From assembly GCA_964304625.1 (NCBI GenBank), contig OZ199839.1, forward strand, positions 10,527,186 to 10,591,185: DNA of 64,000 nucleotides. Direction: 5' to 3'. Made by a program: the position numbers and the translations under genes. This document shows positions 1-64,000 of this stretch, piece after piece. Under the pieces are notes generated by a model. The model did no database searches and was not told where the DNA came from. It saw only the letters and a list, made by a program, of their open reading frames with translations. Position 1 is the first letter of the stretch, and each line of letters opens with the position of its first letter. The stretch is from Kudoa neothunni. Its lineage: Eukaryota > Animalia > Cnidaria.

Positions 1-37
1 AATAAACATAATAATAAATCTGAAAATGTCGATTTAA

Positions 38-1150
38 CCCCTGCGAACACTTCAAAAACTCTTTAAGCTCCCTCAAGCTAAGGAATATAATCTTAGGGTA
101 AAGATTAAGACATTCTTATTAACTTTCAGAGATAGCCAGGAATAAATATTAACTTTTCTACATATATGTAATTTAATCATAAAATCTGCTGATGTATTCA
201 TACATGTGCAAAAGTATGTAACTATAATCATATACAAGCAACCTAATGTGGTAGGCCAATTGAATATGATTTATGATGAAAAATGGATTAATTATGGTAA
301 ATTTTCTAATATAGTTGTTTTTTTGCAATGATTGGATTATAAATATCAGCGTAAATCTACAAATTTCAAGAATTTTTCTGATATATTTTGATGTTATATC
401 GTTAATAAAAGCTATTTTGGGGGTTAATATAATTTTGCATTGTATTATGTATTCGAAATAGAATATTAATGGGATATACTGCACATATTTTTAATTGTTC
501 TAGTCAAAAAATGAATATAAACTAATATTTTAATAAAATCTTTGAAAGGGGTCGGTGAAAAAAAAGTTTGAAGACTTCTGATTCAGATGGATTATTTGAC
601 CTTAAAAAATTTCATTACAAAATATCACGGAATGGGAGAGTTATAATATAAATCTCAATGCGTACTTTAATAAATCTTTTTAATCACTGAAATATCATAT
701 TCCTTCATTTTTTGTCCACACGAGAAAGAGCTCATCGACAATAGATGAATTTCGTATTAAGGAAGTCATTCATCTGACAACACACGACGTAATAAATTAA
801 TTATGGCTTCAATCTTATTTTCTACAAAGTCTAATATCAGAATATTTACAGTTTTAACTTTTAATGCGAGGATAGTAATATAAAGTCAAACATCAAGAGA
901 ATAATGTGCATATATAATGAACCTAGCTTCATGGTTATAGACGAAATTATGTTTATTGTAAATTTTTTGAATTTGGATGAGTTAGAATATAATGCTCCTG
1001 TAAAAGGCAGATAGTGATTAATTGGAATCGAATTAATATAGTGGGCAAACATTCTTATTTACGCTCTATAATGATTTTTCCATTAAATCAAAAAATTTTG
1101 CTTTTAATTAGCAGAATAATTAAGTTTTATATATAATTGATAGACACCCC
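38..1150 (-). mobile_element. Highly decayed piggyBac-like remnant
   Basis: TTAA|CCCCCT at 34-43. Minus-strand fragments near 700-760 read ...SIVDEL... followed by a ...MKEY-like segment, resembling the piggyBac VDE..RGR..KQY region. No intact ORF, and boundaries are approximate. Confidence 0.3.
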
Positions 1151-2951
1151 TATGTCTCCTCTGTATGTCTTAATGAATTACCGAAACGCCTCGATAATTA
1201 GCCTTTAAAATTGGATTCACTTTACAAAAAAAACAAAATAAAGAATAGTTGGATGTTATTACTATTTCTCTAGAACTTTTTAATATAATAGCTTCACCTT
1301 TACATGTCATCTTGTATTTGTATCTTAACTGTTATTAATCTGTACTCTTTATTTTTAACATCTAAATTATTTACGAAAATGTCTGAGAAAAAAAATTGTT
1401 ACAGTCGATGAAATGACGGCTTAAATTGAAAAAAAACGGTAATTAAGAGAAAAAATGTTTGGTTTCGTGTGTTCCTATTGAAACTGCAATTTCTCATTGC
1501 GATAATTCGATTGGTGTACTTTCTTATGAATGAAATAAAGAATACTCTGCTAAGATGTTTAAACTTTTAGTCTGCAAGTTATTTACAGCAGGGGCGATAT
1601 CGTACTATAACAAATTAAAAATTTATTATTTCTCAGTGTTCTATTTTTTATTAAAAATCTTTTAATCTATGAGCATAGAATTATGTATTATTTAAATTAA
1701 TCAATTTACGAAGCCACCTCGTCTTACTGTTTCAAATTAATTATTATAGTAGTGGTTATTGGCTCGGTAAGTAATATTAGGATGTCATTAGTTTTGCCTA
1801 TATTTAATTATTTTTTGTCATAAGAACGAAGCTACGGGCCCAGAATAATTAAATATCGCAGATACTCAAAAATTAAATCTGTATACAGGTTGTGATTGAG
1901 AGTTGTTGAGATTATAAATCTCCACCTCACAAGCGTATACGTCGTTTAGGATTAAAATATAACGTTCCAATAGCATCTACTATACTTAATATTTAAATTA
2001 AAGAGATATTAATTCATACGATACAGATTATCGCTGGATAACCCTTCGCTATATCGACTTTTTCATTTTAAATGATTTCTGTGTAATAATTTTAATCATA
2101 TTTTTCTAATATTATTAACAATCATGTTCAAGCAACTTTCTGTTTTGATCAGTTCTAATATGGATACAAATATTTTTTTAACAAGATTTTCAAAACATAA
2201 TACGTCTAATTCCAGATAACGTTAGGAAATTCCAATTAATTTCAAACAAAATTTAAGATTGATTAATGTCGACGAGTTATGGAGAATAATAAGACATCTT
2301 CGTTAAGTTGTTGTTTCTAGATATAACAAATTGTTAAAATTATATTCTTTAAAAAACGGTAATTGGTTTTTATTTTCTTATTATGTTTGGAATGGTTTGT
2401 ACTATTCTCCCATTGGTTACTAAATTCAAAAATTAATTATATTTTATTTCGATTAAACATGAAATAATTCTGTTTAATTTCATGAACATATGTAAAATGG
2501 AGTTTTCAACGTCTTGAATTCAAATCAGAATTATTTGAATCAATACAAATATTAAAAATATCTCATTGACTTGAAATATACAATAAGTAATTTAGAGACC
2601 AATATTTTGGAGTTTATTTTGATAATGCATAATTTTATATATTCGCCTTTTACTATTTGGGGAGAGGCATACAAACATCATTTGGCAATATAGATATAGA
2701 CCGTTATGGATCATCGTTTGCAAGATTTTTGATTTATAAATTTTTTTTATAAATAGTTTAATGAAGCACATTAAAATTCATTAATAAAGTGTCTTTTGAT
2801 AACGTAAACGCTTATTTTCGATTAATTAATTCGAACAGTACTTAAAACGAAGAAAAATGTTTAATATTTTGTGTCAAAAACTATAAAATTAATAATTTAC
2901 AACCAGTATTTTGAATTTTATTTAAATAGTACAATTTTGGTATAAATTTAG

Positions 2952-5900
2952 AGCGAAGAAAGGAAACATTGGTGGATTATTGGGTAGAAGGTACAAATTT
3001 GAAAATAAAACTAAGGCTATTAAAGAAAACCACATCTGATATACAATATACATTCACTGTTAAACAGGATGGAATGGATGAACTGGAGAAAACGTTAAGC
3101 CCAGATAATTGCGATGAAAGTGTGTGTACCTTCACGATGATTGACATAGATCCCAAAAAGGAGTTGGCGATTAGACGTAAATATGAATCCCCATATAAAT
3201 ATGGATATTACTTACTGATAAGTAATATATAAATATTTAATCTTCGTTAATGTTTGTGTTATAGAAAGTTACTCCTACGATTACGAATATTCTAATGAAG
3301 GAAATAAAATGAAAATAATGATTAAAATAAATGAAGGCGTTGATCCAGTTATTATCAGTGGTTATAAAATTTTTGACGCGAATATGAAAAACATTTTAAA
3401 GTTGAGCAATGTCTCCGAACAAATTCGTTGTCAAGATTATATATGTGAATTGGTCATCAATGATTTTACTCTTACGAAAGATTGTTATATTAGTATCTCA
3501 TCAGAAATGCTTGTTCCCCGTGATTTATCACTCAAAGGACGTAAGAATTATTGTGAGAAATATTCTAAAGTTATTAATTAAATTAATTTAGCTTCTAGTC
3601 TGCTTAATGTCATGTCATCCAAAAAAACTATTGGAGAGTTTACCGTTAGTTACAATTTTAAATTGAGAAAACATCTTACCAACCTTCCAATAATAATAAA
3701 GTACACATCAGAAAATGGCGTCATTGCGGAAGTTACGAAAGTCGAGGATACATCTTGTAACAAGGGAATGTGCAATATAAACATTAAATTGAACGATTAT
3801 TATTATCCTGGTACATTGTCCTTATCATCAGAAAAACTTCTTGATTCTTACTCACATGATGTTTCCCCTCGTATATCAAAATAACTATTTATATTCTTGT
3901 TTCATGTTGAAATTTTTAGCAAAGACAACATGTGACATTAAACATGACATTAATGAATCAAAATTAACTCTCACTTTTACTATTAATAAGCCCTATAATT
4001 CATTCCCAGCTAATTTGAGAATTTCTTGCAGTGACGATAAACGATATATTAAATTCGATGATAAGGATATTCTGGGGAAAACGATTTCGTGCAATAACAT
4101 GGTCTGCGTCGATACATTCAATTACGATTACACAAAAGATTGTAATGTTACAGTGAATTCAATAATATTTTCAGAAGATAAATCAATCTTAATCGATAAA
4201 GGTAGATGTTTTTTAAAGTCATAATCGTTAAACTTTCTTAATAATAATTTTAAAAACATTGAATATGTTAATGTATTTAGGAATATACCCTTATGATATT
4301 GCATATATTGAAGAAGGAAAAAACTTAAAGATTATGTTCATAATGGATAGAGAATTTGATAAAATTAATCTTGATAGTTACAAATTAACGAAAGAAGATA
4401 ATTCAACCATGATATCTTCCAGTGAATCCGCCAAAGAAATTACATGTGATAAAAATATTTGTGAGTTTACGATAAACAATGGCATTGCCGAGGATGACAG
4501 CTACCTTACATTTACTTCAGATATGCTCATTCAAAAAACATTCAAAATATCTGGATGTATATATATTTATAATTGTTTGTATCAAACGAAAACCATTTTA
4601 ATCCTTAAATTAATTTAGCATCAAAAAAATTGGAAGTTATCTCGTTTTCTGGAGTAACTAATGGATTAGTTGTTAAGCTTAGTTGGAAATTACGAAAGTA
4701 CGTTCCATCGATACAATTAGGTATAGAATACCAAGTAAACAACATCAAAGACAATTCTAACCTCGTTGAACCTAAAAAGGAAGTTAACTGCAAAGAGGGT
4801 GTATGCTCAATTGAATTCCCCATGAATGATTATTATTATCCAGTAATAATATCTGTAACATCTGAAAAATTTTCTGTAGCCTACTCTCATAAGTATACTC
4901 CACGTAATATGATATATTAATAATTAAATCTTAAACTATTTTTTTAATTCTTAGCGAAAAGTACGTATAAAGTCGATTACAGATTTGGTTCGGAATCATT
5001 AAATTTAAATTTTGTTCTTGAACAACCCTACCGAAAATTTCCAGTTGACTTAACAATGGCATGCAGTGACGATAAAAGTGTTAAAGAAAACACCGTGGAA
5101 AAAAATATTCAAAATATAGTCACATGTGCAGACGATAAATGCACCACCAATATTGATTATGACATCAAGAAAGATTGTATTGTAACAATCAATTCTGATA
5201 TATTTTCGGAGGAAAAATCAATAGATATTGACAAAGGTAAAATTCTGTAAATAATTGATGGACTTAAATTAATTTTATAGTGAGATCAAAATTCAAATTT
5301 GATAATTATTTCCTGGACGGAGAATTAGTTTTAGAAATCACATTAGTAGAGAATTATAGTCAAATTCGTTTGAATTGGACATTAGCAGATGGAAATCTCC
5401 AACCTGAGAAGAAATCAAATGGGTTTGAAACGGTCGAGTGTTCCAATAAGCTATGCAAAATTTCATTTGGTCAACGCAATACGAAAACATTTTACACATT
5501 ATTTTATGATTCTGCTTACCTTGAACAACAACCAAAATTGGATTTTGATATAAGTTTGTCTAAATAATATATATATTTTTAAATTTATTTTATGATAGAA
5601 TTGAGATGGACTGAAATATTTAATAATGTAAGCATTTTCACTAAAAACAAATTAAAATTATTGGATGAAGATAAAAAAATAGTAATATTACCCTGTTGAA
5701 AATTATATTCTATAAATAGTTTTAGTCTGTTACCGATATTAGCACCGCATGGAGTGACATTTTGAAGGGTGAATAATTTATATATTCTATATATATCGTG
5801 ATCGAAAAAATATATTTGAATCTAGATGGAAGTAGTGATGCAAAAGAAGAAACAACACCTGAACCAGAAAAAGAGAATACCCAAGAAACTACTCCAGAGA

Positions 5901-7657
5901 TAGTCGAAAACAAAGAGGAGTATTTTTCTGCTAGTTAATACTACATAATTATGGAATTTTAGGAAATTTTTACAGGCTGTTAACATTCTTGATGACATCA
6001 TATTAAATATGAACCAAACCGACGAAGTTTCTAATGATCATTTTAAGTTTAAAGCATTTGATGTAGCAGATGATTCTAATGTGATTCAATATACTACTAA
6101 GTATTTATATTATGATATGTACATCACTAATAACTAAAAATAGGAGCGAAAATGTCACCACCACAAACAATTCTGAAACTACCATGTCAATTCAAATAGA
6201 CACACTGGATAGTAAAAATACTGATGCTCCCATTGTTGAAAATCAAGTGGCATTGGCTATCACTAAAGCCCAATCTGTGGTATCTCAGTCAAAAGATAAT
6301 GTGATGGTAGCTGGTGATATTATCGTCTTGAAAATTAAAAATCAAGAAAATAAAAAGATTAACTTTACATTCAGCCAGATCATTAATAATGCTGACGATG
6401 TCATATACACCAAATGTTGCACATTAAACAGTATATTAAAAATTCTCAAATTATTTTATGAGATATTAAGCTACATGTTAACAAAATGTAATCAATTCTT
6501 TAGGAAATACACTCAAATGGGAACAAGTATATTGCTCTCCGCTCAGTAGGGAAATACTGCCCGAAAATCGAATAAATGTCACATGCTCATGTAATCACAC
6601 TACAAGCTATGCCGTGGTGTTTGATTTCAGAGAGAGGGACGACGCTACATCATCTGACGCTAACAAGTATCGTCAAACTGAAATTTCCCTTAGTTTAACA
6701 GTAATATCGTTGGTCTTTTTATTTCTAACACTGATTTGTCTAATCACCTCAGAGTAATCATGATTACCTATTATGCTCAGCGTTCTTAATTCATATTTTG
6801 TTTTTAGAACAAGAAGAACTATGCGTGTTAAAGCGCAAATTGGATTGTGCATTTCGTTGTTTTTCTTACAAGCGTTCTATGTTTCTATTAATATCTTTAA
6901 AAATAAGCCAAAAGTCTGCTTCGCCTTGGCGGTCAGCATTCATGTAATGTTGCAAACGGTGTATTATTCCTTCCTGCTCAACACCTATTTATTGTTCCAC
7001 ACGTTGATTTTTACCATGAAGAAAATTCCTGGTCCTGTCTTCAAACTATGTTTAGCTTTATCATGGGGTAATATAGATACACCTTGATTTTTCATATAAA
7101 ACTTGTTTGTAGCTATTCCTGGAGTGATTACATCCCTGTGTGTTGTGTTTATGAGGAACAATTACGCGAAGAATTCAAAGTAACACTCTGCCATCAAACC
7201 CTACTTATTCATTAATTTTTTTAGTTGTGTAGTAACTGGCAGTACAAGTCTTTACACAACAACAATACCTAGCGGTGTTGTCGTTTCGTTTAGTGTCTTC
7301 GTTTGTATTTGCGTAATCTGCAATTTGAGACGAGCAGAAAAGAAAAGAGGTAAAAGTGGATCAACCCTGTCCAAGGCCAAACAGATTTTCTTCTTAGCGA
7401 TTCTTTTGGGTTTGCCATTGATATTCCAATATTTAATCTTCATTGATGATGGTGGAAAAGGAGAGTTGGTTTTCGTTATAACCAATTGTTCTCAAGGAAT
7501 ATTCTTTTTCTTGATTATTGTGTTGTCCAATTCTACAATGAGAACCCACGCTCTTTCATCAGTCGGATTGATGAGTAGTTCAGCCTCGAAACCATCTTAT
7601 ATGATGCAATCGAAATCTAAAAGCATGACCCAAACCTCAAATCTTATTAAACACTAG
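2952..7657 (+). CDS. Adhesion G protein-coupled receptor (8 repeated extracellular modules, acidic S/T/P stalk, GAIN/GPS, secretin-like 7TM); multi-exon, 5' signal-peptide exon not located
   Basis: Spliced by hand. Module exons: 2952-3221, 3265-3540, 3592-3870, 3920-4201, 4281-4556, 4619-4903, 4955-5236, 5281-5553. Then 5599-5681, 5726-5768, 5826 onward. Exon 6504-6753 encodes LKWEQVYC...NVTCSCNHTTSYAVVF (GPS motif) and TM1. Later exons give TM2-7 (AQIGLCISLFF, VCFALAVSIH, LALSW|AIP, LAILLGLP, TNCSQGIFFFL). Stop TAG at 7655-7657. Confidence 0.9.
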
Positions 7658-8299
7658 TTCCCCTTTGGATACTTATTATAGTTATTTAACTAAACTAATA
7701 TATTAGTTTGTCTTATATATTTCGATCTATTTTGATTAATGATTAGACTTTTTTGGCGTTCTGAATTATTCATTCTTTTTACGATGTAAACAGTTGATAT
7801 ACAAATTTCTTTTTAGGTTTCTGTTTTTTTCAGGTCTTTCCTTGAGTAAATTCTACTTAATAACGTAGATTCAATCAATTTTTAACTATGGAAAGCTTTG
7901 ATGGTAGCTTCCAGATATTCGTTCTACAAAAATTCAATTGTCTGGTTCTACTCATTTTGTATTTTTTATAATGTGTCGTTATTCATTCTATTTTATTACA
8001 TGAAGTCAATTCAAACTATAACGTTGACTCAATATTTTATTATTAGTTGAGTTTTGTGATATTTGAATTAGTGAGGAAAAATAATTAATTCTATTTTGAT
8101 TGAAAAATATAAATTATTTACGTTGTATGATTTATTTACACATTTAAAGTAAAATGCCAATTTTGTCAAAATATTACGACTTGGCTTTAATTGAAACAAT
8201 AAAGAATGACAGTAACATATCTATATACCGTAATAAATTGAAACTCGATGTTTAATTTCTTCTAATCGAATTTTTTCTCGAGCTCTGCAAAAATAAATA

Positions 8300-9997
8300 C
8301 AGTCGTGTCTTGATATTGCGTAATATCTTGGGACCGGGGAAAAATTACGCAATATCGTGTCGTCTAAGTACGCACAATAACTTCTGATTTAACGTTTCTT
8401 ACAAACTTACTCATATACTTTATAATTTTTTTTAAATTTATTGATAATTTAGCGTAAGGCATCTTTAACTTGATGTTGGGAAAATAATTCATTAGGATTC
8501 CCATCGATACGTTTTTTCGCGGATTTATTAGATTTTTTAATTGAAACGTTCTAAAGATTTCATCGTTGTGTATGAGATCAGGACCTTCATTAAAAAAAGT
8601 AAATTTATCTTATTCATTTTAATTTAGATATATAATTTCATTTTCTTCCAGAAAATAATATCACTACACATTATTATCTATACATATGAATATTAAAATT
8701 TTTCTATTAATTGCTTTATAATGTTATGTCTTCATCTGATCACTTTAAAGTTTATCTTCTTAATTTTTCAATAATAATGAAGAAAAAATCAATTATCTTT
8801 GTTTTCAAACAAAGATAATTAACTCAATTACTAATTTTTTAACCACAACCATTCCCAAACCAATTTGAAAATATTTGAGTAGTCGAACACGGAATAGTTA
8901 AATATTTAGAGTCATTCTCTCCGAATAGCACATTTATGTATAATATTTTTCTCTAATTGGGTGTTAAGCGATGAATTATTCCCAGAGCAATTTGTCGCAC
9001 CACATAAACAGTGGTTTTGATAGAAATAGGAGCTGGATGTTTTCGAAATAATCGATAGATTTATGACGATATGAGTAATGTTCCAAAATAATTAAAAACT
9101 ATCTGTTTTCTTTAATGAATCTCTGGTTCATATCTTTGATGATCTGATAAAATATAGATGCGGATAATGACACATTTATTTGTGAATGACATTAAACTGA
9201 AAGCTCTCTAATTCCATTAAACAGAGATTTTTCTTAAAACTTCTTTATTATGTGTAATTACAATATTCCTTCGGTCATTGTAAAAGTGATAAGCATCGTA
9301 GCACCCTTTTAAATTGTTTTACACCCCTCCATTGTGCTACATTTTAATAATGGACGTATGCTGTATAAGCTGTTCATAAAAATGAGCAGTCTCATCCAAA
9401 TTTAATACATATTCCGGATTGTATCTTGACAATATCTCGGAAAAATTTCTCATCTATAGATAAATATATTTAAAATCGGCGCTCTCATTCACCGTGCACT
9501 TTGAGTTCTTCGGACTTTAACACCTGCAATTATCAAAATAACCATCGCTTCCGTTGAAATCTTTCGTTCAAATAGCTTTGACAATAATACAAGATTTTTC
9601 GATTATTCAAAAAACTAGATAATAATTTTTGCTTGCATTAAAACTACCCAATTGTAAAGATTATTTCAATATTTTTATATTTTCCCGGTCTATATATTTT
9701 TAGAGATTTTGAAATTTTTGAATATATGGTTTCGTATTGTTTAGAAGAACTTCTAAAGAGATTTAAATAGTCTATTTTAAATTATCGAACAATATTGAAA
9801 TTAATATAATTTGGTTAACCGCAATGTTTATCGGTAATATCATTAGCACCAGGTATAAACTTACGAAATTATAATAATCAATTATTTTTATTATATTCCC
9901 TTTATTTATTGGAGAACTTACAATGATTTTTATAGTGCACCCATCAGTTTAAAGGGATTAAAGTATAAAAAGAGTTACGCAATAGCGAGACACATGG
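8300..9997 (-). mobile_element. pogo/Tigger-type DNA transposon remnant with imperfect TIRs
   Basis: TA|CAGTCGTGTCTTGATATTGCGTAA at 8298-8323 and its inverted copy TTACGCAATAGCGAGACACATGG at 9975-9997. Minus-strand fragment KPLFMWCD near 9000 followed by a frameshifted CSG, resembling the DDE_1 LLxxDNxSxH motif. A related motif recurs at about 22025-22100. Confidence 0.55.
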
Positions 9998-10730
9998 TTT
10001 TTCCCAGACTTTTTGTTATCCGCTGGTTCACAATATATGTTTTTAATATAGTTATCCATTTAGGCATACTCAATATAATTATTAAGTTATGTTTTGTGAA
10101 TTAAAGCACATAATGCTAAGAAAGTTAAATTACGAAATATCGAGGCACAATTATATTTTATTTTTAATCCAAAATTTCATCTATTTCGGTTTTTCCTTTT
10201 TATTAACAACTAGCGCGAATTGCCCAGCGTTGTTTGGGGATGATTTCGCATATAAACGTTTCTTTATAATATCCAAAAAATATTACGTTTAAAATTGATT
10301 TATAGAAACAGTTAAACTAAATTTTTTTAAACATCATACTTTGTCGATATTGATTTCGAAATTTAAATCATGATCATTTCGGTACAGGAGTGTATCAATC
10401 CTGGTTTTTAATTAACAATTTCTTGTCCCCCTCATCAACGCTAAAAAATTTAGGGTCAGTGTCATATTTATTTTTCTTCCCGAATTATTTGAACTCTCTT
10501 AGAATGCAACTTAATATATTATTTTTTGGCCAGAGTATTTTTAAAGTCGAATTCTGGACCGGCTCGGAAAATGTGTGCGCCACTAACTTTTTAAGGGACA
10601 AAAAATTGAAAAAGTAATATAGATGAAGAAAACACAAGAAAATTAATTTTTATTGCTCAAATTAATATCGTTTGACCCCGCATAAACTTTAATGCACTTT
10701 TTTCGACAATCATTGAATTATTTTGTTTGT

Positions 10731-11110
10731 ATCTTAGTTATTAACTCAAAAGTTATTTATTGTTACTATTTATATTTTTTGTCAAGGATATATATCAATT
10801 TTATATCAACTAACTTTAAAATATACTTTTTGCAAATTTCCCCAAAACATCTCATTTTTCACTATAATAAAAATACTTTGTGAACTTTAGAATATAGATA
10901 TTAATGCAGTATGATTTGTTTTAGTTTATAATTTTTGTTATTAAATATTTTAGTAGAAATTAAGAAATTATTTAGTTTATATTTTGTAATTCTGGAAGCT
11001 AATTTTTAGAAATGATTATATTAATTTTTGTACTTTGTAATATGCACAAAACATTAAAAAAATATTTTAAACTATATTTTTATTGTTTTATACATTTTTT
11101 TAATTCAAAA
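10731..11110 (+). repeat. Dispersed AT-rich repeat, copy 1 (copy 2 at about 55831-56215)
   Basis: Co-linear blocks shared with 55831-56215: TAGTTATTAACTCAA, TCTCATTTTTCACTATAA, AAAAATACTTT, TTAGTTTATA, GAAATTAAGAA. Confidence 0.75.
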
Positions 11111-11252
11111 ATTTCCTTACAGATAACTAGGCAAAATATATTGCTTGTGAATATTTCATGATGTAAACGCAATATAATAATTAAGGTTATTACTTTTATC
11201 GGTACATGTATAATTCATTAAAACTAGTAATTTTATAGAAATAACAATTTTG

Positions 11253-12846
11253 GCGTGACGAAATTTCACCGGTGAAGTGCGCATACGTAATCAGATGTGC
11301 GCAATAGGAACCGACCTTGAATTGGATGTATTTGCACGAGCGCTTTTCCTCCAGCGTGATGTCAAAGGAGATTGATTCCAATAAACCAAAATACATATTT
11401 CTAAAACCATTAGAAATGGAAGAAAAATTTTTTACAATGGATATATGTATATTAAAGATTATTCTAACAGCGAAAATATGTTTTGGAGATGACAAACTCG
11501 AGAATGCAAATGAAGATTAACAACATTCCCATTAAATGAAATAAAAGAGATTGAGGGAAGGGGAACACATAATCACGTGCTATCTGATAACGAGATTGAA
11601 AGGCTCACCCTCTGGAACACAATTAAAGAATTAGCTGAGAACACTAAATACCCAACAAATAAAAAATACTCAATGGCTACGAGCCATGTTAACTTTAACG
11701 ACTTTCCAATTGTTCCAAAAAAATTAAAGTACCGAAATATACAGAATTCTAGAAAAAGGAATGCGATCGAAATTAACAATGAATCAAATCTTTGCGTAAT
11801 GAGAATTTAATAGTGTATGATTCGGGTTCAAAAGACCTTAATCGAATTATTATATTTTCTACACCAAAAAATCTAATTCATTTAAGTAATGCTAATGTTT
11901 GGATATCTGATGGGACTTTTAAGGTAGCCCCAAAAGAGTTTTCACAGTTATATGTATTATATGTAATTCATGGGAAAATACTTGGGAAAGATTGTCCATT
12001 AGTGTATATATTAATGACAAAACGTACTGAGGCTATGTATAGTAAAGTTTTATCAATTCTTAAAGAAGAGAATAATGTTGTTTTCCTGGAATACTTAGTG
12101 ATAAATTTCGAAACACAGTCGTTTAATGCGTGTAAAAAAACACCAGGAAAAATCTCCACTAGGTTTTTCTTATTCCATTTCGGCCAATGTATTTGGAGAC
12201 GAATTCAAAAGGAAGGATTCGCAAATTGTTATTCTGAGGATGCTCATTTTAAGATGTACATTAAATGTTTTTTCCCTAGAGTTTGTTCCTAAAAGCTCCT
12301 TAAATGATGAATTTCAGAAATTGAAGAATAAGGCAAGTCAATTTGGACTCAGTCATTAATTATTTTGAGAAGAATTTCGTTAAATCACTAAAATGGCCCT
12401 TAGAAATTGGAATGCTTATGATCGCATTAAGTTTGGAATCAATTTAACTTTCAATTCAGCTGGAGCATTTAACGGCCATTTTCATAAAAGATTTGATCAA
12501 TCTCACGCCGGGTTGCACCCATGTATTTAGAAATTAAAAGAGAACCAACTCAACACTGAACAAGAAATTCAGTTTCGTACGTGCAATCCTAACATGGTCT
12601 CTTCAGAAAAATATCAAATTGAGAAGATGGAGAAACTGAAAGATATATGCTCCAATTAAGGAAAATATTATGAAACTTATTATTTAGAAGTGATCGCCAC
12701 AACTTATAATTGGACTCTAGAATAACTAATAAATTATTTTGTTATAATTTATTTTAGCTACAATATCAATGTTCACATACGTTTTAAATAGGAGTCCCAT
12801 TATAGAGTTAACTTTTGCGCGCGCGTCCGGCGAGATTTCGCCATGC
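11253..12846 (+). mobile_element. Mutator-like (MULE) transposon with a pseudogenised transposase
   Basis: ORF fragments IIIFSTPKNL...WISDGTFKVAPKEFSQLY..IHG...PLVYILM...FHFGQCIWRRIQ, with frameshifts and stops. Imperfect TIRs: GCGTGACGAAATTTCACCGG (11253) versus CCGGCGAGATTTCGCCATGC (ending 12846). Confidence 0.85.
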
Positions 12847-13146
12847 GTTTTCATTTTTACTCTGTAGCAACTTTTCTTGCCTAATTTTTTTGTCGGCCGT
12901 CAGAACATGATATATTACGTAAATGTTGTTTATAATAACGATTTAAAAATTCAAGTATTCAAGAAAAAAATTGTTTGTCATCAAACTACAGGAAAAACGA
13001 AAATTAAATAAAGATCATATTCGTATGTACCATAAGCATAAAAAATTTTCACATTGTATTTAAAATGCATTCAAAATTTTATATTTTGTGCGATTTGTAA
13101 ACATTGGTATAACAGAATCAACCTGAAAGAATATAAACACACTTAA

Positions 13147-13571
13147 ATCGAGGGCCGAACGTTGCCTTATAACAACTTCCGCTATACCCGCTGACCCAAT
13201 GTTGCCAAATGGCGACATGGATCAATCTGCCCCTATAATATACATATACCAAAATATTTCCTTCTTAGATTTATTTTTATAATAAATTTATTTAATAGTA
13301 CATGTGTAAATTTTTTAATTTCACTGAAACCTCAAAATTCCAAGTTCAAGTTAAGGATACTTCTAGCCTTTTTTATATTCGCCGTAGAGTTAGGTATTCA
13401 TCTGTATTGCTCTTGATGTAAAAAATACAAATTTTAATAATTCATTCATATAAAATCAAATTAGCATAAATTACATTATTATAAAAAAGATAGATTTAAA
13501 AATGTAATTGAATGGTTCAAACACTCAACAAATTAAAATGTTGCCATTTGGCAATATTGGGACTCAAAGGG
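13147..13571. mobile_element. Short non-autonomous piggyBac-like element
   Basis: CCCAATGTTGCCAAATGGCGACAT near 13195 and the inverted ATGTTGCCATTTGGCAATATTGGGACTCAAAGGG ending 13571. A palindromic subterminal motif plus a GGG terminus is typical of piggyBac ends. The TTAA flanks are degraded. Confidence 0.45.
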
Positions 13572-13589
13572 TAAAAAAAAATGTGTGCC

Positions 13590-14720
13590 CATGCCCGTGT
13601 CCAAGCGGGGTTTCGCGAGACCCCAGTAAAAAAATTTTAATTAAATTACATGAAAAGCGTGTACTTAAAAGTGAACATAATAATGAATTAAATTAAATCA
13701 CAATTATTATGCAATTTCTTTCTATCAACAAATATCTAAATTTTTTTGATTCGGTAGGTTACACTTGAATGGGCATATTATATACTTTGATGTGTGCATA
13801 TATTGCTAATCCATGCAAAATTTAATTTTCTATTAGAATCAAGGATATTATGGAATCAATAATTAGAAAATAAATAAGGCATAGTATTACACAACACTTG
13901 GACATTTAATGGGTAACACTCGGCTGCCACATGACGATGAGGTACTGATCTTAAAATTAAGAACTACAACATATCTTATAAATTAAACAAATTTCATTGC
14001 ATTTTTAAGTGTAGTTTTCTGTTCAAAATTAAATGCTCCTTTATATCAAGGCTACAAATTATCGTGGGTGAAATCAAAGGATATGATGTCATTCGAGTTT
14101 AAAAATCTACGTAATTAATATTTAGAGAATAACTCTACGTGGACCTACAAATTTCAAAAGATAATTCCTTTCCGGATGATCAGAAAATCATTCAAATGTT
14201 TTCGACATACTTATGTAAATAATCAGTACCACCAGGTAGCTCATCACATTTCTCAATGTAATGACACATTCATCCATGCTATATTCAGATATTTTCTCAA
14301 CCTAAGAATAATTATCGATTTAATTTTCATCATTGCTTTAATTATTTTTTGAGAGCAACAAATCCAATGTTTTAGGAAAGCAACCAAACCTGGTAGATCA
14401 GTGGGATTAGTTATCGGTAATCTATAGCGGCAATCTTCTGAGATTTGTTTCGTTATTTTCCAGCACATACAATGTTTAAACAAAAGATATTTTTTAATAT
14501 TTACAAAATAGATAATTGAAGTTAAGAACATTTATAATTTCATGCAATCAAAATTTTTTAACTTTCTTATAAAGTTAAAAAAAGAGAAAATAGATTTTCT
14601 TCCTCATATATAGACTCATGAGTTTACTGAAAATGTTAACATCAATGATAGACGATTTTAAGAGTTATGTTCAAAAAAACGTATATTGGGTCTCGGTAGA
14701 CTCCGCTTGGTCCCGTAAGG
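13590..14720. mobile_element. Decayed piggyBac-like element directly upstream of eIF3a
   Basis: Left end CCCGTGTCCAAGCGGGGTTTCGCGAGACCCCA versus right end TGGGTCTCGGTAGACTCCGCTTGGTCCCGTAAGG|TTAA (TTAA at 14721-14724). These are inverted repeats of about 30 bp. Confidence 0.6.
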
Positions 14721-14895
14721 TTAATGATAGGTTTGTGTAAAAAATCATTATCCAACTCCAACATAACTAGACACATAAATTTGGAAACAATCAACCGATA
14801 TTCACAACCAAATTTCGTGTATAAAGACAAAAAATGTGTCACGCCTGTGCTATCACATTACATTCCGAGGGTTGCCGACAGTCGAAATTGTCACA

Positions 14896-17800
14896 ATGCA
14901 GGGATCGTCTATACGTAAACCGGAACAAGCCATAAAACGGGCCGATGGTAATTCAAAAGTTAAATATTATAATATATCCTATCATATGATTGTTGTAGAA
15001 TACATAAAATATGGTAAATATGGCCGTGCACTTGAAGTGATGTACGAATCATTACAAAGTCGCAAGAATCGTACTTGGCAGCCAGTAGTTGAGGAAATAG
15101 TGCAAAGATTTTTGTCAGTGTGTCTTCGTTTGTTGAACAGTGTGAACTCTAAGGATGTTCTCTATCAGTACAAGCTAACTGCTCAATACACCAATGCTGC
15201 TACAATGGAGTCTACATTTTTGAAATTTGTTCGAAATGCGGAAGATCACTTTCAACAAGCATTGAAAAGAGCTGGTCCCAACATTGATTTGGATCATTTG
15301 GACCGATATGATACAGCCGAATGTCTACTACACAAATCTACATCCAACTATTTATCGATTAAACCATTGGATGAGGTGATGATTATGGATGAGAGTGTAA
15401 TATTGGGGAATGACAGTAGATCGTTGATTGATCTTTGTACCACTCAATGCACTTACAGTCCTGATTATAGTCCTGATTGTTATTTGATTCAATCGATGAA
15501 GTTTCTCTGGGATTGTTATCGGAATGTGTTGGATGTTTGCAAGAACAACCGACATACCGAGAAGATTTACTATGAAGTGTTTTTGATGGCTTGTAAATTT
15601 TGTGTGAAATACAACAAAAGAGTTGAAATGAAAGAGTTGTGTAAACTGTCACGTATCCACGCATATAGTACGATGGCTCCAAACAACAATCCCAACTACG
15701 CTATCGATTTCAATGATAAAAAAAGTGGGTTCTATCAGATAGATTTGAGACTGAAACAACTTGAGATTGCTATCAATCTTGAGTTGTATCCGCAATCGTT
15801 AAAAACAATCGATCTCATCCATCGAATAATGTGTCTCTCTGAGCGCATGAGAAAGCCTTCGGTTGTGGTGATATTTCACAAATTAATGGTGACATTTTTT
15901 GCCAAAGCGAATATGGTGATATATCACGCTCTTGCGTTGCAACGATTTTTCTCAATAGTTGCTTCAATAAAGACCAATGTGACATTTGAAGAGCTTTCGT
16001 TGTAAGTGTTATTTTGCATCATAATAGTTGATGATTGTGTATATTTTGTTGTAGTTTGGCTACCAAAACTCTTCTTGCAACTTTGTCTATTCCTATAAGT
16101 TACGATGTCGAGGAAGATTCAGCCACACTCAAGTCTTGGTACACAGAAAAATCTGAGATAGATCACTCTGAATTTTTCACTATAATCGAGATATTCAAAT
16201 TGAAAACATCTCCCACTCGAAAAAGTCTCATCGGCGAACTCAATTATTTGAATATATTGTCGTATGCGAACGCTGATGCGGTTGAATTGTACAATCTTAT
16301 GGAGATTGAGTCCGTCAATGTATCCATCTGTCAGTCGATCCATTCTTTGCTCGGTAGAATAACTGCTGAAAGTGAGAGTTTCCTAATTAAGAATTCCGGT
16401 CAAAAAACGTCGTTTTTATTCGTCATTCCGGCCGCTGCAAACACCTCATACTATGATGCTATCAAATTAAGGGGGTTATCCCTATTGATGAACAAAGTAA
16501 TGATTATTTGGTCGATATATAATTAAATGATAATAATTGAAACTATTTTCAATCACTTACTAATTTCAACCAATAGAGTAAAGCTTTAGATTATACCAAA
16601 TTTATAATCACTATTATATTTTCTCTTGTTCGTAAAGAATCAATCTTTTATATATGTGTATATTTATCTTATCACTATAGTTAATAATTATTTATTTTAT
16701 AGGCGCTAAATAATCAATTATGCCCAATTCTATAAATAATTTTCTCGTATAATCTATAAATATCCATAGTAGGTGGTGTCATGATGATTTAAAATTTTGA
16801 ATTCACCTATGCGCTTTATTTCTATTAAGGATTGAAATTAAAATGGGCCGTTAGCTACCATTGTTTTGCTTAACAATTATTTTTTAACTTTTCTGTTTGT
16901 TTTATCAATTTTTAATTTTTAATGACGAATAATACAATAATCTAAGGTCCTAGTGTAAATTGTACTAATTGTTTTTTTGTCTAATTCCCATTCTTATAGA
17001 TTAACTCCATTTATAAGTCCATACCATTAGCCAAAGTGTTGGTGTACGTACCATTCTATACCGTTCCACAATTATATCACGTGCTTGTTTTCAAACAAAG
17101 GAATCTTCCATCAAACGTAATCTCTATTTTAATCTTGTTGAAATAGATTTGACTTTATATGATGTATTTAGATCGTGGTGGACGATCAGCTCCAGTGCTT
17201 ACATTTCGCTAATACAGACACATTCAATTATGTTTCCGAATCGACGCCTATGGATTTGTTGTATAGGTTGGAGACGTTTTTGGATGGTATCTTCTATGAA
17301 AATCATATAGTGCCACAATTGGTAAGTTTATTATCAAGCAAGCTTATTGGATTTAAAAGTAGAACTAATTGCGAATTGTGAGGTCTATTGGGTTACTCAT
17401 GGTGCTGTTAATCGGATTTAAATTAGGAAATGACTATTGTCGTACTAATTGATATTTAGGTGTCATTAGTTTTAACTATTTCTGACCCCCATGAACAAAG
17501 GGATAAGCCAGAAATAATTAGATATGGAAGATTTTGAAATATTAAATCTACAAGCGGCTTATAACTTGTGAATAAAAAATTCCTATGATTAAAAATAGTA
17601 TTACGTTTGCATATACGCATATACATACGAATTTAGGATCAAATAAATGTAATCGTTAAGGTTTCGTGTTCAAGCGATTTTAAACATTTTTGAAAATTTT
17701 ACTTATATTTTTTGCGTGTAGCGTTATGAATGTTATACTGAAATTATAAAATCATTGTTAAAATGCCGTGCTCTCTGGCTTCCTTTATTTAAATTATTAA

Positions 17801-19899
17801 AAGTTCCTTGGAGCATGGATCATTCAAAACCATCGAGATAATCATCTCACCTAGAAATATGGTAATAATTGACGATGTCATTTCAATAATAATTTATAAT
17901 ATATATATATACTCTTTCAACGCCAATAAAATCAAACAAACATGATATTCCAATTTTCATCTAGTAATCCTTACCGAATTTTGGTACGCAACCGTTAATA
18001 TTTTAAAAATTGGTTGCGCTGCGTCACTATAAGATTAGCGTAAAATTGTTTTAATATAATATTGCATAATTTATATGAATTTATTAAATTATGTTGAAAA
18101 AACTTTTCAATCTATTGAAAAATTTCGTAGTATATGTAAGGTCGCCGTTATATTCTACCGTAAGAAAAGAAAATAATTATGAGTTTTTGGACTCCACACC
18201 GTCACAGAAGAATTATTATTTGATGTTTTATAATATTTTTCACAAAAATAAATATATGCATGTGAAATGTACCTTTGTCTTCTATACCTTAAAATCTAGA
18301 TTATGTTGTTACAGGTAATCATAAATTTTTTGAAATTAAAACTTAAATCCTTTCATATAACTCTAGATTAGGATAGTTTGAGTTATTTTTATCCGTATAG
18401 AATTTGTTGATTATTTAAAATACAATTCGTTGGTTCTTGCATTATTCCAAGATAGATACAGTTCTGTGCGCCAATGACCTAAAAATAAAAAATTATTTCA
18501 ATAATAATAACGAGTAATTGTATAATATATGAATAAATTTGGCTTGTAGGAGCATCAGCTGGGAATGTTTCATGAACAGACTGCTTCGTCTGGTGTGAAT
18601 CTACTAGAAAATGAGCGTAAGATGAGGGCTGGATTGTATGATTTGGCTATAAGTTGTGGACAACGTCGTGAAGCTTATCGTAAGAAACGAGAAGAACTTT
18701 TGACGCGTCGTCGTGAAGAAAACAAAAAACAAATGGATGAAAGAGCGAAAATTGCTCGTGAAAAAGAACAAAAAAAATTGGAACACGAACGACAACTTAA
18801 AGCCATTGACGAAGAGAAAAAGCTGAACGAGTTCAAGCAGTCCAAACTTGACGATTACAACAACAACATGGTTAGGCAGGCTGAAAAGGTACCACTTTAT
18901 TTATTGTCCGGTTGAATTTTCTCAAATGTTAACAATATTTTAATCGTGTGTTTGTATAGGAGTTGGAACAAAAAGATCAAATTCGCAGAGCCCAAGACGA
19001 ACTTAAACTTCGCACAAGAACTCTCGAACGTAAAATTGATCATGCCTTACGTGCTGTTCGTCTTGAGGAAGCTCCCAAAATGATGGAATATTGCCAACAG
19101 TTTGGCGCCGATTTTGATAACTTTTTCGATGTTATGAGCGAAAAACAAGTAACCAAAACACCAATTTTCCTGCTAAACAATATTTATGTTGACGCTTATT
19201 TAGGAGCGAAATGCCCACGAAAAATTCCAATATCGTCTGGTAATTAAAAGAACTCTGTTAAATTTCCATGATGATATCACTCAGTACTACGAACTATGCA
19301 GTGTAATGCCAATTGTGCTAATAATACAACAAGCGTTGAGTTTTGTATTTATGTAGAATGATATGGATGCTGATGACCGTCAAAAGCGCATCCATGAACG
19401 TAAATTAGCGTTTATTGATGAAGCTGAAGAAATGCTCAAATCCAAAAACAAACCTCATCATGTGTACGCTGGTAAGAATTTTGTGATGTGTGTAGTTGGT
19501 AAGTGCTTAGCTTAAAATGTTTGATTAGCTAAACAAGATTATGATCTTAATCTTGAACCCAAACGAATGTCAGGTGCCGAGAGAACCCCCCACTTCGGCA
19601 ATAAATACACTCCATCCTACAATCTCAATAGTAACCGAGATTCTAAACGTACCTATTTATTTCACTTCATGTACTATAACTTAATGGTTTGGAATTTTAG
19701 CGTATCGGCCATCCGGCGCTAGTTTTGGCGCCAATAGCATCGGAAATAGTAATGCTGGTGGTTTCCGTCAGCCGCCTTATTCAACCCCACACAACAAACC
19801 TCCCTCTTCTAATCCAACGCCAAATGTTAGGGTTGCAAAGAAAGGTAATCTTTTTTTAGGATATTCTCTGTATCTCTTGTTTGTTTAGAGTACTTTTGA
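14896..19899 (+). CDS. EIF3A: Eukaryotic translation initiation factor 3 subunit A (multi-exon)
   Basis: N-terminus MQGSSIRKPEQAIKRAD-EYI...KNRTWQ...LYQYK, then KFLWDCYRNVLD, a PCI region and a charged coiled coil (ERKIDHALRAVRLEEAP). Exons include 14896-14947, 14999-16001, 16055-16496, 17000-17116, 17172-17321, 18550-18888, 18960-19148 and short 3' exons. The last exon and stop (19897-19899) are tentative. Confidence 0.92.
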
Positions 19900-20387
19900 A
19901 TATCCGTTTGTAAATCAAAGTTCGTCTTCCGAGTATAAAAAAGTGTTGCAATGCATCAAAAGAAAAAATATTTAGGTTTAAATATATTAAAAAAGTAGTA
20001 ATGATACTGGTTTTATAATACTTGCTCATTTTTCTCGCTGCTATCGCCTGAGCTATTGACACCGAACTCAATAGTATAATAAAACACATATCTTCGTATT
20101 CATCTTCGACAAGCCCTGTGAAGTTTTATGGGTATAGTGGTCGAGCGAATTTCTCCATATATTAGGTTACCGGTTAAGATAGAGAGATTTAGATAATTGC
20201 GCTTTCGGATACATTCATTTTTTATTTTTTTCTTATTAATACAGTAAACTCTCGATATTGTGCATTCAATCGTGACCTGAGCTTTTACTGCCCAGCAAGA
20301 AAACACTACCCAATATTTCTTGTTGTGCGTGCTTCGCTAAAATTATTTTTTTATTTTTTTACCGACAAATTATCTATCTTGTTCATA

Positions 20388-20415
20388 TTAATTAATTAAT
20401 TAATTAATTAATTAA
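20388..20415. repeat. (TTAA)7 microsatellite
   Basis: Read directly from the sequence. Confidence 0.9.
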
Positions 20416-22359
20416 AGATGTGAAGGACATCGATCTAATAGCGGACAAACTTTTTCTTTATTTCGCAAACTTTTCAGCAAGAACTATTAAAATATCAAAT
20501 CAAGAAGATAGTTGAAGGTATCCAACCACGTTTTGATCGTAATATTTAGCAGGAAATTATCAATTCCTGTAAAACAGCGGGTCTCTTTAAATTTACCAAT
20601 GGCACCATGAGGAAATTTCCTACCTGTGAATTAAGCACTCTATAATTTTATTTCAGGTTTTTTGATGGTTTCATTTGCTTTTAATTTAACACATTATTTA
20701 CATCATATGTTCCGTGAGTGCATTTTAGAAAAAATAGCAGTTTTGCCAAGATTTAATATATTTTCTTTTTCATATCTACATATTACCTCATAAAAATTGC
20801 TTATCTAATCATAAACAATATTAACTACAACACCCCTCTCTTCTCCATACTCTATATAGAGAGTGTAATGTTGCAAATTAAAAACGAGTCTTAATATTTC
20901 AACGCAATTTTTGCTTCAACAAAAACGATTGATTCTGAGGTCTAAGACCATAAGAATAAAGTTTTGCCTTCTCTGGGATAAAAAAACTCTAGAATATTTG
21001 TCTTTTTTGGTGTAATGATACAATCCGGACATATAGCTGCTCATTTTCAAGTTTGTCACATTTTCAATTGTAAATTCATTTCGGGGAGAAGAAACATTGG
21101 AGTTCATTATATTTGATTTATTAAATAACATTATATTCAGAGAAGAAAAACTTATTTTAATTTGAATAAAACTCAAAATAGCAGAATTTATGATATTCTA
21201 TGGTTCTCTAGAGTAACTTTTTATTTCAGAATGATTCAACTGAATCTTAATATTGAATAATCTCAATTTTTTACAAAAATTTCTCTCTTCTCTCGCAATG
21301 CCGTCCATTCGAATGTATAATTTAGTGGATTAATCGGATTAAAATTTGAAGAAACCACTGCTCGCTCAATAGCAAGGTCCTGAATTTTACTAAAATTTCG
21401 TGAATCAAATGTTATTTCATATTTTTAGGTATAACAGTAGACTAAAAGTCTATATACATCGAAAACTTTACAATGTTGGTACAGAAATTTGAAAAAAATT
21501 CCAACACCCACCCTATATCGATCGAACCTCGCTATATCGAAACCTTATAGTATTTTAGCATATAATTTGATAATTTTATCTTGATATGAAAAACAGTAAT
21601 ACACGAGCGCAGAAACCTATTTTGATTGATTTTATTTTACACATGATATAAACAAATAGGATAAATTGATGTTCTAGCTAATGTGTAACTAAATTTGTTG
21701 ATAAAAATCTTTTTAACCGTCAAAATGCTTCATAATAAAGGATGAAAATGATTCATTCTCAATGAAATATTGATGGTGAAAGCAAAATAAACAAAAACTA
21801 TAAATTTTAAGTTATAATGTAATCAATAGTCGTGAGCAAGGTCCAACCCTCGAATCATGGCTGAAGGGCGGTGATGTCAGCGCTCTGCTGCTGATTGCGC
21901 ATATGTTAATTTTGGTTACAATCCTTATAACCAGTTATTACACCAAATAGCCAAAAACAGAGGCAAACCCACAATATTAACGAATAATTTTTAAAAAATA
22001 ATTATTTGTATTTTATGCGTATGTGCATGTCTCGGTATTGCGTAATTTCCCGCTATGGCCTAACTTTTTAGGACTAAGGAATAGCCACGCAATATCGAGA
22101 TTTTAATGCATGCAGATTGATTCGAATTCTTTTCGAAATTCGAGTTAAAGATAATGGAGTTCAATTTTTTCTTTCTTAGTATATTACTGCAATCTTAATG
22201 ATATTTACTGCCGTGTTTTATCGAAAATATACATTGTTCATGTATTAATTTTACACAAAAAGTAACCTCAGTAGATGGATGAATGGTCGTTCGTAACTTA
22301 TAGAAGATGCGGGCGCTTCATTGTTTCAAATCACATGGAGTAGATTGAATTGAAATTAA

Positions 22360-24035
22360 CCCTCCGTCACACGCATGGGGTCCAATGAATCGAAGGTGGT
22401 TTTAATCTGCATATAGCTATCGTTTTATTATACGTAGTAATACTAAAATTAAAATATTCTTATTTTTTTACGGTTTTTTCGAAATATAAATAAGCAATGG
22501 ACTTTAGAAAAGTGTTAAAAGATGATTTTTATGATGAAAAAAGCAATGATTCAAGCTCTGATGTATCATCAAAAAGAAATATAATAAAATAAATATGCCT
22601 TAAATAAAAGGTTTAGATGATAGCGAACATATGTTATACTCCAAAAACTTTGAATGGAGCTCAAAGCATGTGGAGTTATTTTCATGAAAAAGAAAACACG
22701 ACATTATAACGGAAAAACAAGGAGTAAAAATTCCCGATAATGTGGAATTTTAATTTTCAAATTTGGAGTTTGTTGAATGAACTATGGGTAGATGACGACT
22801 TTGGTTTTCCAATTTGCAAAAAAATATTCAAACAGAACAGATTTTCCTTGTTCGAAAAATGTCTACAATATGCAACCGGTTCAAGTAATTCAAATGAAAA
22901 TAATCAATATAGAATGTCAAAAATCAGAGTTATTTTTAACCAGATAAATTCTAATTTTATCAAATATTATATACCCATCGAATATTTGACGATCGATGAA
23001 ATGCTTCGATCATTCCGAGGTCGCTGTATTTTTAAGCAGTATATGCCTTCTAAGCTAGCGAAATATGGGATTAAAATTTTTAACCTGTGTGTTTCTGAAA
23101 CTTTTTACACCCTTATTCTTGAAGTTTAACTGGGCTCCCAAAATAATGCCTCATGTAAAGTTGACAACTCTCCCCATAGTTTAGTAATGCGCCTGATTCA
23201 GCCAATTTTGGGTTTAGGAAGAAACATCACTGTTGACGAGTGGTTTACATAAGTTTCACTGTTTCAGGAATTATGAATGACTGGAATAACTGCTTGTGGT
23301 ACCAGTAGAAAAAACAAAATGGAAATACCTACTGAATTCTTGGCTTCAAAAACTCGTGAACAATACTTATCTTCTTTTGTATTTACAAAAGATCTAACGT
23401 TAGTGTCTTATGTCCACAAAAGAAACAAAGCCGTTACACAGTTGAGTTCGTTTCACCACAGGTCAACAGTTGATTTGAACCATCCTAAAAAGCTACCAGA
23501 GATTGTGTCTTTTTATAACTCATCAAAAGGTGGTGTTGATACAATAGATCAATTGTGTGAGAACCACTCTACTTATCGAATTACAAAAATATAGTCTGTT
23601 GTCATATTTCATACACTTCTAGATATAGTAGCAATAAGTGCGTATGTTATATATTATATGAATGCCGATAAAATTATTCGACGGAGGAGTTGATAAGTAG
23701 TTGAGTATGCAATTAATAGAGCCTCAGTTGAATAAAAAAGGTTAATACATTGATCATATTGTTTACTTTAAATTTAGTAGGAAGCCAAAAAGCTCTCTCG
23801 TTGACAGAGGAAGATGTTATTTATGTATCCGTTTACAGGAGAAAAAAACGAGAACAACTTGTCAGACGTGCTCAAAATTTGTCTGTATAATGCATTTAAA
23901 TGTCATTTGCAATAACTGTTTTAAAAAATAATTGATTTCCCTATTTATTAGTATTAATCACTGTTTCTTTTTTCTGAGGCCCAACGGACTCCATACGTGT
24001 AACCGCGTAAAATTTTTTTCGCGTGTGACGAAGGA
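22360..24035 (+). mobile_element. piggyBac transposon with TIRs and TTAA target-site duplication; transposase disrupted and internally deleted
   Basis: TTAA|CCCTCCGTCACACGC ... GCGTGTGACGAAGGA|TTAA. Fragments LTIDEMLRSFRGRCIFKQYMPSK.AKYGIK, GRNITVDEWFT, FYNSSKGGVDTIDQ and a C-terminal Cys-rich segment. Several in-frame stops. Confidence 0.92.
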
Positions 24036-24901
24036 TTAATAAAAAATTTTTGTTGTAGAAATATTCCATAATTTTAGTATTTTCCGTGTTTTTTTTATTT
24101 ATTTTATGTACTTCGTCTACAATATCCTTAAGTATATTCATATTTTTTAGAACCATACTCGATAAAGTATTGCTAGAGATTTCCGAAATAAAATAGGACA
24201 GACATAGAAATTAATATTTTTTTATATTCAAAATAATAAATATCCTCTTTGATTTCAATTTCTGTGGCATCGTCTGGATATTCATTAACTTTTATGATAT
24301 TTTTATGTTCATCGGAAAGATTGTCATTTTCGATAGCCACGATATTCGATATTATTTCATAATTGTTCATTTCATTTATCTCATTAAAAAAGTTGTATTC
24401 TAAATTTTAATCGTCGTTTTTATATAAATTATCAGTAATAATGGAAATATTTTTTGAGATTAGATTTCGCCATAACAAAACTATTAAAAATTGTTGATTT
24501 AGTCATCGAATCCCAAGAATTTATAATCAAAAAAGTACATTAAAAATATTAGGAAATACAGGTTTCATCGAAGCTTTGATGGAAGAAATGTGGAGCTTTA
24601 TCGTATATACATTATAATGGAAATTAAATGAGTATATTATGCTCTGATCTATCTATGGGTCGGAGGGTTTTTGAGAAGAAAAATTAGTTCAATATTTGAA
24701 TATTCCAATTTTACACGATAGCTGGCTTTGTCTAAAAACAAAAAATCGTTACTTTCTTTCTTTTTTAAGTATGCCATATGTTCTAAGACTAAACTGCGCT
24801 TAAATGCGCTAATTATATCTTCCTGTTTATTTGAAACAAAACAATGTAGATAAGGATAATGCATTAAAAAGTTTTGTGGATCTTGATTTTACCTCTGCTT
24901 T

Positions 24902-24931
24902 TGACTGACTGACTGACTGACTGACTGACTG
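24902..24931. repeat. (TGAC)7 microsatellite
   Basis: Read directly from the sequence. Confidence 0.9.
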
Positions 24932-25349
24932 TCAAAATAATTGATTATTTTTTATTTTTCGGAAATAGCTCTTACATTGTCTTGTATTTTATCTTCAATC
25001 AATAATTTACACAAAAAAAATCTAGACGTTTGCTCACCCGGAAAGTTACGAACCACACGTCAGTCTATAAAAATAAGGAAAACTACAAAAATTTAATTAT
25101 TAATTATCAGACAGCTAATATTTTTTCCACTGAATGTGTTTACTCTAATGTGTATTTTGAGTTAAAATAAAATAATTCATTTCCTTTATAATTTCTAATT
25201 TTTACATATCTTCAAATGTTACGACCCACCCGTCATCGACTGTATTGTTTTGCGGCATGCATCTATGCCTGGAGGTTGCATTGAATCTCTTGTGATTGGA
25301 AATCACATAAACCACATTCTTTTAAAAATGCTAAAACATTTATAGTAAA

Positions 25350-25740
25350 ATAAAAATCCAACAGGAATGGATGATTAGGGAAACATTGAACAAATATCTT
25401 TCTAATTTGGACAATATATTCAAAACGAAGTACAAGAAGATTTACTACTTCTTAATAGTACCACTTGCCACGCCCAAATTCATTTGTCCAATATCTCTCT
25501 TATATTCCTTACAAAATATTCAACTAGCGTTTTGCAACTATTAGACCATTGAATCATTTTCTCATTCAAATAAAATTGCAAAAATAATTTAATAGAAAAC
25601 CGTATTGCTGCATTTTGCAGTGATATAAATACATCCTCTCAAGATTTGCTTAAAACGTTGCTCTTAATTAAAAAATCATGGGACTATGTTTCAAAGGATA
25701 TCGTACTTAATTGTTTCAGAAAATAAAGGTTTCCTGCAGC
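25350..25740 (+). pseudogene. pogo/Tigger DDE_1 transposase fragment
   Basis: Broken reading KILLLLNSTTCH ... STSVLQLLD ... IKKSWDYVSKDIVLNCFRK, matching the DDE_1 consensus (LLLLDNxxxH, NTTSxLQPLD, AWxxV...NCF). Confidence 0.65.
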
Positions 25741-27905
25741 CAATTAATGCGAATGTTCATCAAATATTAATTATAACAATAAAGAATTCTTAGCCGGAAA
25801 TTCCGAGATTATTCAAGAGGAAGGCATTATGCCTTCATCAAAACACTTTGACGAGCTTACTTCTTTGACTGATGAATCTGCTAATTTTTTTAACTGAAGA
25901 TGAACGACTGGTAGAATTTATATCATCCAAAGAGTCATTTAAATGATTAAACACGCAGAAGAAATATACGACAGAGAGGAATAGATTCTCTGGAAGAAAT
26001 AATGAGCAACATAAGTAGATTATTGTATAAATGAAATTAATTTCTTTAAAATAGGTTTATTTTTTCATTTTCGGGCGCCAGAAGTTACGGAAAATCAGCT
26101 ACCTACTTTAACTGATACTCATATTTATAAAGTATTTATTTGACAGAATTTGTTAATTCTTATAAATAAAAATATATCATTTACAGTGATATATTTTCTC
26201 GTACGCAGATATTGTAGTAATGATCTATGAATTGAGTCTAAATTATTATGATATTAATATACTAAAATGATTCAATATTTTTAAGTAGAGGTGCTAGTAT
26301 AACATAAAATGTTTTTAAAATTAATTTAACTATATTTAGAATTTATAAATGTTTTTTACAGTTAAATATCACGAATTTAAATAAAAATAAGTTATTTTCA
26401 AATTCTTAATTTTTTGAATAATTAAAGAAAAACGTTTTAAATTAAAATATATTTTATAACGAGCGATTTTTAATTGAGCATCATTAATGATTCTCAAAAG
26501 GAGACAATTTATATCGTATATTTCATCTTCCATATAGAAACTAAATAGCAAAATTAATATTTAGAGGACTCTTATTAAACTCTTGTTAGTACGGAGCCAA
26601 CTTGAAAAGTCATTAAACATAAATACAATACCAATAATTATTCGTTCGAAACTAAAAACTGTCTATTGTTTTTTCGAAACTTTACAATATTTCTTATTCC
26701 TAATATTTTAGGGTTAAATCCAGGTTTGCCAGCGCTTGGTGTTATGCCCAAGATCTTGGCCTCTTAGAGGTTTTTCAATTTTCTGCAAAACTTGGGGTTT
26801 TATTGAAAACCAGTAAAAATTGAATAAGAACACAACTTTATTATGCGCGACATTAACATTTATATTTTTATTAACTTGTACTATTCAGAATATATCTTGA
26901 ACTATGATGTAATTAATTGCGACTATATTGATCTATATTAGATATTAGGTAGGTGTGAGTGTTCGCGCCAAAAAATCCCAATAATAAGACGTTAATTTAA
27001 ATTCGATATCTGAAACGTAATTATTGAATCGGAAGAAGATTAAAAACTTTAATAGATACGTTTATATTTTTTGTTGTACGTTAAACTAGCGTTTTTCAAG
27101 ACCATGGATTTTTATAAACTCCGCAGGCGGTCCTGCCTTAATGCATTGGAAACATTTCTAATGGGATTATTTGATTTTTGGTCCAACGAGAAAATCAAAA
27201 AACTGAGTAATTTTATTTAATATTCATCTAAAATATTTTCCTTATTATGGTTATATCATTTTTAATAATAATTCATATTAAATACAACTAAAACCAGATA
27301 TAATTATTGCAATCTCGGATATAGCACATTTTTATTAAAACATCATTATTTTTAATTTTGAATGATATAAATCGTTGTACTTCAGATTCTAAGCTATCGA
27401 TAATACATTATAAAAATATTAAATGAAGAGACTTTAAAATTATAACAAGTAAATGAATATGATGCATTCAAATCCAACCTTCAGAGTTCATTATTCCATT
27501 AATATAACGCACATTACGAATATTTCTAATGTTCTTTAATCGCTTTATTTTCCAAAATTTAATAATTTCTCTTTATAATCACCTCTTGAAACGTAGTTAT
27601 TTTAAGCTAACTCGATTAAAAATAGAAAAGGCAGTGGCCATTCCCACGGTGAATTTTAATCCCAGCAGCCCCTACTCACAAACTATATACAGATTTTTTT
27701 AGATTGCTATATTTAATAATTTATTGTCTTTAAAAACGAATAGAAGAATTGGAAATAATTATATATGATCAAAACTGATGACAACTGAATATTATTGACT
27801 TCGTCAAAAGTAACTTCTGTAATTTAAATGGATTTCAATTTAAAAGAACGCACACTTAACGGAAAAATCAAACACTTAACACAACCAACCAAATAGACAT
27901 TCACA

Positions 27906-29539
27906 CTAACAATGATTATCTAAGAAATCCTGTATCAATCCTTGGTAAGTTCTCCCGTTTAGATATTTGTTTTTAAAGTCGTCAAAGGTACAATGCTTAT
28001 TGTGGATGCGGCATGATTCCGTGCACAACTCTGATTCACAAGTTACATCCATACCATTATGGAGAATTCTTAAATAGGAACCATGATCAATATTATTACT
28101 ATCCCAGAGTTCAAAAGTTAGTCTAGATGCAAACGACGGCCATAAATGGAATTTTTGGGGTAGTCTTAACGCCATTATCAGTGGTAGAATAGTGTAATCG
28201 TGAGCACTGTCAACAACAATTGGGAGATATCCTCTAGAGATATCTTTGAGATTTCGAGTGATTTCGAAATTTTTCAAAAAATTTAATACAACCATTCTGA
28301 TCTCAACTTCAGGGTCCATATAAAGATGCTTTTGTTGTTTATGCAGATCCGACAGATAAATCAGTTTGGTACGTATTTTATGCGGCAACGATCCGCTAAG
28401 GATGTTAGATATGTGGCTTCGATGGTGACAAGTCATGACATAGATTCTACCGGTGAGTCTAAATCAACAACATTTGAAGATTAAAGATTTATTAAATATC
28501 ACAATTGAGGGAGAATAAAATCACTTCGATAAAAGGTCGGCGTTTGTTAACATTTTAGAGTTTTCAAGAGGATCTTCATCAAATAATTTGCGCATCTCAG
28601 GATGCAGCACAATTTGTTTGTAAAGATCGATAAAATGTTCCGACGGAATATAGTTGTTTGAGAAATTACTCAATTTCTTGTTTATTCGGTCACAATTGAT
28701 TGATTTTCCCGTAGCAGGATCAATCAAAAGTAGTCCAGTTGCATCGTCGATGATTGCCGCATGAATGTTTGGAATGTTTTTGATAGAAACAAGTTGATCA
28801 TATGTGCTATTGACAAGACCGGCTATGAATGCCAATCCACTCAATCGAGTTCGCATTCTGTTGGTGGTTCTTAAAAATATGTTGTATCTCTCGAAAGCGG
28901 TGTGAGATTTGTATTTTTTGGCGAAAAATTCACCGAGATAAAACATTTGAACAAGGCCTCGAGGCGTGAGCGATCCTAATTCGCAATTGTTGCTGAAGTT
29001 GTACGGTAGCGAAGAAATATTTTTCGTAGGATCAGTGTTTTTGGTGTACATTTTAATATTGCCGAAATTCAGCAACCAATTCTCCACTTGTTTCATTCGA
29101 TTGTGTACAGCTTCGACCGATATAAACGAATCCGCATTACAACTTATATTGGGCGCTAATATCAAGCGATCTAGTTTATCGCTGTTAACCATATCGTTGT
29201 ATGTTCGATCACCATGCCTGAATATTGTCTTAATAGAATATTTAATTCAACGCCGATCAAAAACCAACCAAAAATACATAAACCATAATTAGCTTATTTT
29301 TATCGGTCAGATATGTATTTCCCCCTTCGTTACCTTTGGGGAAGTTATCAATGTTGCAATGACGTAGGTATCTATATTTCAGAGAGCATGTGTGACTGTT
29401 GTAATCGTAAATAACTTCAACAAGTATGATTAAACGTTGACAAACAAAAATAATGCTTCGACTTACAATATGCTATCAGAATAGTTGCTATACTTATAGT
29501 AAGTTTTAAAATCAGTTGTTTGTCCTTTTTCCAATCCAT
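27906..29539 (-). CDS. PXYLP1: 2-phosphoxylose phosphatase 1-like (ACPL2) histidine acid phosphatase, type II membrane protein, multi-exon
   Basis: Start MDWKKDKQLILKLTISIATILIAY (N-terminal TM). Motifs HCN..P...EG, catalytic RHGDRT, CELGSLTPRGLVQ, SAHDYTILP, PSFASRLTFELW and LRILHNGMDVT appear in the PXYLP1 order. Confidence 0.82.
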
Positions 29540-32500
29540 TTTATATTATTCTTGTAGGATTAATCCAACAAATTTATGCCGTAATTACCAAACGCGCAAA
29601 TTTACAAAACTTTCAATCGGAATTTTTAGTGCCTGTGTCGACCGACCGAGTCAGCTAATCCTTCACTGTTTTGATGACTAATAATTGCGCAGATGGATAT
29701 TTTTTACTATTTTTAATGCATTTCTTATTAAAAATATGTATTCTTTGAGTTTATTTATTATGATTTCGGTATTTCCCTATTAATATATTTTCAAGAATCA
29801 TTAAAGGGACCATTTTAAACTACAATAATAACTATTTGGCGCCAATTTAAATCCTCATGATAAGAACTTTCGTTAACATTAAACAAAAATACTGTAGGTG
29901 ACGGCTCATGGGCACCTGCTATGATTTAATGACATACACAATACTGTTACTATTCAAGGTAAATCGAATAAAAGCATAACAATTATAATAAATTATTAAA
30001 ACCTTAGTTTTTATTTTAATTCGCTGTAAATAAGAATTAGCTCAAATTTACGACTTGTGGGCATTTGAAGAGAACCAAACGGTTTCGTTTTTAAAGGATA
30101 AAGTGGATATAACGCCATATTATGAAAACATATCGAATGCAAAAAATAGAAAAACTAAAATCCTCAATTATTTAAAAATAAAATCGCTGACCCTTTAAAT
30201 TTGATTTTGGGTAATCAATAATCCATTCTGAAGGCCCATAATGAAATGAGAACTACAAATAATCGCAAAAAATTTGAAAAATCTTCTATTTCTATGACTG
30301 ATACTCTAATTTATTTGAGTAAAACGTACAAAGTTTTTAGGAAGCGAAATTACCAAATAAAATCTATGTTCATTGATCTAGAACTGCGATTTACGATATA
30401 AGAAAGTCAAAGCGTTACCAGTAAAATATTAATAACTTTTTCAAAACAAAATCCAACTAATAAGTATGATATAAACTTTCAGTTATAATTTACTGAGTAT
30501 ATTAATTAATTTTATGAAATTTATGCGTATCAATATATATATATACTAAATTTGTTTTGATTACTAATCCTTCTCCCTATTTCTTTTGGGTAAAGAAAAC
30601 AATTTTTTGTTTCACTTCAATTTCTTTAAGTATAATTATTCATTTAGAAAGTTTCTGCATGTTTCTATTTAAATCGTCCAAATCTTATGACGAAAATACA
30701 AAATTAATTTCGATTGTTATAAAATTAGATGTGTGAATTTCATTTATTATTTTTATAATTTTTTATTCAACGAAATCATTAATATTACTATCACGTTGTA
30801 TAAATAATTTGTTTCTACGAATTAAAGTCAAGGATCGACTAGATTAATCGCACTTAATTCTTACATCAATATTATAAAAAAATTGTTTTTATTAATATGC
30901 TTTTGAGTGTAAATTCAAACTTTGTGACAATAAGAAAGACTATATTGCAATAAGGTCTTTCTTATTAAAATTGTTATTTGTTCGCATGAGCCATGACTAG
31001 GACTTCAAAAAATCTAGGGTATAAGGATTATCATCTAGTTCGAAGAGATTAAGTCAATGTATTAACTAGATTGCTTGATTCGTTCACAGTGGACTTTTGT
31101 AACCAATGTTAGGAGACTTTTTCTTATCAAATTCAGCAGTGCATTATTTTTTGGAATAAACTATTTTATTTCCTTTAAAATGTCAGCTAAACTGCAGTAT
31201 TACAGTATCTGCGTAGAACTTCGGGCGATGTCGCATACAAAATCGGAAACAAAGTCGTTTTCTACAATTTGTCCTGTTAATTCATTTCTTTATCAAAAGA
31301 TTTTTCATTCTTGTTCTTATTTATCACAAAAAAATTACATTATGTAATTAAATTTATATCAAAAACAAATAACCTATAAACTGGCAATAAATCTTAAGTC
31401 GAGCACATTCGGATTCACGTGGAATCTCTATGTTGTTGATAAATTCGTAAAAAAAATTATTATTTCTCTATAATTTTAACAAATTCAAGGTCATTAATTG
31501 TGCACTGAATTTTTTTTATTTGTATCTATTAATAATAAGTTTGTAAATGTTCAATTTTGAGACCTTGTATTTTAAAAACAGAACTTTCTGATTTATTCTA
31601 TTCAAAATTAGAACGAATATGTTTTAATTTAACTATCGTATTCCTTAGTGTGGTTTTTAATTTATAAATTTTTTCAGATAGTTTATTCACGATTAAAAAA
31701 ATGTTAAAACAATATTTGTTCCAAAATTGACACATGAAAATTTTTAGTTTATTTTATTAAGTTATCTGTTTGTTTATATCCATTAAGTAACGAAAAACAA
31801 AAATACTAACAAATTATTTTTTAATTAAAATTAACTTTAGAGTAATCGTAACGAATCGAAATACACGATTTCTAAGCTTTTAAAATAAAATCTATTTTGG
31901 ATGTTAACAACTCGAAAGCAATTTTTTATTACCTATCTCAACAATGTTTAAATGATGTAAAACCTAAAAATAAATATCTATTACCTAGCTATTGAATATA
32001 AATTGAAATATTACGTCACGTTTTATAATATACTTCAATATTTTGTGCGGTTGAATGTTCCAAACGTTTTAACCTAATATAATTAATTTACTGAGATGTA
32101 TTATATATCAAAATGTTTGCATAAACTAGTAACAACCATGAAATGTTGGAATCATGAAATCCCTATCCAAATCCTTAATATTCCTCATTTAATCACACAA
32201 TAACCCTCGATTCTTTAAAGGCCTAGCCATGACGGCTCAAGGAGAGACGTCCAATGAGACTATCGCAAAGAAACACAATGGTATTATTAAAATAAAAAAA
32301 TTTTTGGTAATGGGAGTATCCAGCTCCAAAAATTCGGCATTTTCCTGTGTTCACACATTCCCTATTTTTTTATATTTGAATTTAACGCATTTTTAAAATA
32401 TTGAATAATCACAAATCAGACCTAAATTTTTATTCTAAAGAATTGCAAAAAATCACGCTTCGGCAACAATCAGATATCGCGCAGCGTAACGCGCATATCT

Positions 32501-33110
32501 GTTCATTACCTTTTTCAGCCTAGTTTGCCATAATAATTAATGCAATTTATATTTTTAAGATTTATAATATTATTACATATTATAAAATATGTTACTGTGG
32601 ATTATTAATTAAATTGAACCGCCGGAATACATGTCGATTGTTTATTGTGCTTTTTTAACCTTAATTTTTCATATTTTATGTTAATAACTATAAATTGTCA
32701 CTTAATAAATTATTTTTCCATAAATAGAACCTAAGCGGTAAGTCATATATAGATATATTTTAAAATTTATATAATTGTTTTGTTCGCACTGAGGAATATA
32801 TATAGTCTTCAACTTATCAGCAAAAACAATGTACGCGAAGTACCATTTATTGTTCGATAATTTGCAAACAGGATCCGAGATTATTAGTAAGGTATAACAC
32901 CGATTAAATGATATACTAATCACTATTTTACCAAAGAATGAGGCGATACAATTAAAAAAACACCACTACTTTACTTTTTTCAGGAATTTTTGTAATATTA
33001 TTGAAATTATTATCTACCCTAATTTTATTATTATATACTGTACACAAATTTAGAAAAATAGATTAACATAGAGAAATTTTAAAGAATACACAGAGTAATA
33101 TTGATTTTAA

Positions 33111-35478
33111 CCTTCAAAGTATCTTTGAAGTCCATTGGACCCCAGCACGAATGTCGTGGAGGTTTTGCGGATCATTCGTTGTCTAAAATGCCGACTTTAC
33201 CATCTTTATATCTCCAAAATTTAATTAATGTTGGAGATATTTTGTAATCATTTGAGATCTCTCTCTTATCGAGATTTTATATCAATTATATACACATGGC
33301 GTTTTATGGGGTCCAGCGAACCACACATTTTTTTTCTTATAATAATTTCTATCGTTGCAATCTATTAGAAAATTTGGGTTTATTGGTTTCCGTAGGTGTG
33401 TGATTTCACCCGTTTGCATCTTTGTTTTGAAATGGAAGAGATTGACCGCCAATTTCCAACTACCGATGAATCTGATTTCAGCGAACTTGAAGATGATTAT
33501 TTGGATGATTTTGATCACAACAATTTATACGTGGATAAAAATGTGCTGTGAACATCCGCTATCCCAACCACTACAAAATCTAGAAAAGAAAATGCGATGA
33601 CGAAAAATCCAGACATAACTGCATATGAAAACTCACGGGTTGGTGATATTAATGATTGTTTTACTTTATCCCCCAATGGTGAATTTGATCGGATCGTCAT
33701 TGCAAACACTAACAAATATGGAGCTTTTCATTATTGTGAGAAATGGAAAATGCTAAATATTATTTAATTTAAAGCGTATCTTGGTATTTTAATTTACATG
33801 TAAATATTCCAATCCAAAATGGAATCACTCAAACAATTATGGAGTATTGATAAAGGGCGTGAGATTTTCCGAAAGATTATGCCATTGACCAGGTTTACAC
33901 GGATTAACAGAAGCCTCCATTTTGATAACTATGAGACTAGAGAAATGTGTAAGGTCAGCGACAAATTCTGCTACATAGGGGACGTATTTGAAGAATGGAA
34001 AAATATTTTACCTATGAGTTTAATTCCGCATGATGATCTAACAGTTGATGAACAACTAGTTGCGTGTCGTGGTAGATATTCGTTTAAACAATATATGCCT
34101 TCCAAACCAGCTGTGTATGGCATAAAGTTTTTTGTTCTAACAGACCCAATCACCAATTTAGCCCACACTATATCTGTCTATCTCGGTGGAAACAAAAATG
34201 CTCAAAGAGCAAAAAATGTTGGAGAAAATGCCGTTTTGAACCTTCGTTCTTATTTAAAAGAAACCGGTCGAAACATCCTATGTGATAACTTTTTCACATC
34301 GGTTTCATTGGGGTAAAAACTTATTGATCTAGATTTAACATTGTTAGGAACACTCAGACATAATGAAAGAGACATCCCGCCTATTTTAAAACCCCGAAAA
34401 TCAAGAAAGATTCTTTCCGTTATTTTTATTATTGTATTAATTGGAAAAAATATCTTATTATCATATGCACCAAAAAAGAATACGGCAGTTATTTTACTAG
34501 CTACATCTTCCAACAGCACAAATATTACAGATGATAAAACAAACAAACCTGAAGTTATTGTGGATTACAATAAAACCAAAGGAGGCTTGGATACGATCGA
34601 CCGAATATTGTCAATGACGAGCGTTAAAAGATATACCAAAAGGTGGCCAATAGTGATTTTTTACAACATGATTGATATAAGCCTGGTAAATTCCTATTAC
34701 TTATACAGAGTCATTTTAAAGAACCCCAATATCTCAAGAAATCAGTAATTGGAACAGTTGGCAGATTTATTAATCGAACCTTTTATTGGCGGCGATGAAT
34801 CTTTTCCGTTCGATGAAAATACTCTCTTTGCATCGAAGAAAAGGTGTATCATTTGTTGTAACTGTGTAGATCAACCTAAAAATTGATTTAAACTCCTATT
34901 TTATTTATTAGTTTGTTCGTGTTGATACATTTTTCAATCATAAATGTAAAATTGCAGTAGATCATAATGCAACGTGTATATCTAAATAGCCAATGTTAAC
35001 AAAATTAGGTGTCTTTGTGATTTTTATATGTGAGGTGATAGAAATAAAAAGTTTGAAACGCATAAATATATTTATAACTTTAGGGACGTTTTATATTTGA
35101 AGCTTTACGAAAATATTGAAGGTAAATTCTAATAAAACCATAATTGATAAAAACTGTACCAGCTGACTTTTAAGTATACCAATGTTAATTTTTTTCTAAT
35201 GATAATTTGTATATAACATTTTTCATTATAAAAAACGATTTAATCGAACTAAATTAGAGAAACAACTAAAATAATCGTAATTTGTTGTTCGGTAATTTTC
35301 GGTTGTGTCGGAAATGCAATATTTTGGAATTATTATTTTTTCTCTACGATAGAATTTTTGTAAATAATAAGAAATTTCTTTTTACAATTTTTGAAACGGA
35401 ATAAACGAATAAAAACCTGGGGTCCATTGGAACCCAAAAAACGCTCGATGTATAGGCGGTTTTGGCAAGCTCAGAAGG
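33111..35478 (+). mobile_element. piggyBac transposon (second family), transposase pseudogene
   Basis: TTAA|CCTTC ... GAAGG|TTAA, with the subterminal palindrome GTCCATTGGAC(C) at both ends. ORF fragments LTVDEQLVACRGR.SFKQYMPSKPA.YGIK, GRNILCDNFFTS and DYNKTKGGLDTID..KRWP, interrupted by stops. Confidence 0.92.
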
Positions 35479-35939
35479 TTAATTTTACTTTGGGACCAAA
35501 TTGACCCCGATCATTGGATAGTTAACTGTTATGATTTCACATTTTGATCTCCAATAAATCTTAATATATTAATCTTTTGTAAACGATGTTTAGGTAAACA
35601 AATTGTTCTTATGTAAACAAATAAATGCTGGCTGTTATCGTGAGAATTACCTTGGTTCATTTTTTGCAGCATGATAAAAAAAGGACTCAATACCTGTTGC
35701 TAAAATGACATTTATATCTTGAATCGTTCGTTTTTCATAAGTTGTTAGGGGAATTAATTTTTACCCTCTACAGTGAAAATCTTCTAATAATTACTTGAAT
35801 ATGTCTAAATTATTAAAGAATAAATAAATTCAATGCTGTAACGGAATAAATATGAATATTGAAACAAATTAATCAAAAAAAGGATTGTAATATGTCGGGA
35901 TTGTCGAATTAAACAAGAATATTAATTGGGACTTTAGAC

Positions 35940-37703
35940 ATGATGTTAATTCAGTTGTTGATTTTGAGTATTTCTACGTTTTCTTCATGTGAAGAAATTC
36001 TAGAAGTAAATTTTGATACTAAACTTAGCTGACCTTTCTGGATTTAGATAGCTGACTTCTGCGTAACTAATCATAATCTCACTTCCAGGTATGTTTCGAC
36101 ACATAATAACTCTTCCTGTAACAAAACTAACAACCGTTCAACAGAAATTACTTTGATAACTACGTAATAAATTTGAACACACCGCCGGAATTGAGGTGGT
36201 CGCATATTTCCAAAAAATACAAGCAACACGTAAGTTCCTGATTTTTGCCAACAAAGTCATACAGAATGTAGATACAAAATTTATTTACGAATGTTGAAAA
36301 ATATTTTGGATACAAATTTCGATTTATCCGTTTACTTATGGTGATATTATTACGTTTAAAAATTATCGTTAATATAGAATTTAGCATCTTGTTGTTCCAT
36401 TGATACCAGAGGAATACGTAGCTGAAATGAGAGGAATTTCTTTGGCGGCAGATGTTCCGTTTGATTTTATAGTTTTTTCGAATATTCTATATGAAATATC
36501 CTCATTTTGTACTTCTATCGTTATAAAGAATGGATTCAATGGTTATGAAATTATTATTCCTCCTTTATATCTTTCTAGGAGATATATATCATGGAAGAAA
36601 CCTTGATTTCGAAGCTTTCCTACATTGGAATGAGACCAGCCACACTTGGGTAATGAGTGACTTACTTCGTAAGTTAGCAATCGAAACTACATGGGAGGTA
36701 ATAAATGTATAAATAATCGTAATATGTGGTTGTTTAGAGGGACAATAAATTTCTAGCTAGATCTACAACATTCGTGGGTTATGTTGGATTCCTAACAGCA
36801 ATGTCAGCTGTAAACAATTTTCTTAATATCAAATCAATTATTTCATGTTTTAGGATCGTTTCACTTATTCTATCAATCGAAGAAAGACCATATCTTCATC
36901 TATTTTTGGTATAAACATGGGATTTGTTTATAAAATTTGAACTTACATATTATAATATTAGATCTAGTCAAAAATATATTTACTGCAAAATTTGTAGGAT
37001 TAGTTGCCAGAGAATTGATTTTAAATCGGACCAAGTAATTGATTTTATTTTTAAAATATTTATCCATCTGATAGATACGAGGATGCAATGCATGTGTTTA
37101 TGACACAGAAATTTATTGCATCATCTTACATTGTTATTGGAAGCGATAAACATAGGGTAACAGTACTTATTCTTTTCCTCTTAATTAAATATTGTATGTA
37201 GGCGGCAGTCATAACTCGGGGTGAAAATAAAGTTGACGCCATACAAATGTAGGAATAATTTTAAACATAGCTCTCATCTAATGTGTTAGAATGGATGAAA
37301 ATTCTGAGAAATGGTTTCTAGAGATAACAAACAGCGATGTTCCTGAATCAGATTTTCCGGTTGATAAACGATATTCTGCTGTAAGTGTCAACTTACCTTA
37401 TTTACTTTTATACGCTACTTAGGCTAAAAGATGTCTCGAAAATTTAAAACATGTATTTCATTTTTATTAATAGTTGTTATTTAATTTAATCTAGAATGAG
37501 AAAGGAGCTCTAGAAAAAAATGTGACAGAGTCACTTCTGAATATCCTCTCAACAAAACCAATTCTTAACAAAGTTATTGATAAGTCTTAATTATTTCAAA
37601 TTTAGTTATGATATAGAAAACCATCCACACGACTGTAATGAAATTGTCTAATAACAGTAGTAGTTCCTATTTGCGTGATTGTCCTGATCCATGCCCATAT
37701 TAA
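35940..37703 (+). CDS. ASAH1: Acid ceramidase (N-acylsphingosine amidohydrolase; Ntn-hydrolase), many short exons
   Basis: Signal peptide MMLIQLLILSISTFSSC. Motifs YVINLNTPPELRW, EMRGIS, YEISSF|CTSIV (autocleavage site and catalytic Cys), YHGRNLDF, FVGYVGFLT, LSTKPILNK. C-terminus LRDCPDPCPY-stop. Confidence 0.9.
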
Positions 37704-38023
37704 CATACTATACCCTTAATAACTCTTTAAACAATTAAATGATTATGTTCGTTTTTATTACATGACCTACATTTATTATTAAAAATAAAAATAATTATTT
37801 GCATTTATAATCTGTAACCCGATGTTTCCAAACCTCTTATCTATCGCGCCCCACTTTTCTTGAAAAAAGATCCGTGCCCACCTTTTGCAAAAGTACTAAT
37901 TTTTTTAAGTTAAACTGTTTATAACATTGAATAATGCTTCCTATCACATTAAAACTTGAAAGCAATTAATATATACTTGTTTTCTCATTTAATTTAAAAT
38001 TAATTTGATCAGGTCCAACTTAA

Positions 38024-39942
38024 CCCCTTCGCGTCCAATGTGCATTTGAATGTACATAAGAAAAATACAATTTTTAATACACGTAACTATTGTTTCATAC
38101 AACATATTTGAAGTATCATAAGCAATACCTAATTATCTTCATTATTTCAAAGTACGAATAATTTTCCTTGAAAATTTATGAAAATATTAAGTTTTTCATC
38201 AATATATTGAGCAAGCTCCAAATGTGAAAGATTACAAACATAAAATTGATCAGTGTTAATTATCAATGTCAACTTTCGGAAATATTTTGAATTGTTCATA
38301 ACAAATAATAAATAGTTATTTGAGTATTATAGTTTGTGCATTTAAATGCACATTGGGATCTCGTGGCACGCACATGTTGAAGATACTCCTTACGATATTT
38401 CGGACATATCTGCGAAAAATAGAAAAATTAAGTAAGAAATAGTTATTCTGCCAGATGGCGATATTTTAGAACCAGTGATATGTTCAAAAAAACAAAAATA
38501 TCTATACTTTTGAAAAATTCGATGACTACTCTAAAACCCAAAATGAGGCTGCTACCAACGAAGAAACATGCGAATCGAACTTCAAATTTAATTCTAATAA
38601 AGCAACAACAACTTTAGGTGATATTATTGATTTTGAGAATTTAGAGTGCTATTTGAAGAAATAAATGGACTTTTTAATCCTATCAATTACTTCAACCAAT
38701 TTATCAAACAATCCTTCATAGATTTGATGATTGAACAAACAAACGTTTATTTCAGACAGTCTAACTCATATTTCCAAACTGATAATGATGAAATAGAAAA
38801 GTATATCGGGGCTCTCATCTTAATGGGTATAATAATAGATATCGTCGCTATTCACAAAAATGTTTTAAATTTGAGCCAATTGCAAACGTGTTCACACGCC
38901 GTAGATTTGAGTTGATTTCAAAATTTTGTCATTTCAAAAACAATGATGAAATAGTCGCCCAACAATCCAATCCTGATTTTGATAGGTTTTGGAAAATAAG
39001 ATCATTTTTGGATCATTTAATATCAGATTGCTTAAAGATTCAACCCGAAAGGAAATTATCTGTAGATGAACAGATGATATCATTTAAACGTAGGTGCTGT
39101 TCAAAGTAATATATGCCTAGAAAACCTGCCAAATGGGGATTTAAAATAATAACATGAGGATATTTTATTGGTTATTATACAAGAGAAATAGTAAATCGAG
39201 AAAAATAAAAGAGAGCAAAATATAAGATTTACTGAGTTTCACCTAGTCAGTATGAGTGTAATGTTTCTTAAAAAGGAAACAACCGTAGAGATAAAAGCGG
39301 ATGACCATCATTATCATCAGATAATGAATTGGAAAATTCAATAAACCGGAAAATCATGTCTTCCTCTCTTTCTAACGATATCCTCCGATTCGACAATGTT
39401 GGGCATTCCTCGAAGTCATCCCACACGCAATAGATACAAACTTTGTCAAAATATTCCGCAAATCAATATCATTAAATGCGAAGTGAGCTGTTACCGAATT
39501 AAAGAATGGAATTGTTTCTACGAATTTCATCGAAAACGAAATTAATTAATTTGAATCAATCCGTACGTTTCATTATACTGTGTTTTATTTATTTACAAAT
39601 TATTATGTAATTTTGTCTTCTCATCTTAGTGAAATTGAATAAGCGGAACCAATACGTGTTTAAAAATAAATTTATAATAAAAAATTGCACTCTATTGATA
39701 GCATAAATCTATATATATTATTATAAAAATGAAAAATTTGGAGATGGTTATTTTAAAACTTTTGTTCATTTTCAACTCTTTACCATTTAGTCCCAGTGTA
39801 CATTTTAATGCACATGAACAAGATTTTTTAAAATCTAAATGATAAAATTCTTTTTTCTAGTTAAAATTTAAAATTTTTACTAATAGATGTCCCATTAACA
39901 ATATATATTTTTAAGAAAAACAAAAAATAGAACGTGTAAGGG
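38024..39942 (+). mobile_element. piggyBac transposon (third family), internally deleted
   Basis: TTAA|CCCCTTCGCGTCC ... GAACGTGTAAGGG|TTAA. Repeated palindrome GTGCATTTAAATGCAC(A) at about 38040, 38336 and 39797. Fragments EQTNVY, EIEKYIG, RRRFELI..FCHF, DRFWKIR, LSVDEQMI.FK, YMPRKPAKWGFK. Confidence 0.9.
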
Positions 39943-39949
39943 TTAATTT

Positions 39950-40957
39950 ACCGATGGACTTTAAAAGTTAACGTCTGTAGTTCCTCATTCCGCCAAAAAC
40001 AGCGACAAATGATACTCGTGGTAATCCAACATTCATTAAGAAAGATTTTCGTGTAATCATTTCTAATAAACGGAAAATACAAAATTAATCAAAAATATAT
40101 TAGGTTTAACCAAAAAAAGAGATACACCCCTCTAAATGAGACATGATTGAACTTCAAACCATTCTGATTCTATTCGATTGGAGGACACGTTCAATCTTAT
40201 TATTATTATTATTATTATTATTAATTTGTATATAATTAGTCATCACTTTTTGTATTTTTTGTGACGTTAATCATCACTTAATAATAGGCTATATCGAAAA
40301 TCGCGATATCGACTTCAAAGTACGTCATACTTCCCAATTATCTCACCGTTATCCATGTCACACCAATACTCAGGATTTTCCGCGTCCCACCAGAGCGGTT
40401 CATTAAACGTTCAAAAATCCCATGCCTCATCAAACTCTTTTCACGCTCCACCAGTGGGAAACATTGTTGTAACCCATTTTGAGTTTGTGCAAAATACAAT
40501 GCAATCTCGGACTTTGACCATAATCCGTTCTGGAAGCGTTCCCAAACTTCGATTTGTTCAAAATCTGAATAATTTTTTCCCGTGCAAAATAATGAAAATT
40601 AGTTTAATTCGTTACCGCACTCAAATAAATGACGATTTTTATCCTTATTTATGAAAAAAAACATGCATACCTTTTGTTTATAAAATATAAAATTGAAATA
40701 TTAAATACATCAATAAGAATGAAATCTAGGATAAATATTTTTTGGTTGTCATACGATATAATTTAAAGGTTTCTTTTCCGATGATTTTCTCTAAATTTGA
40801 TCAAGCGAATCTTCTCCTAGAATTTCTGTTCTCTGATTTTTGCTCCAGCTGGATTTGTTCTGAATACCCCTTCTATATTTGTTCGAACTCAAAGTGTTTC
40901 TAACTCGAAATTTTTGGTCAAACCCCGATTTGTACGAATTCCGAGGTTGCACTGTAT
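39950..40957 (-). mobile_element. Probable pogo/Tigger remnant
   Basis: Tigger-like terminus CGAGGTTGCACTG|TA near 40942-40956. Only weak coding similarity internally. Confidence 0.35.
40197..40223. repeat. (TTA)9 microsatellite
   Basis: Read directly from the sequence. Confidence 0.9.
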
Positions 40958-42449
40958 TTTGGCCGTGTCATTGATACGGAAGTTTTTAAACTAAGATTGC
41001 AAACCCACTTAGGCGGTGTCCATTTTTAATCCCTTTAACTCCTACTTATGGTTGGTTTATAAAATGTACTTTTAGAATATGCTGCTGAATTTAATTATAT
41101 TTGACCGATTTCTGTCGCTTCTAGGGACTAAAAATAATCCAATACACTCAAAACTACACATACCTGGATCAATGTTGCTAACCCAAATCGGGAACTCGGA
41201 AAAATCAGAATTAATTTCAAAAACCAATGATTCAATTATTATATCCTAATATATAAAGCCGTAGTGCCAATGAGTCTATGGTGTGTAACCCGGGGAGTAC
41301 GCATGTGTGGGAAAATCTATTTTCATGCGGAAGCGTGTGTTGAAACTTTTGACTATATAAACATGACCTACACGAAATTTTCTGACAATTTAACCAACTT
41401 AATATACATCTGCATTGTTATTAACGGGTATACAGCCCATTTTATGTTTTTATGCGGGTGGCGAATAGGATTGCATTGTTTGACGCCAATGAGATTATTA
41501 ACTTCTCCAGGATAAACATTTAAATCAAGTTATCAGATAGAATTTTCAATAATCGTGAATATATCAAATGTATCTAATCTCATATGACATATTTTACTTA
41601 ATTTGTTTGTATACAGCTTTTAGTATAAATTCGAAATATAGTACCGTTACAAAAAATCGTTTGTTCACATAAGATTATTGCTCCAGTAATCAATATTTTC
41701 GTTAGGAGTATGGAATTTGCTGATGATTTACATAAAAAGTAGATTGAAAATTATCTGTTTATAATTGATTTTAATTTGTATCAGGATAAAGATCAACTAA
41801 AATGAACTCCTACTCTATGTATGTACAAAGCAAATATGTTAATCAAGATATAGAATGTTCCAAAATTGATAAATATGTCGTTAGGAGCAATTTGCGGCAC
41901 ATGAAATCACAGCGTGATGGTTACAAGAGAGCTTGAAGTTGCAAAGCCGTAGGATTTGTGGCGTTTAATGTTTGTCAATATATTTATCCGCTTTTCTTAA
42001 ACAATGAATATATTTTTAGGTGGGAGAATTATCGTTATTTTAGTTAAACCATAATTTGAAATTTCACATAGTTGCCATAAGGTAATGATTCGATGGACCT
42101 ATACGCATTATAAAAAATTTACGATGTGCGTATAGTTTTTAAATAGTTTAACTTTTATGGCATACATTTAAAAAAACAATCATATTCTGCAGAACTTTCA
42201 AAAATATTCCAATTTTTTATTATCACTTTAATTGCATAAAGTCAAAATTATATTTATTTTATAAACATGTGTTACCAATTTTCAAGATTACTAGTGATTT
42301 CATACATTAAAACTGTTCAAGCAAGCATAATGATTTTCGAAACTTGATTAAATAATTTTTTAAGTAAAATTTAAGAGTTCAAACATCTAGTTATTTTCTA
42401 ATTTCAGATTTGAAAGTTATCAAAGAAACAAATATTAGGTATTTTTTAG

Positions 42450-43800
42450 GACAGTGGCTATTCTCATAGAAACGAATAACTACCCCGTTATTGGTGATAT
42501 TTCAAATCTGATTTCTTAGTTGAATTTAACAATTTTTAATCTAATTTTCTATGTAAAAATTGTTTGAAATTTAAAGAATAAAAATTCAACACTTTGTCTG
42601 TCCTATTTACACAGTTCACTAGTAGTACACTCACATTTTTGAGCCAAATATTGTGTAACATAAACATTGTATTTGGAATTAAAAGCAGAGTCATTTACTA
42701 ATAAGTTGAAACTGTTCTATTCGTGCATTCTTGTGTCATCAACCATGTATGAATATGAGCGTGAATCCTGTTTGATTGTGGGGAGTTCTATTTCGTGAGA
42801 CTATTTCTGAGTTTTAAAGATCTTTGAAATAACTGAAATCTATAAAGCAAGTTTATATATTACATTCAGTTGGAGAAGAGAAATTTAAGCCTTCGTAAGA
42901 TATAAAATACCAATTGCATGGAATAAGTCTGAAAAGTTGTGTCATTATTGCTTCCTATGAAGCGCTGTTAAGTCGATTTGCTCCAACCTATACCATGTAT
43001 TAAAAAATATTATATTACCGTTAAAATTTCGAACGTGGTTATTTTGGAGAAATTTTTTTTGGCGCTCAACTAAACAACCATGGCTAGTGGATAAGTTGAT
43101 CAATTCTCCATTGGAGTGAAAATTTATTTTCCTGAACTATTAAAATTACACATTCCTAAGAATCAGGAAGCAAACTTTTTAAGTCTTAAAATAAAATTTT
43201 TCAGAACAATTCAAAATTCTCAAGGACGAATTAACCGTTATTTGAACTCCAACATTGTTTATTATAATACTTACAACATTTCTTCGTTGGCTCGTTTTAC
43301 AAAAGCCAAACGAACGTACCCTAAAAATCACCATTAAAAAATGTTCATTTATAAATTTACTCATTGAGACGTTACTAGAGGAATTAATGCAGAAAATTTA
43401 GAATCACCCTGTTTGTTAAAAATTGATAATTGAGTTTAAACTAACAAGTATATGTTTACTCTTAAATTTAAACTCATAGGTTCTGTATTCACGAATTGGA
43501 AGCATTAAAACCTTTCTTATATTTTTGATTAAAGTAAATACATTTGTAGGGACAAAACAACGAACATTCCCCGAAATTATGGTACAATCTTATAGAGGAT
43601 ACAAATGAAAAGTGGATTACATCGATGTAAAATAGTTTGAATATAATTAATATCTATTAATTAACGACAATTTTGTTGAATTTATAGTGAAAAACATTCA
43701 GATAGAAACGTACACGTTTTGTAAATGATTCGAGATGACTTATTCTAAGTTAAACTGCATGCGTTGAAAACGTAATAAACTAAAGGTTTCTAACCACCAT
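42450..43800 (+). mobile_element. Possible decayed Penelope-like retroelement fragment
   Basis: Weak fragments only: a TFVGT(K)-type stretch near 43540 recalling the GIY-YIG motif YIGQT.R, and ORF 43116-43337 resembling an RT-to-endonuclease linker. Confidence 0.25.
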
Positions 43801-45700
43801 TAGATATGTTTACATTACATTTAAATTATAATGTTTTTATTACATAATATTAGACTCAAAAATAAGAGTGTACTTATTAAACAGTGTAAATAGTGCCGAT
43901 AAAATGCCGAATTTTTGTTCTTTAAATTTTCAAATAATTTTTATATCAAAAATTTGATTAAAAATAGCTAAATTCAAATATTAAGTCAGATTTGAAATAT
44001 CGTCTATAACGGAGGAGTTATTCGTTTCGATGAGAATAGTCACTGTCATTTTTTAGCCTAAAACAGATTCATTATAAAATGAAAACTGTATACAAATATG
44101 ATGCATTCATGCTAGCGATAGTTTTAGAATCTGGATCAACTATTACCATTAAAAGACACTCGTTTTTCGTTAAGAGTTAGTCTATCACTAAATAAAAAAT
44201 TAATGGTTCATTTTATCATTCCGACATTTTTACAAAGTTTTCATTAATTTGAAAACAGTTAAATAAAAAAATTATTCCAAAACGATTGAATAATATGTTT
44301 ATCTTTAAATTAGAGCCTTCCATCAAGAAAATCGATTGATTTTTAATCATTACTGTAAATTTTCAAGCTAAAAGCACGTGCATGTCATCAATTAAATCAC
44401 AATTTATTATCTACGATTGATTGGTTTTTTAACTAAATGGTTTTTGTCTGAAGAAGAACGTATAGATTTATTTCAAACTTTAAAAATCTTATTAAAATAA
44501 CGAAACCCTAATTTCCCGCTCACAGACGTCCGGTTAAAATCAAATAAGGATCCTTCTTAAAATTATCTGAAAAAATTAATATTGGCGTTATTCTTATAAA
44601 TGTCAGAATTTGCAATTTTATAAATTTTATTTCTTATAATTTTTAGACTTATGTCTTCAAGTTTATAACTTCAGGATTTGATTTGTTTCAAAAAATAATT
44701 AAAAAGCACAGCAAGTTATTTATAATGGATTAGATTATTGAAAAATTTAGACTAATGAAGCCATATATTGTCAACATGCAAATGTCCGTAAATTTAGTTG
44801 AAATCGTTCGCAAAGTTTAATTTTTACTGATTAAATTCAGTGCAGGCGGTTTATTGTTATTCCCTTTTATTATTTAAAATAATTAGGTTGCTTAAAATAA
44901 TTAAGTTGATATTTCCTCAATATGTACGTGTTTTTGATAAATAATGCACTAAAGTTTTCGCCAGACCAAGAGATTAATTTGAATAATAAAAATCAATTTT
45001 CGTAAATTTTCTTCTATCTCTACAATTTTGTTTAGCTCTCAAAAAGTATGGCGAGAACTTTTCAAGCCCTGTCAGAATCGGCTTTGAAAAATCTCGGGGC
45101 CAAAAAAACAACGTTTTAGATAACACATAAAGGTAATTTAAAAAATTCGGGAATGCAGAAAAATATAACGCGGACCTTAATTTATTTAGCGTTGGTATAG
45201 GGCCACGATATCGTTAAATGAAATGACAGGATTTAAATTTCAAAATCCAAGTCATTAATTATGATATTTTAAATTTTTTTAGTTTTGCTGTTTCTATGAG
45301 TTAATTTGATGCATTATTTTATTTTTTGAATGTAATTAAGAAACGTCTCTATGCGAAATCGTTCACAAACAATGATGGGCAGTTCTCGATAGTTTTAACA
45401 AATAATTGAGTCCTATAAATTAGTTAGTCAATCCCATGGATGGTTCTTTTTAAGGTCTTGTACGCCTCAAGGTTAATTCATATATTTATCCAAAAAAATT
45501 TTTTGCGCAATGAACGTTCATAAGAAAATACAGATTGAGAAAAAGAAAAAATTAAGTAAATAACACATCATATATGTGATGTAGATAAGAACGTTGTATC
45601 GTAAATAATTGAAGGAATATGTTGATGAGCAATATAAGACTTGTTGGATAAAGTTTGTAGTAACAATTATTTTTTATTAATATCGATATTATTAGGAGTT

Positions 45701-48700
45701 TTAATTGATAGAATTAAATTCTTGCCATTTCTTGAATATAAGGCATCGTATATAATCAGGGTTGCATTTAGCATTGAGCATTTTCATCAATAGATTGTTA
45801 TCACTGTAGTCGAATCCGTACACTCCCAATGATGGAATTAGTCGAATGTAACTGTTAATCTTTTTTTTTAGTATTTCGCTGTTTATGGGAGTTTGACAGC
45901 AGTTATATTTGTAGAGACTTTTTGACATTCTGGGCAGCCTAAATATTAAGTATAGTTAACTGTAACTTTAAATATATAAGAAAAACTTTTAAAGAAGTCA
46001 ATTTTCTTAATATCTCTCCCATGTTTTTTTGAGAATTCTCCACGTCTCTCTCAATATGCGAAGTTGCTTACTATTTTCTTCATTTCGGTAATCTTAACCG
46101 AACAAATTTTCAAAAGTAATAAATTTTTTGATATTGAAAGTCATCTCAGCAAATATTTACTCTGTTCTCGAATTAGATCATAGAACATTAATGCAACCAC
46201 AATATGACTGTGTATTTATATTATTATTATTGGAATTGTTATCGTGTATAGTGACATTGAGTTTTTAATATACGCCACAAAAGCTTTGAATACCACCTAA
46301 ACATTCGTGAAATTATATTATAACTATTTAACAAATTATTATTACAATTTTCGGCTGATTTTCAAATTGATTATTGTTTGAGAGTTTGATATCACCAAAT
46401 GAAATATGCCCCCCATCCAGTACGACCCTTTTATTTTGGATTTGAGATGATTAAACTCCACACAATGTTCAGGGACATCTTCAATGGCGAAATTTGCTGT
46501 GCGATCACTTGTACCATTCAACAAAACTTTACAGAATTTCAAAGAGAAACTATATAAGCCGTCGGGTTTGAGATTTTTGGGAGTGAATACAATTCTAGGA
46601 AATATATTCCTAATTGGTAATTTTTAACAATTCAATTAATTGACTGAATATAAAAATAAGCTTTACACATACTTTTCATTTTTATTCGCCCTTTATTCGA
46701 TCCCATATGCCAATAAACATACAAAATACTCAACATCTTAGATTTGGAAAAGTAGATGTTGGATAAAAAAATATGAACAATCAATTTTCCCAAACTGGCT
46801 AAGTATTATTTTTTTGTACAACAAATCTGTTAAATATTCAATATGAAGGTATAAATGTATTATTTAAAAAAAATTATGACTTGTATTTCACTGAGTAGCG
46901 TAAAATATCGCACAAAATATCCGTAATTTTTTATGCCAGTCGTAAAATTCTGTATTAATTTAGGGTCATCTAAAAGTAATATGCTATATTCATACTATAA
47001 AAACATTTCTACTTGGTTTAAAAATTGAAATCAATCCATTTTTTTAGAGGGAGAGATATATTTGGTGAATTAGTGATGGGTCCTACCGGTACCAGTGACT
47101 CGTATCTCGCAAATCCGCTTATTGAATGAAGTTCGTTTGGCAAATTTGTGAAACCATTTTGATTTTTTATAGTTTTGTTTTGTTGAACTATCGGTAATGG
47201 TTGATGGAAATTCATTGCACTTCTTGTTCCATTCAATGTTGTGTCTTTGTTTTCTTGAGAAATCGATCGGACCAAATTCTTGTTGATAGTTAATTGTTGT
47301 TGTTATGGGGATGTGGCGCCATTAATAAAAGATCCGTGCTGTGATTTATTGCTCATATTTTTTAAGGATTGAGTGGGTAGTTTTAAATGTTCATATCTTG
47401 ATAGTGACGAAGCAAGGAATTTGTTCACTACTGGACGCCTAGGCATTTCCAATGGTGGAACCTTGAATTCATTACAATATATTCCATTTGATTGTCTTTT
47501 GTGGCTTCGAAAGAATTTTCTTTCAGTTTTGAATTTAATACTAATAGAAAGTGATTGAATTTTTTTATTTTTAGATGATCATCAATGTTATTAAGTGGGT
47601 TTAATTAAGCTGGTTGTTTATCCATACCACATTTATTCACTTATCAATCATAAATAAAAGAATTTCATAGTTACATGTGGGGTTTATTGACATAATTTGA
47701 CAAACTGGATGAAACCCCATCGGATCTTTTTGTTTTGTTAGAATTTAATGGATTGATAGCATGATTTGTTGGTTGATTTGAATTATCTATGTTAAATTTC
47801 CAAATAAGCATTAGTTTCTATAACATTACCGTTAGAGCTGAATTGATCCCAACATTTGGATGACATCAAATCAACAAATTGGTGAAAACGATATTTATTA
47901 GAAGGTAATGCAACCAGCTCGGCTGCAAGCTCATAGATGCTCAGTGGGGGTGGTGATTGATGGTTTGAGTTATTAATGGCGCGTTTCGTTAATTCTTCAC
48001 GAACACGTTCATACTGGCTTAACAACATATCTATGACGGCATTATCATCTATGACGTCTTTTTTTTGTTGGTGGGGTTGATTTGATTTCCAAAAATAACC
48101 TTTGCAGCGTAATGACCCAATTGGAATTGGTAAAAATGGTTTTGAGACTCCAGAGATAGTTTTTTGAAGACTAGCGTAGTTTTTACTACTATCAAGTTGC
48201 TTTTTAGAGTCATTTAAGTTTGAATAGTTGGTTAATTTTGGTTTCTTTAAATATGAGATATAGGGTTGAGGTTTTTGAGGGCTGGACGAGTTGCTCTCCC
48301 AGGCCTGCCTTTTAATTGAGATAAACGTTTGATGAGGTGTGTTGATTGGATTTTGGAAGTTGATGCTTCTACCTGCAAATACTTGGTTTTTGAAGAGGTT
48401 AAAGTTGTTTTTTCGGTCTAAATTTCTGTTCGAGCGTAACTGTTCGTTCACTCGTGGATTGGGGACAATATGATTGAAAAATTGTTTCGAATAAGGAGGA
48501 ATTGTTCTAACATTGTTTGGTGTAATAGTTTGATTTCTAAGGATACTGCCATCGTGAATAATTGGGAGTACTCTATTCTCAGTGTAATATGGTCTACAGA
48601 GAAAATTATACTTATTATCTCCATGAGTAGCGGGATTATTGATCTGCAAACGGTTAGGACACTTATTTGTGATCTTGTTGTTCATAGGTGGTGGTTGATC

Positions 48701-48739
48701 CCTCATATTCGTCGTGACTAATCTTGCCCACCCATTCAA
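45701..48739 (-). pseudogene. Unidentified N/Q/P/S-rich gene, apparently disrupted (nonsense codon and frameshifts); exon structure unresolved
   Basis: A 315-aa ORF (47792-48739) continues as coding-like sequence in shifted frames. The frame from about 47560 to 47018 is open except for one TAA (47303-47305) directly before CAA CAA CAA. Further coding-like blocks lie at 46342-46590 and 45701-45938. Confidence 0.45.
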
Positions 48740-49689
48740 CTAATTAATGTGGCAATGTTTTGGTATCATCTGGACCGCTTGCCATCTTTGGATTATTGTT
48801 TGTTTTCATTATTTTAGGCTGCTTTTTTTCACAACTAAATAATTTTCCGGTTTTACAACCTATCTTAACTCAGAAAATGTATAATATGTATATATAAAAT
48901 TATGTAAACAAATAAAAAATCATCATTGTTATTTATTAATTTTATAAAATTTAAAAAATTTTCGTATAATCCTTTATTTTGCCACTGGATTTTGAGGTGT
49001 CAAGAAAATTATCAAACACTAAATTTAGATTTACTTGAAGACAAAACATAAATAATCCATTGTGTTGCTATATAAAACTGATGATCATTATTATGTTTTC
49101 TTGAAATCTCGGAACTTTTAAATTCCACAAGTATTTTCCTTTCATTTTTATAAAGGATTCTCTAAAATTGTGTCTTTATATCATCCCAACAGTAGATATT
49201 TTTCTTTAACTAATCAGATCATACGCATAGTTTATTCGCGTTAATAAGCGAAGTTCAATTTTTCATCATAAATCGAAAAAGTAGAGATTAATTTCGTTTA
49301 AACCTTCAAACCATCCCTTAGACCTTATTACAAAATCCATTTTATCATTCATAGATGGTATCAGAACATGCACGATAATTACTGAGAATAAATACATAAT
49401 TGATTCATCTTTCATGTTGGAGAAATAATCAAATTTTCTGATTTTTTAACAATCTTTTGATTTTCTTTATAATAAAACTAGCTGGAACTGTCCAGCTTTG
49501 CTTGGGAGAAGAGTTTCTAAAAACCTTATTCTACTGCAAACAATTTTAATTATTTTTGCGTACATAGTTCCTGTCGAACCGCGGAAAGAAGTAAGAACTA
49601 TTGTGTTAGAGAGATGCAGGTTTGTAAAAAAGAAGTGCGTAGACTTACAATAATATTAAAAATCAAATAATACATTTTATATTATGATA

Positions 49690-51240
49690 AATCATAAGGG
49701 AGTCTAGCATTTCAATTCCAAGTCTGTTCCTTCTTTTTCTTAAGTAGTTTCCAGCCATGGAGAATGCTCGTTCACATAACACGCTTGGGGATTGTATGCT
49801 TTCGAGTGTACTTTTAATTTGACGCAGTTCTTTGTTCAGAACACCCTCATATTCCGAGATATTGAAGGCGTTTAAAATAGGGGCTTTATGAATTTTTCGG
49901 CTTCGCCTTGAGCTCAGAAAAGTTTTGAACTCTGATTCGATGTCTTGGTGTTCCCCAGCAACAGGACAAAGAAAAATATTTTCAACTCCTAAATTCTTCT
50001 CATTGTTAAAGAGTTCAATGAAGTCGCAGCACTCTTCTTCATTGCAATATAGAAGTCTTGTATTGCCTCCAAATTTGTATGAATTCTTTGCAACAAGGAA
50101 TAATATAATTGCTGAGAGAGGTAGGATTCAGTATTTTCATACAATTTTCCTAGTACAAACTCGAAAATTGTGTTTGCGTCTTTGTAGTTGACTGTTTCTT
50201 TCGACAATGAATTTATCAAAAAAACAATAGGTGCCAATGACACTTTGATATCCTCCAGAAGAACGGTATCTGAAGCAGATGGATAAGCAATGAGTTGTTT
50301 CTTTTAAAACATTAAAAAATGTTAATGAAATACGCATAAATGACAAAAAAATTTGAATATTCTTTGCAGGGAACTTTAGTCATATTTGGGTATAATTCAA
50401 GGAATCTATCCACCGCATTATGAAGGCTATTCCACCTTTTGTTTCAATATGGGTTATGAGGCCCAATGGTTTTTTATTTTCATTTTTTTTCGAATATTTA
50501 ATTTTTTTGTAGAATTGCCTAGTGCTTATAAAATGTTCATGATCTTTTTCATTTTCGCCACAGCTCCAGAATAATTTCCTTGTTTTAAACGTGAAAAATA
50601 ATTCATAAAAAAAATTACCATCAATAATAGTTTCCAGTATGTCATTGTCTGGTGATGAATCACTAGAATCATCATCGCAATGATTTTCATTGCTGCTACC
50701 AATGGTTCTTTTAATTGTCAAATGGACTCCATGAGCGAGGCATACTTGGGGTATACATGAAAGATTTTTTTGTAGAACTTCCATAACCTCAGCAAATAAT
50801 GACTGATCAGTCTGGATTTAAATTGAATTGAGAAAGCTTGCTCTCGAATATCTGTTTTAAGTTTGAGGCATTAGCTTTACCAATTATAGGCAACACTCCA
50901 ATGGTGTATTTTTTAATGTTGCAAGTCAAAATTACGGGATGTAACTTTTTGGGTATTAGAAATCCATTGGTCAATTATTTCTGTATATCTTTTCCCTTTT
51001 TCATACTCACATTGAATATTCTCTTTTATGTCTTTTCTTCACTTTAAACAATTTCAAAAATAAAATTTAAGGGAAAAATAAGAATTCATTATAATTTCTC
51101 TATGTAATATTATGAGCCGTCAAGAGATGTTTGGTTGTGTCACCTGTAGTTCGTTTACCAGCTTCATCCTTGAAGGCACTTTTCTCACAACACAAACTAC
51201 ATTTTGCCATTCGATCATCACTCGTTCCTGTCAAAGAAAC
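49690..51240 (-). mobile_element. hAT transposase pseudogene
   Basis: Minus strand: BED-finger start AKCSLC (about 51200), QVCLAHGVHLTI (CxxH motif) and the dimerisation motif PSVLCERAFSMAGNYLRKRRNRLG (about 49720-49795). Frameshifted. Confidence 0.85.
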
Positions 51241-51289
51241 CGTTAACGATTTCAAGGGAACCAGAATCATCAGGCGGACCTACTCCGAT

Positions 51290-51900
51290 TGCTAATAAAT
51301 GAGTAATGGGGTTATCCACAAAATGGTACACCTCGAACCTGGGTAATATTCACATAGGAATACCCAGAGATGAAGGTACATATGTTCGGCAAACGGGTGT
51401 AGGGTCCGCCTCACCACATATAACATCGCGTTTACTATTATTATTCTCTCTTTTTTGAGTTATCGTCATTTCTTTTCTTTTTTCCGCGTGCGCTCGAGGA
51501 TACAACACCATTCATTTCGAACCGGTGTATTTAAGTCAAAAGCGCACTGCTCAATAGACACACTGATAAAGCGAAATAGGAGAATACTATTTAGAAAATA
51601 AGTAATGTTCATATAGGATGAGAGGTTCCCATTGGGTAACGTAGACTGCAGAGTAGGATGGAAGGAAAATTTGAAACGATTTGGCTGCCTTCAGCCCCAG
51701 GAATTGTGTGTTACAAAATCGTGGACACCACATAAACAATATTGTCTAAGACAGATTCGTGATGTGATACTCGGATTTTGGCTTAAAATGAGTATTCGGA
51801 GAAAAGGACTACAGTTAATAATGCGCTTCTCCTACCTTTTCATAAGAAAGTAGTTGCAAATGTTTAGATAGAATCAGAATGTTCAGCGATGGTCTAATTT
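51290..51900 (+). mobile_element. Possible Ty3/Gypsy integrase-region remnant
   Basis: CAC ATA GGA ATA ... AGA GAT GAA G near 51352-51375 resembles the HxGIxRMK integrase zinc-binding motif with a frameshift. Nothing else is firm. Confidence 0.25.
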
Positions 51901-52423
51901 AACTGGAAAATTGTTTACACTGAATTTTCTGAAAATTATATTAGCACTTTGAAATAATATAGCATGACATGTTTTAAAAAGATTAACATCAAAATTTCTC
52001 AGACTTCCTCAGCCCTGTCGAGTCCAAATTTATTTTGTGCGGTCTCGAGTTATATTATTTGAGGATGGTTCATTAGAACCATTAATAAATTTTCAGGCTA
52101 AAATTAATGCTTCAATAGTTATAATTAATTAAATTTATTGTTGAACATAATATATTATCTTCAGGCCGTACACAAACAAACAATCAATCATCCTTATTTT
52201 TATTATTATTTCAAGTATAATTGACATAAACTTATTATTCTCTTTTTAAACATAAATAATTGTGGAAAGTATCAAAAACAAACATGCGCAAGATGAGAAT
52301 TTTCAGATGCACTGAACTACTCCAATAACTTGTCTCGAATATTTTCGGGCAAATCACTACACGAAAATTTATTAACACCTCCAAAAATCAACATAATAAA
52401 CATCGTGGTGTTATGTGCGAAAA

Positions 52424-54215
52424 ATGAAGATTAAGGTGACCACCGTTAAAAGGGATCCTGAAAACTACACAAGGGAGACAAAAAATGATATTAATAAAGT
52501 TTTTAGAAACTTTGACAAGTCCCAGCACTTGTTCGAAGCAGAACGCGAGTATTCGAGGGCATTGAATGCGGTGAAAGTGAATAAAATGCTATCCAAGCCG
52601 TTTATATCATCATTGGACGGACATGGAGATGGTGTAAATTGTTTGGAGAGACATCCGACACAAATAAAAGTTGTTGCTTCAACGTCGTACGATCAACAAG
52701 TGAATTATGTGGTCAATGCGACATTATTTACAATTCGCTTTTTCTGAATAGATTAGAATTTGGAATTTGTCCTCAGGTGAGACTACATCCAAGATAAATA
52801 ATGCTCATTCGTAAGTGACCAATTGAATAATTCAGATTGTTGAATTCTAACATGCTGTGTGATGTAGCGGTACAATTCAAGGCATATCATTCAACCCTAA
52901 TGGCGAATCGTTATGTTCTGTATAATTATATGTGGTTAGTTGGACATCCGAATAATCTATGTGAATGACATAGGTGGCGGTGGACAATATCATCAAACTA
53001 TGGAGCTTTAAGGACACTCAGTTAAAATTTCAAACTTCAATTGTATCCCCAACGACACTTCTAGGTAGAATGTGTAACGAGGATTTTGTTGTATTTTCAA
53101 ATTCTACATAGGAGTACATCACAATCGATCAACCACTCAGTTTGGAACTTGTGGTGATGGCATTCATGTGTATGATTTGACTACTCAGACTCCAATCCAA
53201 CATTTCACTTTTGGAGTTGATTCCGCGAAAACTTTTCGTTTCCATCCAATAGAGGTAGTTAGATATGTGTGCTTCTCTCATACTATATTCTATTTTAGAC
53301 TAATATAATGGTGTCTGCAATCACTGATCGTAGTATTATCTTGTACGATATTCGTCAATCTACTCCTACAGCAAAGGTGGTGCTTGCAATGAGAACCAAC
53401 GCTCTATCATGGAATCCTATGGAGGTATCTATGAGTTTGTTTAACACATCACTAACTCGTTTATTATTTAGGCGCCTTATTTCGTGTTGGCTAACGAAGA
53501 CTCCAATTTGTATGCTTTTGACATGAGGAAATTATCGAAACCTTACCGTCGTTATGGCGATCATACTAACGCGGTATTGGATGTTGATTTCTCCCCAACT
53601 GGTCAGGAATTTGTGTCGGGTTCGTATGATCGAAGTTTGCGCATTTTCCCATTTATGGGCTCTTCGTTTGGTGGTGTGAATTGTTCGAGGGATGTCTACT
53701 ACACCAAACGAATGCAGCGTATATTCTGTGTGAGATACAGTGGGGATAGTGAGTATGTGATGTCGGGCAGTGACGAAATGAACATTAGATTATGGAAATC
53801 AACTTCGTCGAAAAAGCTCGGTTATGTAATTATTGCATTGATTCGCCCATTTCTTATTACAACAAAAATCGAATAATTAATAAAAATCTACTAATTAGTT
53901 GAGACCGAGGGAGAAAAAATCAATCAATTACAATCAAAAACTTATTGAAAGATTCCAACATCACCCTGAAATCAACCGGATTAATAAACGAAAACATTTG
54001 CCCAATTATCTCTATCAACCGAGCGAACAACAGAAGACAATGCTCACCTCACTCAAGAGAAAGTATCTAACCACCTGTGTGTGCGCTGTAAAACGACATA
54101 AATTTTTAGGGAAGAGAACATCCGAATATTCAGAAAAGAAATACCAGAACGCAGAAAAACAGTTGTATATAAATATGATGACGACGATAGTGACGAATCA
54201 TCAACCACAAACTAA
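52424..54215 (+). CDS. DCAF13: DDB1- and CUL4-associated factor 13 / Sof1 (WD40 SSU-processome protein), multi-exon
   Basis: MKIKVTTVKRDPENYTRETKNDI, FEAEREYSRALNAVK, KPF..SLDGH.DGV, WNPME, DFSPTGQEFVSGSYD, YYTKRMQR, SGSDEMNIRLWK, HHPEINRI..RHLP. Last exon ends with TAA at 54213-54215. Confidence 0.95.
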
Positions 54216-54313
54216 TATTGTAGCGAGCACACACTTGTGTCATGTTTTATAGTCTAAACGTGTTGATTATATGCGCCTGTTAAACAATTCCACATAACGT
54301 TAAAGTTCTAATA

Positions 54314-54810
54314 TTACTTCTCCTCACATATATCCATTAGAGTTTTGTGAGTGGCTAATTTTCTAAGATTCATGTTTCTATCGACAGAGTCGTTCAAATC
54401 TTTCATTGTACACTCCAGCATTCCAGGATGTTGCATAATTTCCGTGCTTACATACGGTTTCAACTAAGTGTTTACAAATAAACAGACGCGCATTTAAGAA
54501 ATTTGTTACGTCACAATTTCGTAGGTCAGGAACAATAAATTCAGGTTTTCTATTCTCCTCCGCCAAATATGTACCACCTGAATTTCAAAAACGACAATGA
54601 CAGCCAGCATTAATTGGTGTAAGCTAACACAATTGGATACTTGGTAATTTTTGATAGGGATTGTACACTCCGTAATCTAGTTTACGAAATAAGACAATAG
54701 AGTAAGATAAAATTCGACCAACCTATGTTCAACTTAGGGTTAAACTTCATACGCCTAAGTCTGTCTCTAATGATTGTTTTTTGGAGGCGATGTAGCTGAC
54801 ATCTCGTCAT
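54314..54810 (-). CDS. MRPL41: Mitochondrial ribosomal protein mL41, divergent, about 4 exons
   Basis: The spliced junction PEFIVPDLRNCD|LKPYVS matches the mL41 signature PEFVVPDL..xxLKPYVS. Basic N-terminus MTRCQLHRLQKTIIRDRLRR (start ATG tentative). Stop at 54314-54316. Confidence 0.7.
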
Positions 54811-55274
54811 GGTTGTGCGCTTGCGTGAACATTTGCTAAAAGAATTTTAAATTTTAATTAATTTTTTTCCATACATTAAATCCAATGAAATAATTATACT
54901 ATTATTTTATCTAATTATTTAAATTATTCAATTTGATATTTAAAATTTATGTAGCTGTGTGTCAGTAATAGTGTAGTTTGGCTTATGACAAATAACAGGA
55001 CATTCATTTGAGCGGTAAACTTGTATTTATTCTAATTTCATCAAGAAAATTCAGGAAAATTGATATTGCTGCATTAGGTAACCGATTTTGCATAATCCCT
55101 CCCGGATCGTGAAAGAAATAACATACCATTATTGGAATGTTAAAGAAAAAATTGGAGTCTTTTTTTATCGAGATAACACAAATAAATAAAAATTCTATCG
55201 CACACAAAAACACAGTGATACTTGGTTTTTTTTTGGAGAAATCAATGATTTTGGATTGTGTCATATTTGGACCA

Positions 55275-55280
<6 letters not shown>

Positions 55281-55318
<38 letters not shown>
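55281..55318. repeat. (AT)19 microsatellite
   Basis: Read directly from the sequence. Confidence 0.95.
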
Positions 55319-55320
<2 letters not shown>

Positions 55321-55655
55321 ACTTCCAATTCTAACAACAATCGAAAACGATAGAAATTTGCTAAACTAGTGAGAAAATTTTATTCTTTTTTCGGAGCGTG
55401 TCATTTAGATTTTTTATGTTTGATATGTTGAAATTTAAAATAGTAGTTATCTCAATGTTTTTTAACCCTCTAATGCAAAGGTCACCAAAGTTTTTAATTC
55501 ACGGAACAAATTTCTGATTTGCATAAGTTTCGAAAAGCTGAGATCAAAATGAAATGAAACAAATAATGAATTTGAACGTGAAACTGATTCTTTTAGCGGG
55601 ATTTAGTATATTTCAACGTTGAGACCAGACAATGCCCGTTCGTGTGCGGGGATGA

Positions 55656-56685
55656 TGGTAAAGTATGCGGTGTAGCGGACGATTTTCAATTATAAAATAA
55701 ATGAATACGGAGAACGAAAATTCAGCTCAAATAATAACTTCAAAATTTAAAGAATTTTTCATCCGAATGCGGTCGGATACACGTGTAATCTCCATATTTT
55801 GTCAAAAAGCATTGAATTGTTTTCGTTTCTCTCCTAGTTATTAACTCAATAATTATTTATTATTACTATTTAGATTTTTTTCTATTGATAAATAACAATT
55901 CTATATGGACTAACTTTAATAATAAACTTATTGCGTGTTTCTCAAAAATATCTCATTTTTCACTATAAGAAAAATACTTTTTGAATTTTAAAAAACAGAT
56001 ATTGATGTCATAGGATTTTTTTTAGTTTATATTTTTTTTTATTTAATTTGTTGTCGGAAATTAAGAATTTATTCAATTTTTATTATTAAAACTAAGAAAC
56101 CTAATTTTTTAAATTGACAAAATAAAACTGTTTTACCTTGCAATATCTGCGATATATTGAAAAAAAAATATTAACCTATATTTTGATTGGTTTGAAAGAT
56201 TTTGTATATATTAAAATTTAATAACAACATTTTTACATTTATCGAATGTTATACTAAATACACTTGTAAGAATTCCTCTAATATAGTAATAACTTCATGT
56301 AATCAACCTTTATTTATTTATTTATTTATCTATTGAAATTAAATGTTTATCTAAAATACAGTGTTGATTTATTTTTAAAAAACTCATCAGTTCTAAGAAT
56401 ATTTAGAAAATACATGTAGAGATAAATATGATATCGTGAAATTTATGTTTATATATTAAAAAATATGAAGAATATCCAATTTATGAGCGTTTGTCAAAAC
56501 AAATTGGACAACAATTCAATGTTTGTTGGAAAAAAGACGGAGATTGCTCGTGTATCCGAAAGCATTCGAACGAAAAATTCTTAAAATTTAGAAGTTATTC
56601 TTCTATTTTATTATGGACAATCGTGAAAAAAGATATTCGAAAAGCATCCGCAAGAGGGAGTTTTTAGATGTCGCGTACTTTACTA
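55656..56685. mobile_element. Non-autonomous element with long inverted repeats (foldback/MITE-like)
   Basis: 55733-55820 is a near-continuous reverse complement of 56510-56599. Outer ends GGTAAAGTATGCG / CGCGTACTTTACT. The interior matches 10731-11110. Confidence 0.75.
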
Positions 56686-59600
56686 ATACCAAAATGATAT
56701 TATATAGATGAAATCAATATTAAATTTTGAGCGAAGAAAAATATGAGACATTGAATACAAACAATTACGATATTTACCTTTATTTAATGGAATTTTTGAG
56801 GTTCGTTATCTTATATCATAATTTCATATTTTATTACCAAATAAAAATTTGATATCAGTGTTTTTTTCAAAGATAATTAAATTGATTTAGGAAACAGAAC
56901 CTTGCCATATTAAGTTGCGCTATAGCAAATTTGTCTAGACGTTTTTTAGAATGTTAAAAATAATTTCAAACCCTAATTTTATAAGTCTAATAATGAGGAA
57001 TGAATTAAATTCACTCCAAAAGTGGCTTATTTTTAATATTATTAGTATAAACTATTAATTTTCTTAATGTGTTTAGTTAAAATCTATATCTAAACTTGGA
57101 TAAAATTTTTCCAGCGTATGAAAATCCCGTTCTGATATTGAGCTGGATGTTGGTCGGCTGTACACGTTAGTTGCGATATTTCTAAGATTTTCTTTCTTTG
57201 AGTTTTCCCAATAAATTAAATGAGTGGATTTTCGTAAACTTGGTTGACTTTTTATGGGATGTACATTTGAATTTCTGAGTGAAAATCTTCTGAGTCACTA
57301 TCCAATCATAACATATTTAGTGGTTTTTCGAAGGTTCCGGACTCTTTGGGATTAATTCTAAAATTTTTTTAATATTTGTTACAAGCAAAGATTTACCATC
57401 AAATTTGTTTTTTAGCAGGACGATTTTCTAGCACAACATTAATGTCCTATATCGATCGCTGAGACCTCTCCATGGTCAAGTAGCTGAGCCCCATTGTATT
57501 TTCATTGGTAATTTTGACTATAAATCTGCCGTCTTATGACCAGATCCGCACAGTTTGTCAACATTTACCCCTAGTATGGATAAATCGGATGTGTCGTTTG
57601 TACTGAGATCCCAAGCTACACATAATAAACAGATCGAAATTAGATATTATAACGAAAGTAAAATTTATTTATAAACTCATTAACGATAAAAAATTTAATC
57701 AATTTATTAAAATACATAAATATCAATTATTTAAATTCAGATTATAACAGTTTTATCAAGCAGAATTATGAGAGATTAAGATAGTGTATAGTTATGTATA
57801 TCAATTTTACATAAATTTAATACATAAAATATCTTGAGATATAATAGCGTGAAGGCGGTGAGCAGCTCATCTTATTGTGTTGAACTCTCTTAGATCAGAT
57901 TTTATTTATATTTTCTGCAGTGTGTTTTACAGGAAAATAGATCATGTCATATTGGAAATGTTGAAGGGTGAAATTTTTAACAAATAACACTGATATATCA
58001 ATGAGTGTATGAATGGATTTTGACATTATCACTACAAATATCAACTGTTAAGTACATACTATTGTGATTGATTGTTTTATTTAATTTTCCTATTTTTAAA
58101 TACATGCGCTCTTACTCATTCATAATTATTTTTTTAACGCATTTTTTGGATAAAATCTTAAGCTTAGCATTAGGTTCATTGACCTTTTCTTTTTGTCTTT
58201 TTTGAGATATAATTAGTCGAAAGTTTGTTCTCTATTAGATAATGATATGCATAAATAATAATTTTTAAATAGTAGAATATTTAATATTTTAGCGCCAAAT
58301 ATCAGACGTAAATATTCGCCCATGAGTGAAACGTTGAATATAATAGATTTTTGTTTAAATTTATATAATATTTCATGAAAATTTATTTTAACAACAAAAT
58401 CTAATAAAATTAATTATGACGCTTATTAACGTTTAATTCTTACTTGCTGTATAGTCTATTTAAAAAATTGTAGATTGAAATAGTTAATTAATTTTCCGTA
58501 AAATTTGGCACTAGACTATTGTTAACAGACTTATTTCAGGTTCATTTACGTGTGAATCGTTCACGATATAGTTTTGAGAGAGATCTCTATAACAAAGAAT
58601 CGTTATATTACGCAAGAAGTATGCTCAGAGGTAAATTTTGTTGCTGACTCAAAGTATGAGTCTCGGACCCTCAGCAATTGTCTCTCTGAATTAATTTATT
58701 ATTTTTAATAGATTAAGAGACATTTTTCAATAGAAAATATTTAATATCTCGGAAAAGTCTGAAATTTGCACTAAATTAAAAAAATCATATCTGATTAATT
58801 TTCTGTTTTAGGGGTCTCATAAGTTTTTTAGCGCCTTCAGAATAAAATGTAAAATTCACTTCATCATTCATAAAAAGTGGACCGAAAGTTTGAGTCTTTA
58901 CATGAGATGTACGCCTGATATGAATTTAAAAGTGCGAATTTGGAAGATAATAATTTGAATATAATGAAAATAATAGGTTAATCCTCTTTGCTGCAAATGT
59001 TTTCGTCGTGATATTTTTAATCTTTAGGATTTCAATGAAATCAATATATTTTAACGCAAACAGTCAGTTACTAGCTATATGATGCATACTCGAAGTTTAA
59101 TTGTGTGATGGTTGACAGTTCTTATTTATCCTCAGTTTACTTAATTCAATAATTCATGATATTTATAAGAAAACTTTCATATTTAAAATAAATAATATCG
59201 CGCTCATCTTGAATAGAAATTTCCAATATTGTCTCCGCTGAGATAGTTGAGTTTCGGATAGTAGATAAGTAGATAAGAGCGGCGCCGACAATTCAATGAT
59301 CACGAGGACCCCCTTTAGAAACGAATACTTTGCAATATCGTTACCAAAGGAGTATTATACTGTTGTTTCTAGGATTTTCAGTATTGTTTCGATATTGTTG
59401 AATCAGTTAGTACATTGTGATATACTGGTTTGTTTACTTCAATGTATACGGTTACGAATTCGTTTACGATGGTACAACACTGACAAATGTGAGACAAACA
59501 GTCTTCTTACTACCATATCACAACTCCTGTAGCAAGCCATAAAAAGAAATGATAACATACAACAGCACCAAGTCATTCCACTCATTTGAAATGATAAGGA

Positions 59601-59730
59601 TCGATTGTGTGATTTACTTTTGCACAGAGATTATTCTCCTTATTATCGATAGTTCACTATCTGAGGGAGATAACAGCACAATCGATATGAATTCATAGCG
59701 GTATGCGTGCGATTTAGCTCACAAATACTC

Positions 59731-61524
59731 ATGCAGAGGGTTGAGTGGAGTTTTTTCGCGGAAGGCGAAACTTGTTTCATATTTGATTGTGCCTCACAAC
59801 CACTAATATTGAGAGTGAACAAACTTTATAGGAATGGAGAGCTGCCGATTTACAGTGGAATTTCAAAAGATAAAACTACTATTGATTGTCATAAAACCGG
59901 CCAATTCTATAAAGCTGTCCTAAATAGGTTGGTGCCGAAAAAGTATTTGTTGGATGAGGAAAGCTCATTAGAAATCGACGAACAATTAGCCACCGTACTT
60001 AATGTTTCACTTGAGAGAAATCGGCACAAGCTACGACAAGAGAACAGCCGTATAATGGTTGGATCTGTTGGTATCATTATTAAAAATATGGCATGCCACA
60101 ATAATTACGTTGGAGATGGGAATACTCTAACAGACACACCATCGATTATGATTGAAATTAAACCCAAATATGGATTTGTATCAAATAAACAGTTTACTTC
60201 ACCACTTTTCTGTCCGTACAAATGTATACTGTGTCGGTTCTGTATGCACAAGCACGTAAAAGCAGCCAAGGGAAGCAGTGATTATCAGATGAAGGTTTTG
60301 GATGGATATTGCCCTCAGAAATTGTTCTCAAACAAAATACGTGATGTTAAAGATGCTGTGGAAGCTCTGTTTCGACAACCCAATAAAAGCCTAAAGCTAT
60401 TTCTCAATAAAATTCATATTAGAGATGAGTTTGGTAGTTGGAGTGATCAGTTGAGAAAATTGTTGATCCATATATTTTATATGGATTCCAATTCTGGTTA
60501 TAATTGCGTGAACAACGATGAAACAGTTGAATCGTGTACTTTTTTTGATAAACCCATTGAACGAATGAATAAAATTTTCGCACATACCACCAAATGTGTC
60601 GGTTATGAGTCCAGCTTTTGTGATTACAAACCACCAGAAGATTGCATTATTTCACCATTACACAAATGTCGAAGGAATATCGATTTCGAATTGGCTAAAG
60701 AGTTATCTCACCCAAAACTCATGGGTCCCTACGGTGTTCTTGGAATTATCCAAAAACTCCAAAGCGTTGATTTGATTGGTATTGAGCAATTGTATCGATC
60801 TTATGTGAGTTTGATGTCCCAAGAAACCAAGACTTTTCTTGACGATTATGACTCACATGAGTGGAAACAATTGATTGATGGGTTGGTGGCAGGAAAATCG
60901 TTTGAAAAGATTGTCGATAATCATGTCCAAAGCATTATGCTTTATCTTCTCTCTATGGTTTTTCGTGATTGTTCCATTGTTATCAACTTAAAAGCATGCA
61001 ATGATCCTAATTGTGGTGTTGGTCGTGACTCTTTGAATTTGCCAGCTGGTACAAATTGTGTGGTGAATGGACATAATTTTCCTGACATCGTCAATCAGCT
61101 AATTCAGTCCGATCAACCGACTCCTCTAACCAACATTCATATGCATTATGATATAAAAGTTATTGACTGTGATCCAAAAACCCACAAAAATATTCCCTAC
61201 TATTTCCATATGGACCGATATATCGTACGAAATTATGCCTACCTAAAATCGCCATATAGAACCGAGATACCGGTGAATATACGTTTATTTGGACCATTGA
61301 AAGATATTTTCTATTCGTCACACCTGCAAGTTTATCTGCCAAGAACCATTTGCATAAATTATGTGATTAATCTGCTGGTTGAACGACAACCGGACATCCG
61401 ATCGGCATTGTCTTCTTGTTCCTTCTCACACAACTATGAATATTTGTTGATTGGAAAAGATGAACCTTTTGATTTGATCGCTGGTGATGAAATTGGCATT
61501 ATTGAATTAGTAGGAGCCGGTTAA
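59731..61524 (+). CDS. IPPK: Inositol-pentakisphosphate 2-kinase fused to a C-terminal MoaD/MOCS2A-like (ThiS/ubiquitin-fold) domain; single exon
   Basis: IPPK motifs WSFFAEG, IEIKPKYGF, CRFCMHK, YCPQKLFS, RDCSIVI, VIDCDPK and the terminal helix YFHMDRYIVRNY. These are followed in frame by VNIRLFGPLKDIF...FSHNYEY...LIAGDEIGIIELVGAG-stop. Confidence 0.9.
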   Translation: MQRVEWSFFAEGETCFIFDCASQPLILRVNKLYRNGELPIYSGISKDKTTIDCHKTGQFYKAVLNRLVPKKYLLDEESSLEIDEQLATVLNVSLERNRHKLRQENSRIMVGSVGIIIKNMACHNNYVGDGNTLTDTPSIMIEIKPKYGFVSNKQFTSPLFCPYKCILCRFCMHKHVKAAKGSSDYQMKVLDGYCPQKLFSNKIRDVKDAVEALFRQPNKSLKLFLNKIHIRDEFGSWSDQLRKLLIHIFYMDSNSGYNCVNNDETVESCTFFDKPIERMNKIFAHTTKCVGYESSFCDYKPPEDCIISPLHKCRRNIDFELAKELSHPKLMGPYGVLGIIQKLQSVDLIGIEQLYRSYVSLMSQETKTFLDDYDSHEWKQLIDGLVAGKSFEKIVDNHVQSIMLYLLSMVFRDCSIVINLKACNDPNCGVGRDSLNLPAGTNCVVNGHNFPDIVNQLIQSDQPTPLTNIHMHYDIKVIDCDPKTHKNIPYYFHMDRYIVRNYAYLKSPYRTEIPVNIRLFGPLKDIFYSSHLQVYLPRTICINYVINLLVERQPDIRSALSSCSFSHNYEYLLIGKDEPFDLIAGDEIGIIELVGAG

Positions 61525-62061
61525 AAGTTCTTTACATTTGTTTGTGAACGTTTTTCTGATTGTTCGGACTTTTTTGTCATGCACGCATGAAATAAAAATG
61601 AATTTTTATTTATTTAATTTAATTCCTTTTTGAATCCTATGAACTATTCGCGCGTCATATTTTTAAAATAATTATTTAAAAATAATTCCGTGTTGTTTTC
61701 GTTTTTAATGATTTCAAGGGCCCACATATCTATATTTTTGGATCGAATCTAATAAAACCTATTGAAAACACGCTGGTCAATGTATTTATCGTGTCTTTTT
61801 CTTATTGAATTTGTATTCATAAGAAGCATCATATTCTCGTAAACTTCCATGATTTAATGGCGCCCATCGAGAATTCTATTTAGTTTAGAAGTGTTTTATT
61901 TTAATAGTTTTGAATTTTTTCCAATTGGGTGATTTATCTTAAGGCATAATCAAAAATTACGAATTGGCGGTCAATTGTCTCGCCAAATCTGCCAATTTTG
62001 TACGAATTAAGCGACATTACAAATTAGAGATAAGCGTATTGATTAAACATTAAAGTTTTAA

Positions 62062-62929
62062 CCCTCGAATACCTGGAGGTGGCCAATCAGCGCTTATTGT
62101 ATCGATAACTTTTTCAAAATATTTTATTTCCTTTTTTCCCTACGTGTATTTTAGAGTATAATGATGCTTTTAAAAACACTTAAGTAGTGTAGTTGTGCGT
62201 TTAATTTGTTCGCCTAAAAGAAAAAAAATTCACACATACCTGGACATGCTCACCAAATAAAAAATAATGTTTAGAAAGTTGGAATATATATAAAAAGGAT
62301 TTTCAGCAGTGGAATAAACGTTATAAATGTACTTCCAAGCAATGATCTATTTTTGAATTGATATTTTTTGTGTTGTATAACGACTTGATTCTGTTAACTA
62401 ATCGAATCAGGCATGTTATAATTTTGTTAAATTAAATATCAACTAAATGTAGCAAGATAAATATAGTTGTTTTAAGTTTAAATTAGGTAATCTTATCATA
62501 ACTTAGGATTTCAAAACCTAAAAGTCCTTAGACTATATATATTTAACATATTTCTGTCAACAGGGGAAGAGATTTCATTATAAAATCATGGATGTTGAAA
62601 ATATAACAAAACCTTCGCTGTTAAAATAATAATATTTAATAATTATTAAATGATAATAAAACGATTTATTTAAAATTTTCCACGCTATTCAAAATATAAA
62701 CAGGCATAATTATTCCTGTTCTTCGCACTTGCGCAAATAAACGTTACAAAAATGCATCTTTGATTTAATTTTATTGAATTTATTATATTTCAAAATTTAA
62801 AAAATAACGTAAGTAATTATTTTCTTAATCTTAAGTGAAGCGATTTTCCCTTTTTTAATACATTTTTTTGTGTGGTCACAGTTGCCACCTCAAATATTCA
62901 TGCAACTTGATAGCTCAGGCGTTCGAGGG
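62062..62929. mobile_element. Non-autonomous piggyBac-type MITE (about 870 bp)
   Basis: TTAA|CCCTCGAATACCTG ... CAGGCGTTCGAGGG|TTAT (12/14 TIR match). Subterminal GAGGTGGC / GCCACCTC. No ORF. Confidence 0.75.
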
Positions 62930-63414
62930 TTATAAGAAAATCTCGATTTTACGTTTTCATTTAAAAATATATGAAAATAATATCTGTAAGTTGGGATAGG
63001 GCCCGTAATAGTGTGTAATGCGTGGAAAGAATTTAAAAATTAATCCCAGCGCGCGCACAATACATTTTTAGTTTGCAATTACTCAAATGAAATTATAGAT
63101 ACGATGTTACTATGTATGTAAAAAATAATATTAAAATGTCTTAAACTAGGAGATTTGAAAAAGTTTATTCTAGAAGGATTAAGACGTGTAATTATTCTTC
63201 AAAATGAACAAATAAACTAAATTTTAATATATCATTCATTCGCCAATCTCGCAACTACAGTATATATATAAGGAGAAATTGTTTACAAGGCTCCAAAATC
63301 TCCAGAATATTCACATGTTTCGACGTAACGACAGCAATCGAACAATGGCGAAAGTAATAACATAAAAGACCCTACTGTTAGACTATATCAATCACTTGAA
63401 AATTTTTAATCCCG

Positions 63415-64000
63415 ATGGATCCCATCTCCATGGAACTGGAAGTTATTCAGTCAATATTTGACACATTTGTTGAGGTGTGCCACCAATCACAAGTGGTTGT
63501 TTATCGTCATGAGGACATAATGGATGTGTCACTTACTATTCAACTGCCTCCCAATTACCCCCAAGATGTGGCGAAAGTTATTGTGGATTATAGACCCGAA
63601 AAATCAAATGATTCAGATCAAGTGGTTACAATGTTTGCAGCTGAAGTACTTGAGGGAATTAAGAACGATTTGAACAATTTTACGCATGCGCATCCGAGTG
63701 AAAATATTTTGTTCGATTTAATCAATATGTTCAAGTCGATGGTATCGAATCATTTAACAAATTTGGAAAAATTAAAACAATGTGATTCAAGCCTTCCATC
63801 TATCTCCAAACCATTACAGGTCAATTTTATGAGTGAGAGCAAGATTACTGATTTTTTTATCCCTTCTACCAAAAATAAACCAATTCCATCGCCTGAAAAG
63901 AATTTAAATATTATCCATGGTGAAAAATATACCAATAAAAAAAGCGTCTTTCAAGCTCATTATGCTCGAATCGAAACTATTAATGATGTTTCAACTTTTA
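63415..64000 (+). CDS. IMPACT: Protein IMPACT (RWD + UPF0029 domain), 5' part; runs off the window
   Basis: Open frame from ATG 63415: MDPISMELEVIQSIF...IQLPPNYP (RWD)...ILFDLI...IIHGEKYTNKKSVFQAHYARI (start of the ancient domain). It is absent from the ORF track because there is no stop in the window. Confidence 0.88.
   Translation, partial: MDPISMELEVIQSIFDTFVEVCHQSQVVVYRHEDIMDVSLTIQLPPNYPQDVAKVIVDYRPEKSNDSDQVVTMFAAEVLEGIKNDLNNFTHAHPSENILFDLINMFKSMVSNHLTNLEKLKQCDSSLPSISKPLQVNFMSESKITDFFIPSTKNKPIPSPEKNLNIIHGEKYTNKKSVFQAHYARIETINDVSTF

What the first reader, a model, noticed from the sequence alone, without database searches (positions are those of the whole stretch)
59731..61524. IP6-producing kinase IPPK fused in frame to a MoaD/MOCS2A-like ubiquitin-fold sulfur-carrier domain with a free C-terminal Gly
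Seen: the kinase ends at its usual terminal helix (YFHMDRYIVRNY). After a ~10-aa linker the frame continues into an ~85-aa domain (about 61267-61521). There is no stop, no intron signal and no ATG between the two parts, so the small domain has no start codon of its own. Known: the domain follows the MOCS2A/MoaD pattern (V-x-V/I-x-x-F-A/G start, F-x-x-x-x-E-Y, GDEI-x-x-I end). Animal MOCS2A is normally a free small protein from the bicistronic MOCS2 locus, activated at its C-terminal Gly by MOCS3/Uba4. No MOCS2B/MoaE is visible nearby. I know of no IPPK-MoaD fusion. Inference: the kinase could be activated or conjugated through a built-in ubiquitin-like tag, could couple IP6 synthesis to sulfur relay, or could use the beta-grasp fold as a docking module (IP6 is a cofactor of cullin-COP9 complexes).
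Basis: partly seen in the sequence, partly recalled or inferred. Interest (0 to 1): 0.9.

Follow-up and report, generated by a model that had tools for sequence, protein, structure and literature searches.

The report
IPPK kinase fused to genome's only MoaD
In this small animal genome the enzyme that makes IP6 runs on, in the same reading frame, into the genome's only detectable copy of the small sulfur-carrier protein needed to build the molybdenum cofactor; this gene arrangement has not been described, and the carrier has an altered business end.

Summary
Window 59731-61524 (+) is one uninterrupted 597-codon ORF.

- **Kinase:** residues 8-496 are an inositol-pentakisphosphate 2-kinase (Pfam E 4.5e-48).
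- **Tail:** after an 18-residue linker, residues 515-597 are a MoaD/MOCS2A-family beta-grasp domain. Curated libraries barely see it. A profile I built from 19 independently chosen bacterial MoaDs scores it at 33 bits (E 3e-12; best of 5,000 shuffles 11 bits). hhalign gives 97% probability, aligned end to end, so the stop codon falls exactly at MoaD's C-terminus.
- **Assembly:** a short-read contig from a public DNA run matches the junction without any difference.
- **Rest of the genome:** MOCS1A/B, a stand-alone MOCS2B (2.3 Mb away, no upstream MOCS2A cistron), a MOCS3-like E1, gephyrin exons and sulfite oxidase are all present. No other MoaD is detectable and no P-P-x-x-G-G-stop terminus exists.

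The tail is most likely this animal's MOCS2A.

Caveats:
- The family's near-invariant PPxSGG end reads ELVGAG.
- No RNA evidence could be obtained.
- No relatives could be reached, so it is open whether the domain acts as a fusion, is released, or is repurposed.

The parts
59731..61524 (+). Whole ORF: 597 codons plus TAA stop, a single exon, encoding the IPPK-MoaD fusion
   Evidence: no credible intron; DNA contig identical across it
59752..61218 (+). Inositol-pentakisphosphate 2-kinase domain (residues 8-496); EIKPKYGF, CRFCMHKHVK, YCPQKLFS, RDCSI and DCDPK motifs present
   Evidence: Pfam PF06090 E 4.5e-48, model 1-374 of 375; mouse IPPK 5mw8_A E 1.1e-15 with the motifs aligned; only IPPK in the genome
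61219..61272 (+). Linker, residues 497-514 (VRNYAYLKSPYRTEIP region), with no stop, no ATG and no intron-like signal
   Evidence: lies between the end of the kinase match and the start of the MoaD match
61273..61521 (+). MoaD/MOCS2A-family beta-grasp domain, residues 515-597
   Evidence: own MoaD profile 33.3 bits, E 3e-12; shuffles at most 11.1 bits, other ORFs of this genome at most 2.9 bits, hhalign 97.2% over MoaD 1-79; only genome-wide hit of that profile, E 3.6e-6; TIGR01682 sole NCBIfam hit, E 0.16; AF2 pLDDT 92.6 with a MoaD alignment; Foldseek top hits MoaD and human MOCS2A, TM 0.83-0.87
61504..61521 (+). Altered C-terminal tail E-L-V-G-A-G, aligned to the family's P-P-x-S-G-G; only the terminal Gly is kept
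   Evidence: alignment A2: P-P and G-G are invariant or nearly invariant in the 19 MoaDs; hhalign aligns the ends exactly

Best explanation
A single-exon gene encodes a complete, apparently catalytically intact IPPK. Its C-terminus continues through an 18-residue linker into a complete MoaD/MOCS2A-family beta-grasp domain that ends, as free MoaD does, in a terminal glycine directly followed by the stop codon. This domain is the only MoaD homologue in the 40-Mb genome. The genome otherwise keeps the whole molybdenum-cofactor pathway and a molybdoenzyme, and its MOCS2B gene has lost the upstream MOCS2A cistron typical of animals. Most likely (inferred) MOCS2A was relocated and captured by IPPK, and the tail still works as the sulfur carrier. 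A MOCS3-type E1 would adenylate and thiocarboxylate the terminal Gly, and the tail would then insert it into MOCS2B to convert cPMP to molybdopterin. Because the Ubl sits at the C-terminal end of the fusion, no cleavage is needed to expose the reactive glycine. Shown here: the ORF, both domain identities, the uniqueness of the tail in the genome, and the presence of the partner genes. Inferred: expression as one polypeptide, thiocarboxylation, and activity despite the ELVGAG end.
For: The ORF is continuous and the junction is confirmed by a DNA contig. The kinase is identified by Pfam E 4.5e-48 and the motifs align to mouse IPPK. The tail matches a MoaD profile built from 19 bacterial MoaDs chosen without reference to it: 33.3 bits, E 3e-12, against at most 11.1 bits for 5,000 shuffles and at most 2.9 bits for 276 other ORF segments of this genome. 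hhalign gives 97.2%, E 3e-11, end to end. The only NCBIfam hit is moaD and the only PDB sequence hit is a MoaD. The fold model matches MoaD and human MOCS2A best. Genome-wide, the MoaD profile hits only this tail. There is no ThiS or TIGR01682 hit elsewhere, no paralogue of the tail, and no real P-P-x-x-G-G-stop terminus. The partners are present: MOCS2B is intact with both catalytic lysines and has no MOCS2A upstream. Also present are MOCS1B and MOCS1A, a MOCS3/Uba4-like E1, gephyrin-E exons and sulfite oxidase.
Against: The four most conserved MoaD positions are the C-terminal P-P..G-G, and the tail keeps only the last Gly. For E. coli MoaD both glycines are reported essential for MPT synthase activity (PMC4326299, citing Schmitz 2007). 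Urm1 of the same genome keeps ...HGG, so the change is specific to this domain. There is no RNA evidence: three metatranscriptome runs with the species label hold no read of the locus. No orthologue could be found, so there is no evidence of conservation or purifying selection. The tail fails the curated Pfam and TIGR cut-offs. A free MOCS2A split by introns, or lying in a withheld (N-masked) stretch, could have escaped the exon-by-exon searches.
Confidence: 0.55

Rival explanations
1. The fusion exists only at the ORF level. The MoaD domain is made or released as a small protein, either from an internal transcript translated from an in-frame Met near the kinase end (HMDRYIV..., about 105 aa) or by proteolysis in the linker. 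It then acts as an ordinary free MOCS2A. IPPK merely donates promoter and frame, a replacement for the bicistronic MOCS2 arrangement.
For: Animal MOCS2A is normally expressed from shared or overlapping transcripts, and this genome's MOCS2B has lost that partner. In-frame Met codons exist 22 and about 45 residues upstream of the domain. An 18-residue linker that matches neither the kinase model nor the MoaD profile separates the domains.
Against: There is no ATG within the domain or the linker. No promoter, splice-acceptor or transcript evidence was obtained. A 20-residue N-terminal extension is not typical of MOCS2A.
Confidence: 0.2
2. The MoaD domain is no longer a sulfur carrier. It is a decaying relic, or a beta-grasp module repurposed for docking, stability or regulation of IPPK. 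Moco synthesis then relies on an undetected MoaD or is being lost.
For: P-P is replaced by E-L and the penultimate Gly by Ala, exactly at the family's invariant positions. Reported in-vitro data give both glycines of E. coli MoaD as essential. The domain falls below the curated family cut-offs.
Against: The whole domain stays open and alignable end to end, with the stop codon kept exactly after the terminal Gly. All other pathway genes look intact, which requires a MoaD, and none other is found. Human MOCS2A Gly88Ala and Ser86Ile are only hypomorphic in patients (PMC13104280). ThiS, Urm1 and ubiquitin are activated by E1s without a P-P motif (general knowledge).
Confidence: 0.2
3. Artefact: an assembly or polishing error removed a stop or shifted the frame, or an unrecognised intron separates two genes.
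For: Only that no transcript data exist for the locus.
Against: A short-read contig from run X1 is identical over 58500-62087, and no variant, insertion or deletion was reported. There are no intron-like signals. The MoaD homology is in the same frame as the kinase and has no start codon of its own.
Confidence: 0.03

Closest known systems
MOCS2A / MoaD, the small sulfur-carrier subunit of molybdopterin synthase
   Same: About 80-residue beta-grasp domain, alignable end to end (V-x-V-x-x-F start, N-x-E-Y, G-D-E-I). The terminal Gly is followed by the stop codon. MOCS2B and a MOCS3-type E1 are present in the genome.
   Different: It is not a free small protein and does not come from a MOCS2A/MOCS2B bicistron. 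It is fused behind a 514-residue kinase plus linker. PPxSGG reads ELVGAG. It scores below the curated Pfam and TIGRFAM cut-offs.
MoaD-MoaE fusions (M. tuberculosis MoaX, D. radiodurans MoaD-MoaE; also L024 and L025 found here)
   Same: MoaD is encoded inside a larger polypeptide.
   Different: In those fusions MoaD is N-terminal, is fused to its own partner, and must be cleaved after G-G to be active (PMC4326299). Here MoaD is C-terminal, so its Gly is already free, and the fusion partner is an unrelated inositol-phosphate kinase.
Inositol-pentakisphosphate 2-kinase (IPPK/Ipk1) of animals
   Same: Full-length Pfam match, the conserved catalytic and zinc-site-like motifs, single copy.
   Different: The IPPKs I could compare end about 5-25 residues after the last helix. 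None of the nearest ESM Atlas IPPK clusters (507-581 aa, mostly arthropod) carries a ThiS/MoaD domain.
Archaeal SAMP1 and eukaryotic Urm1 (sulfur carriers that also conjugate to proteins)
   Same: Beta-grasp fold with a reactive C-terminal Gly, activated by a MoeB/Uba4-type E1. SAMP1 ranks 5th in the fold search.
   Different: Sequence and fold searches rank MoaD/MOCS2A first. Conjugation by MOCS2A is not known (PMC5372717), and nothing here tests it.
Ubiquitin-ribosomal-protein fusion genes (UBA52, RPS27A)
   Same: A small Ubl expressed as part of a housekeeping gene's ORF.
   Different: There the Ubl is N-terminal and is released by cleavage after G-G. Here it is C-terminal and needs no processing.

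Membership tests
MoaD/MOCS2A (ThiS/MoaD beta-grasp sulfur carriers; PF02597, TIGR01682) | Significant full-length sequence match to a MoaD profile | tested here: met
   Own 19-sequence profile: 33.3 bits, E 3e-12, model 1-73 of 79. Empirical nulls at most 11.1 and 2.9 bits; hhalign 97.2% over positions 1-79. Genome-wide E 3.6e-6.
MoaD/MOCS2A (ThiS/MoaD beta-grasp sulfur carriers; PF02597, TIGR01682) | Score above the curated family cut-offs | tested here: not met
   No PF02597 hit at E up to 10. TIGR01682 scores 12.9 bits against a cut-off of 66.15, although it is the only NCBIfam hit.
MoaD/MOCS2A (ThiS/MoaD beta-grasp sulfur carriers; PF02597, TIGR01682) | Beta-grasp fold closest to MoaD structures | tested here: met
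   AF2 pLDDT 92.6. Foldseek top hits 6jbz_B, 5mpo_A/B (human MOCS2A) and 2q5w_D, TM 0.75-0.87. Caveat: the MSA consisted of MoaDs, and the single-sequence model was uninformative (pLDDT 42).
MoaD/MOCS2A (ThiS/MoaD beta-grasp sulfur carriers; PF02597, TIGR01682) | C-terminal Gly-Gly, preceded by P-P in MoaD | tested here: not met
   The tail ends E-L-V-G-A-G. In 19 MoaDs the G-G and the second P are invariant and the first P is nearly invariant.
MoaD/MOCS2A (ThiS/MoaD beta-grasp sulfur carriers; PF02597, TIGR01682) | Free carboxy-terminal glycine at the family's last position | tested here: met
   TAA directly follows Gly597, and hhalign aligns residue 93 of the tail to position 79 of 79.
MoaD/MOCS2A (ThiS/MoaD beta-grasp sulfur carriers; PF02597, TIGR01682) | Partner proteins MoaE/MOCS2B and MoeB/MOCS3 encoded in the genome | tested here: met
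   MoaE E 5.8e-22, with the catalytic K..K motif aligned to 2omd and 5mpo_C. The Uba4-specific exon matches only Uba4 chains.
MoaD/MOCS2A (ThiS/MoaD beta-grasp sulfur carriers; PF02597, TIGR01682) | Thiocarboxylation and sulfur transfer to cPMP | not testable with these tools
   Needs biochemistry.
Animal bicistronic MOCS2 locus | MOCS2A ORF immediately upstream of and overlapping MOCS2B | tested here: not met
   The DNA upstream of MOCS2B is AT-rich non-coding with no MoaD-like ORF. The MoaD domain lies 2.28 Mb away.
Inositol-pentakisphosphate 2-kinase (PF06090) | Full-length match above the cut-off, with catalytic motifs | tested here: met
   164.9 bits against a cut-off of 22.7, model 1-374 of 375. 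EIKPK, RFCMH..K, DCSI and D-x-D-x-K align to mouse IPPK.
Inositol-pentakisphosphate 2-kinase (PF06090) | IP5 2-kinase activity | not testable with these tools
   Needs an enzyme assay.

The most novel reading that the evidence does not exclude
The intact roughly 69-kDa IPPK-MoaD polypeptide is itself the small subunit of this animal's molybdopterin synthase, and/or an E1-activatable kinase. MOCS3 would thiocarboxylate the kinase's own C-terminus, which would physically tie IP6 synthesis to Moco synthesis or allow Urm1/SAMP-like conjugation of IPPK. It would do this with a non-canonical G-A-G terminus, showing that the P-P..G-G rule of MoaD is not absolute.
Probability: 0.3. Interest if true: 0.8.

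Novelty: new variant of a known kind. Interest (0 to 1): 0.6.

Why it matters
MoaD/MOCS2A is among the most conserved small proteins of cofactor biosynthesis, and its P-P-x-x-G-G end is treated as essential. An animal whose only MoaD is a C-terminal domain of an unrelated kinase, with that end rewritten, would matter in three ways:

- It is a natural experiment on what the MOCS3 and MOCS2B active sites tolerate.
- It would be the first case I know of in which a sulfur-carrier Ubl is supplied at the C-terminus of a large enzyme, with no processing needed.
- It shows how compact genomes re-house tiny genes that lose their bicistronic partner.

If the fusion acts as one polypeptide, it also raises a testable link between inositol-phosphate and molybdenum-cofactor metabolism. 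If it is merely a carrier for expression, it is a neat but lineage-specific curiosity.

Tried and rejected
- **Word-indexed protein search:** the whole protein, the conserved kinase motifs and this genome's MOCS2B all returned nothing. The lineage is too divergent for that index, so whether relatives carry the fusion is untested.
- **Exhaustive phmmer of the tail against 1.84 billion proteins:** four hits, all internally repetitive proteins or a PKS whose scores are summed over repeats. I rejected them as spurious.
- **ESM Atlas searches:** the feature search with the tail gave no usable hit. With the whole protein it gave arthropod IPPK clusters at 0.84, a lead only. The shape search with the tail model gave only MoaD and MoaD-MoaE clusters.
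- **Single-sequence AF2 of the tail:** pLDDT 42, uninformative.
- **RNA evidence:** the three RNA runs with the species label hold no read of the locus, so they are no test.
- **Exact-sequence look-ups and metagenome-contig scan:** nothing found.
- **A 35-nt GT..AG candidate at 61225-61259:** it would shift the frame, but I rejected it as an intron. Its donor is weak, it has no pyrimidine tract, and it is shorter than the 50-62-nt introns seen here.
- **P-P-x-x-G-G-stop pattern:** three genomic matches, equal to the control count. One has an internal stop and two lie in stop-ridden repeats.
- **L023 long frame ending in MoaD:** a high-GC artefact, not a precedent.
- **Literature:** no paper pairs IPPK with MoaD or MOCS2A.
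- **Withheld DNA:** part of the MOCS3-like locus (L012) reads N. I did not try to read or search it.
Full report
**1. The observation**

The ORF listing gives one open frame at 59707..61524 (+), with the first ATG at 59731, encoding 597 aa. Pfam places Ins_P5_2-kin on residues 8-496, covering model positions 1-374 of 375 (E 4.5e-48, 164.9 bits). The best solved relative is mouse IPPK (5mw8_A, E 1.1e-15). The EIKPK-GF, CRFCMH-H-K, YCP--L-S, DCSI and D-x-D-x-K motifs align, and the last helix YFHMDRYIVRNY aligns to KLDSKIVNYY.

The kinase is therefore complete and ends where IPPKs end. The frame then runs on for 101 codons to ...GDEIGIIELVGAG-TAA. At the window's base composition, 100 open codons have p = 2.5e-4. 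The last 93 residues contain no Met.

Real introns in this genome are 50-62 nt with GTAAGT, GTAATT or GTATAG donors and T-rich TTGTAG or TTTAG acceptors, as seen in eIF3a and Urm1. No candidate of that quality lies in the ORF. The only GT..AG pair at the junction (61225-61259, 35 nt) has a weak donor and no pyrimidine tract.

A Logan contig of DNA run X1 covers 58500-62087 with 0 differences and 0 gaps, and no variants or indels were listed. The three RNA runs with the same species label are metatranscriptomes that hold no read of this locus, so they say nothing about expression.

**2. Is the tail a MoaD?**

Curated libraries barely see it:
- Pfam gives no ThiS hit at E up to 10.
- The only PDB sequence hit at E up to 10 is S. 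aureus MoaD, 2q5w_D, E 1.4.
- The only NCBIfam hit among 18,950 models is TIGR01682 moaD, E 0.16, tail 11-87 against model 1-74 of 80.
- An exhaustive phmmer of the tail against 1.84 billion representatives returned only four internally repetitive proteins, which are spurious.

I therefore built an independent test. This genome's MoaC led to one bacterial genome. Among 201 genomes around that one, TIGR01682 found 19 MoaD genes. I extracted and aligned them without the tail. The results were:
- The resulting HMM scores the tail at 33.3 bits (E 3e-12 for one comparison), model 1-73 of 79. The kinase part scores 0.2 bits.
- The best of 5,000 shuffles of the tail scores 11.1 bits.
- Among 276 six-frame ORF segments of this genome, the next best after the IPPK ORF scores 2.9 bits.
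- hhalign gives 97.2% probability, E 3e-11, aligning tail 11-93 to MoaD 1-79. The two C-termini coincide exactly.

With the MoaD alignment as MSA, AlphaFold2 gives pLDDT 92.6 and pTM 0.81 with a beta-grasp topology and a floppy last five residues. Foldseek ranks mycobacterial MoaD, human MOCS2A (TM 0.86-0.87) and S. aureus MoaD first, ahead of SAMP1, Urm1, ThiS and ubiquitin. The fold result is not independent of the MSA, and the single-sequence model was uninformative. The sequence statistics do not share that weakness.

Conclusion: residues 515-597 are a bona fide MoaD-family domain.

**3. What is unusual in the domain**

In the 19 MoaDs the only invariant or nearly invariant columns are the C-terminal P-P-x-x-G-G. 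The tail has E-L-V-G-A-G, so only the terminal Gly survives. Urm1 of the same genome ends ...STLHGG, so this is not a general drift among MOCS3 clients.

PMC4326299, citing Schmitz et al. 2007, reports both glycines of E. coli MoaD as essential for MPT synthase activity. PMC13104280 reports that human MOCS2A Gly88Ala and Ser86Ile cause only mild, hypomorphic disease. The altered end therefore lowers the odds of canonical activity but does not remove them.

**4. Genome context**

The assembly is 40.3 Mb in 4 contigs, and the window is C2:10527186-10591185.

| Step or question | Finding |
|---|---|
| MOCS2B (MoaE) | One gene at C2:8309650, 2.28 Mb away; intact 174-aa ORF with ...GHRE... and K-S-K-V-P-I-W-K-K aligned to the catalytic lysines of 2omd and human 5mpo_C |
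| Upstream of MOCS2B | AT-rich non-coding DNA, no MOCS2A cistron |
| MOCS1B (MoaC) and MOCS1A (Mob_synth_C) | Adjacent on C2, so the canonical MOCS1 arrangement is kept |
| MOCS3/Uba4-like E1 | On C1; the GGPCFRCLFP exon matches only Uba4 chains |
| Gephyrin-E | Collinear exons present |
| Sulfite-oxidase-type molybdoenzyme | Present |
| IPPK | Single copy |
| Tail paralogue | None |
| Other ThiS or TIGR01682 hit | None |
| My MoaD profile over the whole genome | Hits only the tail, E 3.6e-6 |
| P-P-x-x-G-G-stop pattern | Three matches, equal to the reversed-pattern control; none is coding |

A complete pathway needs a MoaD, and the IPPK tail is the only candidate. Two caveats apply. The genome searches work exon by exon, and some stretches are withheld (one lies in the MOCS3-like locus, and I left it alone). 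An intron-split or masked MOCS2A therefore cannot be fully excluded.

**5. Mechanism**

The best-supported reading (confidence about 0.55) is that MOCS2A lost its place in front of MOCS2B and is now encoded as the C-terminal domain of IPPK. The reactive Gly is at the very end of the polypeptide. Unlike the known MoaD-MoaE fusions, which have MoaD at the N-terminus and require cleavage (PMC4326299; L024 and L025 here), this arrangement leaves the carboxylate free for MOCS3 adenylation and thiocarboxylation and for insertion into MOCS2B. N-terminally extended Ubls are generally accepted by E1 enzymes (general knowledge).

Not shown:
- that the mRNA and the protein are really one unit;
- that the G-A-G end is activated;
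- that a 69-kDa small subunit fits MPT synthase.

Rivals:
- The domain is expressed or released separately, from an internal Met or by linker cleavage (0.2).
- The domain is a relic or a repurposed beta-grasp module (0.2).
- Artefact (0.03).

**6. Comparison and novelty**

The domains are known and the architecture is not.
- No paper in the searchable library pairs IPPK with MoaD or MOCS2A.
- The nearest ESM Atlas IPPK clusters (mostly arthropod, 507-581 aa) carry only PF06090.
- The shape search with the tail model finds only free MoaD and MoaD-MoaE clusters.
- No fusion relative appeared in 1.84 billion proteins, although the tail alone is too divergent to detect distant ones.
- Relatives of this organism could not be reached.

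It therefore remains unknown whether the fusion is a species quirk or a clade trait. The organism was not identified. The IPPK is animal-type.

I rate the finding as a new variant of a known kind, with interest 0.6. It would surprise a Moco specialist and is directly testable, but it currently rests on one genome with no expression data.

No step needed referral.

Noticed in passing
L001:1459-1983 (G000:C2:8309608-8310132): MOCS2B/MoaE is a stand-alone single-exon gene with a roughly 45-residue C-terminal extension beyond the MoaE domain. It has no MOCS2A cistron upstream, unlike the usual animal bicistronic MOCS2 locus.
   Followed up: partly
window 27906-29192 (-): Two adjacent ORF pieces of a branch-2 histidine phosphatase (His_Phos_2, E 1.4e-11 and 5.8e-7). 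This is the family that includes MINPP1 and phytases, about 30 kb from the IP6-making kinase. I did not determine whether it is an inositol-phosphate phosphatase.
   Followed up: no
window 33819-34316 (+) and 11792-12292 (+): A piggyBac-type transposase fragment (DDE_Tnp_1_7, E 1.5e-28) and a weak MULE transposase-like ORF (E 7e-4).
   Followed up: no
window 14836-16526 (+): An eIF3a gene with short introns (52 and 60 nt; GTAATT/GTAAGT ... TTGTAG). I used it as this genome's intron reference.
   Followed up: partly
L037 and L038 (G000:C1:145464 and C1:176304, minus strand): A stop-ridden non-coding stretch of more than 400 nt is present in two near-identical copies about 31 kb apart, i.e. a dispersed or segmental repeat.
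   Followed up: no
L012 (G000:C1:13350751-13354293, minus strand): A MOCS3/Uba4-like multi-exon gene. A stretch in its 3' part (the expected rhodanese region) is withheld and reads N. I left it unread.
   Followed up: partly
L024 and L025 (bacterial genomes G172, G190): Natural MoaD-MoaE fusions in which G-G is followed by a linker and a MoaE domain (the MoaX type). They turned up in 2 of the 19 MoaD loci sampled.
   Followed up: partly
window 55004-55321 (-): A (TA)n-type microsatellite that reads as an IYIYIY... run in one frame. It is simple sequence, not a gene.
   Followed up: no
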